From: Myxococcota bacterium
GTDB taxonomy: Bacteria; Myxococcota_A; Polyangia; Nannocystales; Nannocystaceae
Assembly: GCA_039028615.1 (NCBI GenBank)
Contig: JBCCHT010000002.1
Span: 192,001 to 256,000 of the forward strand
Length of the DNA: 64,000 nucleotides
Reading direction: 5' to 3'
Made by a program: the position numbers and the translations under genes. The notes below the pieces were generated by a model that saw only the letters and a program-made list of their open reading frames with translations, had not been told where the DNA came from and made no database searches. Positions 1 to 64,000 of this stretch are shown here, in pieces. Position 1 is the stretch's first letter, and each line of letters opens with the position of its first letter.

Positions 1-368
1 AACAGGTCGGGTCGCCGCGCCGCAGCAAAGACCGTCGCGCTCGCCCCCATCGAGTGCCCGATGCCCACCACCGGGCCCGACTGGGTCTGGTCCAGCGCCT
101 CGATCAGATCGTCGGCGTAGTGGTGCCAGCGAAACCACCGAGGAGGCTCCGCAGCGTCGGGCCACAGCGGTCGCATCTCGAGGCCGACGACGTGAAGCGA
201 GCCCGAAAGCGCTTCGAGCAGCCCGCGGTATGCCCCGAAGGGAAAGCCGTTGGCGTGATAGAAGTGCGCGACCGGGGCGGAACGATCGGATCCGAGCTCG
301 TACCACCGAGCCCGCTCACCGCGAATCTCGATGCTTCGCTCTTCGATCGTCTCCGTGGGTTCGTTCAT
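1..368 (-). CDS. alpha/beta hydrolase (partial, runs off window start)
   Basis: Manual translation from ATG at 368: MNEPTETIEE...HFYHANGFP...VVGIGHSMGAS; GHSMG nucleophile elbow; not in ORF track because there is no stop in the window. Confidence 0.85.
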   Translation of the reverse strand, partial: MNEPTETIEERSIEIRGERARWYELGSDRSAPVAHFYHANGFPFGAYRGLLEALSGSLHVVGLEMRPLWPDAAEPPRWFRWHHYADDLIEALDQTQSGPVVGIGHSMGASATVFAAARRPDL

Positions 369-389
369 CCCGGCCCGACTCGCATCCGC

Positions 390-1013
390 TCACGATCGCC
401 CGAGCTGATCTCGGAGCTCCCGGGCCCAGACCTCGAGGTTCGCCTTGGCGGCGGGGCCGTCTTTGGGCGCACGGGCGAGCACCTCGAGCTCCTGCTCGAG
501 CTTCAGCTTGGCCCGCCGCAACCGCGTGCGAATCGTGGGCTCGGGGACCTCGTAGATCTCGGCGATTTCGCGGGCGTTCAGGTCTTCCCAGTAATAGAGC
601 TCGACCACGATCTGCTGTTCGACCGGCAGCCTTCGCAGGGCCAGCAACAGCAGCTGGGACTGCTCACCGTGCGCGAGCTCGGAGGTCGGCGTAGGGCTCA
701 GGTCCTCGACGGTCTGCGCGGTGAAGTCCATGCGAGCGTCGGATTTTGCCCGACGGTAGTGCTCCAGCAGCACGTTGCGAGCGACCCCGAAGACGAAGCA
801 GCGAAAGTTGCCGTCGTCGCGGATGTTGTGATGCACCTCTAGACACCGCAAAAAGCAGCGCTGCACGAGATCTGATCCCGCGGGCCCCACCTTGCTCTGA
901 TAGAAGCGGAGCACGGATCCGTAGTAGCGCCGAAATAGCTCGGCCCCGGATTCCTGGTTCCCGGCCTTCCAGTCGGCCACCAACCGGGCGTCGTCATCGC
1001 CTTGCGTCGTCAT
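390..1013 (-). CDS. ECF-type RNA polymerase sigma-70 factor
   Basis: Region 2 (DLVQRCFL) and region 4 (LYYWEDLNAREIAEIYEVPEPTIRTRLRRAK). Confidence 0.9.
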   Translation of the reverse strand: MTTQGDDDARLVADWKAGNQESGAELFRRYYGSVLRFYQSKVGPAGSDLVQRCFLRCLEVHHNIRDDGNFRCFVFGVARNVLLEHYRRAKSDARMDFTAQTVEDLSPTPTSELAHGEQSQLLLLALRRLPVEQQIVVELYYWEDLNAREIAEIYEVPEPTIRTRLRRAKLKLEQELEVLARAPKDGPAAKANLEVWARELRDQLGRS

Positions 1014-1226
1014 TTCGGCGCAACTTTCGAGGTTGAAAATACTCGATTTTTTTCACCCGAGCGGAAGTTCCTCAAAAAAACCACAACTTGGGTGAATCGA
1101 AACCGGGAGGTGTCGCCACTTCTTGATTGAGTCCATTAGCCAGCCAAGCTGCCCGGAAACGCCATCAGGGGAACACTCATGTCCCCGCGGTTCTGGATGC
1201 TTGCGAAACCGCACGAGATAAAAGCC

Positions 1227-2321
1227 ATGTCCGCCACGACCCGTCTGTTGAAGCTCGCTCCCCTCGCCATCGCCACCACCATCGCCGCCGGTTGCGACCA
1301 CGTCGACGACGGCACCGTCGACCTCTCCGACCTCAACATCGACTTCCGTGGCGGCGACTACAAGACGACGCCGCAGAAGCTCAACACCGGCTACCTCGGC
1401 GAGGAAGACCTGCCGCTCAACAACATGCCCATGATCGAGGGCGGCGACGACGAAGTCGAGATCCTCGACATCCGTGCACGAAAGTGCCGGGACTCCACCG
1501 GCGCCATCATCTCGGGCAAGTTCTCGCGCAAGGCCACCAACCTCGACATCGACGTTCCTCTGAACTTCGCGGGCAAGCTCGTCTCGCTCGATCTGGCGGC
1601 CGTCAACGACCCCAGCATCATCTGCAGCATCAGCGGTGCCCTCTGGGAGAACACCTTCTGGGACATCAAGGTGAGCTACCTGGACGCGGGCGGTGAAGTC
1701 GACGAGATCGTCGAGACCGAGCTGTGGCTCCGCGACACCGACCTCGACGAGCACGGCATGCCCGTGTACCAGTTCAAGGTGAACTACCCCATGGTCAACC
1801 CGGACTACGCCGGCGAGATCAAGTGGCACAACACCTGCGACGAAGACCTGGATCCCGAGGATCCCGAGCATGCCTTCCACGCGTACCTGCTGCCCGACCG
1901 CGAGGTGCAATCGAACGGCACCTACGTCGACACCCCGGGGACCATGTACATGGCGTGCCTGTCCGCCGCGGTCGGCAAGGCCCAGAACTTCGGCTACTCG
2001 TACCTGGCCGGTACCGACGTCGCGGAGCTCGGCTCGCGGATGGTCCGTGCGGACTACTGCGGCGATGGTGAGCCGCACACCGTCGACGGCACCCCCATCT
2101 ACCTGCAGGACGCGCTCGGCGTGTACGGCGTGACCTTCCCCGCCGACGAGCACGCCATCGAGGCGGTCTGGGCCAAGAACGTCAGCGGTGCCATCTGCCT
2201 CGACAACCCGCGCGTCATCGCCCAAGGGCCCATCATGTGCGGCGAGGGCGAGGCGGCCGCTCCCCTGCCGCCCTGCGGCACCATGTCGGGCGACATCACC
2301 ACCCTCGTCCCCGTCGAGTAA
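1227..2321 (+). CDS. ADYC domain lipoprotein
   Basis: Lipobox IAAGC; RMVRADYCGDGEPHTVDGTPI signature; start estimated at ATG 1227. Confidence 0.85.
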   Translation: MSATTRLLKLAPLAIATTIAAGCDHVDDGTVDLSDLNIDFRGGDYKTTPQKLNTGYLGEEDLPLNNMPMIEGGDDEVEILDIRARKCRDSTGAIISGKFSRKATNLDIDVPLNFAGKLVSLDLAAVNDPSIICSISGALWENTFWDIKVSYLDAGGEVDEIVETELWLRDTDLDEHGMPVYQFKVNYPMVNPDYAGEIKWHNTCDEDLDPEDPEHAFHAYLLPDREVQSNGTYVDTPGTMYMACLSAAVGKAQNFGYSYLAGTDVAELGSRMVRADYCGDGEPHTVDGTPIYLQDALGVYGVTFPADEHAIEAVWAKNVSGAICLDNPRVIAQGPIMCGEGEAAAPLPPCGTMSGDITTLVPVE

Positions 2322-2363
2322 CGGATCAGTCGATAGGCTGACCACCCACGGTCGCAACCACAT

Positions 2364-2399
2364 GCGCCGCTCCGATCACTCGGGGCGGCGCTTCTTTTT
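2364..2399 (+). terminator. intrinsic terminator after ADYC gene
   Basis: gcgccgctccga-tcac-tcggggcggcgc stem followed by ttcttttt. Confidence 0.7.
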
Positions 2400-2424
2400 G
2401 GAGTGGTATATCCAGCACCACGCC

Positions 2425-3198
2425 ATGAAGATCGCCGGCCTCCAGCTCGACATCGCCTGGGAATCGCCCGAGGACAACTTCGCCCGCATCCGCCCCTGGA
2501 TCGACACGGCCAAGACCGCGGGTGCACGGCTGCTCGTGCTGCCCGAGATGTACGCGTGTGGCTTCTCGATGAAGACCGAGGCCGTCGCCGAGCCCGAGGA
2601 CGGCCCCAGCACCCAGTTCATCATCGAGCAGGCGAAGGCCAACGACCTGTGGATCGGCGGCAGCGTGCCCGCCGTGGTGAAGGGCAGCAAAAAGCCCTTC
2701 AACACCTTCGTGCTCGCCAGCCCGCGGGGCGAAGTGCATCGCTACCGCAAGATCCACCCCTTCACCTTCGCCAACGAGCACGAGCACTACGAGGCGGGGC
2801 AGCAGTTCGTCACCGTGGACATCGAGGGCCTGCGCTGCACCTTGTTCGTCTGCTACGACCTGCGCTTCGCCAACGAGATGTGGGCCACCGCGCACGACAC
2901 CGACTGCTACCTCTTCGTCGCCAACTGGCCGCAGCGAAGGCGTCACCACTGGACCACGCTGCTCAGCGCGCGCGCCATCGAGAACCAGGCCTACGTGGTG
3001 GGCATCAACCGGGCGGGGCGCGGCGACGGCATCGAGTACAGCGGCGACTCGCGGATCATCGACCCCTGGGGTGAAGTGCTCGCCTCGGCCGCCGGGCAAG
3101 AGACCATGCTGCTCGCCGACCTCGAGCCCAAGGTCGTGGCCCAGGCCCGCAAGAAATTCCCCGTGCTCCGCGACCGCCGAGAGCTGCCCTCGGGCTGA
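2425..3198 (+). CDS. carbon-nitrogen (nitrilase family) hydrolase, omega-amidase-like
   Basis: MKIAGLQLDI start; LPEM, YRKIH and VCYDLRF motifs give the E-K-C triad; ARAIENQ. Confidence 0.92.
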   Translation: MKIAGLQLDIAWESPEDNFARIRPWIDTAKTAGARLLVLPEMYACGFSMKTEAVAEPEDGPSTQFIIEQAKANDLWIGGSVPAVVKGSKKPFNTFVLASPRGEVHRYRKIHPFTFANEHEHYEAGQQFVTVDIEGLRCTLFVCYDLRFANEMWATAHDTDCYLFVANWPQRRRHHWTTLLSARAIENQAYVVGINRAGRGDGIEYSGDSRIIDPWGEVLASAAGQETMLLADLEPKVVAQARKKFPVLRDRRELPSG

Positions 3199-3203
3199 AT
3201 CGC

Positions 3204-5324
3204 TCAGAACCGCACCGACCCCGCCAGCCGAACCATGCGCGGCGGCCCGGCCACGAAGTGGATGGTCGGGAGACTGCTGGGCGGCTGGCTGCGATCCCAA
3301 TACGACGCGAAGTGATACTCGCCATCGCGCCATCTCGTCCCCATCACGTTGTCCACGCTCAGGTCCAGCCCCAGCCAGCGCCACTGGTAGCCCACCGATG
3401 CATCGACGGTGGCCAAGGCCCCCGCGGTCGCCCCATACGATAGCGGCCGCCGCCCCATCACCAGGCCTCGCAGGCCGGCGCGGACCCCCTTGGGGTGCAT
3501 GAGGGTGCCGTTGACCTGAGCGATGAGCGGGGGAGCCCCCGGGATGGGTTCCCCTGTGGCTGCGAAGCGGGCGTGACTGTAGACGATCGATGCACCCATC
3601 CCCAGCCATGCCGTGGGGCGGATCTGGACGTCGGCCTCCACGCCCCAGCGACGCGTGGCACCCTGCTCGATGTTGAAACCGGAGACGTGATCGAACACGC
3701 TCTCGCGCCCGATGAGGGTGCCGAACGCGGCCGCGCCCACGTCGACGAGGTTGCCCGGCGTCCACCGAGCACCGACCTCCGCATTGTCGGCCAGGGTCAT
3801 GCGCGGCTCGCCTCCACGAAAGCGATCGAGATCCTCGTCTTCCGGGACCTCCTCGGGCAACGTGTAGGCCCGGGCCTCGGGAGGGCGGTAGCCGCGGCCG
3901 TAGGCGGCGAAGAGCTGCCAACGAGAACCGAGCAGAGCCTGGGCGGCAAACCGGGGAACCAACGCAACCTGAGTGCCTCCGAACGAATCCCCCGCCTGCC
4001 GACGATCGACGACCCGCGTGTGGACCCCCTCGATCCGAGCGCCGCCCTCGAGCCGCAGCCACGGCAGCGCCCGCCAGCGAATCCCCGGACCCAACCCCAG
4101 CTCATGCTGATGGATCCGTAGGTCCTGGTCCACCGTCCAGATCGCGCCCCGGTCCGTGAGCGCGTCGATCTGTTGATCGATGAGGCCCGCGTGCCAGTGC
4201 CCCTCGAGCCGCAGATCCACGCGTTCGTGCACCGACCACTGGCCGTGCAGGCGCAGCCCTCCCCGCCCCTCGTCCTGGCGCTGGAGGTTGCGATCGCCGT
4301 ACTCGGACCGCGCGTCACCGCGGAAGTCGGACGCGGTCCCCAGCCATCCGGTGAAGTTCTCGTCGAGGGACAGCCGTCGCACCTGCGCGTGCACGGTGAT
4401 CGACAGGCGGCCGCGATCGCGCTCGACCCCGGCATTCACCGCCGCCAAGGCTCGGGCCGACTCGCCGCTCGTGTCGTGCACGTAGGCGTCGTAGAACCCA
4501 ACCCGCCCGCGCTTGTAGTCATCCAGGCGAATCGTGCCGGGCAGGCCGAAACGAGCCGCATAGACGCCGCTGAGCACGTCGACCCATGCCCCGGCTCCGC
4601 CCCACAACCGGGCCTTGGCCAGGGTCGATACGCCCTGCGCCTGGCGGTTCTCGCCGTAGCCCTGATCGGAGAACGCACTGACCGCCAAGAAGCTCTCTTT
4701 GCCGCGCCCTTCGGGTGCGTGCACCACCGTGGCCCGGTGCCGACCGGTCGAGCCGAACTCGTAGCCCAACGTCGTGCCCCGTAGCCCTCGCGGCACGCCC
4801 AAGGCGTACTCCACCGTGCCGGCCGTGGCGAACGCTCCTTGCTCGAGTCGAACCGATCCCTTCTTCACCTCGAGGCTCTGGACCACCTCGGGGATCACGA
4901 ACGACATGTCGAGGTAGCCGTGCGCGTGGACGTTGGAGCGTTCGTTGATGGGGACGTCGTCGACGAGCACCTCCACATCCGAGCCGTGCACCGCATCGAA
5001 ACCCCGGATGTAATACTGGTAGCCCTTGCCCTGATTGCCGTGCTGCACCACGAGCATGCCCGGCACCAGGCGCATCAGATCCTCGGCGGTGCGCTTGGGC
5101 GTGGTGCGTATGGTCGCCGCGTCGACCCGGTGGGACGTGGCCGATAACCCGTCTCCCGTTGTGGTTTCCACCTGAACGACCCGCGTCTCTCCATCGTGCG
5201 ACGCCGTGGAATCATCGACCGGCGCGGGCCCGTCCACCGGCGTGGTTTCGACCGGCGCCGTCTCCTCCGGCGTCGATACGAGCGGTGCAGCGTGGGTGAG
5301 GCTCGGTACCACGAGCCCGAGCAC
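3204..5324 (-). CDS. TonB-dependent receptor (start uncertain)
   Basis: Plug motifs (LVPGMLVVQH...YYIRGFDAVHGSD, VKKG), barrel strands, C-terminal VRF; the longer track ORF to 5666 overlaps the opposite gene. Confidence 0.85.
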   Translation of the reverse strand: MLGLVVPSLTHAAPLVSTPEETAPVETTPVDGPAPVDDSTASHDGETRVVQVETTTGDGLSATSHRVDAATIRTTPKRTAEDLMRLVPGMLVVQHGNQGKGYQYYIRGFDAVHGSDVEVLVDDVPINERSNVHAHGYLDMSFVIPEVVQSLEVKKGSVRLEQGAFATAGTVEYALGVPRGLRGTTLGYEFGSTGRHRATVVHAPEGRGKESFLAVSAFSDQGYGENRQAQGVSTLAKARLWGGAGAWVDVLSGVYAARFGLPGTIRLDDYKRGRVGFYDAYVHDTSGESARALAAVNAGVERDRGRLSITVHAQVRRLSLDENFTGWLGTASDFRGDARSEYGDRNLQRQDEGRGGLRLHGQWSVHERVDLRLEGHWHAGLIDQQIDALTDRGAIWTVDQDLRIHQHELGLGPGIRWRALPWLRLEGGARIEGVHTRVVDRRQAGDSFGGTQVALVPRFAAQALLGSRWQLFAAYGRGYRPPEARAYTLPEEVPEDEDLDRFRGGEPRMTLADNAEVGARWTPGNLVDVGAAAFGTLIGRESVFDHVSGFNIEQGATRRWGVEADVQIRPTAWLGMGASIVYSHARFAATGEPIPGAPPLIAQVNGTLMHPKGVRAGLRGLVMGRRPLSYGATAGALATVDASVGYQWRWLGLDLSVDNVMGTRWRDGEYHFASYWDRSQPPSSLPTIHFVAGPPRMVRLAGSVRF

Positions 5325-5364
5325 ACTCGATATCGCCCACCGACAGGCCCAACCGGGGAAGTTT

Positions 5365-5386
5365 CGTCGATTCGAAAAAATCGACG
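5365..5386. promoter_or_regulatory. inverted repeat in divergent promoter region (candidate operator)
   Basis: cgtcgatt-cgaaaa-aatcgacg, AT-rich relative to context, between the TonB receptor and His-rich genes. Confidence 0.3.
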
Positions 5387-5547
5387 TGACGAATCCCCAT
5401 CCTGCCGCGCTCGGGTTCGGTTTCGGCGTGTCGGCGTCGATATGCGGCCTCTGCCGGGACCCGATCCGCTCGTGGCCGCCACGCTTCCATTCTCCGAGCT
5501 CCCCTGCGTACTCGTGCTCTCGTACACTCGACTCAGCGATCGCCATC

Positions 5548-6339
5548 ATGCGTCGCCCTTTCTCATCGTGCCCACGCTCCCGAGCTGCCACTCGGTTGCG
5601 GCATCCCGTGGGAGCTCTGCTCGCCACGCTGTTGTGGTTGGTGGGTGTCGAGGTCGGGCCGGGCATGCACGTGCTCTTCCACGGCCTGGCGGGACATCAT
5701 CACCACAGCGCCGCCGAGCAGCGGGAATGCGGGCTGCACCGAGCTCGTGACGACCACGAGTCGAAGCCCGCCCACCATCATCACGAGCACGGTCATCGCC
5801 ACGCTCAGGGGCACGCACAGGGGCACCACCACGACCCCGAGCCCGTCGCTCACGCGCACCAACACCGGCACCATCACGACGGCGGGCACGGAGAGGGTGA
5901 CCACCACCGCCCCGGCCCCGAGCCGGTCGCTCACGCGCACCAACACCACGGTCACGCGAGCGACCATGCGCATCCCGGCGAGTCTCATGAACTCGACGTC
6001 GGCCATCCTCATGGCGAACACCACCACGCCACCACCGATGGTGACGACGAGGGCGGTGGATACCACGACCACGGTGAGACCGACGACCACGAAGCCGACG
6101 GTTCGCGACTCGCCGACGCCGGGTCGCTGACCCGCTCGCGAGCGGTGCCGCATGGTCTCGGCAGCCTCGCCCACCGCGACCTCGCGTCGCTCCAGCCCCT
6201 GCCTGCCGCCCCTACGGTCCTCGAAGCTCCGTGGGAGAACGCGGACACGCAGGTCGACCCCGTCATCGCTCCTCGCGATCGTACGCCGACTACGGATCGA
6301 GCCCGCGGCCCGCCGCCGGCCCGGCTCTCCCTAGTCTAG
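5548..6339 (+). CDS. His-rich exported protein with C-terminal RGPP motif (DUF2946-like leader)
   Basis: N-terminal hydrophobic segment, long His-rich tract, ends DRARGPPPARLSLV. Confidence 0.7.
   Translation: MRRPFSSCPRSRAATRLRHPVGALLATLLWLVGVEVGPGMHVLFHGLAGHHHHSAAEQRECGLHRARDDHESKPAHHHHEHGHRHAQGHAQGHHHDPEPVAHAHQHRHHHDGGHGEGDHHRPGPEPVAHAHQHHGHASDHAHPGESHELDVGHPHGEHHHATTDGDDEGGGYHDHGETDDHEADGSRLADAGSLTRSRAVPHGLGSLAHRDLASLQPLPAAPTVLEAPWENADTQVDPVIAPRDRTPTTDRARGPPPARLSLV
5835..5947 (+). repeat. 32-bp internal direct repeat (encodes PEPVAHAHQH twice)
   Basis: 5835-5866 versus 5916-5947, one mismatch. Confidence 0.8.
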
Positions 6340-6490
6340 AGCGCCGCGCTCGTCGTGAGCGCGCACGCATGGTCTGCGCCCCCTCCCTTCACGGGAGTGG
6401 AGGTGTGCCGTCGAACGATCGCGATGAACATCGGCGATCGGTGACGGAACGTGCTGCGAGCAATTCCCTTCTTCGATCCCCGAGATCATC

Positions 6491-7288
6491 ATGATTCCAT
6501 CCATCCCTCCTCGGACCCGCGTCATCGGGTCCGCCACCTTCGCTCTGCTCGCGGGGTGTGCCTTCGACAGCGAGCTCGCCGATCGGGCCGCCGCCCAGGT
6601 CGTCATCGACAGCACCAGCGTGCTGACGTCCCACAACGACATGGGCTACCGCATCGCGCTCACCCGCTGCCGGGTCGCCATCGACACCCTCGAGTTCACC
6701 ACCGACGGCGAGATGCATGCATCTCGGTTCGGGCCCGCCTGGGACCTCCTGGTCCCCAGTGCCTTCGCTCACCCCGGCCACGCCGCGGGCGGCGAGGTCG
6801 TGGGCGAGCTTCCCGGCCGCCACATCTTCGACTGGCGAGACGGCGGCGCCTGGCTCGGCGAAGCCACTCTGCTGAAGGCCACCTACAACGGAGCCAATTT
6901 CAGCTTCACTCGGGCCGAGGTCCACGACGGTCTCGCACCCGACGATCCGCTCATCGGACACACGTTCGAGATCATGGGCGTCGCCACGGTCGACGACGAG
7001 CGCTGGGAGTTCTCGGCGCTCATCGATCAAGACGCGGGGCGCCGCGTGGTGGGCCTGCCCATGGAGCTCGACCTCGATCCCAGCGAAGACCCCGAGCTGG
7101 AACTCGGCCTCCAGCTCATGGTCGAGGATTTCAGCGAGGGGACGACCCTCTTCGACGGCATCGACTTCGCCATGCTCGACCAAGACGGCGACCACGTCGT
7201 GGTCATCGAGCCGGGCACCGAAGCCCACGACCGCCTGGCGCGAAGCACCCAGGGCCACGGCCACTACGGTGTGCTCGTGCACGAGTGA
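6491..7288 (+). CDS. hypothetical lipoprotein with HPGH motif (probable metal-uptake accessory)
   Basis: Lipobox LLAGC; AFAHPGHAAGGEVVGELPG; C-terminal GHGH. Confidence 0.7.
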   Translation: MIPSIPPRTRVIGSATFALLAGCAFDSELADRAAAQVVIDSTSVLTSHNDMGYRIALTRCRVAIDTLEFTTDGEMHASRFGPAWDLLVPSAFAHPGHAAGGEVVGELPGRHIFDWRDGGAWLGEATLLKATYNGANFSFTRAEVHDGLAPDDPLIGHTFEIMGVATVDDERWEFSALIDQDAGRRVVGLPMELDLDPSEDPELELGLQLMVEDFSEGTTLFDGIDFAMLDQDGDHVVVIEPGTEAHDRLARSTQGHGHYGVLVHE

Positions 7289-7393
7289 TCGTGGGAGCTC
7301 GAACGATGACCCCGCGAACCTTCGAGGACTCGTTGCCTGACGAAGGGCAGCCCGAGCACGACGGCTGAACTCGGCCGTCCGTCTCTCGAAACG

Positions 7394-7431
7394 GCCCCTG
7401 GGCGCCTCGAAACGGCGACCAGGGGCTTTTT
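7394..7431 (+). terminator. intrinsic terminator
   Basis: gcccctgg...ccaggggc stem followed by ttttt. Confidence 0.65.
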
Positions 7432-7464
7432 CGATTCCCGCCCGCCCGCGGGGGGGTCACTCCG

Positions 7465-8904
7465 CTAGTTCCGGCGGCGTCGTGCGAGCACCAGTAGCGC
7501 CAGCAAACCGAAGGACGCTGGCCCGCCGCTCGTCGTGCTGTTGCAGGCGCATCCGCCCTCGCCTCCGTCGTCCGCCGCCCCGGGGACGCCCCCGCTGCTG
7601 TCATCGCTCGACGGCTCGTCACCCGTGGTCGTTCCGGGGTCGGTGGTATCGACACCACCCCCCGACGAATCCGCGCTCGGTGGCGGGGGCTCGGGCACGT
7701 CGGCGTTGACCCCGATCACCACCGGCTCCGACATCGCCACGTTGCCGTCCCAGTCCTCCGCAACCGCGACGATCTCGAACACGCCATCGGGAAACGGCAC
7801 GTCGGCGAAGCCATAGGGCGGATACTCGTCTCGCACTGGCTGCTCCGATCCCCCGATGAGCACCCACACCTCGCGCATCCCCCAGCCGTCGTCCTGGGCG
7901 TCGATGTCCACGCTGACCAGGCTGCCGCTCTCGAAGGTGTCACCGTAGGCAGGCGAGGTGATGCGGACCAACGGCGGCTCGTCGTCGGTCACCGCGTCGA
8001 AGGGCTCACCGCAGGTGCTCAGAGCCCCGGATCGAGGCGTGTCGGGGCACCAGTCACTCCACGTGCCGTAGCCCTCCGATCCCCCGGCGAAGACATCGGC
8101 ACACAGCGGCGTGGGATTCCAGGTGCCGTCGAGGTCATGGCATGGCGTGATGTCGATCTGTGCCGTCTCCTCGATCCACGGGATCGCGGGGTGCATCAGG
8201 GCGTGGACCCCCGTGGTCTGGTCGCAGCCAATGAGGCCGGTGGAGACCATCGACAGCGCGCGCCAGCTCCCGTCGGCCATGGCCACGAAGGCAGAGCCAC
8301 CCGAGTCCCCCTGGCAGGTGGACGGACCGTCGCCTCCGATGTTGGCCGTGTTGCCGAAGGTGGTGACCACCTGCGACATGCCCCAGCGCTTGGTTCCCGA
8401 GGAGCCGTCGGGTCCGCCGTCGCCGAATCCGGCGATCGCCACGGGCAGGCCCTCCTCGAGCATGTCGAGCTCACAGCCGAATAGCGGCGGCGTGAAGGGG
8501 ATCTCGGTGACCTCTTCGTCCAGGATGCAGAACGCCCAGTCGTGGGCCTGATCGTTGGTCCCGATGTAGTCGGGAAAGGTGGTGCACTGGGCCGAGACGG
8601 AGCGACCCGCGTTGGAGACCTCGCTGAAACGAATGGTCTTGCTGCCACCCCCGCAGTGAGCCGCGGTCACGACCACCCGGGGATGCACCAGCGAGCCCGT
8701 GCACAGGCCACCGCCGCCGGTCACCGCGACGGTGTCGGGCCAGCCGCAGACCTCGACTTCCTCACCGCCGGTCACGTGGGTCTCGATGGCGTCGGTCGAC
8801 AGCCCCGTCGGGACGCCGACCGGCTCCGCCGCGGCCATGCTTGGAATCGACACCAGCGTGGCTGCCACGAGCCACGGTCCCCACCCTCTCGGACGCGTCC
8901 GCAT
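7465..8904 (-). CDS. trypsin-like (S1) serine protease with Ig-like domain and MYXO-CTERM
   Basis: VTAAHC, DWA and CQGDSGG motifs; C-terminal GCAC + hydrophobic segment + RRRRN. Confidence 0.92.
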   Translation of the reverse strand: MRTRPRGWGPWLVAATLVSIPSMAAAEPVGVPTGLSTDAIETHVTGGEEVEVCGWPDTVAVTGGGGLCTGSLVHPRVVVTAAHCGGGSKTIRFSEVSNAGRSVSAQCTTFPDYIGTNDQAHDWAFCILDEEVTEIPFTPPLFGCELDMLEEGLPVAIAGFGDGGPDGSSGTKRWGMSQVVTTFGNTANIGGDGPSTCQGDSGGSAFVAMADGSWRALSMVSTGLIGCDQTTGVHALMHPAIPWIEETAQIDITPCHDLDGTWNPTPLCADVFAGGSEGYGTWSDWCPDTPRSGALSTCGEPFDAVTDDEPPLVRITSPAYGDTFESGSLVSVDIDAQDDGWGMREVWVLIGGSEQPVRDEYPPYGFADVPFPDGVFEIVAVAEDWDGNVAMSEPVVIGVNADVPEPPPPSADSSGGGVDTTDPGTTTGDEPSSDDSSGGVPGAADDGGEGGCACNSTTSGGPASFGLLALLVLARRRRN

Positions 8905-9077
8905 GAGTCACGATACCGCGATCCGAACGGGCTGCTCTCGCCTTGCGACGCATGGTCGCGGCGTCGGCGTAGAGCTTCTTCTCGGCCCGACCCAGGCACC
9001 GAACAGCGTGAACGCGAAGGCCTCGGTTCGACGTCGACGGGCGCGCGCAGGGGATCGCATCACCCCCGCTGCGGTCG

Positions 9078-9707
9078 TCAGCCCGCGCGGTCTCGGCGAT
9101 CCAACTCGGCGCGGACGAAGGCGGCCATGCTCCGACGCTCGTCATCGTCGGCCGCGGCCAACAGCTGCATGCGAGCATTGGCCTCGACGAGCTCGGACTC
9201 GCTCATCGCCTGCCAAAACTGTTCGTCGCGAATGTCGTAGACGCGCAGCGCTCCATCGAGGCCGTCGTCGTGTCGTCCGTCGTGGCAGGGCGCGCAGTGG
9301 CGGGTCAGCGCCGCCAGGGCGGGCTCCATGGCTTCGAGCTGGAGCTTCTCGGATACGGGCGGAGGCGGCTCGGCGGGCTGGAGGTTCAGCGCATCGTGAT
9401 CACAAGAACGTGCCTCGACCAACGGCGCACTGTTGGCGATGCCGGGCAGGCCGCGGGCCAACAACAACACGAGGATGGCGGCCGCCGCCGCCGCGACGAA
9501 CCCGAGCAGCTGCCGCGACGCGACGGAGCGGGTGCGCGGGCGGGCGACGGGCTCGGGCTCGGCTCCACACTCGAGGGCCCAGGCTTGCGCGACGACGTCG
9601 GCGAAATCGTCTGGAGGCTCGGCGTCTGCCCAAGCGGCCAGGGCCGCCCGCTCGTCATCGCGCAATTGCACGGGCTCCTCGAGCCCGCCGCCGTGTGAAT
9701 CAGCCAT
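9078..9707 (-). CDS. putative anti-sigma factor with extracytoplasmic CxxCH (c-type heme) motif
   Basis: Overlaps the sigma factor stop; EPPDDFADVV cytoplasmic motif, single TM helix, CAPCH. Confidence 0.65.
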   Translation of the reverse strand: MADSHGGGLEEPVQLRDDERAALAAWADAEPPDDFADVVAQAWALECGAEPEPVARPRTRSVASRQLLGFVAAAAAAILVLLLARGLPGIANSAPLVEARSCDHDALNLQPAEPPPPVSEKLQLEAMEPALAALTRHCAPCHDGRHDDGLDGALRVYDIRDEQFWQAMSESELVEANARMQLLAAADDDERRSMAAFVRAELDRRDRAG

Positions 9708-10275
9708 CGTGCACCTCCGCCAAGGCCTCGCGCAGGCGGGACCGGGCTCGAGACAACCGGGACTTCACGGTCCCGACGTCGATCTCGAGAACATCCGCGA
9801 TCTCGGCATAGTCGAGGCCGTGGAGTTCTCGCAGCAAGAACGCCCCGCGATACGCGGGAGAGAGATCCGCGACGGCACGCTCGATCGCCTGCGCCGATGC
9901 GTGGCGCTCGGCGACCGCCGCCTCGGCGGTACGCATCGACTCCGACACGGTGTCGAGACACTCGAGTCGGGGCGGTCGACGGCGCAGCTCGTTGAGAGCC
10001 ACGCGGGTCGCGATGGTCACCAGCCAGGTCGCCAGGCTCGCGCGGCCGTCTCCGCGGAACCGCGGCAGGGCTCGGAATGCGCGAAGGAAGGTCTCTTGGG
10101 CGAGATCCTCGGCCAGCTGAGCGCGGCCGACCGGTGCCAACATGGTGCGCAGCTGCCCCAGGACCCGGCGCTGGTGCCTCGACACCAGGGCACGGCACGC
10201 CGCAGCGTCGCCCCGCTGGGCGCGCTCGAGCACGAGGTCGTGAACCTCGGGGCGTGACTGTCGAGTGGTTGGCAT
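9700..10275 (-). CDS. ECF-type RNA polymerase sigma-70 factor
   Basis: AEDLAQETFLRAF, TWLVTIA, LRELHGLDYAEIADVLEIDVGTVKSRLSRAR. Confidence 0.92.
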   Translation of the reverse strand: MPTTRQSRPEVHDLVLERAQRGDAAACRALVSRHQRRVLGQLRTMLAPVGRAQLAEDLAQETFLRAFRALPRFRGDGRASLATWLVTIATRVALNELRRRPPRLECLDTVSESMRTAEAAVAERHASAQAIERAVADLSPAYRGAFLLRELHGLDYAEIADVLEIDVGTVKSRLSRARSRLREALAEVHDG

Positions 10276-10480
10276 GACTCTGGCGCCTTCATACACCCGG
10301 CGTCGGGGCCGGAGGTTCCCTCACCCTTGCACTCGCCTTCACTTTTGCAACAGGAGCGCGATTCCGCCCCGGCTTCCTGCCGCCTGGCCTGTGAACGCCT
10401 CGTCCCGATCCGGCGTTCGAGGGACCAATTCTCGCTCCTGCTTGGCCCTCGTCGACTCACGCTTGTTACAGTCATCGAGC

Positions 10481-11614
10481 GTGCTGAACGGAGGTTCGTT
10501 GGCTTTGGCCGTGGCGTTTGGTTTGTGGGGTCCCCCAAAGCTCCCGCCATTGCCCAGCGAACGACCGCGCGATCCACCGCCCAGCGAGGCCGGACCCGCC
10601 GAGACGCCCAGCGCTCGGCCGGCGCCCGCCCAGCCCAGCCCACCCACCACGCCCAAGCCGAGCGCTCCGCCGCCGCGTCAACCGGCGCCCACCGAGCCGA
10701 TTCAATCGGCGCCGCCGAGCGCATCGCCGTCGACCGGGGTCCCCGATGCAGCCAAGCCCATCGAGTCCGGCCCGATGATCCCGGAGTTCGTCGATCCGCC
10801 GCAGCCCGACGCGGACGAAGTCGGGCCCGCTCCCGCTCCGCCCGCGGAGTCGGAGTCGGAAGGAGCCGCGCCCTCGGGCCCCGGCACGGCGCCGCCCATG
10901 GGCGCCGGAATGCTACCGGGCGACGACCCGGAGCCGTCGATGCTGCGCTTCCCTCCGCCCCGACGGCCGCCCTGGTCAGGCGTGGGCTTGTTCGTGGGCG
11001 CGGGCGTCACGTTCTCCGCCGCGTTGACCGAGCAGATCATCGGGCACGTGCTGGTCAAACGCCGCTGCATCGATCCCTTCGCGGAGCAGGCCGCCGTCTC
11101 CACCAGTGAGGACGGCGAGGCCCAAGCGGAGGACTTCGGTGAGGCGCTGCTCAAGTGTGCGCCGGGGATCCTGCCCGCGTTCGCGCTGCGCGTGCACTCG
11201 GATCTCGGCTTGCTGGCGACCATCGGCCTGGCCGCGGCCGGCTCTGCGCTCCGAGCCCAGCGCGACGCCCATGACGACGCCTTCAGCGATCGCCCGCCGC
11301 CCAACAAGTTCGCTCTCCAGGCCAGCGGCGTCGGCCTCATCGGCCTGGGCGTCGTGACCTGGCTGACCACGGGGGCCATCTCCTGGGGGGTGCTCGCCAG
11401 CTGCCGCACGGCTCGCTGCGCGACGCGGGCGAGGCTCACCGCGTTCACCACTCGCGACACGGGTGCGGTGATGATCGCCGCCGGCTCGGGCATGCTCGCC
11501 TACGCGATGGCGCATCGCCGCGCCTATGATCGCTTCTTTCGCGATCGGGCGATGTCCGTCGGCATGAGCTGGATGCCCGGCGGACCGGGCCTCACCCTCA
11601 CCGGACGTTTTTAG
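10481..11614 (+). CDS. hypothetical membrane protein with Pro-rich N-terminus
   Basis: Pro-rich linker, several hydrophobic helices, C-terminal LTGRF; start estimated at GTG 10481. Confidence 0.6.
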   Translation: MLNGGSLALAVAFGLWGPPKLPPLPSERPRDPPPSEAGPAETPSARPAPAQPSPPTTPKPSAPPPRQPAPTEPIQSAPPSASPSTGVPDAAKPIESGPMIPEFVDPPQPDADEVGPAPAPPAESESEGAAPSGPGTAPPMGAGMLPGDDPEPSMLRFPPPRRPPWSGVGLFVGAGVTFSAALTEQIIGHVLVKRRCIDPFAEQAAVSTSEDGEAQAEDFGEALLKCAPGILPAFALRVHSDLGLLATIGLAAAGSALRAQRDAHDDAFSDRPPPNKFALQASGVGLIGLGVVTWLTTGAISWGVLASCRTARCATRARLTAFTTRDTGAVMIAAGSGMLAYAMAHRRAYDRFFRDRAMSVGMSWMPGGPGLTLTGRF

Positions 11615-12369
11615 CCGGCGATCCGCGTCGCGGGGGGAAACTGCGGGCCCCCGCGCTCGGGGGGCACGGGTCGCATCGCGGTGATCCGGCGCGCGCTGGC
11701 GGTGACGGTGGGCGGGCCTCGCCGCACCATGCTCCGCCGCAGCGCGTGCGGGCCTCCGCGATCGATCCAGCCGCGTCGGACGAGCTTCTTGCGGATGCGC
11801 TTGCGGGCTCGCATGACTCGGACTGCAACGTTCGATCCGGTGATGCCCAGGCGCTCGGCGACCTCGTCGGTGGCCAGGCCCTGAACCTCGCGCAGGACGA
11901 ACGCCTCGCGCCACCGCGACGGAATCTCGTCGAGCACGTCGTGCAGCGCTCGGGTCTGCTCTCGCTGCATGTGCTGCCCGTCGGGCTGGCCCGCGACCTT
12001 GCCCGACACCGCGTGCTCGTAGCGCTCGAGCGTTCGGGTGTGGGTTCGGTTGCGACGCCAGTGACGACGCACGACGTTGAGGGCGATGCCATAGGTCCAT
12101 CGCACGAAGGCCCGGCGCCCGTCGTAGCGGTCGCGGCTCGCCATGGCCTGCAGGAAGGTCTCCTGGGTCAGGTCCTCGGCGAGGGCTTGGTCGCCGCACA
12201 GGTGGCGAACCTGGCGATACACGGCGGGATAGTGCCGGCGATACAGGACCGACCACGCCTCGCCCTCGGGTCCGGGATCGGACGAGGACGGGGGTGACAC
12301 GGGTACGGGCTCGTCGGGAACGACGCAAAGGTTCGGGATGGCGTTGGTCTGCGGGGATAGCTGGGTCAT
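11611..12369 (-). CDS. ECF-type RNA polymerase sigma-70 factor
   Basis: AEDLTQETFLQA, WTYGIALN, LREVQGLATDEVAERLGI; start estimated at ATG 12369. Confidence 0.88.
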   Translation of the reverse strand: MTQLSPQTNAIPNLCVVPDEPVPVSPPSSSDPGPEGEAWSVLYRRHYPAVYRQVRHLCGDQALAEDLTQETFLQAMASRDRYDGRRAFVRWTYGIALNVVRRHWRRNRTHTRTLERYEHAVSGKVAGQPDGQHMQREQTRALHDVLDEIPSRWREAFVLREVQGLATDEVAERLGITGSNVAVRVMRARKRIRKKLVRRGWIDRGGPHALRRSMVRRGPPTVTASARRITAMRPVPPERGGPQFPPATRIAG

Positions 12370-12941
12370 CGAAACACTCGGAAGGCCACGGTCCAGGGGC
12401 GCGGCGACTCGGCGGCGGGGATGACCGCGGGCGCTCGTCGGTGCAGTCCGAGCTTTCCGTTGCGGTCGAGCCGAGTCGCTCGTGCCCTCACTCTTTTGGT
12501 GTGCACTCCGACCGAGGGGGGGTTCCCGCGCCTGCGCTTCGATGACCCCCCGCGCTGTTGTGTCGCATCGGCTGTAATGTTTTGCGGCTTCGGGCAAAGG
12601 AGCTTGATCGAGGGCGGGCGCAGATCGTTCGGAAGTCTCCGCGATCGCCCGCTCGAGCCCTCTGCTCCCGTGCAATCGCGCCGTGGGACCGAGCGCGACG
12701 CTCCGTCGTGTCGGCTCCAACCGTAGTCGACTTCACACCGAAGTCTCTGGGCTCCCCCGGGCCGTGGGGGCCGACCCGAGTCAGGTTTCGTAGGCCTGTC
12801 GGGTGGCCACTGCGGTTGCCACCCCCTTCCGTGCGCGGGTCCGCGAATCGATCATCGACATCGGTGCGCGAGCCCGCCCGGGGTCCGAAATGGACTTCGT
12901 AGCGCCCCTCGGCGGAACGAACGGCCAGAGGGAAACCGGGT

Positions 12942-14855
12942 ATGGTCGGGCCGATGTTTGGACTACGGAACCGAGTGGTTGCTCCCATCTCCAGCACCCT
13001 GGCGAGCCTGGTCGCCCTCCTCGCGGCCACGGATGCCGCCGCGGGTGATCCCGGCCCGACGTTGGTCGAGGGCCGCATCGTCGCGCAGTCGGGCGACACG
13101 CCGACCGGTGGCGCCGGCGTCCTCGACATGCGGCCGCCCTTCGTCAACGCCCAGGACGAGGTCGGCTTCGTCGGCGATCTCGACGATGGCGACCACTACG
13201 TGTGGGTCGGCGACGCGGTGGTCTGGCAAGGCAGCGACGATGCGATGGTCACGCTCGGCAACATCGAGTTCGCGATGGACAGCGACGGCGCGGGCGCCTT
13301 CGTCTACGCGGTCGACGTCGACGGCGACGACGCGCTCTATACGGACCTCGGGGTCTTCGCCATCGCCGGCAGCCCGATCACGGGCATCAAGGGGTCGACC
13401 TATACCTTCCTGTCCTCGCCCTCCATGACCGAGGACGGCGCCCTGTACTTCGTCGGGGGCATCGACGACAACGACGATGGCGAGACCGATCGTCGCGGGT
13501 TCTTCCGCAGCGCCGACCGTACCGAGGCCTCGGTCGAGCTGCTGCTGGCGGGCGGCGACATGGTCGACGGCTCGCTCATCGACAACAACACCACGGGCAT
13601 CAACTTCTCCTACGCCCTCTCCGAGGACGCGGCCCACAGCATCCACGTCATCAATACCCAGGACGACACCACCATGGATGCCGGCCTGCTCATCGACGGG
13701 TCGATCGCGATCCGTGAGGGCGATGACAACGGGGCAGGAGACAACTGGGATGCCTTCGACCTGGTGTCGATCAACGCGTCGGGCAACTACCTGTTCACCG
13801 GCGATACCGACGGCGACGCGGCGACGGACGAGTTCATCGCCTACAACGGCGTCATTGCCATTCGCGAGGGCGACACCGTGGTGGACGCAGAGCTGCTCGA
13901 CGGCGCCCAGCTCCGCTACGCCGCGCTGAGTGACTTCGACCAGGCCATGCACGCGTGGGGCTACCCCATCTCCGACGACTTCACCGAGACCATGTTCTTC
14001 GCCTGTGATGCGGCCGACATCGCGGGTTCCTCGATCGAGGTCTTCACGCTGGGCGACGAGCTCGACATCGATGGCGACGGCATGGGCGACTACGTCATCG
14101 CCGACATCCCCCTGACCTTCCCCGCCGACAGCCGCGGCCTGGGCAACACCCCCTTCGTCTACAGCCAGATCGTGCTCGACGACGGCAAGTCGCAGGCCCA
14201 GGCCATCGTCGAGTTCCCCGTGAGCTGCTGCGGCAACGGGGCCGTCAACGCCTTCGAGGAGTGTGACGACGGCAACGACGACGACACCGACGACTGCCTC
14301 GCGGGCTGTATCGCGGCCACCTGCGGCGACGGCTTCGTCCAAGACGGCGTCGAGGAGTGCGACGACGCCAACGACGACGACACCGACGAGTGTCCCACCA
14401 ACTGCCTCGAGGCGGCCTGCGGCGACGGCTTCCTGCAGGACGGCGTCGAGGAGTGTGACGACGGCAACGACGACGACACCGACGAGTGCGTCGCCGGTTG
14501 CGTGCCCGCCAGCTGCGGCGACGGCTTCGTCCAAGACGGCGTCGAAGAGTGCGACGACGGCAATACCGACGATGGCGACGAGTGCAACGCCGACTGCACC
14601 CTGGCCGGGGGCGTGGACGACACGGCGGGCGACTCGGCCGGCGACAGCGGCGTCGACGACGGCCCCTCCACCCTGTCCCAGGGCTCGGGCGACGAAGGCG
14701 GCGACACGGACACCGACACCGATTCCGGCTCGACCGGCGGCGCCGACGATGGCAGCGGCTGCAGCTGCCAGACCAGCGATCGCCCGCTGTCGGGCATCGT
14801 GTGGGCCTTTGCCGGGCTCGGCCTGCTCGGCCTGCGACGCCGACGTCGCTCCTGA
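12942..14855 (+). CDS. secreted protein with Myxococcus Cys-rich (DUF4215-type) repeats and MYXO-CTERM
   Basis: Four CG(N/D)G...EECDD(G/A)N repeats; GCSC + TM helix + RRRRRS tail. Confidence 0.85.
14229..14600 (+). repeat. tandem ~96-bp coding repeats (Cys-rich CGDG repeats)
   Basis: tgcggcgacggcttc...gaggagtg(c/t)gacgac units repeated four times. Confidence 0.8.
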
Positions 14856-14870
14856 GCGCTCAGCGAACCG

Positions 14871-15521
14871 TCAGCGGGGTCGCACCGAGCCGATCCCGTT
14901 GACCTCTTTGACCACCGTGTCGGGGCCGCCTTCGTAGCGGACCCGACCGGTCCCGTTGATTTCGGCGCGGAGCCGATCGGAGGCCTTCACGTCGGCCTTG
15001 CCCGAGCCGTTGAGCTCGACGTCGACCTGGCGCGCGACTAGGTCGGTGGTGTCGACCCGGTTGGCCCCGGACATCTCGATCTGTAGGTGGTCGACGCGGC
15101 CCGCCACCGTGGTCCGACCCGCGCCGTTGAGCTCGAGGTCGAGGTGTTTACCGTCGATGCCGCTGATCTCGAGCCGGGTCGCGCCGTTGTTCTCGAACGC
15201 GGTCAGCTCGGGCGCCATGATCTGGACGGTGACCGGCAGGCGGGGCTCGAAGTGGCGCGGCATGATGACGGCCAGCGTGCCGTCGTGAACCTCGGCATCG
15301 ATCTCGTGGATGAGGTCGTCATCGCCGTAGATGTCGATGCGCGCGGGCTCGCCCACCACCACATGGGCCTCGTAGGCCCCGTCGAGCTGGACCTTGGTAA
15401 ACGACGACAGCTGCTCCGACCGCTGGTCCTCGACCCCGCTGCCAGCTTGGCGTCGAATGCGCGAGTTCCCGGAGCACGCCAGGAGCGCAAAGGAGACGAC
15501 GACGAGGCAGATTCGCTTCAT
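14871..15521 (-). CDS. DUF2807 / head GIN domain lipoprotein
   Basis: [16 protein letters not shown] lipobox; repeated lxG(A/S)Gxv beta-solenoid units. Confidence 0.8.
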
Positions 15522-15529
15522 GGGGCCCT

Positions 15530-16108
15530 CTATCCGCCCGCGGGCGAGTTGGGTTGGCCATTGTTCAGAGTTTCGTCGAGGTGGAGCCAATACAGCGCCG
15601 ACAGCACCAGCGCATGGTCGACCTCGCCCCGCTGGATGAGCCCGGGCAGCTCCGTCTGCGGCACCAGCTCCACGATGGTCTCCTCGGTCTCGTCGTTGCT
15701 GATCTCCGCCACCTGCTCGCAGTCCTCGGCGACGTACGTGTACAGCTGATTGGTGAACAGGGCCGGGTTGGGATTGCACTGCCCCAGCCGTCGCAGCCGA
15801 CCGCGGTAGCCCGTCTCTTCCTGGAGCTCGCGGGCCGCGGCCACATCGGGGTCCTCGCCCGGGTCGACCAGGCCGCCCGGGAGCTCGAGCACGGTGCCGC
15901 CCTTGCCGTGACGGAACTGCCGGATCATCACCAGCTCGCCGTTGCGAGTGCGCGGCACGATGTTGACCCAGGGCAGGCTGTCGATGCTGAAGAAGGTGAA
16001 GGTCGGCCCCGTGTCGCCCTGCCGACTGTGACGGGCCAGGATGTCGAACACGCGGCAGTCGGCCACGCGCTCGGTATGGAGGACCTGCCACGGCGTGGGA
16101 ACGGACAT
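15530..16108 (-). CDS. NUDIX hydrolase (ADP-ribose pyrophosphatase-like)
   Basis: Nudix box GGLVDPGEDPDVAAARELQEETGY. Confidence 0.92.
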   Translation of the reverse strand: MSVPTPWQVLHTERVADCRVFDILARHSRQGDTGPTFTFFSIDSLPWVNIVPRTRNGELVMIRQFRHGKGGTVLELPGGLVDPGEDPDVAAARELQEETGYRGRLRRLGQCNPNPALFTNQLYTYVAEDCEQVAEISNDETEETIVELVPQTELPGLIQRGEVDHALVLSALYWLHLDETLNNGQPNSPAGG

Positions 16109-16130
16109 GGCGGCAGGATACACTGCCCGT

Positions 16131-16646
16131 GTGGGCGTCCCCTGGGAGCTGAACACCGAGCGCATGCACCTGCGCCGCATCGGGCCCGAGCACCTCGAGG
16201 ATCTACTCGAACTCGATTCCGATCCCGAGGTCATGCGCTACATCAACGGCGGCAAGGCCAGCACCCGCGAGGACTACGAAAAGTTCATGCCGCGGATGAT
16301 GGCCTACGACGAGCTGCCCTACGGGTTCCTGGCCGCGTACGAGCAACAGCGCTTCATCGGGTGGTTCCACCTGCGGCCGAGCGTCGCCGACGAGTCGATC
16401 TTGGAGCTCGGCTATCGCCTGCGGCGGGAGACCTGGGGCCGCGGGCTCGCCACCGAAGGCGGCCGCGCGCTGGTGCGCCATGCCTTCGAAGACCTCGATC
16501 AACCCGCGGTGGATGCCTGCGCCGACCCGAACAATGCGGGGTCGATCCGCGTGATGGTCAAGTGCGGCATGCATCGCGTCGGCAAGTTCATGCACCCGCG
16601 GGCGCCGATCGAGGTCGTGCGCTACATCGTCGAGCGGGGTTCGTAG
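16131..16646 (+). CDS. GNAT N-acetyltransferase (RimJ/RimL family)
   Basis: LNTERMHLR, ELGYRLRRETWGRGLATEG, NAGSIRVMVKCGM; start GTG 16131 or ATG 16107. Confidence 0.9.
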   Translation: MGVPWELNTERMHLRRIGPEHLEDLLELDSDPEVMRYINGGKASTREDYEKFMPRMMAYDELPYGFLAAYEQQRFIGWFHLRPSVADESILELGYRLRRETWGRGLATEGGRALVRHAFEDLDQPAVDACADPNNAGSIRVMVKCGMHRVGKFMHPRAPIEVVRYIVERGS

Positions 16647-16655
16647 CCACCGGGT

Positions 16656-18215
16656 TCAGCGGGGCTCGAACTCGAAGCGCTCGAGGGTCTCGGGCTGCGG
16701 CGCGGGACCACGCAACGAGCCGATGACCAGCCCGACGAGGTTGGCGACGAGACCGATGACCCCGAGCTCCAGCTTCAGCGGGTTGAGCCGTGCGGCCAAC
16801 TCCGGCACGAGCTGCTGGAGGATGAAGACTGCGAAAACCGTGCCCAGGCCGGCGATGAGGCCATATTCGGCCCCCTGTCGGTTGGCGCGCCGCCAGTAGA
16901 GCCCGGTCAGCACCAGCGGCAAGAACTGGATGGGCATGGCGTAGGCCAGCAGCAACAAGTCGACGATCGAGGTGCCCCCGGCCACGCCCAGCATGGCCCA
17001 GCTCAACACGGCGACGAGCACGATGGTCAAGCGTATCGCTCGGGTCTGGCCGGCCTCGTCGTCGCGCAACGGAGTGTCGGGCTGTGCCGGCGCGGGCAGC
17101 AATCGCAGCCGTCGCGCGCGGCGAACGAGCGCAGACCCGAAGCGTCCCCGCTCGGCCGGCAGCAGGACGTCGCGAATGAGCACCGAGCCGCCTGCGTGCA
17201 GCAAGGCGTCGCCCGTCGACATCGACGCGGCCAGCACCGCGAAGGCCACGAACGCGAAGAGCACGGTGTGCGCGGGGTGTTCGGCGAGGCGATCGACCAG
17301 CCACAGCAACACGGAGTCATCGGCCGGGCCGCCCTCGAGCACCGCCACGTAGCCCAGGAACAGAAGCGGCACCAAGAAGAACAAGAAGGTCGGGTACCAG
17401 ACCACCGACAGCTGCACCAGGCGAGCGCTGCGGGCGGTGAAGCACTTCATGAACACGTGCGGCCACATCGAGATGCCCAGGATGGACACCAGGATCTCCG
17501 AGCTGTAGCGCGAGATCGGGGTCTGCTCGCCGGGCCCGGGCAGGGTGAGGAACTCGGGGTGCTCGGCCAGCACGCGGTCGAACATGGCGGGGACCGAGCC
17601 GAACAGCGCCTGCGGGATCCACAAGCCGAGCACCCACACCACGATCAACATGGCCACGCCCTGCACGACGTTGGTCCAGCCGACTCCGCGCACGCCACCG
17701 AGCAGCACGTAGGCGAGTACGGCCACGTAGACGAGCGCGGCGCCCCACAGCGGCTCCCAGCCGGCCACCGCCTCCATGACCAAGCCCGCGCCCTTGAGCT
17801 GGATGACGAGGTAGGGCACGAAGGCGAGCACCGACGCCAGGCCCATCACGATGCTCACCCGGGGGCTCTCGAAGCGCGAGGCGATGAGCTCGGCCTGGGT
17901 CACGAAGCCTTCGCGGGCGCCGATGCGACGCACCCGGGCTCCGAAGAAGAACAGCGGGGCCAACCCCACCGCGCCATAGGCCAGCACGTAGAAGGCATCC
18001 GAGCCGCGGGCCACCACCCGCTGCGGCGTGCCCAGCAGCGCGTAGGCGGAGAAGATGGTCGCCCCGACCACGAAGTACATGACGACCGGGCCGAAGGAGC
18101 GCTCGCCCGCCACGAAGTCGTTGGTGTCCCCTCGCCCCCGCCGGCCGGCCACGATCCCGAGGACCACGGTCAGCACCATGTAAGCCACCACCACCGCGAG
18201 GGCCACCGGTCTCAT
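16656..18215 (-). CDS. sodium:solute symporter family protein
   Basis: Many TM helices; DFVAGERSFG, GGVRGVGWTNVVQG, AASMSTGD. Confidence 0.9.
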   Translation of the reverse strand: MRPVALAVVVAYMVLTVVLGIVAGRRGRGDTNDFVAGERSFGPVVMYFVVGATIFSAYALLGTPQRVVARGSDAFYVLAYGAVGLAPLFFFGARVRRIGAREGFVTQAELIASRFESPRVSIVMGLASVLAFVPYLVIQLKGAGLVMEAVAGWEPLWGAALVYVAVLAYVLLGGVRGVGWTNVVQGVAMLIVVWVLGLWIPQALFGSVPAMFDRVLAEHPEFLTLPGPGEQTPISRYSSEILVSILGISMWPHVFMKCFTARSARLVQLSVVWYPTFLFFLVPLLFLGYVAVLEGGPADDSVLLWLVDRLAEHPAHTVLFAFVAFAVLAASMSTGDALLHAGGSVLIRDVLLPAERGRFGSALVRRARRLRLLPAPAQPDTPLRDDEAGQTRAIRLTIVLVAVLSWAMLGVAGGTSIVDLLLLAYAMPIQFLPLVLTGLYWRRANRQGAEYGLIAGLGTVFAVFILQQLVPELAARLNPLKLELGVIGLVANLVGLVIGSLRGPAPQPETLERFEFEPR

Positions 18216-18487
18216 GGGCGGGACTCCTGCGACGCTTGCTCCGCGGGCTCGAGCTCGCGGTCGTCGACCACCCGCAGGCGATAGAGCACCAGCAGGGCGA
18301 CGAAGTTGGCGAAGATCACCAACAGCACCCACGTCAGCGACCAAGGCAGGCCGAAGATTCGCGGGTGCACGTGGTCACCCAGCCACGGGTAGATCGGCCA
18401 GATGAGCAGCAAGACCGAGAACACGAACCACGCCACGCCGACGCGGGTGCCGATGCGCATCCGTCGTTGTCGTGCGAGCGAGGCCAC
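18212..18487 (-). CDS. small two-TM symporter accessory protein (DUF3311-like)
   Basis: PRIFGLPWSLTW motif; overlaps the symporter start. Confidence 0.75.
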   Translation of the reverse strand: MASLARQRRMRIGTRVGVAWFVFSVLLLIWPIYPWLGDHVHPRIFGLPWSLTWVLLVIFANFVALLVLYRLRVVDDRELEPAEQASQESRP

Positions 18488-18529
18488 GGCGCGGACGCTA
18501 CCACGCCGGGCGCACGGGCTCGATGCCGG

Positions 18530-19213
18530 CTATTGAACGCCGCGCGTGTAGCCGAACAAGCCCTTGCCGGGATCGTACTCGGCGTCGCCCACCCCCTGCC
18601 ACTGGCCGTCTTCGAGCCAGTACAGCGTCTCCGCAGCATAGCCCACCGAGTGGGTGCTGCCGGACAGGGTGTCGACATCGAAGCCGTAGGTGGCGCAGCC
18701 CGAGTCGACCTCGGCCTTCGTCACGTTGAGCGTGTATGAGAACGCGAACTCGCACTCGGCACAGGTGTCGAGCCAGGTCACGTCCGCGGGGGTGATCAGC
18801 AGGACGCAATGATCGACGCCCTCGACGAACGCGATGGCCTCGAGGAAACCGTCGTAGCTAGTGCCGGGGTTGATGGTGCCTTCGCCGAACCAGCCGACGA
18901 AGTCCTCTTCTTTGCCGCCCTCTTCGTCCTTGCCTTCTTCTTCGCCCTCTTCGTCGCCGGGAATGCCCGCGCTGCCGCCGTCGAAGCTGGCCGCGCCCGT
19001 GGTCATCCACCAGTCGGTCGAGCTCCCGTAGGGCGTGGTGCCGCCGCTGCCGATGGGCATGTCGCCGCCCGTGCCCGAGCCCATGGCCGACCCGGTGGCG
19101 GAGCCGCTCGCGGTCATGCCCGAGGATCCGGTGCCGTCGGCTCCACCGCAGGCGGCGAGCAGCAGGCCGGCGCTCGCCAGGACTCCCAGGCCCATGGACA
19201 TCGCTCGGTTCAT
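18530..19213 (-). CDS. hypothetical lipoprotein
   Basis: MNRAMSMGLG...LLAAC lipobox; CAECEFAF; overlaps the upstream gene stop. Confidence 0.7.
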   Translation of the reverse strand: MNRAMSMGLGVLASAGLLLAACGGADGTGSSGMTASGSATGSAMGSGTGGDMPIGSGGTTPYGSSTDWWMTTGAASFDGGSAGIPGDEEGEEEGKDEEGGKEEDFVGWFGEGTINPGTSYDGFLEAIAFVEGVDHCVLLITPADVTWLDTCAECEFAFSYTLNVTKAEVDSGCATYGFDVDTLSGSTHSVGYAAETLYWLEDGQWQGVGDAEYDPGKGLFGYTRGVQ

Positions 19214-20616
19214 GGCAGCAGCTCCGCCAGGGTTCCGGTGCAGTCGATGCTCGAGCCGTCGGATCCGGTGACCGACTTGACCGGCATCGAGTCGGTGGGG
19301 ATGCCCATGCCCGTCAGCACCGAGCTCAGGAGCTTTTGGTGGGGGATGCCCATGCGGTTGTCCTTGTCGTAGCTGAGGCCGTCGTAGGGGCTCGTGCGCG
19401 CATAGTGGATGTGCCGCCCTAGGCGGAAGCGCCCTCCTCCGCCCGCGATGACGGCGGGATAGGTGTCGAAGCCGTGCCAGCTGTCGGCCATCTCGCTCAT
19501 CCACAACACCACCGTGTTGTCGAGCATGGTGCCGCCTGCCTCGGGAATGGAGTCGAGCATGCTCAAGATGCGAGCGAAGTGCTGGGCGTGGACCCGCCCG
19601 TACTCGGTCATGACGTCGGCCGCGGCCGGGTCGTCGTAGATGCCGTGGGCATACTCGGCGTGCACGTCTCCGGCCGGAGCTCCGAGCTGATCCGGGCTCA
19701 GCTGGCCCATCTGAATCGAAGCCACGCGGGTGAGGTCGCAAGACAGCGCCGCGGTCATCAGGCCCACGTGCGCCTCGAAGTCGGCGTCGTAGTCCCCGTA
19801 TTGCTGGGCGCGCGCGGGCTCGTTGCCGCAGCTGGCCCCCGCGAGTCCGACGATCTGCTGCTCCAGCGAGCGCACCAGCTGCTGGTGAACCTCGAGCTTC
19901 TGACGGTCCTCGGCGGACAGTCGCCCGGAGACCGAGGCGTAGCGCTCGGAGACCGCATCCATCACGCTGCCTTGGCGGGCGGTGATCGGGTCGTCGGCGT
20001 TGGTGAGCCCGAACAGCCGATCCCAGAACACCCGCGGGTCGTCGATGGCGGGCAAGGCCTGGTTGGCGCCGCGGTAGATCACCGAGCCATAGCCGTCGTA
20101 GGCGAGGCCGTTGCTGACCGACAGCTCGATCGAACGATAGCGATCGGCGCGGGCGATCGACTCGGCCACGAGCTGATCGATGGTCGGCGCGCCCGCATAA
20201 GGAAAGCCGCCGACCCAGACGGCATCGGCCCCCGTGATCGAGTGCGCCTGCGCCCGCTCGTGGCGAAAACCGCTGCCGTCGGCCTCGGCCGAGACCAGCC
20301 CCAGACCGTCGAAGACCGAGACGCGATCGCGCCAGGCATGCAGGGGCCGCAACATGGGGCTGAAGTCGGTCTCCGACCACCCGGCAAGCTCGGAGACCCA
20401 GTCATTACCCGCTCCGTTGCCCTCGGGGTCGACCCGCCAGCGCGACGGCACCGTGCCCTGAGCGGTGTAAAACAGCACGAAACGCAGCGGCGCGTCGCTG
20501 CCCGCCCGAGCGTTGCGGCCGAGCGACGGCATCAGCAGCGAGCTGCCGCCCAGGCCCAGTGCAGCGAGGCTACCGAGGCCTCCGAGCCCCGACTGAAGGA
20601 ACTTGCGGCGGTTCAT
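19210..20616 (-). CDS. DUF1552 domain protein (Tat signal)
   Basis: MNRRKFL Tat signal; TIDQLVA, ALSCDLTRV, TMLDNTVVLWMSE. Confidence 0.9.
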   Translation of the reverse strand: MNRRKFLQSGLGGLGSLAALGLGGSSLLMPSLGRNARAGSDAPLRFVLFYTAQGTVPSRWRVDPEGNGAGNDWVSELAGWSETDFSPMLRPLHAWRDRVSVFDGLGLVSAEADGSGFRHERAQAHSITGADAVWVGGFPYAGAPTIDQLVAESIARADRYRSIELSVSNGLAYDGYGSVIYRGANQALPAIDDPRVFWDRLFGLTNADDPITARQGSVMDAVSERYASVSGRLSAEDRQKLEVHQQLVRSLEQQIVGLAGASCGNEPARAQQYGDYDADFEAHVGLMTAALSCDLTRVASIQMGQLSPDQLGAPAGDVHAEYAHGIYDDPAAADVMTEYGRVHAQHFARILSMLDSIPEAGGTMLDNTVVLWMSEMADSWHGFDTYPAVIAGGGGRFRLGRHIHYARTSPYDGLSYDKDNRMGIPHQKLLSSVLTGMGIPTDSMPVKSVTGSDGSSIDCTGTLAELLP

Positions 20617-22406
20617 TGCACACTCTCCGAACGCGTCAGGAAGGCTTGGCTGCTCACGATGTCGACCAAGAGGTTGGGAATCTCGCCGCCTCCGCTCCAG
20701 AAGCGCTCGGCCAGGGCGGCGATGGCTCGCTCGTCCTCGGGAGCCTCGTCGCGGTGCATCGCGTAGCGGTACCACTGGGTCACCGCACAATCGTGAGCGG
20801 TGCGGCTGATCGCGAGCCGCTCCGCGACATCCACCCCACCGTTGACCGCCCCGTCGACGTCGGTGCCGAACAGCTCCCCCGAGCCGTCCACCGGGTGGCC
20901 GTTGTCCTGCATGCGGAACTGGCCCATCGAGTCGTAGTGTTCGAAGGGGAAGCCGAGCCCGTCGATGGCCTGGTGACAGCCGCTGCACGCCGGGTTGCTC
21001 GAGTGCGCCGAGTAGCGATCGCGGTTGGTCTTGGGTTCCGCCATCTCTCCCTCGTCGAGGCTCGGCACGTCGTCGGGAGGCACGGGCGTCGGCTGGCACA
21101 GAAGCCGCTCGCGGATGAACACCCCCCGCAGCACGGGCGAGGGGTAGACGGGATGCGCGTGGCTGGCCAAGAAGGTGCTGCTGGTCAAGAAGCCCGCGCG
21201 CTCGTCGGCGGGGAAGGTCACCGGGTACAGCGTCAGCTCGTACTCGTCGATGCCGCCGAAGCGACCGGTGACCCGGTCGCCGGGCAGCCCTTCGACGCTC
21301 ACGCCGTAGAAGCCCGAGGTGATGTCCGAGGCCCAGCCCTGCCGCGAGCTGAGCATGGCCTCGAGCGTGCCCTGGCCGAACACCGTGTCGAGGATGAAGC
21401 GGTTGAACTCGTGCTCGAGCGACACCCGGAACAGGGCGATGACCCCCCCGGGGTCTTCTTCGTCGTCCGAGTCCGGGAAGTAGGTCAGCGGGTCGATGGT
21501 GATGTTCTGGATCTCGTCCGCATCGAACCATTGACGGTGGAACTCCAGCACCGCGCCGCGGGAGCGAGCGTCTCGAATCATGCGTCGCGCCTGCTCGCGG
21601 ACCACCGCCGGGTCCTGCAGCGAGCCTGCCGCGGCCAGCTCGCGCAGCGGCGCGTCCGGGGTGCTGTTCCACAGGAAGTACGACATCCGAGCCGCGATCT
21701 CCCAGTCGGTCAGCGGCACCACCGAGCCCTGCGCTCGCTCGGCGTCCCCGTACTCGACCAAATAGAGGAAATCGGGGCTCTGCAGCAGCGTCTGGAGCGA
21801 CAGCTGCATCGCCGCGTCGAAGCCGACATCGGCGTACCAGGTGTCGAACAGCCCCTGGATCCACTGCGTCTCGTCGGTGGACATCGGCCGGCGGAAGATC
21901 CGAGAGCCCAGGGTGGCGAGGGTGGTGTGCCCACAGCCGAGCGGGTCGTCGCCGCCTGTGGCCGAGCACGAAAGCCAGGCGCCGGGCTCGGCCATGAGTT
22001 CGCCGGTCAACCGCTGAAAGTCGCGCTGGAGCGACTCCACCAGGTACGGGGTCGCGGTGCGGACCGACGCGTTGTTCGAGAAGCCGTGCACCTCGAAATC
22101 GGGCGGCAGCGAGACCCCCGAGAGGTTCGGCGCGTCGAACAGCGCCCGCAGGCTGTTGTTGATCTGCACTTCGGTGAGCCGGTGGAGCACGGGCGGCGCC
22201 GCGTTGACGTCCCCGAGTTCGCCGCTCGAGTCGTCGCCGCCTCCGTCTCCGTCGTCGGTGTCTCCAGCCGACATCCCCGCCTCCGCGCCGTCGTCGCGGC
22301 ACCCGGTGAGTCCCAGACAAAGGAGGCCCGCGCCGAGCAGCAGGCCGTGTGCTCGGCGCGGGCACGAACGCACCAGGGCGGTGGAGGATTGGCCCATGAA
22401 CGTCAC
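20613..22406 (-). CDS. DUF1587/1595/1592/1588/1585 domain lipoprotein
   Basis: HRLTEVQINNSL, LLQSPDFLY, RMSYFLWNSTPD, SPVLRGVFI, CSGCH. Confidence 0.9.
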   Translation of the reverse strand: MTFMGQSSTALVRSCPRRAHGLLLGAGLLCLGLTGCRDDGAEAGMSAGDTDDGDGGGDDSSGELGDVNAAPPVLHRLTEVQINNSLRALFDAPNLSGVSLPPDFEVHGFSNNASVRTATPYLVESLQRDFQRLTGELMAEPGAWLSCSATGGDDPLGCGHTTLATLGSRIFRRPMSTDETQWIQGLFDTWYADVGFDAAMQLSLQTLLQSPDFLYLVEYGDAERAQGSVVPLTDWEIAARMSYFLWNSTPDAPLRELAAAGSLQDPAVVREQARRMIRDARSRGAVLEFHRQWFDADEIQNITIDPLTYFPDSDDEEDPGGVIALFRVSLEHEFNRFILDTVFGQGTLEAMLSSRQGWASDITSGFYGVSVEGLPGDRVTGRFGGIDEYELTLYPVTFPADERAGFLTSSTFLASHAHPVYPSPVLRGVFIRERLLCQPTPVPPDDVPSLDEGEMAEPKTNRDRYSAHSSNPACSGCHQAIDGLGFPFEHYDSMGQFRMQDNGHPVDGSGELFGTDVDGAVNGGVDVAERLAISRTAHDCAVTQWYRYAMHRDEAPEDERAIAALAERFWSGGGEIPNLLVDIVSSQAFLTRSESVQ

Positions 22407-22454
22407 GACCCCTCATTCCCGCGGCGGGAGGGTCGTTACAGGCGCACGCAAGAT

Positions 22455-24245
22455 TTATTGCAGCAGCAGGCCGGGGGCCGGCACCGACCATAGCCACAGC
22501 CAGAGGATCAGCCCCGTGCTGGCCACGGCGACGGCGATGCCCGGCACGCGCGAGGCGTTCCCCGAGCGCTTCCCTGCCCCGATCCACGCCAGGATCGCCC
22601 CGACGGGCAGCAGCGCGCGAACCACCTCGAGCCACGGCGGCATGCCGAATCGCAGCGGCCGCAGATAGGCGACCTGACCCGCGTCCACCCACGCCACATA
22701 GAGATAGGGCACCGTCACCCCGACCAGGGCGAGGCCAGCCGCGGCACGAACCAGCCCCCGTCGTCGCACCGCCGCCACCAGCAACAGGAGCCACGCCAGC
22801 GCCAACGCGGGCAGCTGCACGAAGGGCGCGGCATACCACGGGCGACGCTCGGACGAACTCAAGCCACGGTGCAGCCACTGCCCCTGCCCGGACTCGTCGG
22901 TCACGAACACCACGGCCTCGGGTGCCTTGCCCTCACGCTCGCGCATGAACACGTGCGGCCCGGTGCGAACGAAGCGCTCGCCGTCCACCGTCAAGAACCC
23001 TTCGGCATCGGTGGACACGTGCGAGGCCTTCTCCAGCAGCAGGGCCAGGCCACGGGTAAAGGCCGGCGTGTCGGTCTTCGAGACCTTGCGGTAGTGGCCC
23101 GCCAGCGCGCCCGGGTCCTCGGGGCGACCATCGCCGTCCGGCACCACCTCGGGGATGGACGGCGGCGGCAAGAAGTGCTCGGCGATCGACTCGACGATGG
23201 CCGGCCCGATCGACGTGCCCAAGGAGTTCTGGCAGACGAACACCCCGAAATCGTGCTCGTCGAAGAGTACGAGTCGACTGAGGAACGCGGGCACGCTGCC
23301 GCCGTGACTGCGCGTGGGATGCCCCTCCGTCCGCGCGTGCGCGAACGCGTAGTGATAGGTCGGCAGCGCGGGATCGAGGGCCGCCACCGGCTCGGTCATG
23401 CGACGCATCGCCTCGGGGCCGAGGACGGGCTGCCCTTCGAAGCGCCCCTCGGAAAGGTGCATGATCATGTAGTGGGCCATGTCCGCCGCCGTGGTGTGCA
23501 GCGCGCTGGCGGGCACGGTCTTGAAGTGCAGGTATTCCTGAGGGCGTAGCTCCCCGCCCTCGGGCACATAGCTCACGGCGAGAGCGGACTCGATCTCCGG
23601 CGTCAGGACAAAGCTGCTCGAGTCCATCCGCAGCGGCGTCAGCAGGGCTCGGTCGGCATGGTCCGCGAAGGGCACGCCCGTGACCTGCTCCACCACCAAC
23701 CCGGCCAGGGCGTTGCCGTGGTTGCTGTAGACGATCGCCACCCCGGGAGGCCGCAGCGCGGGCGGCATGGTCTCCGCGAGAAAGTCCGCGAAGCTCTGGG
23801 CTGGCGCGTCCCGACTCACCCGCCCCACGTTGTTGTTGATGATCCCCGAGCTGTGCGACAGCAGGTGCCGCAACGTGGCCGGCGAGTCGAAGCGCGGCGG
23901 CAGTCCGTACCCGGGCAAGTAGTCGTCGACGGGCGCATCCACGTCGAGACGGCGGTCGTCCTCCAACTGCGCAACGACGCTCGCAGTGAAGGTCTTGGAG
24001 ATCGACGCCACCCGCACGACCGTGCGTTGTCCATCCATCGGGATGTCGTTCTCCCGATCCGCGTGGCCCCAGCCCTTGGCGAGGAGCACGCGGTCTCCCT
24101 GGACCACCGACACGACCACGCCGGGGACCCCGCTTTGCTGCATTTGCTGGGCTACGTGCTCGTCGAGGTGCGCCTCGAGCTGCGCGGTGTCGACCGGAGG
24201 CATCGCGAGCAGCGAAATCGGCAGCCAAGCGGTCCAGGGCAGCAT
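22455..24245 (-). CDS. serine hydrolase, beta-lactamase/class C family, with C-terminal TM helices
   Basis: SISK, LLSHSSG, YSN and HGG motifs; start estimated. Confidence 0.88.
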   Translation of the reverse strand: MLPWTAWLPISLLAMPPVDTAQLEAHLDEHVAQQMQQSGVPGVVVSVVQGDRVLLAKGWGHADRENDIPMDGQRTVVRVASISKTFTASVVAQLEDDRRLDVDAPVDDYLPGYGLPPRFDSPATLRHLLSHSSGIINNNVGRVSRDAPAQSFADFLAETMPPALRPPGVAIVYSNHGNALAGLVVEQVTGVPFADHADRALLTPLRMDSSSFVLTPEIESALAVSYVPEGGELRPQEYLHFKTVPASALHTTAADMAHYMIMHLSEGRFEGQPVLGPEAMRRMTEPVAALDPALPTYHYAFAHARTEGHPTRSHGGSVPAFLSRLVLFDEHDFGVFVCQNSLGTSIGPAIVESIAEHFLPPPSIPEVVPDGDGRPEDPGALAGHYRKVSKTDTPAFTRGLALLLEKASHVSTDAEGFLTVDGERFVRTGPHVFMREREGKAPEAVVFVTDESGQGQWLHRGLSSSERRPWYAAPFVQLPALALAWLLLLVAAVRRRGLVRAAAGLALVGVTVPYLYVAWVDAGQVAYLRPLRFGMPPWLEVVRALLPVGAILAWIGAGKRSGNASRVPGIAVAVASTGLILWLWLWSVPAPGLLLQ

Positions 24246-24324
24246 CAGACGCACGAGCCTAGCCGAAAAGACGCGCCTGCGGCGACCCATTGCCACCCCG
24301 CGAACACGCTGGGACACTGGCGCC

Positions 24325-25794
24325 ATGATTGGCTTTCACGACCACGCGACGCGCAGCGTCACGTTGCTCCTCGGCGCGCTGGCTCTGACCGCATGCCCGA
24401 GCGATGACACTCCCGCCGACACCGACGGCAACGCCACCAGCTCGGCGACGAGCACGGGGCCGAGCGCCGCGACGGAGAGCGAGCCGGGCACCACCTCGGA
24501 GGCCACCAGCGCCGACGAGTCCGGCACGGAGACGAGCAGCGAGCTGTGCGGCAACGGAGAGGTCGATCCGGGCGAAGACTGCGACGACGCCAACGGCCAA
24601 GACGACGACGGCTGCACCTCCGAGTGTCGCTACCAGAGCTGCACCTTGGCGTGGAACTGGCAGCAGCCGATCGAGTCCGGCAACCCGGGGGCCAGCGACG
24701 TGTTCGTCGACGCCGACCAGAACGTGTACGTGACCGGTGACCTCGAGGGCGGCACCGACAACGACATCTGGGTCGCCAAGTGGAACCCCGATGGTACCCA
24801 AGCCTGGTCCAACACCTACGGCGGCGCGGGCATCAACATCGGCTTCGGCATCGCGGTCGACGAGGGCGGCGACGTGTACATCGCGGCTCGCACGGCAGGC
24901 GACGGCGATGCCATGTACTTCGCTCGGCTCTCGGGCGCCGACGGCAGCGAGGTCTGGACGCAGATCATCGACAGCCGCTTCGCGGGCGAGGACGACCTGG
25001 GCATTGGAGTCGCCATCAACCCCGACGGCGACCCCGTGGTCACCGGTCGCATCCGGGTGGGCGATGGCGACGACGACGTCTGGGTCAGCCGCCGCTCCGC
25101 CGCCGACGGCAGCGAGATCTGGGCCACCACGTGGTCGGGCGAGGGCGACGGCATGTTCTCCACCGATCGGGTCGGGCCGATGGACATCGCCCCCGACGGC
25201 ACCATCTGGGTGGGCGCGCGCGAGCACCTGGCGTTCGACCACCAAGAGGGCGTGCTGCTCCAGTTCGACCCCGACGGCAACCTGGTGAGCGAGGCCACCC
25301 CCAACGCCGACGGCAAGCCCCACGACCAGAGCGCGGCCTTCGTGGCCGCCTACGACGGCGGGGTCTACTTCGTGGTCACCCAGGTCAACGCGGCCTACCG
25401 GGCGTGGCTGTACCGCTTCGACAACGACGGCAACGAAGAGTGGACGATGACCCAGGAAGACTGGATCGACAAAGACGACACTGCCGCGTTCGACTATCGC
25501 CTGCGGGCCATGGACGTCGACGATCAGGGCCGCCTCGTCATCGGGGGCAACTACGAGATCGAGGGTGGACCCGGCGACCACGAGTGGCTCGAGGCCTGGA
25601 TGGCGCAGGTCGACGCCGACGGCAACTACGTGTGTCGAGGCAGCTACCAGGAGGACGACGGCGCGCCCTTTGCCGCCGTGCTCAGCGTGTTCTCCGGCGC
25701 CGCGGGCCCGCAGGGCGGGCTCGCGCTGTCCGGTCGCCTCGCCGAGGGCGCGGGCGTCGACTCCTGGCTCTGGACCGGCTACTTCGCGCCGTAG
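24325..25794 (+). CDS. lipoprotein with Cys-rich repeat and beta-propeller (SBBP-like) repeats
   Basis: ALTAC lipobox; CGNGEVDPGEDCDD; repeats such as VDADQNVYVTG and DIWVAKWNPDG. Confidence 0.75.
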   Translation: MIGFHDHATRSVTLLLGALALTACPSDDTPADTDGNATSSATSTGPSAATESEPGTTSEATSADESGTETSSELCGNGEVDPGEDCDDANGQDDDGCTSECRYQSCTLAWNWQQPIESGNPGASDVFVDADQNVYVTGDLEGGTDNDIWVAKWNPDGTQAWSNTYGGAGINIGFGIAVDEGGDVYIAARTAGDGDAMYFARLSGADGSEVWTQIIDSRFAGEDDLGIGVAINPDGDPVVTGRIRVGDGDDDVWVSRRSAADGSEIWATTWSGEGDGMFSTDRVGPMDIAPDGTIWVGAREHLAFDHQEGVLLQFDPDGNLVSEATPNADGKPHDQSAAFVAAYDGGVYFVVTQVNAAYRAWLYRFDNDGNEEWTMTQEDWIDKDDTAAFDYRLRAMDVDDQGRLVIGGNYEIEGGPGDHEWLEAWMAQVDADGNYVCRGSYQEDDGAPFAAVLSVFSGAAGPQGGLALSGRLAEGAGVDSWLWTGYFAP

Positions 25795-25806
25795 GGCCCG
25801 CGGCTC

Positions 25807-26403
25807 TCAGTCCATGCAGGGGCCGAGCTCGATGGGGGGGATTTTGCAGTTTTCCCACCCCATCGGGATGCACGTGTCGAGGAACTCGTAGATCGTGGTC
25901 TCCGGCCCCTCGCAGGCATAGGTGATCGCGTCGCCGCAGCCCGTGGCCAGCTGACACTCGATGAACTCGGGCTCGCCCAGGCACGCCCCGGTGTCCGGCA
26001 CCATGATCGGGCGCCCGGCGATGGGCATGCACTCGGTGGCGTCCATGCACGCCATCGCGTCGAGCTCGGCGCACGCCACCCCCTCGGTGTCGCCTTCCGT
26101 CTCGGCTTCGGTGTCGCCTTCCGTCTCGCCGTCGGTCTCCCCAGCCGTCGTGGCGTCGGTGGTGGCCGTGGTCGTCGCTTCCGTTTCGCCCTCGGTCTCG
26201 CCGGAGTCGCTGGTGGCCGGAGTGGAGCCGGACTCGGTCTCCTGGACGGTGTCGGTGCCCGAGTCCGCGACGGCGGTGGTGGACCCCGAGTCCGCGCTGG
26301 AGCTGGTGCTGGTCGTGCCCGAGTCGTCGCCGCAGCCGGCCATCGTCAGGCCGATGAGGCTGGAGCACAGGAAAAAGACAGTCGAAGAATGAAGGCATGC
26401 CAT
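25807..26403 (-). CDS. hypothetical lipoprotein with Ser/Thr/Glu linker and Cys-rich C-terminus
   Basis: TMAGC lipobox; low-complexity linker; C-terminal Cys cluster. Confidence 0.65.
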   Translation of the reverse strand: MACLHSSTVFFLCSSLIGLTMAGCGDDSGTTSTSSSADSGSTTAVADSGTDTVQETESGSTPATSDSGETEGETEATTTATTDATTAGETDGETEGDTEAETEGDTEGVACAELDAMACMDATECMPIAGRPIMVPDTGACLGEPEFIECQLATGCGDAITYACEGPETTIYEFLDTCIPMGWENCKIPPIELGPCMD

Positions 26404-26603
26404 GCGTCGAGCATGCGGTAGTTCACCGTCGAAGTCATGCCGGTCTCGCCGCACGACGCCGCTCGACATCGACCAATTCGAGTGATTTCGATGGGTTGAA
26501 AAAAGACCTGCGCAACATCGGGACGACCGACCGACGATTTGCACCGAGACGAGTCTGCACCAGCGCGCTTCGGGTGTAGATTGCGCGCTCGAGGAGACGG
26601 ACC

Positions 26604-27635
26604 GTGCCTACCCATCACTTCAATCGCCCCCGCGGGCGCATCGTGGAGATCGAGGTCGAGTCGTCGGCGCTGGCCGACAACATGCTGGGCGACCCCAGCA
26701 CGCGGACGGTCGCGGTCTACCTCCCCGAGGGCTACGACGACGGCGACCAGCACTACCCGCTGTTCGTCGACCTCGCCGCGTTCACCAGCAGCGGCCTCAA
26801 GCGCATGGCCTGGACCGCGTTCGGGCTCAGCGTGCCCCAGCGCGTCGATCGGCTGGTGGCCGAAGGCCGCATGGGCCCGGTGGTCATCGCGTTCCCCGAC
26901 GCCTTCACTTCGCTCGGCGGCAACCAATACGTCGACTCCATCGCCCTGGGCGGCTGGGAGCGATTCTTGGTCGAGGACCTCGTCCCCCGGCTCGAGCGCG
27001 ACTTTCGGGTGAAGGGCGGCCCGGAGAACCGGGCGGTCTACGGCAAGAGCAGCGGAGGCTACGGGGCACTGGTGCAGGGCATGAAGCACGCCGAGCACTG
27101 GGGGGCCATCGCCTGCCAGTCGGGCGACATGGGCTTCGACCAGCTGTACCTCCGCGACTTTCCCGGAGCCCTCGATGGCCTGGCCAAGCACGGCGGCATC
27201 GGCCCCTTCCTCGAGCACGTGGCCGGCTGCCCCTCGCTGCGCGGCAGCGACTTCCACACCCTGATGATCGTGGCCATGGGGGCCAGCTACGACCCCGATC
27301 CCTCCGCCCCCTGCGGCGCGCGGCTGCCCGTGGACCTCCACACGGGTGAACTCGATCCCGAGCGCTTGGCGGCGTGGCTGGCCCACGATCCGGTGCAGAT
27401 GATCGAGACGTCCGAGGCTCGCGACGCACTCGCCAGCCTGCGCGGGGTCTTCATCGACTGCGGTCGCCACGACCAGTACTTCCTCCACTACGGCGCGCGC
27501 CGCCTGGTGAAGGCGCTGGAGCGGCACGGGGTCCCGCACACGCACGAAGAATTCGACGGGACCCACTCGGGCATCGACTACCGCCTCGACGTGTCGCTGC
27601 CCTTCCTCTACGACGCGCTCACCAACGAGGCCTGA
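26604..27635 (+). CDS. putative esterase (enterochelin esterase-like alpha/beta hydrolase)
   Basis: VYLPEGY, GGNQYVDS, GKSSGGYGA, EFDGTH. Confidence 0.88.
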   Translation: MPTHHFNRPRGRIVEIEVESSALADNMLGDPSTRTVAVYLPEGYDDGDQHYPLFVDLAAFTSSGLKRMAWTAFGLSVPQRVDRLVAEGRMGPVVIAFPDAFTSLGGNQYVDSIALGGWERFLVEDLVPRLERDFRVKGGPENRAVYGKSSGGYGALVQGMKHAEHWGAIACQSGDMGFDQLYLRDFPGALDGLAKHGGIGPFLEHVAGCPSLRGSDFHTLMIVAMGASYDPDPSAPCGARLPVDLHTGELDPERLAAWLAHDPVQMIETSEARDALASLRGVFIDCGRHDQYFLHYGARRLVKALERHGVPHTHEEFDGTHSGIDYRLDVSLPFLYDALTNEA

Positions 27636-27645
27636 GCCTCCCGCC

Positions 27646-28533
27646 ATGCCTCAGCGTCTCCAACCCGGCGAGCACTACGGTCCCTTCGAAATCGTCGCCG
27701 AGCTCGGAGAGGGCGGCTTCGGGCGGGTCTACGAGGTCAAGGACCCGCGCTTCGAGGTCCCGCTCGCGCTCAAGCTCTCGCACGAGCCGGTCACCGAAAC
27801 CGAGACGGCCCAGCGAGCGCTGCGAGAGGTCTCCATCCTTCGCTCGCTTCGCAATCCCCATGTCGTGCAGATCTACGACGCGGGCCTGCGCCGCGATGGC
27901 CACATCTACGTGCTGATGGAGCGCCTCGCCGGGCGCCCCCTCGATCACTGGCACGACTTCAATCAACCCCTGTCCCCGCCGTGGGTCGCCCACGTCATCC
28001 ACCAGTGCTGCCTGGGGCTGTCCGAGGCCCATGACCACGGCATCGTCCATCGCGATCTCAAGCCGGCCAACATCTTCGTCGCGCCCGACGTGACCATTCG
28101 CCTGCTGGACTTCGGCCTGGCCCGCTCCTGGGGCGGCGACTCCATCATCGGGCGCAACGCGACACGGGGTCGAATGCTCGTGGGTACGCCGCACTACGCC
28201 CAGCCCGAGCAGCTTCAGACGCACGCCCTGACCCCCGCCGCCGACGTCTACAGCCTGGCCGTGCTGATGTACGAGCTGCTCACGGGGCGCGTGCCGTTCA
28301 TGCCGGATCGCTCGGTCGGGGAGACCATCGATCTGTGGCACAACAACCCCTTACAGTGGCTGCGGGCGCACGGTCAGACCCCTGCGACCCCCATCGCTCG
28401 CCACCTCGGCGAGCGCATCTCCCCCGCGCTCGGCGAGCTCGTCATGCGCGGTCTGGCCAAAGATCCCAAGGCGCGACCCGCCACGGCCCGAGATTTTGCC
28501 CAGTACCTGCGCGACGCCTGGCCTTCGGCATGA
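27646..28533 (+). CDS. Hanks-type serine/threonine protein kinase
   Basis: LGEGGFGRVY, ALK, HRDLKPAN, DFG, GTPHYAQPE. Confidence 0.95.
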   Translation: MPQRLQPGEHYGPFEIVAELGEGGFGRVYEVKDPRFEVPLALKLSHEPVTETETAQRALREVSILRSLRNPHVVQIYDAGLRRDGHIYVLMERLAGRPLDHWHDFNQPLSPPWVAHVIHQCCLGLSEAHDHGIVHRDLKPANIFVAPDVTIRLLDFGLARSWGGDSIIGRNATRGRMLVGTPHYAQPEQLQTHALTPAADVYSLAVLMYELLTGRVPFMPDRSVGETIDLWHNNPLQWLRAHGQTPATPIARHLGERISPALGELVMRGLAKDPKARPATARDFAQYLRDAWPSA

Positions 28534-28690
28534 GCGCGACCTCCACCCGTGCAGACCTTTTCGCAACGCGTAACGCGTAGAGGCCGCGCCGGGACCTTCG
28601 CCGCCTTCCTCACGCCGCGCTGTGTCACGCTTGTGTCTTCGATGCAGCCGCGCGTCTGCTTCGCACGGCATTTATGCGAGACTGCCGCCG

Positions 28691-30061
28691 TTGGAGACGC
28701 GAAGCTTCACAATGGAAGAAGTCGCCCGCCATGACGGCCGGGACGGTTCCTATTGGCTCGTGCTCGACGGCGAAGTCTACGACTACACCGCGTTCGCGCC
28801 CAAGCACCCGGGCGGCTCCTCGATCCTCCACCTCGCGGCGGGACGCGAGGCGACGGTGCTCTTCGAGAGCTACCACCCTGGCGCATCCCTCGAGCGCGCG
28901 CGCCGGGTCCTGACGCGCAAGGCCCAGCACCTCGGCTCCGTGGTGCCCGACCAGGTCGAGCCCTACGGCGACCCTGCCTTCTTCGAAGCGGTCCGCTCCC
29001 GCGTCGACGCCAAGCTGAAGGAGCACGGGCTCGGCTACCACAGCGGCATCTGGCGTACCGGCATCGAGGCGGCGATCACCGTCCTGCTCTCGCTGACCGC
29101 CCTGTACTTCCGCGGCAGCTACGGCTCGTACATCGCCGCGGTCGTGGGCGGCGTTCTCATGGCGCGGCTCGGCTTCTTGATGCACTCGGGCAACCACGCC
29201 GCCCTCGGTCGCCGCCGCTGGCCCAACGTGGCGGCCGGCCACCTGATGGAGTTCATCGGCGGCTCGAGCATCATCTGGCAGTACGCCCACCAGGTGGCGC
29301 ATCACGGCCGGCCCAACATCTACGGCCGCGACAACGACTGCGAGATCGGGGCCCCGCTGCTGCGTTTTCACCCCGAGATTCCGCGACGACCGCTGCACAA
29401 GATCCAGCACATCGGCCTGGCGATCGGCATGAGCATCGGGTTGTTCAAGTGGATCATCTCCGACGTCCTGCACCTGCACCGCGGCCGGGTGGTGAACGCC
29501 ACCTTCCACCTGCCCAAGAGCCACTGGTACAGGTCGCTGCTCTACAAGGCGCTGTGGGTCACCTTCCACATGGTCATCCCCATGGCGCTGACCGGCTTCT
29601 GGACGGGCCTGGCCACGACCTTCGTGCTGATGGCGGTGGGCGCCTACTACATGGAGGGCGTGTTCATCGTGAACCACCTCCAGCACGACCTCGTGCCGCC
29701 CCACGGTCGGCACTGGGCCGAGCAGCAGATCTACGGCAGCGCCAACTGGTCGGCGGGCTCGCGCTGGGCCAACTTCGTCTCGGGCGGGCTCAACCACCAG
29801 GTCGAGCACCACCTGTTCCCCAGCATGGCCATTCGCCTCTATCCCCTCATCGCCCCGGTGGTGAAGGAGACCTGCGAAGAGTACGGCCTGCCCTATCGCA
29901 ACTTCCCCGGCTTCTTCTCCGCGCTGTGGGGCACCGTTCGCTTCCTGCATGATCTGGGGCGGCCGGGCTACGACCTGCCCACCGAAGAAACGAGCGCCCC
30001 CGCGCCGGTCGAGCTGGAGCCCCAGGCCCCCTCGTTCGCGTCGCCGCGCCGCGCCTCCTGA
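28691..30061 (+). CDS. cytochrome b5-fused front-end fatty acid desaturase
   Basis: N-terminal b5 HPGG; His boxes HSGNH, HQVAHH and QVEHH; start uncertain (28622-28712). Confidence 0.9.
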   Translation: METRSFTMEEVARHDGRDGSYWLVLDGEVYDYTAFAPKHPGGSSILHLAAGREATVLFESYHPGASLERARRVLTRKAQHLGSVVPDQVEPYGDPAFFEAVRSRVDAKLKEHGLGYHSGIWRTGIEAAITVLLSLTALYFRGSYGSYIAAVVGGVLMARLGFLMHSGNHAALGRRRWPNVAAGHLMEFIGGSSIIWQYAHQVAHHGRPNIYGRDNDCEIGAPLLRFHPEIPRRPLHKIQHIGLAIGMSIGLFKWIISDVLHLHRGRVVNATFHLPKSHWYRSLLYKALWVTFHMVIPMALTGFWTGLATTFVLMAVGAYYMEGVFIVNHLQHDLVPPHGRHWAEQQIYGSANWSAGSRWANFVSGGLNHQVEHHLFPSMAIRLYPLIAPVVKETCEEYGLPYRNFPGFFSALWGTVRFLHDLGRPGYDLPTEETSAPAPVELEPQAPSFASPRRAS

Positions 30062-30075
30062 GCGCGCCCGGAGCC

Positions 30076-31017
30076 ATGTCCAGCCGCAGCGCCCGCAACA
30101 TGCTGATCCGGCAGTGGCAGATCCTCCAGCTGCTGCACGGGCGACGACGCGGCCTGACCCCGCGACGATTGCTCGAAGAGACGGGCAGCAGTCGCGCCAC
30201 TCTCTACCGCGACCTCGACATGCTCGAGCAAGCAGGCGTGCCCTTGCTGCGCGAGACGGTCAACGGCGAGGCGCGAGTCAGCCTCATCGGCGACAAGCTG
30301 CCCGCGCTGGCTCCCACCCCGCTGCAGTGGGACGCCCTGCGCCTGGCCCGGAGCTACCTCGAGCCGCTGCGCGGGACCTCGCTGCTCGACGAGCTCGACG
30401 CCCTGCTCGCCCGCAACCGCCCCAAGGCCCCGGGCGGCGCGACCCCTCCCGCCGACGACTCGTCGCCGCCCCCCGAGCACGCCCAGTCGCTCAAGGTGCT
30501 CGACGCTGCCATCGCGCAGCGCAAGAAGGTCCGCTTCCTCTATCGCTCGGCCGACGACACCGAGTACCGCCACCGCACCGTCGACCCCATCATGTGGCGA
30601 CTGGTGGAAGAGCACGTGTACCTCATCGCCCACGAGCCCGGCTCGGGGCACCGCACCTTCAAGGTCGCGCGCATGAACGAGACCGAGCGCCTCGACGAGG
30701 ACGCCCAGGTCCATGAGTTCGACGAGGAGATGTTCCGCGGCGCGGTCAAGATCTGGAGCGCGCCGCGGGTCGACGTCGAGATTCGCCTTTCGCCCTACGC
30801 CGCGCGCCTGCTGCCCGAGTATCCGCTGACGGTCGAGCAGGACGTCGAGCTCGAGGACGATGGCCACGCGATCCTGCGAGCCGAGGTCGCGGGCACCAAA
30901 GAGGTCGAGCGCTGGGTGCTGCACTGGGGTGCCCACGCCGAGGTCCGACAGCCACCCGAGCTGCGTGCGCAGGTGCGCGAGGAGCTGAAGGCGATGCTCG
31001 GGCACTACGACGACTGA
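30076..31017 (+). CDS. WYL domain transcriptional regulator (HTH-WYL-WCX)
   Basis: N-terminal wHTH (SRATLYRDLDML), RTVDP...VYLIAH...RTFKVARM, WVLHWGAHAEVRQPPELR. Confidence 0.9.
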   Translation: MSSRSARNMLIRQWQILQLLHGRRRGLTPRRLLEETGSSRATLYRDLDMLEQAGVPLLRETVNGEARVSLIGDKLPALAPTPLQWDALRLARSYLEPLRGTSLLDELDALLARNRPKAPGGATPPADDSSPPPEHAQSLKVLDAAIAQRKKVRFLYRSADDTEYRHRTVDPIMWRLVEEHVYLIAHEPGSGHRTFKVARMNETERLDEDAQVHEFDEEMFRGAVKIWSAPRVDVEIRLSPYAARLLPEYPLTVEQDVELEDDGHAILRAEVAGTKEVERWVLHWGAHAEVRQPPELRAQVREELKAMLGHYDD

Positions 31018-31085
31018 CCATGGACAACGGTCGAGGTCGGGTGCAGTCCCACCTCCAGGGTCGCGAAATCAGGGAGGACTGGTCG

Positions 31086-31100
31086 TGGCACGCCGGTTGC
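31086..31100 (+). promoter_or_regulatory. sigma-54 (-24/-12) promoter
   Basis: TGGCACG-CCGG-TTGC matches the consensus exactly; 13 nt upstream of ATG 31114. Confidence 0.75.
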
Positions 31101-31113
31101 CTGGGTCCCGGGC

Positions 31114-32514
31114 ATGACGCGAGACCGACTCGTCCCCTCCCTCGCTTTGTTCGCCCTCGTGTGCGCCTGCGGTGACTCGGATTCCGAGACGCCGGCCGAG
31201 GCCGCCACCGAGGGCTCGACCGCGACCGACGGTGAGACCGAGGCCACCAGCGCGGCCGAGCAGGAGCCGACCTTCACCTACTGGGCGGATGCCAAGGCCA
31301 TCATCGATGCCCGCTGTGGGCAGTGCCATCGGCCCGACAACATCGCCCCTTTCGCCCTCGAGAGCTACGACCAAGTCGCGGCCGTCGCCGCCGCGCTGCC
31401 GGCCTCGCTCGAGTCGGGCGCCATGCCCCCGTGGCCTCCCGCCGACGACTGCCAGCCCTATGCCCACTCGCGAGCGCTGAGCGACGAAGAGCTCGACGTC
31501 CTGCTCACCTGGCTCGGCGAAGGGGCGCCCGAGGGTGACCCCGTCGACGAGCCTTCGGCCGAACCGAGCGACGATGCGGGCCAGACCTCGTTCGAGCCCA
31601 ACCTCACCATCGGCATGGCGGAGCCCTACACGCCCGTCGCGGAGCCCGACGACTACCGCTGCTTCCTCATCCCGTGGCCCGAGGACGAGACCCGCTACGT
31701 CACCGGGTACCGGGTCGTGCCGGGTGACCGCAACATCGTGCACCACGTCATCGCCTTCAAGGCGACCGGCGACACCGTCGCGCAGGTGCAGGCCCTCGAC
31801 GACGCCGAGCCCGGACCGGGCTACACCTGCTTCGGCGGAGCGGGAGCCCCCACCAGCTGGGTGGGCAGCTGGGTGCCCGGCTCCGACGTCAACACGATGC
31901 CGCCCGGGACCGGCGTGGAGGTCGAGCCCGGCGCCATGATGGTCGTGCAGATGCACTACAACACGCTGTCGAGCGCGCCCTCCTCCGACCAGACCCGCAT
32001 CGAGTTCGAACTCGCCGCCGAGGTCGACAAGCCCGCCGTGCCCCTGCCCTTCACCAACCCCCAGTGGGTCACGGGCGACGATCCCATGGCCATTCCCGCG
32101 GGAGAGGCCGACGTCACCTACGCCGTCGAGGCCTCCGCTCAGGCGCCGCTGTTGCGCCTACAGCTGCAGAGCATCGGCGTCGGAGCCAGCGATCCCTTCC
32201 TCGTTCATCAATCGGCGCTGCACATGCACTACCTCGGCACCTCCGGCCGTCTTTCCGTCGTGCGCGAAGGGGGCGACGACGAGTGCGTGCTGGACATCCC
32301 CGCCTGGGACTTCGGCTGGCAGGGTGCCTATCAGCTCATGGAGCCCACGCGGGTCGAACCCGACGACCTGCTGCGCCTTTCGTGCACCTGGGACAACAGC
32401 GAAGCCAACCAGCCCATCGTGGACGGCGAGGTCCTGTCACCGCAGGACGTCGAGTGGGGCGAGGGCACCCGCGACGAGATGTGCCTGTCGGTCATCTACG
32501 CCACTGGGGTCTGA
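31114..32514 (+). CDS. copper type II (PHM/DBH-like) monooxygenase lipoprotein with N-terminal cytochrome c motif
   Basis: VCAC lipobox; CGQCH; IVHHVI, QMHY, LHMH and DEMC copper ligands. Confidence 0.85.
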   Translation: MTRDRLVPSLALFALVCACGDSDSETPAEAATEGSTATDGETEATSAAEQEPTFTYWADAKAIIDARCGQCHRPDNIAPFALESYDQVAAVAAALPASLESGAMPPWPPADDCQPYAHSRALSDEELDVLLTWLGEGAPEGDPVDEPSAEPSDDAGQTSFEPNLTIGMAEPYTPVAEPDDYRCFLIPWPEDETRYVTGYRVVPGDRNIVHHVIAFKATGDTVAQVQALDDAEPGPGYTCFGGAGAPTSWVGSWVPGSDVNTMPPGTGVEVEPGAMMVVQMHYNTLSSAPSSDQTRIEFELAAEVDKPAVPLPFTNPQWVTGDDPMAIPAGEADVTYAVEASAQAPLLRLQLQSIGVGASDPFLVHQSALHMHYLGTSGRLSVVREGGDDECVLDIPAWDFGWQGAYQLMEPTRVEPDDLLRLSCTWDNSEANQPIVDGEVLSPQDVEWGEGTRDEMCLSVIYATGV

Positions 32515-32518
32515 TCCC

Positions 32519-33109
32519 ATGACGCCGCGCTGGATCCCGCTCGTCCTCGGCCTGCTCTTGTCCGCCTGCGACGACTCGATCGTCGAGCTCGAGGACTTCG
32601 ACCCGGCCGCCCCCACGTCGGGGGCCGAGATGGACCTCGAAGATTTTGCCGAGCCGCAGCCGCTGGTCGACGTCATGGCCTGGCGAGAAGGCACGGCCGA
32701 GCACGACCCTTTGCACCACGAGCGACCGGACGCGATCGATTGCCCGGTAGCGGCGTGGGGCCCGGAGTGGGGCCGACTCGAGATCCAGACCGGCGTCTGC
32801 AACTACCTGCACGTGACCCAGCCCAGCCTCACCGCCATCGAGGCGGGCGACTCGGTCGAGCTGGTCGTCTTCCACGACCGGCTCGACGCGGCCGAACCCG
32901 CGCAGGGGCATGTCGCGATCCTCGTGGGAGAGCAGGTGCTGTGGGAGCACTGGGTCGACATCCCCACCGAGGCCGCCGTCGTGCACGCGCGCGTCCCCGC
33001 CCCGCAGGCGTGGCCGGTCGGGGCCCCCGTCGGCCTACATCTCCACAACCACGGCTACAACAGCTGGACGCTGGCCGGGCTCGAGGTCCTCCCGGGCGGC
33101 GCCGAGTAG
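32519..33109 (+). CDS. hypothetical lipoprotein with HLHNHG motif
   Basis: LLSAC lipobox; starts 4 nt after the monooxygenase stop. Confidence 0.7.
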   Translation: MTPRWIPLVLGLLLSACDDSIVELEDFDPAAPTSGAEMDLEDFAEPQPLVDVMAWREGTAEHDPLHHERPDAIDCPVAAWGPEWGRLEIQTGVCNYLHVTQPSLTAIEAGDSVELVVFHDRLDAAEPAQGHVAILVGEQVLWEHWVDIPTEAAVVHARVPAPQAWPVGAPVGLHLHNHGYNSWTLAGLEVLPGGAE

Positions 33110-33142
33110 GAGGATCCATGCTATCCCCCTTCCATAGCCTCC

Positions 33143-34306
33143 ATGCTCAGCCGCAGCGCGAATCTAGGACTCTTGTGCGTCGTATCGGCGGGGTGCGTCG
33201 GCCTGCCCACGCCTCCTGGTAGCCAGGATTCGACCGGCGACGACTCGTCGAGCACGGGCCTGCCTTCCGCCGTCTCCGGCTCGAGCACCAGCTCGGGTGG
33301 CAACGTCGCCGACGAGACAACGTCGTCCGGCACCACCACCGACGCGGACACCGAAGGCTCGAGCAGCGGCGACGTCGCCGACGACGGCACCTCGTCCAGC
33401 GAGGGCACCACCGGTGGTTCCCCCGTCGAGGTGCCCTTCACCGTGCTCGACCCGACCGCGGTCCCCCTGCCCATCCGCGTCAACCCCGGCTGGTACCTGT
33501 TCGAGAACGAATCCGATTGGGATGCCCACACGGGGGCTCCCGTTCCGCCCGAGGTGGACTTTGATACGCAGTGGCTCCTGTACGGCTCCCGTGGCCCCGA
33601 CGATTTCCCCGGCCAGACCATCGAGGTCACCAGCCTGACCTTCGCCAGCGATGATCTTCGCCTCGAGGGCTCCGACACCACCTACGACAGCGACTGCGAG
33701 CGCTACCGCTTCGTGTGGCCCGTCGACACCCTGCTCGCCTTCGACGCGCTCGAGACCGATGTCCGCGCGACCATCACCGACCTACTCACGGGGGACACGG
33801 CGAACTGCGCGATGGGTGTGAGCGAGGGCATGGACTGCAACGTGGACATGCCCTGCGCGCCCGGTCTGCTCTGTGCGGGTCTCATCCGCAGCGTCGCGCT
33901 CGGCAACGGCCGCAACGATGGCATTTGCCTGCCGGAATCCAATGCGGGCGTCTTTTACGGCGAAGCCGAACCGATCCCCAGCGACGGGGACCTCCTCCAG
34001 GCGCCGCTGTCGGTCAGCGGACTCGCCACCGTGGACATGGACGTCGCGATCTGGGTCGAGGTCGATCACCCGGCCCCCCAGGAACTCATCATTCAGCTGC
34101 GCAACCCCGACGGCAACCAGGTCCCGGTGACCAACCTCGATTTTGCCCCCTTCCACCCCGGCGGGGTCGGCATCGTGCCCACCGGTTTCTCCGGCGACGA
34201 GTCCGTCAACGGCACGTGGACCCTCGTGGTGCAGGACACGGCATCGAACGCCAACAACGGGACGATCATGTCGTGGGAGCTCGAGATCATGAGCCGCCTC
34301 GACTGA
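33143..34306 (+). CDS. proprotein convertase P-domain lipoprotein
   Basis: SAGC lipobox; C-terminal VEVDHP..ELIIQLRNPDG...FSGDESVNGTWTLVVQD. Confidence 0.8.
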   Translation: MLSRSANLGLLCVVSAGCVGLPTPPGSQDSTGDDSSSTGLPSAVSGSSTSSGGNVADETTSSGTTTDADTEGSSSGDVADDGTSSSEGTTGGSPVEVPFTVLDPTAVPLPIRVNPGWYLFENESDWDAHTGAPVPPEVDFDTQWLLYGSRGPDDFPGQTIEVTSLTFASDDLRLEGSDTTYDSDCERYRFVWPVDTLLAFDALETDVRATITDLLTGDTANCAMGVSEGMDCNVDMPCAPGLLCAGLIRSVALGNGRNDGICLPESNAGVFYGEAEPIPSDGDLLQAPLSVSGLATVDMDVAIWVEVDHPAPQELIIQLRNPDGNQVPVTNLDFAPFHPGGVGIVPTGFSGDESVNGTWTLVVQDTASNANNGTIMSWELEIMSRLD

Positions 34307-34333
34307 GCCGTCGTCAGGCGCCGGGCCGGGGTC
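34281..34333. repeat. 53-bp direct repeat, left copy
   Basis: tcgagatcatgagccgcctcgactgagccgtcgtcaggcgccgggccggggtc, identical to 36002-36054. Confidence 0.95.
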
Positions 34334-35734
34334 TCAGCCGGGCTGGCGAACCGCCGCCGCGCAACGAAACCCCAAATCACCATCTCCATCGTCGCCTGCC
34401 CGCCGCTCGTCGCGACGGAGCGCCCGCATTGTGTGCGGCGTCGACTCGCGCCAGTTCCCCCCAACCACCGCACGCTTGCGCTTGCTCTGTTCGGAGACAG
34501 TCGCCGTCCACTCGGATACGTTGCCGGCCAAGCCGAGAATGCCATCACGAGACGCACCGCGTGAATGCTCAGCCGCCACGCACGTTCCCAACTTTCCTTG
34601 TAGTCGATCCCAACACGCAAGATCACGAGCTGGTGGAAGACTTCCCCACGGGAACCCACGTTGTTCCTCTCGGCCACTAGCCACCCACCTCCATTCCTCG
34701 ACTGTAGGCAGCCTTTTTCCCGCCCACTCGCAGTATCGAGTCGCATCGAACCAGTCCACGTCATTGACAGGATGTTGCTGCTTCTCAACATCGCGCCATG
34801 TGCCGTAACGAGATCTAGAGGGAGTCTCGCAGGCACCAACCTCCACACATTTTCGATAGTCGGCGACGGTGACCTCTGTGATATCGAGACAGAAGTCGAG
34901 AGAGGGACTGCCCTCGCCTCCCCGGCTGATGTACCGCATACGGTACGGGCACATGGATCGACGCTCGGACGCGGGTCTAATCGGCTGCAACGTCAACCGA
35001 ATTGGAGTCTGGCACTCGTCAACCGGAGTATCCCTCCATGTTCGAGAGCAACTTCTAGGATCGCCCCGTTGTGTCAGCTTCTCGCTCTCAACCGAAGCGG
35101 ACGCCCCCGCACCCGCTCTGGCACCAGCACCACCGACTTGCGCTCCAGCTCCGCCTCCGCGCGCATGCTGCCCGGAAATCATGTAAGCCCCAACGTCGAT
35201 GGCCTGCACGGTATGAGTCGCCCCCTCGCACCGTGATCCAGAGAAATCATCGGCGTAGAACTCGACGGTCGTGGTCTCCCAAGTACCACCGAGAGCCCGA
35301 GTGACCTGTAGTTTCTTGAAGTGGTCGAAATGTGTCTCGAGATTGACCCCACCAAGCTGAAACTGAATCATTGCCTCGGCCGCTGACCTTAGTTCAACGA
35401 CTTGCGGGTCGGTCATTGCGGCGTTCTGGAAGCGGTAGTCACCGGATGCAGCGGTGCACCCTGGCAACAGCTCCAAACTGCAGTTTTCGAGGCGAACGGC
35501 CAGCGGGCGGCTACGACTGACGGCGCGCTGGAGGTCGTTGAGTTTGAGTTCGTCCCAACCAACGACGTAAGGTCGGCGAAGCGAGCTCACGTACTTGCAG
35601 GCATCCTCGCGATCCCCGCCAAACAGCTCAACGAGGCTATCTCCGGGTTTATCGGTCTTGGCGTCCTTCCGGCAGCCCTGCATTGACAGGGCGACGCAGA
35701 ACAGTCCTATTGGAGTGACAAACCGGTGGACCAT
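34334..35734 (-). CDS. formylglycine-generating enzyme (SUMF1/EgtB/PvdO) domain lipoprotein
   Basis: MQGC lipobox; DITEVTVADY, HPVNDVDW, KRLPTVEEW, LAGNVSEW, LGFRCA. Confidence 0.88.
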   Translation of the reverse strand: MVHRFVTPIGLFCVALSMQGCRKDAKTDKPGDSLVELFGGDREDACKYVSSLRRPYVVGWDELKLNDLQRAVSRSRPLAVRLENCSLELLPGCTAASGDYRFQNAAMTDPQVVELRSAAEAMIQFQLGGVNLETHFDHFKKLQVTRALGGTWETTTVEFYADDFSGSRCEGATHTVQAIDVGAYMISGQHARGGGAGAQVGGAGARAGAGASASVESEKLTQRGDPRSCSRTWRDTPVDECQTPIRLTLQPIRPASERRSMCPYRMRYISRGGEGSPSLDFCLDITEVTVADYRKCVEVGACETPSRSRYGTWRDVEKQQHPVNDVDWFDATRYCEWAGKRLPTVEEWRWVASGREEQRGFPWGSLPPARDLACWDRLQGKLGTCVAAEHSRGASRDGILGLAGNVSEWTATVSEQSKRKRAVVGGNWRESTPHTMRALRRDERRAGDDGDGDLGFRCAAAVRQPG

Positions 35735-36001
35735 ATGGGACTCAGAATTACCGGTACAAGGGCTCGACGGCTATGGACCAAACGGGCCGTCCCAAGGCCC
35801 TTCTTCTACCTGAACCGAGCACTTGATCGTCACGACGTTGACTGTCGGAACGTTCAGCCTCGCGAATACGCTCATTGATGACCGGATAGACGGCGCCCTC
35901 TCGACGAAACCACCGCCATCGCGCACCTCACCTGATTGGCAGCGTTGGTGGTCACACTCCGGTTCGCTCGTGATCCCGAAGCAGTCGCGAGGTGGTTGTA
36001 G
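34334..36001. mobile_element. 1668-bp inserted islet bounded by 53-bp direct repeats, no recombinase
   Basis: Exact flanking duplication; visibly more A/T-rich, with atypical codons compared with the flanks. Confidence 0.7.
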
Positions 36002-36054
36002 TCGAGATCATGAGCCGCCTCGACTGAGCCGTCGTCAGGCGCCGGGCCGGGGTC
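36002..36054. repeat. 53-bp direct repeat, right copy
   Basis: Identical to 34281-34333. Confidence 0.95.
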
Positions 36055-37201
36055 CCGGCTCGGACAGCGCCGCCAAGATCATCCCCAGCGTGCTCCAGTC
36101 GGTCAGCTCGCGGTCGAGCAGCTCGCCCAAGGTGTAGACCTCGACGCTCGTTCGCTCTTCGCCGTCGCCGTGCACCACCCCGGCTTCGGTCCGGAAACGC
36201 TCCATTTCTTCGGCCGTCAGCTCGACGGCGAACGCGTGGGCGCGGTGGGCCGACACCGTGGCACCGACCTGTCGTGCGCCCAGCGGTCGTAGGCGATGGG
36301 GCTCGATCCGCAGGCCGGTCTCCTCGAACACCTCCTCGGCCGCGACCGCGACCGCATCCCCCGCAAAGTCGGGCGCCGAGCCTCCGGGGTTTTCTCGCAC
36401 GTAGCCGTCCGTCGTCGCGGCCGGGCTCCGAAACTCGCGGACCAATGCGATCGTCGATCGACGAAGGTCCCCGGGGTCCTTGTGGACCAAGACGGCGGCC
36501 GAGACATCGGGGCGGCTCAGTACGATCTCGTTGGACTTGCGGCGGCCCTCGGCGGCGACCCAGACCGAGACGTGCAGCGCCCAGAAGAACACGACCTGGC
36601 CATCTCGCACCCGAAACGCCCACTGCGCCCGAGCGGCTTCCAGCGTGTTGCCGGCCCCGCGCAGCGCCGAGTACCACGCCTGAAACGACGGGGTTCGCCA
36701 CACGTGCAGCGGGACCTGGCACTCACCGTCGTGTCGCTCGGCGCCCGGATCGACCATGGCGATGACCCGGGAGACGGTGTCGGCGAGTGCCTCGGAGTGT
36801 TCGACTCCGCAGCGATCGGCCAGCCCTCGCAGGTAACGAAGCTTGGGCGCATCGGCAGGTGCTCCGAGTACCACCTTGCCCGAGTGGGCGTAGTGCCCAA
36901 ACTCCACGTTGGTGGTGAACGCGGGCATCGTCTCCAGATCGCGCGGGACCCAGAACAGGATGCAATCGGCCCGCGCGAGCGCCTGGAGCTCCCAGTCGAT
37001 CTGCTCGTCGTACGAGCCGACGAACACGCCGTCGCGCGGCTCGGGCACGAACACGACCCCGGCAAAGCCCTGCGCCTCGAGCAGCTCGAGGCACTGCGGA
37101 CGCCACGACGGTACATCCAGCGACCGTGGCGTGGGGCCGGCGAGAAAAACCGACGCGGTCACGGCCCGAGGCATGGCCTCCTTGGCGTAGACCACGGTCA
37201 T
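36035..37201 (-). CDS. nucleoside 2-deoxyribosyltransferase-like / NUDIX fusion protein
   Basis: N-terminal VFLAGPTPR...SWR...QIDWE...ILFW...TTNVEFG; C-terminal divergent Nudix box ENPGGS...AAEEVFEETGL. Confidence 0.8.
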   Translation of the reverse strand: MTVVYAKEAMPRAVTASVFLAGPTPRSLDVPSWRPQCLELLEAQGFAGVVFVPEPRDGVFVGSYDEQIDWELQALARADCILFWVPRDLETMPAFTTNVEFGHYAHSGKVVLGAPADAPKLRYLRGLADRCGVEHSEALADTVSRVIAMVDPGAERHDGECQVPLHVWRTPSFQAWYSALRGAGNTLEAARAQWAFRVRDGQVVFFWALHVSVWVAAEGRRKSNEIVLSRPDVSAAVLVHKDPGDLRRSTIALVREFRSPAATTDGYVRENPGGSAPDFAGDAVAVAAEEVFEETGLRIEPHRLRPLGARQVGATVSAHRAHAFAVELTAEEMERFRTEAGVVHGDGEERTSVEVYTLGELLDRELTDWSTLGMILAALSEPGPRPGA

Positions 37202-37212
37202 CGCCTCGGCGG

Positions 37213-37767
37213 TCACCACTCGGGTTCGCTCTCGATGCCGAGCCCGTCGGCGAGGCGGTTGTAGTAGTTGAACAGCGCGGCGACCTGCACGATCTGGGAA
37301 ATCGCGGGGTCGTCGAAGCCCGCGTCGCGCAGGCGTTGAACGTCCTGCTGCGTCATCGACTGCGGGTGCGTGGTGAGCTTGACGGCGTAGTCCAGCATCG
37401 CCCGCTCGGCGGCGGTGATCGGTGCATCACGGTGGTCCTTCAGCACCGCGTCGACCAACGCATCGGCATCGTCTCGATCTTGGACCTCAGCCCGGAGGTC
37501 CTCGGCGTGCGCCCGCGCTCAATAGCCGCAGGCGTTGGTGCGCGAGACGGTGACCGCGATCATCTCGCGCTGCGCCCGGGTCAGCGGCTCGTCGGGCGAT
37601 TTCATGATGCGCGTGTACAGCCGGGTCGACACGTCGAGCACCTTAGGCTGCAGGCTCTGGATCGAGATGATGTTGAAGACCTTGCCCGCCCGGGTGATCG
37701 AGACGTCGAAAATCTTGCGAAGGCGACCGGTAGCATCCTTGGGTGAGATCAGTTCGATCCAGGGCAT
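37213..37767 (-). CDS. AhpD/carboxymuconolactone decarboxylase-family peroxidase-related selenoprotein (UGA at 37519-37521 read as Sec)
   Basis: Two track ORFs lie in one frame across a single TGA: REMIAVTVSRTNACGY-U-ARAH...AVKLT...FNYYNRLADGLG; 184 aa. Confidence 0.85.
37482..37501 (-). promoter_or_regulatory. putative bacterial SECIS element
   Basis: mRNA GGACCUC-CGGGCU-GAGGUCC, 7-bp stem starting 17 nt after the UGA, G-containing apical loop. Confidence 0.7.
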
Positions 37768-37784
37768 CGAGCCATTGTAGTCGG

Positions 37785-38747
37785 TCAGCGCACGGTGTCG
37801 ATCACGGTGCGCTGCGTGGCGGTGCCCGAGCCCGGCGGCGACACCGACTCGCCGACCTCCCCCGTACCGACCCAGCGCGAGACCTCGGGCGGACCGATGC
37901 GGGCGGCGTCGGGGAACGCCTCGAGCAGCGCATCGCGGAGCGCCAAGGCATCGGGGAATCGCTCGGCGGGGCGAGCGGCGAAGCAGCGGGTCAACACGGG
38001 GACGAGCGACCCCGGCACGGCGGACAGGTCGGGCGGGGCGGCCTCGCGGATGTTCTCGAGCACGTCGGCGGGGCCACGACCATCAAAAGGACGCACCCCG
38101 GTGAGCAGCTCGACCAGCATCACGCCGACGCCGAACTGATCGCTGCGCGCATCGAGGGGCTCCCCCGCGACCTGCTCGGGCGACATATAGGCGTACTTGC
38201 CCCGCCGAATGTTCACCGCCGTGTCCCCGGCCAAGAAGGTGGCCTTGACGATGCCGTAGTCGGCCACGCGCACCTCTCCGCTCCGAGACACCAGCACGTT
38301 GGAGGGGCTCACGTCGCGATGCACCAGGCCCAAGGGGCGGCCGTCGTCGTCGCCCAGCTCGTGCAGGTGCTGAAGCCCGAGCAAGCACTCGACCACTACG
38401 TGGATGGCCAGCGCGGGCATCGGCGCATGGCGACGTCGCAAGGTGCCGAGGTCGGCCCCGTCGACGTAGTCCATCACCACGTAGTAGGTGCCCTCCGACA
38501 GGCCCAGCCCCTGCACCGAGACGAGGTTGCGATGGTGGATGCGGGCCCCGACCCTCGCCTCCGCGATGAGCATGCGCTCGAGCTCTCCCTCGCCGCGAAA
38601 GCCGGGCAAGGGCCGCTTGATGGCGACCAAGCGCGAGAACCCGCTGGCCCCCAACGAGCGAGCCAAGAACACCTCGGCCATGCCGCCCCGGCCCAGCCGA
38701 CGCAGAACCGGATGAGGACCAATGGAGTCGGGAAGCGCTTCGGACAT
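37785..38747 (-). CDS. Hanks-type serine/threonine protein kinase
   Basis: LGRGGMAEVF, VAIK, HRDVSPSN, DYG, GKYAYMSPE. Confidence 0.95.
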   Translation of the reverse strand: MSEALPDSIGPHPVLRRLGRGGMAEVFLARSLGASGFSRLVAIKRPLPGFRGEGELERMLIAEARVGARIHHRNLVSVQGLGLSEGTYYVVMDYVDGADLGTLRRRHAPMPALAIHVVVECLLGLQHLHELGDDDGRPLGLVHRDVSPSNVLVSRSGEVRVADYGIVKATFLAGDTAVNIRRGKYAYMSPEQVAGEPLDARSDQFGVGVMLVELLTGVRPFDGRGPADVLENIREAAPPDLSAVPGSLVPVLTRCFAARPAERFPDALALRDALLEAFPDAARIGPPEVSRWVGTGEVGESVSPPGSGTATQRTVIDTVR

Positions 38748-38811
38748 TGGTCCTGCCGATCACGATAGCAGATGGTCCGACCCCGTCACGGGCGGGTGCT
38801 AGGCTTGAAGC

Positions 38812-40143
38812 GTGTCCACCGTCGCCACGGTCTACGGTGAAGCGCACGACTCCGGTCGGCGGCGCGTGGAGCTGGTCATCGTGCGCGGGCGCGACGAAGG
38901 CCGGGCCATCGCCCTGCACGAAGGTCGCGTGCACCGGGTGGGCACCGCCTCCGACTGCGACCTGGTGATCACCGACGAACGCGTCTCCGGCCATCACCTC
39001 GAGGTCACGCCGCAGGGCTCGGACTTCAGCGTGGTCGATGCGGGCAGCACCAACGGCACCTTTTACCAGGGCTCGCGCATCGACCGAGCCACGCTGCCCC
39101 TGGGCGCGAGCATCAAGGTGGGGCGCAGCGTGCTGCGACTGCAGCCCCGCCCCGAGGCGCTCGAGCTGCCTCCCAGCCGCGCCCATCGCTTCGGCGACCT
39201 CGTCGGCCATAGCCTCGCCATGCGCCAGGTCTTCGCCGTGCTCGAGCACGCGGCCTGCTCCGAGGTCACGGTGCTGCTCGAGGGCGAGACGGGCACGGGC
39301 AAGGAGCTCGCCGCACGAGCACTGCACGAGACCAGCGAGCGCCGTAAGGGGCCCTTCGTAGCCGTGGACTGCGGGGCCCTGCCCGAGTCCCTGGTCGACT
39401 CCGAACTCTTCGGCCATGTGCGCGGGGCCTTCACGGGAGCCACCAGCGATCGCAAAGGGGCGTTCGCCCGGGCCCGCGGCGGCACCTTGTTCCTCGATGA
39501 ACTCGATGGGGTGCCGGCCGCCGTTCAGGCCCGCCTGCTGCGAGCCCTCGAGGAACGATCGGTTCGCCCCGTGGGCTCCGATCGCGAGCACCCGCTCGAC
39601 ATCCGCCTGGTGGTCGCGACCCAGGCCCCCCTGCCCGCGCTGGTGGCCGAGGGCCGCTTCCGGGCCGACCTGTTCTACCGCATCGCCGTGCTGCACCTGC
39701 GCCTGCCCCCGCTGCGAGAGCGGCGGGAAGACATCGCCGGGATCGTGGCCGAGCTGCTGTCGCAGCGTGGCCTGCCCTCGCATGCCCCCGAGGGCCCGGG
39801 GCTGCAGCGCCTGATGGCCCACGACTGGCCCGGCAACGTCCGAGAGCTGCGCAACGTCATCGATCGCGCGGTGGCCTTGTCGCCCGGCGCCGAACGTTTC
39901 GAGCAGCTCCGCGTGTGGCTGACCCCGCGCGAGCACGAGCTGGCCCCGCTCACCGTGCGCACCGACCTGCCCTTCGCCGAAGCCAAGACCCTGGTGGTCA
40001 TCGAGCTCGAGCGCCGCTACCTGAGCGAGCTGTGGGCTGATGCGGGCGGCAACCTCTCGGCCGCCGCCCGCCGAGCCGGGCTCGATCGCAAGCACCTACG
40101 CACCCTGCTTCGCCGCCACGGCTTGATCCCCGGTGACCCGTAG
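38812..40143 (+). CDS. FHA-domain sigma-54-dependent transcriptional activator
   Basis: FHA (VSGHH, GSTNGT), GETGTGKE, GAFTGA, WPGNVREL, C-terminal Fis-type HTH. Confidence 0.93.
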   Translation: MSTVATVYGEAHDSGRRRVELVIVRGRDEGRAIALHEGRVHRVGTASDCDLVITDERVSGHHLEVTPQGSDFSVVDAGSTNGTFYQGSRIDRATLPLGASIKVGRSVLRLQPRPEALELPPSRAHRFGDLVGHSLAMRQVFAVLEHAACSEVTVLLEGETGTGKELAARALHETSERRKGPFVAVDCGALPESLVDSELFGHVRGAFTGATSDRKGAFARARGGTLFLDELDGVPAAVQARLLRALEERSVRPVGSDREHPLDIRLVVATQAPLPALVAEGRFRADLFYRIAVLHLRLPPLRERREDIAGIVAELLSQRGLPSHAPEGPGLQRLMAHDWPGNVRELRNVIDRAVALSPGAERFEQLRVWLTPREHELAPLTVRTDLPFAEAKTLVVIELERRYLSELWADAGGNLSAAARRAGLDRKHLRTLLRRHGLIPGDP

Positions 40144-40872
40144 GACCACCGCGGTCATGTTGTCGGTCCCGCCCGCTTCATAGGCGGCCGACACCAGCTG
40201 ATGCGTGGCCTCGGCCGCGTGATCACAGCTGAGCGCCTCCACGAGCTGCTGCGAGCGCAGCGGCTCCCAGACGCCGTCCGAGCACAGCAGCAGGACATCG
40301 CCCGCCCGCAGCTCATCGGTCACGACATCGGCCTCGAGCGGACCCGGCATGCCCACCGCACGGGTCAGCACGTGACGGTAGCCCGCCATGGCCGCGGACT
40401 CCTCGGGCAGGCCGGCGCGGCGAGCCTCCTCCACGAAGGAGTGGTCCCGGGTCAAGCGCTGGAGCTGGCCGTCACGGAGCCGATACACCCGACTGTCGCC
40501 GACGTGACCGACCGCGATCCGGGTGCCGTCCCATGCCACCACCACCGCGGTGGAGCCCATCCGAGACAGCCGTCCCTCGCGCTGAGCCAGCACGCACACG
40601 TGGGCATGCCGAAGGCCCACCGAGACCTGATCGGCCAAGGGATCGCAGGTGGGTCGCGCCGCGAAGGGCCAGGTCGCCTCGGAGTCTTGCTGCCCCCGCG
40701 CGAACAGCTCGACCAGGCGCTCGACTACGATGCGGCTCGCCACTTCGCCACCTTCATAACCGCCCATGCCATCGGCCACGACGATCAATCCGAGGTCGGG
40801 TCGGAGGGCATGCGCGTCTTCGTTGTTGCGACGACGACCCACATGTGAAAACGCGCTGCAATGGAGTTCCAT
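40096..40872 (-). CDS. PP2C-family Ser/Thr phosphatase
   Basis: RRNNED, VADGMGG, HVGDSRVY, LCSDG, GGTDNMT. Confidence 0.93.
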   Translation of the reverse strand: MELHCSAFSHVGRRRNNEDAHALRPDLGLIVVADGMGGYEGGEVASRIVVERLVELFARGQQDSEATWPFAARPTCDPLADQVSVGLRHAHVCVLAQREGRLSRMGSTAVVVAWDGTRIAVGHVGDSRVYRLRDGQLQRLTRDHSFVEEARRAGLPEESAAMAGYRHVLTRAVGMPGPLEADVVTDELRAGDVLLLCSDGVWEPLRSQQLVEALSCDHAAEATHQLVSAAYEAGGTDNMTAVVLRVTGDQAVAAKQGA

Positions 40873-40884
40873 GCTCGCTTTCGA

Positions 40885-40900
40885 AGCGAGCATCGTGCCG
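40885..40900 (-). promoter_or_regulatory. possible sigma-54 promoter for the PP2C gene
   Basis: Minus strand CGGCACG-ATGC-TCGCT keeps GG-N10-GC; 12 nt upstream of the ATG. Confidence 0.4.
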
Positions 40901-41055
40901 TCGCCAAGGCCCCGGAATCACGAGATCGGGTGGGGTTTGCGCTCCTCGGTCGGCCTGTTGTTGGAGCCAAACCCGGGGTCCGCAGCCCCACCCCAAACCG
41001 CGCTCTAGTGCCCGAATACGGTCGAATTCAGCCAGGTCATTTTCGATCGAACCGA

Positions 41056-41075
41056 TGTCTCACGCTGGTGAGACA
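41056..41075. promoter_or_regulatory. perfect palindrome upstream of cas6 (operator or hairpin)
   Basis: TGTCTCAC-GCTG-GTGAGACA, 31 nt before the ATG. Confidence 0.5.
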
Positions 41076-41106
41076 GCCCCCCCGTAGGCTGATTTCGTAC
41101 CAAGTC

Positions 41107-41733
41107 ATGGAGGCTCACGAACTCGTCGATGTCGGTTTTCCTCTGCGGGGAGGCAAGCTCCCCACAGACCACGGATACCTACTCTTCTCCGCGCTGTGCG
41201 AGGCTCTCCCACGCCTCAGTCATGAACCCGGGTGGGCTCTCCACCTCATCGACGGCAAGCGCGAAGGCCCCCGTAAGATCCGATTGGGACCACGCTCGAT
41301 GGTGCGGCTGCGACTACCCGCCCGAGAGCTCGGCGAAGCACTCTCCTTGACTGGTCGCGACCTCGCTGTCGGCAGCGATCGTGTGCACCTGGGAATGGCA
41401 AAGGTCAAACCACTGGCCCCCGCCTCCCGACTCCGCTCCGCGGTCGTTACCACTCCCGGCTGCAACCGCTCGAGCTTTGAAGCCACGCTGCGGCGAGAAT
41501 TGGCCACCCTGCCCCTCGGGCAGGACCCATCCACCATCGAGCTCGAGGTGGGCGTAGAGCGCTTGCTTCGCGCAAGGGTTCGGACGGTGACCGGCTTCGA
41601 GGTCGTTCTTTCCAATCTCCGCCCCCACGCCTCGCTGTGCATCCAAGCAGAAGGACTCGGTGCTCGACGCCACATGGGCGCCGGTGTCTTTCTTCCTCTC
41701 AATGAGCCTCGATCCGTCCCTGATTCAGAATGA
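41107..41733 (+). CDS. cas6: orphan CRISPR-associated endoribonuclease Cas6 (I-MYXAN/Cmx6-like)
   Basis: VDVGFPLRGGKLPTDHGYLLFSAL N-terminus; LRLRLP-like strand; C-terminal G-rich loop GLGARRHMGAGVF; 208 aa. Confidence 0.85.
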   Translation: MEAHELVDVGFPLRGGKLPTDHGYLLFSALCEALPRLSHEPGWALHLIDGKREGPRKIRLGPRSMVRLRLPARELGEALSLTGRDLAVGSDRVHLGMAKVKPLAPASRLRSAVVTTPGCNRSSFEATLRRELATLPLGQDPSTIELEVGVERLLRARVRTVTGFEVVLSNLRPHASLCIQAEGLGARRHMGAGVFLPLNEPRSVPDSE

Positions 41734-41752
41734 CTATGGCGACTATTTCGTA

Positions 41753-41922
41753 GTGTCCGTGCTTCGTGTGCCGTGAGCGAGCTTCGTCGCATCTGTCGCG
41801 TTGCCGCCCCCGAATGGCCGTGAAGGTAGGAGAGGGTGACTCTTACCCTCACGGCAGCGACAACGAGACAACGTAGGTTGGTTAGCCGTGGCGAACCTCG
41901 ACTGCGTCGCATGAAGTACGAC
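41753..41922 (+). ncRNA. putative structured non-coding RNA (long rod with internal bubbles)
   Basis: Nested stems: 41755-70 with 41908-22; cgagcttcgtcgc with gtggcgaacctcg; tgtcgcgttgccgc with gcgacaacgagaca; gccgtgaaggtaggag with ctcttaccctcacggc. G-U pairs favour the + strand. Confidence 0.6.
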
Positions 41923-41923
41923 T

Positions 41924-41960
41924 GGCCCGCTTCCCTTCGGGGAAGCGGGCCTCTTTATTT
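41924..41960 (+). terminator. strong intrinsic terminator
   Basis: ggcccgcttccc-ttcg-gggaagcgggcc, 12-bp stem with cUUCGg loop, then tctttattt. Confidence 0.85.
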
Positions 41961-41981
41961 GGTTCGTCGGGTCGTCCGCGA

Positions 41982-42515
41982 TCACGCGAAATAGCGCGCC
42001 ACGCCCTCGAGCTGTGGTCGCGCGGGCACGTGCTCGAGCAGGGTGGCTGCGCTGCACCACGGCCCTTCGATCGCCGACAGCCAGCCGAGCACCGCCCCCG
42101 CCGCCTCGGGCTTCATCATCGCCATGCGGTGCATCGTGACCTGTAGCGAGGTCGCTCGATCTCGCGCGGGATCGAAGCGCCACTGATAGTCCCCCCACGC
42201 GACCCGGACCTCTCGGCTGCCCCGCTCGGTCATGCCCACGATCCACTTGCAGCTCATCGTGGTCGCCGTGGACTCCACCGTCTCGGGGATGCACAGCGTA
42301 TAGATGTTCTCGCACTGCTGACCGAGGGCACGGAAGGTCTCGGTGATCGCCTCGATCCCCTCCCGTGGGGTGTCGTTACCGAAGTCGGTCTCGAAGTCGA
42401 AGCGCGAGACGAACACCGCGTCCTCGGCGAACGCGAGCGGAAACAGGTGGGGCCGGCACTCGTCCTTGGCCTGCAGATATGCCCGGACGACGCGATCATG
42501 AAGGGGTCGAAGCAT
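41982..42515 (-). CDS. SnoaL/NTF2-like hypothetical protein
   Basis: VVRAYLQAKD..RPHL...AFAEDAVF...EGIEAI pattern. Confidence 0.6.
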   Translation of the reverse strand: MLRPLHDRVVRAYLQAKDECRPHLFPLAFAEDAVFVSRFDFETDFGNDTPREGIEAITETFRALGQQCENIYTLCIPETVESTATTMSCKWIVGMTERGSREVRVAWGDYQWRFDPARDRATSLQVTMHRMAMMKPEAAGAVLGWLSAIEGPWCSAATLLEHVPARPQLEGVARYFA

Positions 42516-42550
42516 GAACAGAAGCTAGTGCCGCTCGCTCCCGTCCGCCC

Positions 42551-42586
42551 GGACACCCGGCGACGCAAAACGGACCCAACGCGACG
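42551..42586 (-). promoter_or_regulatory. tandem AraC-type binding half-sites (21-bp spacing)
   Basis: ggacacccggcgacg (42551) and ggacccaacgcgacg (42572), between the AraC gene and the gene downstream of it. Confidence 0.5.
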
Positions 42587-42608
42587 AATTGCGGTCGCGA
42601 CGTGCCCG

Positions 42609-43631
42609 TCAGCGCAGGGAGCGGCGAAACTGAGCCGGCGTCGACCCGCTCATCCGCTTGAAGGCCCGCCGAAACGAACGCTCGTCGGCGTAGCCCAGGA
42701 CGAACGCGACCTCCTCCACGCTCAGCCGCGGATCGGCCAGAAGCTGCCGCCCGTGCTCCTCCCGGGTCTCGTCGAGCAGGGTGCGTAGGGTCGTGCCGTG
42801 CGAGGCGACGTGTCGCTGGAGCACGCGCAGGCTCATGCCCATGCGCTTGGCCAGCGCCTCCGCCCCGTACTCCGAGCGGGCCGCGTTGTCGGCCAGCGCC
42901 GCGCGAAGCGGTGCCAGGCCGTCGTCCTTCTCGCCGCGCACCAGCAGCCGCTCTCGCGCCAGATCGAGGTGCCGCTGGATGTAGTCGAAGAGCTTGGGGT
43001 CACGGGTTCGTGGGGCCGTCGACAGCTCGGCCGCATCGAAGACCAGCGCATTGTCGGCCGCCTCGAACGCGACCGGGACCCCGAAGTAGGCCTGGTACTG
43101 CGCTGCGCTGCCGATCGGCGGGAACGCGAAGGACACCCCTTCGAGAGCGTCCTTCATGCCGATGACTTCGTCCACGAAGCGCATGCCGAGGGCCAGCCCG
43201 ACCATCGCCGCCGCGCCTCGATCGTCGCGATCAGTCGGGTGCCGAAACCACAGCTGAGCTCGTCGCTCGGAGACCTCGAGCCCCGCCGCGAGTTCGCTGG
43301 ACAGCACCGTACGAAAGCGCAGGAAGACATCCAGAGCCTGGCGCAGATCCTCGGCGTACTGCGCTCCGAATGCCAGCGGACCGAGAAAGCTCAGCGGCGT
43401 GCTCGCGGCCATCTTCAGCGGCAGCGCCTCACCCGGGTTCAGCTCGAGCATGCGACGCCAGATCTTGGAGACCACCTCGTTGGGAAAGCGGGCGTCGGCT
43501 GCCGTCAGCTCGGCCATGGACAGCCCCGTCGTCGTCGCCACCTCGTCGTGGCTCATGTCATGGGCCAGAGCAAAGAGCACCGTGGCCGTGACCACCGTGC
43601 CGGACATGCCCGGCTGAATCGCGTCGTCCAT
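42609..43631 (-). CDS. AraC-family transcriptional regulator
   Basis: LAKRMGMSLRVLQRH, LSVEEVAFVLGYADERSFRRAFKRMSGSTPAQFR. Confidence 0.93.
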   Translation of the reverse strand: MDDAIQPGMSGTVVTATVLFALAHDMSHDEVATTTGLSMAELTAADARFPNEVVSKIWRRMLELNPGEALPLKMAASTPLSFLGPLAFGAQYAEDLRQALDVFLRFRTVLSSELAAGLEVSERRAQLWFRHPTDRDDRGAAAMVGLALGMRFVDEVIGMKDALEGVSFAFPPIGSAAQYQAYFGVPVAFEAADNALVFDAAELSTAPRTRDPKLFDYIQRHLDLARERLLVRGEKDDGLAPLRAALADNAARSEYGAEALAKRMGMSLRVLQRHVASHGTTLRTLLDETREEHGRQLLADPRLSVEEVAFVLGYADERSFRRAFKRMSGSTPAQFRRSLR

Positions 43632-43971
43632 CGGTCCCGTGCGGCTCGGTGCGAAAGCGCCCCATGATCGTCTCGATGTCGGGCCCGGTTCAAGCGCAAT
43701 GCCGGGGAGCCCGCACGCGCAGACGAACGGTGTCGGAGCCCGCGTTTCGACCGACGGACAACAAGCACTCGGAGGGAACGGTTCGACCGCAAACGAGTCG
43801 AGAACACGTCCACGAACCCAAGCGTTGGAGCCGTGCGCTCACCAGCCCAACCCGAAAGGGTCACAACGGGCGCTGTCGACCGCCCAGGAGCCACACCGTC
43901 GACACACGCTGCTAGGCTGAGTCGGTGCTTCGGGTATCCGAGCCGCGCCGTCGTAGTGAAGGGGTCGATCG

Positions 43972-44740
43972 ATGACGCTCGATCTCGAGTTCGTCGCGAT
44001 CGGAGCCCGCACCCCGGTAGGCCTCACCGCGCAAACCAGTACGGCGGCCATCCGGGCGGGAGTCTCACGCCTCCGCGAGTTCTCGTTCATCGCGGCCAAC
44101 GGCAAGCCCGTGGTCTTGGGCACCGACCCCCTCCTCGACGATCGCATCGAAGGCCGCGACCGCATGCGGGTCATGCTCGAGTCGGCCCTCGACCAAGCCC
44201 TCGCGAAAATCGGACCGCACCTGGCCCAGGCCCGCACGAGCTGCGACGTCTTGCTCGCCCTCCCCGAGACCCGCCCCGGCTTCTCCGACCCCGAAGCGCA
44301 GTGGATGTGCCAGGTCGCGCAGGTCCGCCTCCACCAGCACGGCATCGCCTGCAACGCGCTGTTGGCCGGCCGCGGCCACGCGGGCGCGCTGGCAGCCGTC
44401 GAACAGGCCACCCGAAGGGCGGAGCAACGGCGGCAGGCGGGCGAGGACGCCGTATTCGTCATCGCGGGCGCCGACAGCTACCACGACGCGCGCACGCTGC
44501 TTTGGCTGGAGTCCGAGCAGCGGCTGGCCATGCCCACCGTTCGCAACGGGTTCACCCCCGGCGAAGCGGCGGGCGCCCTGGTCCTCACCACCAAGGCCAT
44601 TCGTCGATCGTTGGGCCTGCCGTGCCTGGCGTCGCTCGACGGGGTGGGGCTCGCCCGGGAGGCACTGCTGCGAGACAGCGATACCGGGTCCTTCGGCCAG
44701 GGCCTGAGCCACGCCGTCAGCCAGGCCGCCCATGCGCTCT
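43972..44740 (+). pseudogene. truncated beta-ketoacyl synthase-like protein of toxin-delivery (PAAR-like) loci
   Basis: GARTPVGLTAQTSTAAIRAG, GHAG, AGADSY and GFTPGEAAG motifs; after ~44740 the frame becomes Arg-rich nonsense until the stop at 44940. Confidence 0.65.
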
Positions 44741-45368
44741 CCACGCCGACTTGGGGGAGACGGAGGAGACCCAGGCCGATGCGTCGGCGCTGGAATCCGC
44801 GCTCAAGGGCAAGAAATTCGAGCCCCGCGACATCAGCATGTTGGGCGTGGTGCATTGTCAGTGCGGAGATGCCAAGGCCGCGGCGCGCTCGACGATGCAG
44901 CGGTCGGGCGACTTCACCGCGGCCGCGTCTGGATACCTGACTCCCGCGTATACCGACTACAAGAATGCCGCTGCCGTCGTCGCGAAGATCAAGACGCATG
45001 CAGCCAACGAAAAAGCGTTCAACAAAGCGCTCGACCTCGCAAGGACACGACGGGCTGCATTCGTAAAATTGCAAAAGGAAGCCCCGGGCACGGCGCCGCA
45101 GGTCAACGTCCCGGGAGCGTGCGCGGCCCCCAAAGCGATGCTCTTGTTGCTCGAAGACGGAGGCCAGCCGGGTGCACTCACCGAGCGCTGGTGCGGCAGC
45201 CCGACCATGGCCAACCCGGTCGAACATTTCGACGAAACGAGCGGCGTCCGTGTCCGCGTCACCGACCGGGTCTTCGAGTATGGGAATTCAGTGCCTCCCT
45301 GCTTGGCCTGTGATGCCCTGCTGCCTCTGCTGCTGTGTGACAAGGACAAGCCATGTCACAAGAAGTAG
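44738..45368 (+). pseudogene. headless polymorphic toxin C-terminal domain (Cys-motif, deaminase-like pattern)
   Basis: Different frame: LHADLGETEETQ...PGACAAPKA...VPPCLAC...CHKK; stop overlaps the SMI1 gene start. Confidence 0.55.
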
Positions 45369-46120
45369 ATCCGTCGGAGCTCGAGCCCGAGCTCGAGGCG
45401 TTGCTGGTGCGCCTCGTCCCCGACATGCGCTCGCGGTGGCAGAGCGCGTCCGAGGCCGACATCGAAGCGCTCGAGACCATCGCCGGCGAGGAGCTGCCTC
45501 GCTGCTACCAGTGGTTCTTGCGCCGCCTGGGACGAGGTTGGGCGGACATCGGGTTCGGGACCCACGACTTCTCCGCGCAGACCATCGTGGCGGGACACGC
45601 CAGGGGTCTGTTCCCGCCGCACGAGGGCATGATGTGCATCGCCCACGACACCGCCGAGTGGGAACCCCAGCTGCGCTACTACGACCTGGCGCATCCCGCT
45701 GACGACGACGCGCCCGTGTTCATGGCCGGGCCCGAGGCAGAGGACTTCGAAGGCGAGTACGAGAGCCTCCGGGCCCTCATCGCGTCGACCATCTTCAGAA
45801 ACCACTACGTGCGACGCATGCCGCATCGCTGCGCGGGTCTGCTGGTGGACGACGGAGAAGGCAACGCGACGACCGCTCTGCTTCCCGTGCTGGAGGACCT
45901 CGGCTTCAGTACCCCTGTGGCGACCGGGTCCCTGTGCCAGCTCTACGAGGATGGCACCCATGTGCTGCACAGCTATCGCTCCCCCGAGTCGACCGCGCCC
46001 TACGTGCTGCCCTTCGACCTCGGCGCCCCTTCGGTGGCCGCGCTGCGCAAGCTGCTCGGCATCATCTGCACATCGACCGATCTAGTGGCCGAGAACCTGA
46101 CCTGGGATCCCGCTCTGTGA
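45353..46120 (+). CDS. SMI1/KNR4-family immunity protein
   Basis: ASEADIEALETIAGEELPRCYQWFLRRLG...DDAPVF. Confidence 0.8.
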   Translation: MSQEVDPSELEPELEALLVRLVPDMRSRWQSASEADIEALETIAGEELPRCYQWFLRRLGRGWADIGFGTHDFSAQTIVAGHARGLFPPHEGMMCIAHDTAEWEPQLRYYDLAHPADDDAPVFMAGPEAEDFEGEYESLRALIASTIFRNHYVRRMPHRCAGLLVDDGEGNATTALLPVLEDLGFSTPVATGSLCQLYEDGTHVLHSYRSPESTAPYVLPFDLGAPSVAALRKLLGIICTSTDLVAENLTWDPAL

Positions 46121-46184
46121 CCCGGCTGCGGCCCTGAGCACCGCCGTTCTCGCCACGCCACGGGAGAAACTCGCCCGATCGAGA

Positions 46185-46238
46185 TGGACTAAATTGCACG
46201 AAATCTGGCCTGAATTGGCGATCGTTCCCCCCGAATTG
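46185..46238 (+). promoter_or_regulatory. three 21-bp-spaced direct repeats (AraC-type sites)
   Basis: TGGACTAAATTG (46185), TGGCCTGAATTG (46206), CCCCCCGAATTG (46227). Confidence 0.5.
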
Positions 46239-46268
46239 CCGGCTATCGTCTCGGACAGCGACTCCACC

Positions 46269-46907
46269 ATGACCGACGCAATGCAAGTCCAGATCGAAGC
46301 GTGGGAGCACGGCGCTCCCATCCCCGCGCAGTACGCCTTCGGCAAGCCGGGGACGGACGGCCCCTTCGCCACCAGCGACAACGTGAACCCGGCCATCCGC
46401 TGGTCGAACGCGCCCGAGGGCACACGCTCGTTCGTGATCCTCTGCCACGATCCCGACGTCCCTTCGTCGGGGGAGGACGTGAACCAAGAGGGCAAGACGG
46501 TGCCTGCTGGACTGCCGCGCGTGGACTTCTTCCACTGGATCCTCGTGGACATCTCGGCCAGCGTGTCGAGCATCGACGAGGGTGCCGCGTCACGGGGGGT
46601 CACCGCGCACGGCAAGGCGGTCGGGCGCACCGAGCACGGGGTGACCGGCGCGAACGACTACACCGGTTGGTTCGCGGGCGACGCCTCGATGGAGGGCAGC
46701 TACGGAAGCTACGACGGCCCCTGCCCGCCGTGGAACGACAGCATCGTGCACCACTACCACTTCACCGTGTTCGCGCTCGACGTCGAGTCGCTCGGCCTCG
46801 AGGGTGACTTCACCGGTCAAGACGTACGCAAGGCCATGGAGGGGCACATCCTCGGGCAGGCCTCGCACATGGGCACCTACTCGATGAACCCCGCCGTGTC
46901 CGCCTGA
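46269..46907 (+). CDS. YbhB/YbcL family (PEBP/RKIP-like) protein
   Basis: CHDPDVP, FFHWIL, YDGPCPP, HHYHFTVFALD. Confidence 0.92.
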   Translation: MTDAMQVQIEAWEHGAPIPAQYAFGKPGTDGPFATSDNVNPAIRWSNAPEGTRSFVILCHDPDVPSSGEDVNQEGKTVPAGLPRVDFFHWILVDISASVSSIDEGAASRGVTAHGKAVGRTEHGVTGANDYTGWFAGDASMEGSYGSYDGPCPPWNDSIVHHYHFTVFALDVESLGLEGDFTGQDVRKAMEGHILGQASHMGTYSMNPAVSA

Positions 46908-46928
46908 CGCTCGGGGTCGTCTGCACGC

Positions 46929-47774
46929 ATGCTGAGGGTGCCGCAGGACTTCGAGGCGCAGTGGGCCCACGCCACGGTGCGCGTGCCCGAGGCCTGCGTG
47001 GTGCCCTACCGAGCGACCACCCCGGTGCACTCCGCCCGTGCCCTCGTCACCCAGCCGACCTTGGTGCTGGTGCGCACGGGCACCAAGCAGCTGCAGCCAC
47101 AAGACGCCCAGCACGTGCTCACGGCGGAGGCCGGCTCGGTCCTCGCCATGCGCTCGGGTACTCACGTGATGTCCGAGTTCCAGGGCGAGGACGCGGCCTA
47201 CTCCAGCCTCATCGTCGCGGTCGATCGCGGCTTCCTCAGCCAGGCGGTCGGCATTCCCCAGGCGAGCCCGGGGGGTCCGCGGGTCGTGGTCTCCACCCCG
47301 TCGGGACACGCTCGTCAGCTGCTCGAGCGGCTCCCCGAGGTCATGGCCAGTCCATTGCCGGACATCGAGCGCCAGTTCAAGCTGCGAGAGCTGCTGGTGG
47401 CGGTGATGGCCGACCCCGCGCTGCGTCGGCTGCTGTTCAGCGAGGTGACCGACTGGGGCCGCACCATCGAGGAACGCATCACGTCCGTGGTCACCACCCA
47501 CGGCCTGAGCCCGCTGCAGGTCCCCGACATGGCCGGCCTGTGTGCGATGAGCCTGTCGTCGTTCAAGCGCCACTTCAAGGGGGTGTACGGCACCACGCCC
47601 GGCAAGTGGCTGGCCAAGGCCCGGCTCGACCACGCGCACTCCATGGTGATGGGCGGGGGCGCGTCCGTGTCCCAGATCTCCGAGGCGAGCGGCTACCGCG
47701 ACGTCTCGGCCTTCGTTCGTGCCTTTCGGCGGCAGTTCGGCACCACGCCGGGCAGCCTACGCCGCCAGCGTTGA
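46929..47774 (+). CDS. AraC-family transcriptional regulator
   Basis: CAMSLSSFKRHF, VSQISEASGYRDVSAFVRAFRRQFGTTPG. Confidence 0.92.
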   Translation: MLRVPQDFEAQWAHATVRVPEACVVPYRATTPVHSARALVTQPTLVLVRTGTKQLQPQDAQHVLTAEAGSVLAMRSGTHVMSEFQGEDAAYSSLIVAVDRGFLSQAVGIPQASPGGPRVVVSTPSGHARQLLERLPEVMASPLPDIERQFKLRELLVAVMADPALRRLLFSEVTDWGRTIEERITSVVTTHGLSPLQVPDMAGLCAMSLSSFKRHFKGVYGTTPGKWLAKARLDHAHSMVMGGGASVSQISEASGYRDVSAFVRAFRRQFGTTPGSLRRQR

Positions 47775-47798
47775 TCCCTACGCCTTGGTTTCTTCGGC

Positions 47799-48797
47799 AT
47801 GACGACATCCCCTTCTTCGTTCGTTCGAGCTTCCTTCGGCCTGCTCGTCCTCGGTCTGAGCCCGGCGTGCAAGAGCCCGCCCCCTCCCCCGCTGCCCCCC
47901 GCGACCACCGAGCACACTGCGACCGCCGAGCGACTCCGCGAGCACGTCACGATGCTCGCCACGACCATCGGCGGTCGCGACATGGATCACCCCGAGCAGC
48001 TGGAAGCGGCCGCGATCTACATCGAGTCGGAATGGAAGAAGCAGGGCTATGTGCCTCGGCGCCAGTGCTTCGATGTTCGAGGTCAGTCGGTCTGCAACGT
48101 CGAAGTCGAGCGGACCGGCACCACCACGCCGAAAGAAATCGTCCTGGTGGGCGCCCACTACGACACCGCGTGGAACAACCCGGGCGCCAACGACAACGGC
48201 TCGGGAGTCGCGGCCATGCTCGAGCTGTCGCGCTCGTTCTCGCAGCGGGACTCGGCGCGGACGCTGCGATTCGTGGCCTTCGTGAACGAGGAGCCCCCCT
48301 ACTTTCATACCGAGGCCATGGGCAGCCTGGTCTACGCTCGCGCCGCGGCGAAGCGGGGCGACGACATCGTGGGCATGCTCTCGCTCGAGACGATGGGCTA
48401 CTACACCACGGAGCCCGGCAGCCAGAACTACCCCAAGATCATCGCGCCGCTGTACCCCGATCGCGGCAACTTCGTGGCGGTGGTCGGCAACGGGCGCTCA
48501 CGCAAGTTCGTCAAGCAGGTCGTGAAGGCCTTCGAGTCGTACACGCCCTTCCCCGTCGAGTTCATCGCCGCGACCGACGAGATTCAGGGCATCGGCTGGT
48601 CGGATCACTGGTCGTTCTACAAACAGGGCTATCCCGCGGTGATGGTCACCGACACCGCCCCCAACCGCTACGAGCACTACCACAGCTCCCGCGACACACC
48701 GGACAAGCTCGACTACCGATCGACGTCGTACGTGGTGCTGGCCTTGCGCGACGTGATCGGTGACCTGACGCAGGTCGAAACGACCCCGTCGTCCTAG
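47799..48797 (+). CDS. M28-family peptidase lipoprotein
   Basis: GAHYD, GANDNGSG, NEEPP, SLETMG, SDHWSF, YH. Confidence 0.92.
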   Translation: MTTSPSSFVRASFGLLVLGLSPACKSPPPPPLPPATTEHTATAERLREHVTMLATTIGGRDMDHPEQLEAAAIYIESEWKKQGYVPRRQCFDVRGQSVCNVEVERTGTTTPKEIVLVGAHYDTAWNNPGANDNGSGVAAMLELSRSFSQRDSARTLRFVAFVNEEPPYFHTEAMGSLVYARAAAKRGDDIVGMLSLETMGYYTTEPGSQNYPKIIAPLYPDRGNFVAVVGNGRSRKFVKQVVKAFESYTPFPVEFIAATDEIQGIGWSDHWSFYKQGYPAVMVTDTAPNRYEHYHSSRDTPDKLDYRSTSYVVLALRDVIGDLTQVETTPSS

Positions 48798-49651
48798 TCG
48801 AACGAGACGCCGTGAATCGCGTAGCCGAACCCGAACGGGTTCTCGGCCGCGAACAAGAAGTCGACGATCTGCGTGGGGTCGAAGGCGTCGAGGTCCGAGC
48901 CGTCCTGCGGGAACAGCTCGCTGAACGCCAGGCTGCGCGCCTCGGTGCCGACGGTCGGCCACAGCCAGCCACCGAAGGCCCCGTTGCCGGTCGTACGAGC
49001 GATGAACAGCACGGCCCCGCCGCTCTCCATCTCCACCGTGACCCCGCTGTAGCCGCTGGCGTCGTAGGGTTCGCCTCCCGCCAAGGGGAAGCCGATGATG
49101 GCGAAGTCGGCCGCCCCTCCTCCGCTGCCCCCCTGGGTCCACGCCGCGCACGAGGTGTCGACCCAGTCTTCGGTGGGCATCGACACCATGAACGACTGAC
49201 TGACGTCGTCGTCGGCGAACGCGAACCATTCGCCCGACCGGCCTTCGATCTCGCAGATCGAAGTGTCGCAGGAGAAGAAGTTGTCGAGCGTGTTCGACGG
49301 TGCGCCTCCGCACGCTCCGGCCGGACCCGAGTCACCGCTGTCGCCGTCTGCCGGAGGCGGGGTGGGATTCGAACCAGTCGTACCGCTGGTCGAGGTGCTG
49401 GGCCCCTCGTCACCGACATCGAGCGAGCTGGCGTCGACGCAGAGCATCGACAAGCAGGTCAGCCCATCGTTGCAGGTCTCGTTGGGGTAGCAGGCACACC
49501 CCTCGTTGCCGTCGACGCAGGCGCCGTACGTCTCGGTCGCGCTCTCACCATCGCTGTCCTCGAGGTCGACCATGACCGGGGACGGCGAGCACCCCAGCAG
49601 CAAGGCGGCGGCCGACGAGGAAATGAACCGGAGGGAAGCGGAGATGTTCAT
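48794..49651 (-). CDS. hypothetical lipoprotein with Cys-rich module and CBM-like C-terminus
   Basis: LLLGC lipobox; GNEGCACYPNETCNDGLTC; PYDASGYSGVT. Confidence 0.65.
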   Translation of the reverse strand: MNISASLRFISSSAAALLLGCSPSPVMVDLEDSDGESATETYGACVDGNEGCACYPNETCNDGLTCLSMLCVDASSLDVGDEGPSTSTSGTTGSNPTPPPADGDSGDSGPAGACGGAPSNTLDNFFSCDTSICEIEGRSGEWFAFADDDVSQSFMVSMPTEDWVDTSCAAWTQGGSGGGAADFAIIGFPLAGGEPYDASGYSGVTVEMESGGAVLFIARTTGNGAFGGWLWPTVGTEARSLAFSELFPQDGSDLDAFDPTQIVDFLFAAENPFGFGYAIHGVSFD

Positions 49652-49932
49652 GGCGTCTCGGTACTGACAATGCCGAGGCACGGAATCGACCGTGCCGGGT
49701 GGAACGAGGCGTTCGGTCCCCGCGACCGCGCAGTCGTCAACGACGGCCGCTTTGGGCGTGGGTGCGGGGTGCTGCCCCCGATTTGGTGCACGATCGGTAC
49801 CAACCGATCGAGTCCACGCATCGACACAATGAACCATCGAGCCCGCCGAAAACCAGCCAACGTGCCTTGCACAAGTTGCGCAAATGCACCCGCCCTCGAA
49901 AGTGAGCCCGGGCTGAATGCGTCGACTCGAAC

Positions 49933-50649
49933 ATGACACTCACCGTATCGAAAATCGCCACCGTCGCCATGGTCCTGATGATGGGCCGGGGCGGTGGAAC
50001 CAGCGCTCCCGAGACCGTATTCACCGACAGCGATGGTGACGGGGTCCAGGACGCCGACGACCTATGCCCCGGCAGCGACGACACCGTGGATCTCGATGGC
50101 AACGACATCGCCGATTGCAGCGAGACCTTGGCCCCGGAGTTCATGTTCGACAGCCCCGCCGACGTCGCCGGGGCCACGCTCGGGAGCCATACGCTCGCGT
50201 CGTTCTCCCCCAGCGACGGCGGAGGCTACAGCGGCTCTGGCTCCATGCGACTGGTCTCCAACGCAGGCAGCGTGACGTCGGCCGCCTTCGTGTGCGTGAA
50301 CATCATGCCCTGGGAGGACGAGGTCGAGATGTGGTTCAACGTGACCACCGGGTGGAGCCCCGGCTCGCAGGTCCGCACCGGCTATCGGTATTTCAACGGA
50401 TCCGACTGCTCGGGCTCGATTAGCCTGTTCAGCTGGGGCAGCTCGGTGGGCACCACGGGCGCCAGCTCGGGTGCCCCCTGGCCCACGTTCTCCGACCAGC
50501 GGGCGCTGCCCAATGGCACCCGCAGCGTGCAGATCGGCATCACCGTCCCCACGACGCAACCCGATGGCGACCCCTGGTACCTCGACAACCTGCTGGTCCG
50601 CGGTGTCACCGAGAGTGAGAGCTGGGAGGGACCTCCGGGCATGCAGTAG
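49933..50649 (+). CDS. hypothetical secreted protein with TSP3-like Ca-binding repeat
   Basis: DSDGDGVQDADDLCP; C-terminal WYLDNL. Confidence 0.65.
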   Translation: MTLTVSKIATVAMVLMMGRGGGTSAPETVFTDSDGDGVQDADDLCPGSDDTVDLDGNDIADCSETLAPEFMFDSPADVAGATLGSHTLASFSPSDGGGYSGSGSMRLVSNAGSVTSAAFVCVNIMPWEDEVEMWFNVTTGWSPGSQVRTGYRYFNGSDCSGSISLFSWGSSVGTTGASSGAPWPTFSDQRALPNGTRSVQIGITVPTTQPDGDPWYLDNLLVRGVTESESWEGPPGMQ

Positions 50650-50733
50650 CGCCCGCGTGACACTCGTGAGCCCGCGCAGGCCGAAAAGTCGGCCCGCGCG
50701 GGAACTTCCGGCTCCGGCCGTACCCTAACCGCC

Positions 50734-53700
50734 GTGCCAGCTTCGTCTTCGGGCGGCCGCGCCGTGGGTCGGTCGCGATGGTCCCCGTGGTTGTTTCTGG
50801 GCTGCATCGGCGTGGTGTTCGGGGTGCAACGGCAGGCGACTGCGGGCGAACCTGCTCCGGTCGAGCTACCCGTGCGGTCGGGGGCTCGCCCCACGGAGCG
50901 TTTCATCACCGACGCACGCGCGGTCGTGCCTCAGGCCCCGGCAGAAGCGATGGCCGCAGGCCTCGATCCTCTCGATGACGACGCCCCATCTTCGTGCGCG
51001 GCATATCGAAGAGCCGCCCGATCGGCGTCGGGGGCTGCGCTGGCCTACGCGCACTATCGCATCGCGTGGTGCCTGCTCGATCCTCCCGGTCGAGCCCCGT
51101 CCGACGATGCAGGCGCGCTCGAGCACCTGTCGCGCGCCCTCGAGGTGCCGCCACTCCCCACGACCGAGGACGAACAGCACGCAGCGCAGCTGCGCCCCCA
51201 CGTGCAACGAGCGTGGGCCCTGGCCTACGCCCGCGCACGACGCCCATCGCATGCCTGGCGCGATCTCGACGGTGACCCCCGCCGCATGGTCGAGCTCGCC
51301 TCGATCTACTTGGCCGAGGGCATGGCGCTCGAGTCGGTCATCACCCTGCGTCGCTTGGTCCACGAACGACCCGAGGATCCGCAGAGCTGCTCGTGGCTCG
51401 CCCTGTCCGTCGCGGCCGCGGTGTCGTCGGGGTCGCCCACCATCGCGGCTCAGCAGGCGGTCGCGCTCGGAGAGCAATGGTCCGCCCTCGCCGACCGGGC
51501 CCCTTCGCCCGCGCGCACGCCATGCCGCGAGCAAACCGAGTCGCTGCTCCAAGAGGTCGCGACCACCCTCCACCCACGGGCTCGCCGCGACGGACGAGCC
51601 TCGTCGTTCGATGCGGCCGATCGGGTCTTCCGGGAGTCCCTGCACCGGTTCCCGAGCGAACCGTCCGCCCCCGCCATGCGCTATCACCATGCCGAGCTGC
51701 AGCTCGAGCATGGCCACGTGCTGTACGCGGCGCAGGACACCGAGACACGCCGCCGCGCCCTCGACGTCTACCAAGAGGCGCACCAGGACTTCGTCGACCT
51801 GCTCGATGAAGACCCCACCGGTCCGCACCACGCCCGGGCAGCCTACGCTCAGCTCCTCGCCCTGCGTCACGCCCAGGAGCGCACCGACACCCCACCACGG
51901 CTCCACGCCTGCAAGGTCGACAGCACGGGCGTCTGCGTCTACCGGGCGAGGAAGGTCAAAAAGCGGCGCAAGACGAAGAGCACGAACGAGTCCGATCCCG
52001 CAATTGCCGAGCCGCCCCCGTTGCCCTTCTCGGAGGCAGAGCAGGCCCTCTTGGCCGCGTACGACCGCTTCGAGGCCCACGTCGACATCGCCGCCGAGCA
52101 TCCGCAGGAAGCCCCGCGGATCGACTACCGCCGCGCCTTCCTCATGGTCCGCCGCAACCGCTTCGAGCAGGCCCGCCCCCTGCTCGAGCGACTCGTGGTC
52201 GAGCACGACGGCACGAAGTGGGCGGCCTGGGGAGCCACGCTGCTGCTCGACCAGCTCACCATGGAGTGGCTCCGCTCCCGCGGACCCGAGGCTGCCCCTC
52301 GAGCCCGCGACGAGCTCGAGTCCTGGGTCGAGCGACTACCGAAGATGAAGCTGTGGGGGCATCGCGAAGCGCAGCGCCTGCGCGAGCAAGTCCCTTCGCT
52401 GATGGCCGGCCTCCTGTGGCAGAAGGCCGAGTACTTTCGCGAGCAGGAGCGCTACGAGGAGTGCGGGGAGCAGTTCGTCGCCATCCGTAACCGGTTCGAC
52501 GAGCACGACCGCGCCGATTCCCTGCTCTTCAATGCCGCACGATGCTTCGATCATGCCCACCAGGTAGGCAACGCCATCCAGGTACGCGAGGCCTTGTTGG
52601 CCGACTACCCCGAATCCGCGCACGCCCGGCAGACCCTGCTGGAGCTCGCCCAGATCTACGAAGCCCTCGCCGAGTACCCACGAGCCGCTCAGCGCTACGA
52701 GCAGTTTGCCGAGGCCTACCGCAAAGACTCCGAAGCCGCGCCCGCATTGGCCAAGGCCTACGTGTTTCGCCGCGCGCTGGGCCAGCGCGATCGAGCCACC
52801 GAGAACCTGACGCGCTACGAGTCGCTCTTCGCCCGGCGGGACGTCGGCCGAGCCGCGACGGTGTTCTGGTCTCAGTCCGAGCTGCTCGACGACTCCAAGG
52901 CCCGCGAGGCTCATGCCCGCGAGTACATCGCCCGCTACGGGTCCAAAGGCGGCATCGATCGGCTGGCGGTCGCCCACGCCACGCTGGGCCGCGAGCTGTG
53001 GCGCACGTCCTGTGTGCGCCCCGCGGCCGACGGCACCTGCGTAACGATGAAGTACGCCGCGGTCGATGCGTCCCCTGGTGAGTTCTGCACCGCCCGTCGG
53101 GTCACCGCGCTGCAGATCGGGCGTCGTCGCAAAGTCCGAGCCGAACGAGCCCAGGAACACTTGACGCGAGCCGTCGAGCTCGCGGAACGCGTGCTCGAAC
53201 GCCCGCTGGACCCCGCCCGTCAACAGGCGCTGGTCGAGGCCTTGGCGATGGCCCGGGTCCTGGCGGCACAGCCCGCCTACGAAGCCTTCCTTCGCGAGAC
53301 CTCGGCGTCGCACGGCACCACGCTCACCGAGCTGCGAGACCTCCACGAACGCCTCGATCCCGAGCTCGAGGAGCTGAAGGTCGCCTATCGAGAAATCTTC
53401 GAGCTCGGGCACGGACCATGGGCAGGGCGAGCAGCCTGGCAGTGGACCCTCGCGCACGACCGACTCGGAGATGAGCTTCGAATCGAGGTGCCCGAAACGA
53501 AGTCGGGCCCGAGCGAGCGCAGCTCATACTGCAAGCGGAAACGCGGCCCCGCCGATGCCCTACACGAAGCCGCCACTCAAGCCCTCCAGTTTTGCGTGGA
53601 GCGGGCCATGCAGGGGCAGTCCTTCGGCCCCTTTGCGCGAGCGTGCGAGCAGGAGCTCCAGCGCCGCAAGCCGAAGGAGTACCCGCCGACCTACGAGCTG

Positions 53701-53775
53701 TTCGATCGCAGCCGCTACACCCATGCCCCGATGGTCCCGGTCGGCGTACAGCTCGAGCCGCAACCAAGCGAATGA
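50734..53775 (+). CDS. large tetratricopeptide-repeat protein
   Basis: Helical repeats (ADSLLFNAARCF, YPESAHARQTLLELA, YEQFAEAY); signal-peptide-like N-terminus. Confidence 0.8.
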   Translation: MPASSSGGRAVGRSRWSPWLFLGCIGVVFGVQRQATAGEPAPVELPVRSGARPTERFITDARAVVPQAPAEAMAAGLDPLDDDAPSSCAAYRRAARSASGAALAYAHYRIAWCLLDPPGRAPSDDAGALEHLSRALEVPPLPTTEDEQHAAQLRPHVQRAWALAYARARRPSHAWRDLDGDPRRMVELASIYLAEGMALESVITLRRLVHERPEDPQSCSWLALSVAAAVSSGSPTIAAQQAVALGEQWSALADRAPSPARTPCREQTESLLQEVATTLHPRARRDGRASSFDAADRVFRESLHRFPSEPSAPAMRYHHAELQLEHGHVLYAAQDTETRRRALDVYQEAHQDFVDLLDEDPTGPHHARAAYAQLLALRHAQERTDTPPRLHACKVDSTGVCVYRARKVKKRRKTKSTNESDPAIAEPPPLPFSEAEQALLAAYDRFEAHVDIAAEHPQEAPRIDYRRAFLMVRRNRFEQARPLLERLVVEHDGTKWAAWGATLLLDQLTMEWLRSRGPEAAPRARDELESWVERLPKMKLWGHREAQRLREQVPSLMAGLLWQKAEYFREQERYEECGEQFVAIRNRFDEHDRADSLLFNAARCFDHAHQVGNAIQVREALLADYPESAHARQTLLELAQIYEALAEYPRAAQRYEQFAEAYRKDSEAAPALAKAYVFRRALGQRDRATENLTRYESLFARRDVGRAATVFWSQSELLDDSKAREAHAREYIARYGSKGGIDRLAVAHATLGRELWRTSCVRPAADGTCVTMKYAAVDASPGEFCTARRVTALQIGRRRKVRAERAQEHLTRAVELAERVLERPLDPARQQALVEALAMARVLAAQPAYEAFLRETSASHGTTLTELRDLHERLDPELEELKVAYREIFELGHGPWAGRAAWQWTLAHDRLGDELRIEVPETKSGPSERSSYCKRKRGPADALHEAATQALQFCVERAMQGQSFGPFARACEQELQRRKPKEYPPTYELFDRSRYTHAPMVPVGVQLEPQPSE

Positions 53776-53802
53776 GGCACGACCCTGACGGCCGTGCCTC
53801 AT
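53772..53802. terminator. hairpin between convergent genes
   Basis: atgaggcacg...cgtgcctcat 10-bp stem; no U tract. Confidence 0.45.
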
Positions 53803-53817
53803 GCCGCCCGACGTAGC

Positions 53818-55071
53818 TCAGTACTCGTAGCCGCGCACGCCGACTTTCACCTCGACCAAGAGGCCATAGTCGACTCGAGACTCGCCCGCGGCTCGGCCCG
53901 CCAGGAACACGTCGATGAGGGGTGAGACGCCCATGCGCACGTTGGGCTTGCTCGTGGCCAGCTCGCCCGCCTTGCCCACCGGGTACCAGTACAGCCACGT
54001 CTCGAAGCGCAGGACGTGGATGTCGTTGAACGGGTTGTAGCCCCGGTCGCTCCCCGCCGCGGCGTAGCTCACCGCCGGGCCGAGGCCGAGCTGCGACAAC
54101 GCATTGCCCACCCGCCCCTTGCCGCTGTGAATGCTCAGCAACACGGGCAGCGTGATCGTGAACGCGGGCCGAGTGACGGGCCCGGTGATGATCGAGGGCA
54201 CCGTGAAGTCGGGCGTGGTGGCGTCACCATCGTCGATGACCACGCCGACCTCGTCCGCGTCGGACCACTGGCGGTCGTAGCGAAGCAGGACCTGCGGCGC
54301 GACCCGAGTCTTCCGCGGGGGATGGATGTAGGCCAAAAATCGGGCCTTGGTCTGAAACGAGTGCCGGGTCTCGGACTCGCTCGACTCGGACTGCAGCGGC
54401 GAGAACCGGAAGGTCTGCACGCCCCACGCCCCCTCGAAGTTCAGCTGATAGAACTTCGCCGGGGTGTCCGACTCGAACGAGGTGACGTCGCGGATCCAGT
54501 CGAAGGTACCGCCGACGCGCCATGCCCCCGAGAAGCCATTGAGCGAGTCGATGGCCGCGCGCCCGCTGCCGCTGGCGCTCGACTGGGTCACGGGCAGACG
54601 CGCCCGCAGCCCGATCCGATAGCTGTTGCACACGTCGACCAGCTCCGCGTCTTCGTCGAACTCCTCGTCGTCGTCGGGCCCCGGGCAGATGGGACCGATG
54701 GTGAGGTCGCCGCCCACGTTGAGCTCGCTGCCGCGATCGACGACGTCGAGATCGGCAAAGGGCGCCGGCTTGACGTCGGGCTTGTCCTCGTCGGCGGGCT
54801 CGGGTTCCGGCTCGGGCTCGGGTTCCGGCTCGACGCCACCATCACCACCCCCGCCCCCTGGAGTGGGCGGCACCGGTCGCGGCGGCGGCGGAGGCAAGGG
54901 CGTCGGCGGCTCGACCGGAGGATCGGGCAGGTCCGGCAACGGCACGGTGGTCGGCCGCGGCGTTGGTTCGGGATCGGGATCGGGATCGACGGGGACTTCG
55001 TCGGGATCGGGACGCGGCTGGGCTCCGACGGCGAGCGACGCGGCGAACACCGCGACGAGCCAGCTGCTCAT
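53818..55071 (-). CDS. hypothetical secreted protein (Pro-rich N-terminus, beta-rich C-terminus)
   Basis: Signal peptide, Pro-rich linker, amphipathic strands, terminal aromatic residue. Confidence 0.65.
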   Translation of the reverse strand: MSSWLVAVFAASLAVGAQPRPDPDEVPVDPDPDPEPTPRPTTVPLPDLPDPPVEPPTPLPPPPPRPVPPTPGGGGGDGGVEPEPEPEPEPEPADEDKPDVKPAPFADLDVVDRGSELNVGGDLTIGPICPGPDDDEEFDEDAELVDVCNSYRIGLRARLPVTQSSASGSGRAAIDSLNGFSGAWRVGGTFDWIRDVTSFESDTPAKFYQLNFEGAWGVQTFRFSPLQSESSESETRHSFQTKARFLAYIHPPRKTRVAPQVLLRYDRQWSDADEVGVVIDDGDATTPDFTVPSIITGPVTRPAFTITLPVLLSIHSGKGRVGNALSQLGLGPAVSYAAAGSDRGYNPFNDIHVLRFETWLYWYPVGKAGELATSKPNVRMGVSPLIDVFLAGRAAGESRVDYGLLVEVKVGVRGYEY

Positions 55072-55346
55072 ATCCGGATCTCCAGCTCCCCGTATCCGCG
55101 GTCGAGGGTCAGCTCGAGCCGTTGGTCATCCACCACGCCAGGCAGGTCGATGGTGAGTCGGTAGCGCGCGCTGCCGTTGCCGAACACGCGTACCTTGATC
55201 TGGACGTCGTCATCGTCGATCGAGCCGCTCCAGCTTCGCTCGGTATCGCCGCTGTCGGCGATCCTCTTTCTGCGGTCGACGAAGGCGTAAAAGCGCTCGA
55301 TCGTACCTTCGACCGGGCTCATCTTGAGGGTCAGTGAACGGGCCAT
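55068..55346 (-). CDS. small hypothetical protein
   Basis: AGGAG RBS before MARSLTLK; 4-nt overlap with the downstream gene. Confidence 0.6.
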   Translation of the reverse strand: MARSLTLKMSPVEGTIERFYAFVDRRKRIADSGDTERSWSGSIDDDDVQIKVRVFGNGSARYRLTIDLPGVVDDQRLELTLDRGYGELEIRI

Positions 55347-55433
55347 GGGGGTCTCCTTTGGAGGCCCGTGGAGGATACAACGAAAGCGCCGCATCTCTGC
55401 GGCGCCTTCGCTCGTTCACGACCAACCGGGCCG

Positions 55434-57173
55434 TCAGTCGACGCGAACGACGTCGAGCGCGACCTTGGCCCGGCTCGGCTTTTCGGCCACGCGGATCTCG
55501 TAGAGCTGGCCGTCGTCGTCCTCGACGAAGAGCACGTCTCCGGCCGCAATCCGAACCTTCTCGTGGGCGGTGTCCTCGTCGACGAGGTCCGTGGAGGAGA
55601 CCTTGTTGCTCAGCCCGCGGTCGGAGAAAAAGCCCGGGTTCGAGTAGTCGTAGCCCCGCACGGGGTGGCCCTCGTCGTCGAGGCGGATGTCGTCCTCGCC
55701 CACGAAGAACAGCCAGTCCTCGTCGTCCGCCCGCACGTAGTAGAAGTCCGCGTCGCCGACCGTGCTGTTGGTGATGAGGGACGCGAACTCGCGCAGCGCC
55801 TCGGGGTTCTGCTCGAGGTTCTCGCGGGTCTGGCTGATGAGCAGCTCGGGATCGACCCCGACGTCGACGTCGGTCAGGCTCATCGCGACGTCGGCCTCGC
55901 CCTCGGCCAGCCCACCGTCGTGGAGCCGCACCTGGGCGATCTCCAAGATCAGGTCCCACAGGTACTGGCCCGGCGGCGGATCGCCGAGGTCGTTGAAGGT
56001 CTCCATGGTGACCCAGCCGTCTTCCTCGACGCAGGCCACGAAGGCCTCGGTACCCGTGCCCAGCTCGTAGCTGTCGCAGTGCGCCGGGATCTGGGCCGCG
56101 ACCTCGCGCCCCATCTGCATGATGAGGTGCTCGAACTCGTACTCGGGCAGGTCCCAGGCGGGCGAGTTGCCCTGCCCCGCCGGCTCGCGCGAGGTGCCGC
56201 CCGAGATGAACGCGTCGTTCTCGAAGACGGTGAAGGTCAGCTCCTCGACCCGCGGCTCGGGCACGAGGCCCTCGATGTCCATCCAGTCGGGATCGGAGTA
56301 GTCGTGGGCCGTCTCGATCTGCGCGCCGATGCTGTTGATGCTCGCCACGCTCACGTTGGTGAGGTCGGTGCCCTTGAAGGGCAGCGCGTTGGCGTTGACC
56401 TTGGTGCTCATGACGAACTCGTCGGCGACCACGGTCAGGCCCCGCGCCGCGGACACGAAGCCGGGGTGGAAGATGCCGGTCTCCTGGTTGTCGTAGCGCC
56501 CGAAGCGTTCGGCCATGTCCTCGAAGTTGGTGACGACATCGGCCAGCGTCAGCGGGATCGAGTTCTCCGCCACCGGATAGAGCCCATCGGGGTGCTCCTC
56601 GTCGGGCAGCCCGCGGCGCCACTGCGCGTTGGGGTGCGAGCCGACCACGTGCCGCAGCATGACCTCGGCCACGATCTCGGGCGGGATGAAATCGTCGGTG
56701 ACCCCGACGCCCAGTAGGTTGGCCAGCGCCCGCGCGGGCGGAATGCCGACCGAGCCGGACAGCGCGATGAGGTTCTCCAGGCTGGTGCCCTCGAGGTCGG
56801 CCGTGTCCGGCGTCATCGTCAGCAGCTCGCGCATGTTCTGCGCGGGCACGCCGAGCTGCTCGACCTCCTCGCTCGGCAGCTCGCGCAGCTGCTCGAGGGA
56901 GTTGACCATCAGCGGGGTGATGTCGAGGTCGGCCAGCCACACGTCCTCGAGAATGACGCGGGGCATCCCCTGGAGCTGACTGAGGCTGAGCCGATTGTCG
57001 AAGCCCACCACGTCGAGCCGCAGGTAGCGGAGCTCCACGTCGCGGTTTTCTCCCACCGCCACCGGAGCGGCCTGCTCCACCTCGTCGGGCAGCGGGACCG
57101 TCTCGTCGCCGCAGCTCAGGGCACAAAGACCGAGGGCGAGGGCGTAGGCGGTCGGGGTCGTTCGTCGTCGCAT
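55434..57173 (-). CDS. conserved hypothetical lipoprotein (paralog of 57197-59047)
   Basis: ALSC lipobox; shared blocks QYLWDLILEIAQVRLHD, DFYY, YSNPGFF. Confidence 0.8.
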   Translation of the reverse strand: MRRRTTPTAYALALGLCALSCGDETVPLPDEVEQAAPVAVGENRDVELRYLRLDVVGFDNRLSLSQLQGMPRVILEDVWLADLDITPLMVNSLEQLRELPSEEVEQLGVPAQNMRELLTMTPDTADLEGTSLENLIALSGSVGIPPARALANLLGVGVTDDFIPPEIVAEVMLRHVVGSHPNAQWRRGLPDEEHPDGLYPVAENSIPLTLADVVTNFEDMAERFGRYDNQETGIFHPGFVSAARGLTVVADEFVMSTKVNANALPFKGTDLTNVSVASINSIGAQIETAHDYSDPDWMDIEGLVPEPRVEELTFTVFENDAFISGGTSREPAGQGNSPAWDLPEYEFEHLIMQMGREVAAQIPAHCDSYELGTGTEAFVACVEEDGWVTMETFNDLGDPPPGQYLWDLILEIAQVRLHDGGLAEGEADVAMSLTDVDVGVDPELLISQTRENLEQNPEALREFASLITNSTVGDADFYYVRADDEDWLFFVGEDDIRLDDEGHPVRGYDYSNPGFFSDRGLSNKVSSTDLVDEDTAHEKVRIAAGDVLFVEDDDGQLYEIRVAEKPSRAKVALDVVRVD

Positions 57174-57196
57174 GTCTTGCACTCTCCTCGGCCTTG

Positions 57197-59047
57197 CTAG
57201 AGGACCACGGGGGCGACCCCGACCTCGATCTCGGTGTCGTCGTCACCCACGTCGAAGCGCGCTCGGAACACGGTGCCGGCGTCGTCCTCGAAGTAGTAGA
57301 TGCTCTCGCCCGCGGGCAGCGCGAGCTTCTCGTGGGTCATGTCGGCGAGCCCCTCGATCACCGTCAGCGAGGCCTTGTCGGTCAGCGCCGCGTCGTGGAA
57401 CAGACCCGGGTTTGTGTAGTCGTAGGGCGCGCCCTCGGAGCGGTCTTCGGGGGCGGTGAAGTAGATGTACGCGTTCCCGTCCTCGGCTCGCCGGTAGTAG
57501 AAATCGACGGGGTCGTTGTCTTCCTTGAAGTCGCCCAGCAGGAAGTCCGAGATGTCGCTGGCCTGGTCCTGCAGGTAGGGCCGCACCGCTTCGGCCGCTT
57601 CGGACCCGGTCAGCCCCACCGGGATGTCCTCGACGGTGAACGCCAGCTGGACCCCCTCGGGGAAGGTGGCGAAGCCGCTGTCGTGCAGTCGGACCTGGGC
57701 GACCTCGAGGATCGTCTCCCAGATGTACTGATCCTCGGGCGGGCTGCCGAGGTTGAAGAGCACGTCGTACTGGATCCAGCCCGGCGGGTTGCCGTTCTGA
57801 CCGATGTGCACCTCGGCCGTGCCGAGCAGGTAGGCCAGCGTGTTGGTCAGCCCCTCGTAGTCGGTGAGCGCCGCGTCGGTGACCAAGTACTCGAAGGTCC
57901 ACGGGTCGAGCGCCCAGACCGACTGGGCCGAAGACGGCGCGCCCGGGAGGTTGCCGTGGCACGTGGCCGAGCCCGTGCACGAGGGCACGAACAGCGGGTG
58001 CTCGCCCAGGGAGAAGCGCATGTCGATGCGCAGATCCTCCACCAGCCCCTCGACGCGGAATTTCTTCTCGTCGTTGAAGTCGAACTCGAGCTCGTCGTTG
58101 AAGGTGGGCCCGGTCTGGTCGACCACGACCGACGCGAAGCCCTTGCCCGCGCCTTCCGAGCCGCCGTCGGCATCCACCCCGTCGACGATGCGGAGGTTGG
58201 AGTCGGCCAGCGCGACCATGCGGAAGTCGGGGCCGAAGACCTGCCCCTGCACGGGGAAGCTGGGATCGACCACGCCGGGATGGTCGCCCTGCGGCCCGTA
58301 GCGCTCGGTGAGCGTAGACAGGTCGGAGAGCGCGTCGGCCAGCGTGAAGTTCAGCCGCCCGCCTTCACCGACGGCGGGATGACTGGCGGCAAAGTTGTCG
58401 CGGAAGGACTCGACCAGCGACTGGGTGGTGATCACCGGGTCCGTCCGCGCAATGCTCAGGGCATCGGCGAGAATCTGTCCGTAGTTGTCGAGGATGAAGA
58501 ACGTCGACAGCGTGTCGGCGAGCTCGGCCAGCCCCTCGCTGGAGGTGCCGGAGACGTCGACGTTGGCCGGCGTCATGGTGAGTAGCCGGACCATGGCGTA
58601 CTCGGCACTGGTCTGCCACGTGCCGTCCGGGCCCATGAAGGTCTGCCCCAGCGGCGTCAACGTACAGTCGTGACCGGGGTCGGTGTTGTCGAACTGCCAC
58701 GCGACTCCGCAGGCGTCCCGCACCGCGAGCAACGTGTTGGTCAGCAGCGGCTCCGAGTCGAGCTCGAGCAGCAGCACGTCATCGGCCTGCTCACCGAACA
58801 GCTCGGCCACTTCCTCCTTGTTCATCTCGAGGGTCAGCGGGGCGGGGGTCTCCTCGTTGAGACGCAGCTCGATGACTTGCTCGTTGCCGACACCCGGACC
58901 CGCCGTTTCGTCGACGCCCTCGTCTCCCGATGTTCCGCCCGTGTCGACGGAACCATCGGTACCGCCAGCCGAACCTCCCCCTGCGCTCGACGAGTTACAA
59001 CCACTCGCGAGCGCAGCGAGCACACTTGCCGCCATCCGCCACCGCAT
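57197..59047 (-). CDS. conserved hypothetical lipoprotein (paralog of 55434-57173)
   Basis: LASGC lipobox; QYIWETILEVAQVRLHD, DFYY, YTNPGLF. Confidence 0.8.
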   Translation of the reverse strand: MRWRMAASVLAALASGCNSSSAGGGSAGGTDGSVDTGGTSGDEGVDETAGPGVGNEQVIELRLNEETPAPLTLEMNKEEVAELFGEQADDVLLLELDSEPLLTNTLLAVRDACGVAWQFDNTDPGHDCTLTPLGQTFMGPDGTWQTSAEYAMVRLLTMTPANVDVSGTSSEGLAELADTLSTFFILDNYGQILADALSIARTDPVITTQSLVESFRDNFAASHPAVGEGGRLNFTLADALSDLSTLTERYGPQGDHPGVVDPSFPVQGQVFGPDFRMVALADSNLRIVDGVDADGGSEGAGKGFASVVVDQTGPTFNDELEFDFNDEKKFRVEGLVEDLRIDMRFSLGEHPLFVPSCTGSATCHGNLPGAPSSAQSVWALDPWTFEYLVTDAALTDYEGLTNTLAYLLGTAEVHIGQNGNPPGWIQYDVLFNLGSPPEDQYIWETILEVAQVRLHDSGFATFPEGVQLAFTVEDIPVGLTGSEAAEAVRPYLQDQASDISDFLLGDFKEDNDPVDFYYRRAEDGNAYIYFTAPEDRSEGAPYDYTNPGLFHDAALTDKASLTVIEGLADMTHEKLALPAGESIYYFEDDAGTVFRARFDVGDDDTEIEVGVAPVVL

Positions 59048-59234
59048 CGGCCCATCTTCCGAGATTTTCCGGGTAAATTCGAGGCCTAACGCGGGCTTTG
59101 GACCCATTGAAGGCGTGATTTCCCGAGCGGCCATCGGCGGCGGTGGCCGCCGTGTGCGGGCCCACGGCTGCGGCGGAGATAGAGCGGCGCGGTGGCCGCG
59201 AAGACGATCTCTTTTCGCAGTCCGAACGAGTCCC

Positions 59235-60137
59235 CTAGTCGTGCTCGCCCATCACCGACTCCATCCACTGCAGGTCCTTGGCCGACACCCGCTGGAACAG
59301 CAGCGGCCCCGCGGCGCCCGACTCGAAGAAGCCGAGCAACCGACCGTCGACGACCAGCGGGGACCTCCGAGCCGGTCGTGCGTAGTGATATCCGGCGGGG
59401 AGCACGGGCGCCTCGGGATCGAGCTCGGACAGGGCGATGTCGATCGCCGCGAGGTGCTCGTCGCCGTCGTAGAACGTCCCCATGATCTCGGGCCGCGGCT
59501 CGAAGTCCTCGGTGAAGTAGAACGCCTCGGCGGCCTGCCCCTCCAACACGCTGAAGCTACGCGTGGCGACTTCGCCCACCGTGCCTTCGGGGACCTCGGG
59601 CAGCCACTCCACGATCGTTGCCAGCGCCCCCACGAGATCGGCCTCGCTCGCCAGCAACGGGTGGCTCAGCACGGGCTTCACCGCGGCGTCGGCCTCGAGC
59701 GGCTCGTCGAGGTAGATGAGCGCGAGCGAATCCGGTCCAAAGGCGTGGTCCTTGAAGCGCTGGCGATAGGCGGTGCCACGGTGAAGCGCCCCCGAGAACG
59801 GGTCCTCCGAGGTGCGCACGCCGACCTCGTACTCATGGATGGTGTTGTCCCCGTTGGTCTGCCCCACGCAGTGGGCATGGGCCAAGACCCACTGCGGCGA
59901 CAGCAGTGCGGCCCCGCAGCGATAGCGGTAGTTCGCGTCGGGCAGGTTGTCCGCATCAGCCACCAACACCCACGCGAACCAGTCGGTGCCGAGGTCCTCG
60001 ACGCCCGCTCCGCCCCCACGGACGGCCTCGCTCACCGCTCGACCTTGCGGTCCCTCGACGTCGCACGCCGTGGTGGTGATCAACGTCGACGCGGTACCCA
60101 AGACCGCGATGCCCATGGTGAATGCCGATTTCAACAT
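59235..60137 (-). CDS. degenerate trypsin-fold lipoprotein (probable pseudoprotease)
   Basis: CGAALLSPQWVLAHAHCV and DSLALIYL present; GDSGGP replaced by PARRSP. Confidence 0.65.
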   Translation of the reverse strand: MLKSAFTMGIAVLGTASTLITTTACDVEGPQGRAVSEAVRGGGAGVEDLGTDWFAWVLVADADNLPDANYRYRCGAALLSPQWVLAHAHCVGQTNGDNTIHEYEVGVRTSEDPFSGALHRGTAYRQRFKDHAFGPDSLALIYLDEPLEADAAVKPVLSHPLLASEADLVGALATIVEWLPEVPEGTVGEVATRSFSVLEGQAAEAFYFTEDFEPRPEIMGTFYDGDEHLAAIDIALSELDPEAPVLPAGYHYARPARRSPLVVDGRLLGFFESGAAGPLLFQRVSAKDLQWMESVMGEHD

Positions 60138-60324
60138 GCTGCCGCTCCCCCCGATTGGAAAATCGCTCGACTCCACCCATTCCATCTGGAGTCGAGCGCG
60201 GACCAATCCGTCCCAGACGTGAGTGCCCCCGCGCGCCGACAGTTATTCGAACGCGAACAACTTTTTCGGGCCGGGCTCGAAGTGCCAGCACAACGGCCGC
60301 GGAACGGCGATCCAGGCGCGTTCG

Positions 60325-61965
60325 CTACGGGGCGGGAGGCGGAGGCGGCACGTCCCCGGACTCGGGCGGGGGCGGCGGGGCCGACTCGTCGGTGCTCGGG
60401 TCGGTCGGGTCGGCCGCAGGCTCCGACGCCTCCGACTCGTTCGCCTCGTCCTCGACCTCGGGCAGCTCCGACGCCTCGCCCTTCCCGGCACCCGAACCCC
60501 GACGACCGAAGCGGACCTTGGCGTGCACCGCCGCCGCCCCGATGAACAGCTTGTAGGTGCCGTTGCCCAGGTCGAAGTCGGAGTCGGTCACCGTACGCGG
60601 GATGATCCCCTGGAGCCGTACGTCGCCCAGGATGCTGAGTCGATCGTTGATCGCGAACTCGAGCCCCGCGCCCCCGATGAGCCGATGACCATCGGGCGAA
60701 GACATGTCCACGGTGGAGTCGGGCGAGGCCCCGGACTGGTAGCCCAGCGTGCCGGAAACGAGCAGCTTGTCGGTGACCTGACCGCGCACGTTGAGGTCGG
60801 TATGCACCGTGTTCACCCAGTTGCGCACCAGATCTTGGGGGACGCTCTCGCCGATGCCGAGCGCGGGCTGAGCCAGGTCGGGCGAGGTCAGGGTGATGTC
60901 GACGACGTCGAAGTCCGAGTAGAAGACGTAGGACAGCGAGCCGTCGATCTTGACCTTGGGATGGACCTGGTAGCCCGCTCCAGCCGTGATCCGCTTGGGC
61001 AGCGACAGCTCGATCTCCGCATCGCCCCGCACCAGCGGCGGGAACTGGAGCCCCTGCTCGGCGAGGTCTTGGGTGAAGAACTCGTCGTCCATGTCGAGGG
61101 TGAAGTCCCCTCGCAGCCGCAGTCGCGAGCCGTGCTGGTAGACCAGCGCCAGGTCGAGCTTGTCGGTGGGACGCAGGGCCACGCCCGCATTGAAGGACAC
61201 CGAGTGCGAGATCGCGGGGCCGATGTTGGCCTGGCGCGAGAGCAAGTCGAGCTCGCGCACGGTGGAGGGCGCATTGGGCCCGAAGCTGTTGGGCTGGTTG
61301 ATCGGCGATGCCGCCAAACCGTCGCCAAAGGACTGCACGGCGCCGAAATCCTGGACTTTGCTCAGCTCCATCAGCGAAAAGACGTAGCTGACGCCCGCCC
61401 CGATGGAGATGACGTCGTGCAGCTTCAGCCCGGCTGACAGCGTGGTCGAGGCCGAGATCAAGGTGACCGATTGCGCCTGGTAGCGCTGCGCACCATCGTC
61501 GGGCAGCGCGAGGATGGCCGCGTAGGGCACGGACACGCCCGCGCCCAGCGTGAGGCGGTCGTTGACCACCGGGATGGCGACGAACGCATCGAACAGCGGC
61601 CCGGCCGGCGTCGCGCGAACGGGCTGCGCCAGGCCGCTACGGCTGGGGTCGATGTCCGCGGGATCGATGGGATCGGAAAAGTCGAAGTTGTCCGCGTACT
61701 GGTACTGCCCGCGCCGATCTCGTTGGTAGTCGACGACCCCGAAGATCACCCCCAGGCCAACCTCGAGCTCGGTGCGATCGATGTATCCGAGCTGGCCCGG
61801 GTTGTGATGCACCGCGGCGGCATCCCGGGTCACGGGCGAGGACTGCCCCGTACCCACGATGGGGGCATCGAAGCCCGACGCAGCCGCGGATTGAGCCACG
61901 GAGCCCACGGCGAGCATCGCGGCGACGGGCAAGAGGCGACCGAGGATGGCGCTGTCGCAGGTCAC
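60325..61965 (-). CDS. OmpP1/FadL-family outer membrane transporter
   Basis: ASGF N-terminus, DAAAVHHNPGQL, ISIGAG, LPKRITAG, barrel strands. Confidence 0.85.
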   Translation of the reverse strand: MTCDSAILGRLLPVAAMLAVGSVAQSAAASGFDAPIVGTGQSSPVTRDAAAVHHNPGQLGYIDRTELEVGLGVIFGVVDYQRDRRGQYQYADNFDFSDPIDPADIDPSRSGLAQPVRATPAGPLFDAFVAIPVVNDRLTLGAGVSVPYAAILALPDDGAQRYQAQSVTLISASTTLSAGLKLHDVISIGAGVSYVFSLMELSKVQDFGAVQSFGDGLAASPINQPNSFGPNAPSTVRELDLLSRQANIGPAISHSVSFNAGVALRPTDKLDLALVYQHGSRLRLRGDFTLDMDDEFFTQDLAEQGLQFPPLVRGDAEIELSLPKRITAGAGYQVHPKVKIDGSLSYVFYSDFDVVDITLTSPDLAQPALGIGESVPQDLVRNWVNTVHTDLNVRGQVTDKLLVSGTLGYQSGASPDSTVDMSSPDGHRLIGGAGLEFAINDRLSILGDVRLQGIIPRTVTDSDFDLGNGTYKLFIGAAAVHAKVRFGRRGSGAGKGEASELPEVEDEANESEASEPAADPTDPSTDESAPPPPPESGDVPPPPPAP

Positions 61966-61980
61966 GAGCTGACTCGTATA

Positions 61981-63186
61981 TCACGGCCCTGCGGTACCGG
62001 GGTGGGCCGTCCCCGCCCGCGTGCCCCAATAGACGGCAAAGCTGGCGAGCCAATGTCCGCCCGCATAGTGCTCGTCGCTGACCGCGGCCACGGCCGCTCC
62101 GGCGTGGCGATCGGCCGCGGCACGCAGCGAAGCCCGGCGAGGGTCGTTCGGAGGCAACCCCTGCTCGATGCCGTCGAGCATCCACGCCCGACTCGAACTC
62201 AGGCCATCGAGGTGAACCAGCTTGCCATCGCGTCGGTCGGCGGGAACGGCCAGAGGCAGCCAATTCGCGGAGCCATCGGTGGGGATCGTCGGCAATGCCG
62301 CACTGAGCCATCGACCGAATTCCTCGGCGGGGACGATCCGGCGCATGAGATCCGCGGCCCCCAAACATGGGGACAAAAAGTCATGCCCCGAAGGCTCGAG
62401 GTGCAGGGCGCAATCGCGATCGTTGCCGTAGAGGCGCAGCGAGTGTTCCTCGATGATCGCGGCCAGACGCGGATCGCCGCCCTCGCTGCGGGCCCAGTCG
62501 AGCGCCAGGCCGAAGGCGAACCCGGTTTGGCTGTGCTCGCCGCTGCGGATGGGATGGGACAGCTTGGGGATCCACGCGGCCAAGTGTGCCGCCGCCTCGG
62601 CCTCGAGCGGCGCGAGAGCCTGCGACCACGCCTGTGCCTGCGGGTCGTCCCACGCCCGCAGCTCCGCTCCGAGCTGGAGCAACCACGCCAACCCATAGGG
62701 GCGCTCGAACCCCGCCCGATCGGCACGCTGCAGGTAGCTCAGCTCGGTCTGCAAGGAAGCCGCGGTCAGGCTTCGATCCAAGGCTGCCCGCGCATCGGCG
62801 CTGGTCGAGGCGTCGGGGAATAGCCGAGCCGTGCGCGCCAGCAGCCAGTGTCCGTGCACCGCCGAGTGCCAGTCGAAGCATCCGTAAAAGGCCGGGGTCA
62901 GCTCGCGCGGTGACGCCACGTCGTCGGGGCCCGCGAGCACATGGGCAATCTTGTTGGGATAGTCGCGGTGGACACACGAAAGAGCCATGCCCGCGAAGCG
63001 CTCCGCTTGGGCCGAGGACAGGGCGACCTCGGAACGCGGAGCGAGCGGCTCGTCGGCTCCGGCCGGCTGCGCCCCGGCCGGAGCGGGCCGTGACGCCATG
63101 CACCCGCCCCCCGCTGCGCTCATGCCCAAAATCAGCGCTACGACCCATGCGCTGCCCGTGTGGCTTCGTTCGGATTCAGCGTTCAT
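61981..63186 (-). CDS. DUF2891 domain protein
   Basis: PAFYGCFDWHSAVHGHW, FERPYGLAW, HLDGL, YAGGHWLASFA. Confidence 0.92.
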   Translation of the reverse strand: MNAESERSHTGSAWVVALILGMSAAGGGCMASRPAPAGAQPAGADEPLAPRSEVALSSAQAERFAGMALSCVHRDYPNKIAHVLAGPDDVASPRELTPAFYGCFDWHSAVHGHWLLARTARLFPDASTSADARAALDRSLTAASLQTELSYLQRADRAGFERPYGLAWLLQLGAELRAWDDPQAQAWSQALAPLEAEAAAHLAAWIPKLSHPIRSGEHSQTGFAFGLALDWARSEGGDPRLAAIIEEHSLRLYGNDRDCALHLEPSGHDFLSPCLGAADLMRRIVPAEEFGRWLSAALPTIPTDGSANWLPLAVPADRRDGKLVHLDGLSSSRAWMLDGIEQGLPPNDPRRASLRAAADRHAGAAVAAVSDEHYAGGHWLASFAVYWGTRAGTAHPGTAGP

Positions 63187-63264
63187 CCCGGCTCCACCCC
63201 GGACCATAGCGCGCTGAGACCACCGACCGAGCGCGAATGGTCCCGCTCGGTATACTCTGCCGCC

Positions 63265-64000
63265 GTGTCGGTCCTGCGGACCCTGGTTAGCTCTTCGCGA
63301 GCCCTGATCACCGGAGCCAAAGAGGTGGCCCGCTTTCGCGAGATCGCGGGGGTGTTCGTCACGCACGGCTTCGGCTGGGTCTTCGCTCAGCTCAAGCTAC
63401 GTCGCGAGCTCCAGCCCGACCTCGAGGGCTTCGATCGCACGCGGGCGGCCCTGGCCAGTCCCGACACGGGCAAGCGCCTGGTCGCCGCGCTCACCGAGCT
63501 GGGCCCCACCTTCGTCAAGCTGGGGCAGATCCTCTCCACGCGCTCCGACCTGCTGCCCGAGAGCATCTACTCCGAGCTCACCAAGCTCCAGGACGACGTC
63601 GACACCCTGCCCTTTTCCGACGTCGAGTCGCAGCTGGTCAAGACGCTCGGCGAGGACTACCGCAAGCACTTCGCCAGCCTCGACGAGACCCCGCTGGCCT
63701 CGGCCAGCATCGCTCAGGTTCACCGGGCCACGCTCACCGATGGCCAGGAGGTCGTGCTCAAGATCCAGCGGCCGGGGGTCAAGCCCAAGATCGAGAGCGA
63801 TCTGGGCATCCTCTACGCGATCGCGGGCTGGGCCGAGGAGGCCATCGACGAGGCGCGGGCCATGGACCTGCGCGGGGTCATCACCGACTTCACCAAGTCC
63901 ATCTCCCAGGAGATCGACTTCAAGATCGAGGCCCGCAACCTCGAGCGCTTCACTCGCAACTTCGTGGACGTGGAGCACGTGGTGTTCCCCAAGGTCTTCG
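63265..64000 (+). CDS. AarF/UbiB (ABC1) family atypical kinase (partial, runs off window end)
   Basis: Manual translation from GTG 63265: ELGPTFVKLGQILSTRSDLLP, PLASASIAQVHRA, VVLKIQRP, EIDFKIEA. Confidence 0.92.
   Translation, partial: MSVLRTLVSSSRALITGAKEVARFREIAGVFVTHGFGWVFAQLKLRRELQPDLEGFDRTRAALASPDTGKRLVAALTELGPTFVKLGQILSTRSDLLPESIYSELTKLQDDVDTLPFSDVESQLVKTLGEDYRKHFASLDETPLASASIAQVHRATLTDGQEVVLKIQRPGVKPKIESDLGILYAIAGWAEEAIDEARAMDLRGVITDFTKSISQEIDFKIEARNLERFTRNFVDVEHVVFPKVF

Follow-up and report, generated by a model that had tools for sequence, protein, structure and literature searches.

To our knowledge, Cas6 is known only as the repeat-processing component of CRISPR systems. What, then, is the role of a cas6 gene that is kept where no such system can be detected, and that has a strongly folded RNA behind it? 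The question is raised by a stretch of 64,000 nucleotides from a Myxococcota bacterium, here called the window, to which all plain coordinates refer; the source genome is labelled G000. A preliminary description of this DNA had proposed a self-contained unit of Cas6 and RNA, and had considered a Cas6 repurposed for a regulatory RNA, a mimic of CRISPR repeats, or a processor working in trans for a distant array.

The unit is apparently real, conserved and undescribed. It joins known parts to a new RNA family, and its mechanism we infer. In the full texts searched, supplements and subscription papers aside, we found no account of a solitary Cas6 accompanied by a non-repeat RNA, of CRISPR in this genus or of the operator described below; census tables may list isolated cas6 genes. 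The 'standalone Cas6' of PMC5965381 is, in the part of that article available, one outside the complex, not one outside CRISPR. If our reading is true, the unit represents exaptation at its most minimal and shows how a Cas6 can switch its RNA target in nature: a vertically inherited protein under purifying selection, in genomes without detectable CRISPR, paired with an undescribed structured RNA. The finding concerns one genus among the genomes searched, and the function of the unit is a proposal.

Organization of the locus

The features are, in window coordinates:

30076..31017, plus strand: gene of an HTH-WYL-WCX regulator, the predicted operator binder (Pfam WCX, WYL and HTH_11 above cut-off)
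40096..40893, minus strand: PP2C phosphatase gene (PF13672), a divergent, conserved left neighbour, probably outside the module
41035..41045, plus strand: second, weaker conserved upstream element, consensus GATCGATTTCG, from the upstream alignment
41057..41074, unstranded: operator GTCTCA-N6-TGAGAC, within the palindrome 41056-41075
41085..41090, plus strand: -10-like hexamer TAGGCT, 10 nt 3' of the operator and 16 nt 5' of the start codon
41107..41733, plus strand: solo Cas6/Cmx6 of 208 aa (profiles, fold, dN/dS)
41734..41757, plus strand: pyrimidine-rich linker (orthologue linkers 24-85 nt, 58-81% C+T)
41758..41926, plus strand: conserved structured RNA (rod) of ~170 nt (folding, alignment, profile search)
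41758 to ~41920, plus strand: RNA outer stem P1 (rod model)
41794-41807 with 41857-41870, plus strand: RNA helix P2, GACGUCGC-type
41808-41816, plus strand: C-rich 5' bulge of the RNA (rod model)
41817-41832 with 41840-41855, plus strand: RNA helix P3/P4 (rod model)
41833-41839, plus strand: RNA apical loop NGGGUGA (rod model)
41924..41960, plus strand: intrinsic terminator, 12-bp stem with UUCG loop (41924-41951) and T-rich tail

The terminator, already noticed in the preliminary description, is the right edge of the conserved block; comparable hairpins occur in the loci L012, L013, L015, L018, L019 and L020, and the genes downstream differ among orthologous loci. On the left, the PP2C gene lies upstream of cas6 in L012, L014, L015 and L019-L022 and is absent there in L013. 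The neighbours had been called unrelated. This holds for the PP2C gene and for the SnoaL-like gene, whose Pfam score is below cut-off; the CRISPR-type WYL regulator gene at 30076-31017 is an exception.

The Cas6 protein

The intact Cas6-like reading frame of 208 amino acids had been recognized by its motifs DHGY and GLGARRHMGAG, and the assignment proved correct. The product of 41107-41733, which carries both motifs, is a true Cas6/Cmx6 of type I-B 'MYXAN'. It scores above the cut-offs of both curated profiles, with 146 bits for TIGR02807 (cas6_cmx6; cut-off 98.85) and 153 bits for PF09559 (cut-off 26.7), and in a profile search against PDB it matches 8FCJ_B (E 1.8e-61). The AlphaFold model (pLDDT 95.4) has the same I-B Cas6, 8FCJ_B, as its top fold match (TM 0.84); the double RRM fold, the glycine-rich loop and the N-terminal histidine are all present. 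With the Cas6 of I-B (MYXAN/Cmx) systems the protein shares family, fold, DH-Y motif and glycine-rich loop. In contrast to these systems, it belongs to a genome in which cas3, cas8, cas7, cas5, cas1 and an array were not found, three commonly basic positions are replaced, and a structured non-repeat RNA lies behind its gene in place of cas3.

The gene is conserved, under purifying selection and not decaying. Against nine orthologues its dN/dS is 0.107-0.180 at a dS of 1.04-1.47 (Nei-Gojobori, codons 2-197, nine pairs, each against G000). Among 42 proteins of the clade the active-site residues D21, H22 and Y24 are retained in 41, 40 and 41, respectively, and G183, G185, R187, R188, G191 and G193 of the glycine-rich loop in all 42. 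Other positions have changed. R112, K/R117 and R151, present in 72, 80 and 78 of 87 other Cmx6 proteins (representatives whose genomic context is unknown for most), are found in 0, 0 and 1 of the 42 clade members, of which 41-42 carry a fixed A156-R157-V158-R159 (ARVR) at the tip of a beta-hairpin. According to the part of PMC3902920 available, the second RRM of Cas6 reads RNA with the element that follows its first strand, and a C-terminal beta-hairpin takes part in the readout. Residues 117 and 156-159 map to these elements by the secondary structure of the model rather than by coordinates of a complex. The RNA-reading surfaces thus appear altered, which fits a new specificity and, equally, a loss of RNA binding. 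The operon cas6 of another locus (L017:5001-5315) has an in-frame internal deletion of ~70 residues.

Orthologues with 75-80% identity occur in four of the five other genomes of the genus and point to the Nannocystaceae. A search through 73 genomes of the order gave five genomes with a match above cut-off, all within this genus; among the genomes searched, the solo cas6 clade is confined to it. Metagenomes add five loci, which makes ten orthologous loci with context, and ~40 further protein clusters of the clade (65-92% identity) come without genomic context. The genome G004 is without the entire block and is uninformative here. A second solo cas6 paralogue, 46-47% identical and with the same operator and -10 box, is found in L009 (G001:C278) and L010 (G002:C6); in a quick tree it is the sister of the solo clade (support 99), and the rod RNA is absent behind it. 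Beyond the genus, Cmx6 was found in 10 of 400 other genomes of a phylum sample, none close and most with cas3 behind it. The viral contigs searched contained one weak partial match only, the plasmids seven cyanobacterial Cmx6 with 28-38% identity. Fortunately, a cultured species, Paraliomyxa miuraensis (L014), carries the unit, which is therefore open to testing.

No CRISPR system found

That the window contains no other cas genes and no array was borne out, and the absence extends to the whole assembly searched (12.27 Mb, 94 contigs, 96.7% complete). It has a single Cmx6 gene. Profile searches, which left out the effectors of types II, V and VI, yielded no cas1, RAMP, Cas5d or cas3-HD match in the assembly; tblastn with the six I-MYXAN Cas proteins of G003 matched the solo cas6 alone, and I-MYXAN cas7/8 were not found in G000. 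Two repeat finders, run on the genome as the preliminary description had recommended, detected no array in this draft, in which one could be unassembled, and no candidate on this contig; the candidates on other contigs are tandem or coding repeats, as judged by eye. From a type I-B (MYXAN) system, cas3, cas8, cas7, cas5 and the array are therefore all unfound in G000.

In the genus at large, I-MYXAN cas7 was not found in five of six genomes, among them all four that bear the RNA, and canonical cas1 is present in two of six. A full I-MYXAN system, together with the start of an array, was seen in G003 only, a single case that proves nothing; the cas6 of the G003 operon belongs, in a quick tree, to a different branch from the solo clade. 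Weak, split matches to Cas1 profiles at G004:C1:758341-758934 and G005:C53:24667-25281 lie in frames of 622-746 aa, which are divergent and Cas1-like.

The structured RNA

The rod-like fold of about 170 nt that had been noticed behind the stop codon is there, 24 nt after the stop. Alone (41758-41926) it folds with z = -4.57, and z -4 was reached by none of 150 random G000 windows; together with the terminator (41734-41965) z is -6.38, and none of 200 shuffles was equally stable. Across the RNA members z ranges from -0.73 to -5.75, with weak values in L019 (-0.73) and G001 (-2.12).

The RNA is present in nine of the ten orthologous loci, where it starts 24-85 nt after the cas6 stop, and was found nowhere else. 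Common to its members are the outer stem, P2, the C-rich 5' bulge, P3/P4 and the GGGUGA loop; the small 3' hairpin is variable. GGGTGA stands in the loop of 9/9 RNAs as against 0.07 expected per 170 nt, while just 5 of 75 fourfold-degenerate sites are invariant. A leave-one-out profile from the eight other RNAs places the G000 copy on top of 12.3 Mb (E 1.2e-4; the next match has 0.33). The model R1 has a single match in G000, behind the solo cas6. Of the 73 genomes of the order, 4 have matches, as does 1 of the 121 genomes of the class, always behind solo cas6; 24-39 candidates were scored in each genome, and the sequences matched are those used for training. With the RNA kept in 9/10 loci and the gene under purifying selection, the locus is therefore neither a decaying copy nor one with an RNA unlinked to cas6, and the proposal of a self-contained unit stands.

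The members differ by compensatory changes. In the MAFFT alignment 81.7% of the cells pair, compared with 71.8 after shuffling and 30-49% in slid controls, and double-sided pair changes number 18 versus 9.0, a value reached by none of 500 shuffles; the structure used in these counts was derived from the same sequences, and the rows are kin. The covariation term of RNAalifold is unfavourable (+1.17) on the first alignment and favourable (-1.45) only on the model-fitted one. Folding energy leaves the strand undecided, plus being better in five and minus in four of the nine. We take the RNA to be on the plus strand because of the plus-strand terminator, the direction of the gene, and the one-sided changes in P2 and P3, which are mostly G-U wobbles on that strand.

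There is one exception. In L013 (G003), cas6, operator and terminator are intact and the core of the RNA is lost; a short hairpin there matches L014 and L022 better than 200/200 shuffles and five other members at chance level. As L013 and the sister clade L009/L010 do without the RNA, Cas6 can be kept without the rod. The other eight RNA-bearing loci are close kin, at least seven of them in one syntenic block, and the co-occurrence of cas6 and RNA is therefore partly shared ancestry. The one metatranscriptome searched contained a single 264-nt contig on cas6, ~94% alike and with no cover of the rod, and is uninformative on expression.

In Rfam the window has no match at gathering score and six of chance level at E<=10; eight related loci gave three irrelevant matches. 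By these comparisons the rod is real and conserved, and represents a new RNA family that matches no Rfam entry, with transcription predicted from its setting. In length and shape it is similar to 6S RNA, itself a rod. RF00013 has no match at the rod with E<=10, and a canonical 6S RNA, above the Rfam cut-off, is located elsewhere, at G000:C59:45788-45953 (L037). The myxobacterial small RNA Pxr (RF01812) has a similar terminator, over which most of the rod's match of 22 bits (cut-off 80) extends. Retron ncRNAs combine msr/msd with an adjacent reverse transcriptase. The rod has no such neighbour; the only reverse transcriptase found in G000 is on contig C16, with its own hairpin. A small-peptide or CreT-like reading was also considered and rejected: judged by eye, the AGG-AGA run before the TGA of the loop in G000 is not shared by the other members, and behind the loop no start codon is conserved. 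The loop could on paper pair in cis with the C-rich bulge, which is speculative; the intervening helix of 14-17 bp is long for a pseudoknot, and the invariance of the loop puts the pairing beyond a covariation test. In L012, the linker before the RNA (5616-5700) comprises a short unit in about four tandem copies.

Operator and WYL regulator

The palindrome noticed upstream of the gene is present at 41056-41075, with arms of 8 bp and a centre of 4 nt. Could it be an RNA hairpin cut by Cas6? This was ruled out, because it lies 5' of the predicted -10 box and is repeated before unrelated genes. Judged by position and recurrence, it is a DNA operator, to which a protein would bind. Its arms are invariant in 11/11 aligned loci. 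Perfect sites number 3 in G000 as against 0.31 expected; each of the six genus genomes has 2-6 copies, and 5 of 67 others a single one. The operator precedes both solo cas6 genes, that of the clade and the sister paralogue. Each of the six genus genomes also has it before an unnamed gene of 172-190 aa; in G000 and G001 it further stands before a tail-sheath operon, and in G002 and G004 before a second unnamed gene. The tail-sheath/tube operon, with the operator upstream (G000:C34:1974; L057), is contractile-injection-like. Copies of the 172-190 aa protein are encoded at G000:C20:42135-42653 and in L049, L051, L053, L055 and L056, most of them next to a thioredoxin-like gene (YyaL-type, by eye); neither ESM Atlas nor Pfam named the co-regulated protein of 177 aa.

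A set of 18 operator sites, oriented by the downstream gene, has a hexamer 10 nt further on whose last base is T and which often reads TA-NNN-T. The perfect sites of L052 and L091 and the first of L058 were left out of this set for want of a clear box; the site on C34 of G000 is likewise without a clear -10 at N10. A consensus sigma-70 scan upstream of solo cas6 returned no -35/-10 pair. The spacing equals that of the PafBC promoter, for which the available text of PMC8635444 gives the layout tGTCgg(N10)tA(N3)T.

The candidate binder is the WYL regulator of 30076-31017. It is found in 6/6 genus genomes and 0/67 other genomes of the family (E<=1e-20), so that operator and WYL gene have one common distribution. 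It stands upstream of cas6 by 10 kb in G000, 8 kb in G005 and 5 kb in G003; in G001 and G002 the two genes are on different contigs. Homologues with 41-48% identity reside inside complete I-MYXAN loci (L016, L023, L076). Of 15 other Cmx6 loci, the three with this WYL gene have an N7 form of the operator <=400 nt upstream of cas6; in the remaining 12 none was found in that 400-nt window, and the fetched DNA may stop short of their regulators. Directly behind WYL genes the N7 form was seen at L016:2241, L076:8613 and L023:2852; in L016 it precedes cas4-cas1, and in L023 one site serves both the WYL gene and cas6. With the motif next to the WYL gene in each of three complete I-MYXAN loci, the N7 sites are a candidate, and testable, operator of the regulators encoded there. 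In our genus a CRISPR-type regulator seems to have taken over other genes, provided that it binds as predicted.

WYL activators respond to single-stranded DNA, according to the excerpt of PMC9186387. By analogy, we would expect the WYL protein to bind the operator and to activate rather than to repress. It has the HTH-WYL-WCX build of PafBC and DriD, and the operator stands at a fixed distance before the -10 and is co-distributed with the regulator. With PafBC it shares, besides this build, a 6-bp element 10 nt before the -10 and the lack of a -35 (PMC8635444, in part), with DriD the palindromic nature of the site (PMC9186387, in part). Unlike PafBC and DriD, it is a single WYL gene of CRISPR-locus ancestry, with a small predicted regulon consisting of cas6 paralogues, the unknown helical protein and the tail-sheath operon. 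Behind the top operator-matrix matches in G000 no recognizable repair gene was seen (by eye, not by systematic annotation).

Proposed origin and possible function

Any explanation has to account for what was observed: family and fold of the protein, selection on its gene, co-conservation with the RNA, the support for the RNA structure, the enrichment of the operator and its co-distribution with the WYL gene. That a single CRISPR RNA-cutting gene, a switch and a folded RNA were kept after loss of the system suggests a new job for Cas6. We see an even chance that the unit is a domesticated relic of a type I-B (MYXAN) system: a Cas6 with remodelled RNA-binding surfaces and its non-repeat partner RNA, both driven by a WYL stress switch. 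The ancestor of the genus would have held on to the WYL regulator and the cas6 of an old I-MYXAN locus and lost the remainder. The WYL protein would bind GTCTCA-N6-TGAGAC upstream of the -10 box and, as in PafBC and DriD, the promoter would be switched on by single-stranded nucleic acid, be it from DNA damage or from phage; by now the regulator would also control a few other genes. A single transcript may run from cas6 through the U/C-rich linker and the 170-nt rod to the terminator. Cas6, with its active-site motifs kept and the surfaces reading repeat hairpins changed, would recognize the rod, most likely at P2 and the bulge or at the apical hairpin, and either cut it free of the mRNA or remain bound. 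Stress would induce a small RNA or a ribonucleoprotein that touches a target with its exposed GGGUGA loop; this function of the RNA we infer.

A more far-reaching version is tentative, and we hold it to be somewhat less than an even bet. Cas6 would have left CRISPR immunity and co-evolved with a non-repeat RNA into a two-part ribonucleoprotein, or into a processor with its small RNA; the captured CRISPR WYL regulator would induce the unit on single-stranded nucleic acid, alongside a contractile-injection operon, and the GGGUGA loop would be the working end, which might pair with a target, contact the ribosome or join the C-rich bulge of a second copy in an RNA-RNA assembly. There are precedents of a kind. 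According to the available text of PMC8730458, exapted CRISPR derivatives include the Streptomyces cas5-6-7-8 + STAND module, HRAMP and the myxobacterial dev operon. Like our unit, they have Cas parts without adaptation, nuclease or array and presumably a new role; unlike it, they keep several RAMP/Cascade subunits, as described there, whereas here a lone Cas6 is left with an RNA and a regulator.

The rod and Cas6 could, of course, be two passengers of one WYL promoter, the rod being a 3'-UTR-derived small RNA or mRNA element that housekeeping RNases cut at the U/C-rich linker, and Cas6 acting on other cellular or phage RNAs. The persistence of Cas6 without RNA in L013 and L009/L010, linkers that are pyrimidine-rich in all loci and the missing repeat likeness of the rod would agree with this. 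Yet the RNA was never found apart from solo cas6 and is never more than 85 nt from the stop, whatever genes lie downstream, and altered RNA-reading surfaces beside a conserved hairpin RNA are more simply explained by contact; we consider the two-passenger reading rather unlikely, though worth serious attention. A spare Cas6 that processes arrays in trans, unassembled ones or such on elements that come and go, with the rod as a stabilizer of its mRNA, is clearly improbable. Supply of Cas6 in trans is known (PMC12669027, in part), arrays are often missing from assemblies such as this one of 94 contigs, G003 has its full system, and cas1 survives in two of the six genomes. All the same, I-MYXAN cas7 was not found in five of the six genus genomes, all four RNA-bearing ones included, and the idea of a processor for a distant array finds no support, none having been found in G000. 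The best ungapped match to the G003 repeat in G000 covers 27 of 36 positions without array context, the G003 operon has a cas6 of its own from a different branch, basic residues typical of other Cmx6 are replaced in the solo protein, and an invariant loop is unexpected for a plain stabilizer.

CreA is reportedly a small RNA beside cas6, derived from a repeat and in need of Cascade. A heavily degenerate repeat-spacer-repeat of the CreA, Racr or mini-array type, guiding or jamming a Cascade, would make the rod a repeat mimic, as had been envisaged. Repeat-like RNAs are indeed enriched near cas6 in I-B loci (10.1101/2023.03.03.530964, in part), and like these mini-array crlRNAs and solitary repeats the rod is a small RNA beside cas6 in a I-B context; the crlRNAs, however, are repeat-derived and Cascade-dependent in that account, and the rod neither resembles a repeat nor has a Cascade with it. 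Against the I-MYXAN repeats (five arrays and that of G003) no likeness rose above shuffles. Over full length, identity to the five is 14-24 of 36, and the resemblance of a P2 strand to GGCGTTG within the repeat, on average 5.1 of 7, is equalled by 19/25 shuffled repeats (20/25 for 10-mers). The would-be spacer sits inside a conserved hairpin, there are no repeat-derived flanks around a guide, and Cascade genes to load the RNA were not found in G000. With no repeat likeness above chance and no Rfam family, the CreA/Racr reading is therefore not supported, and we rate it as very improbable. Marginally less probable still is a rod that acts as DNA, in the form of a cruciform or a single-stranded hairpin, or that serves the reverse transcriptase of G000 in trans as a retron-like template. 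The indifference of the folding energy to strand and the presence of one such enzyme with a long upstream hairpin speak for it; the enzyme, however, has its own msr/msd-like region, R1 is unmatched there, the Rfam searches of the window and eight related loci gave no retron family, the one-sided changes in P2/P3 are mostly plus-strand G-U wobbles, and the rod has a stop codon before it and a plus-strand terminator behind it.

Further observations

The retron-type reverse transcriptase is encoded at G000:C16:159887-160522 (L089), with the long hairpin upstream and, behind it, a gene that is WGR-like by eye. Within the window, a CMD/AhpD-like gene (37213-37767, minus strand) has one in-frame TGA in a C-G-Y-stop motif with an open frame beyond; its product is probably a selenoprotein (CxxU). 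The stretch 43972-46120 (plus strand) looks like a bacterial toxin-immunity remnant. It contains a PRK06147-like gene with a frame change near 44730, a reading frame with a Cys motif that ends at 45368 (no Pfam match), and then an SMI1/KNR4-like gene.
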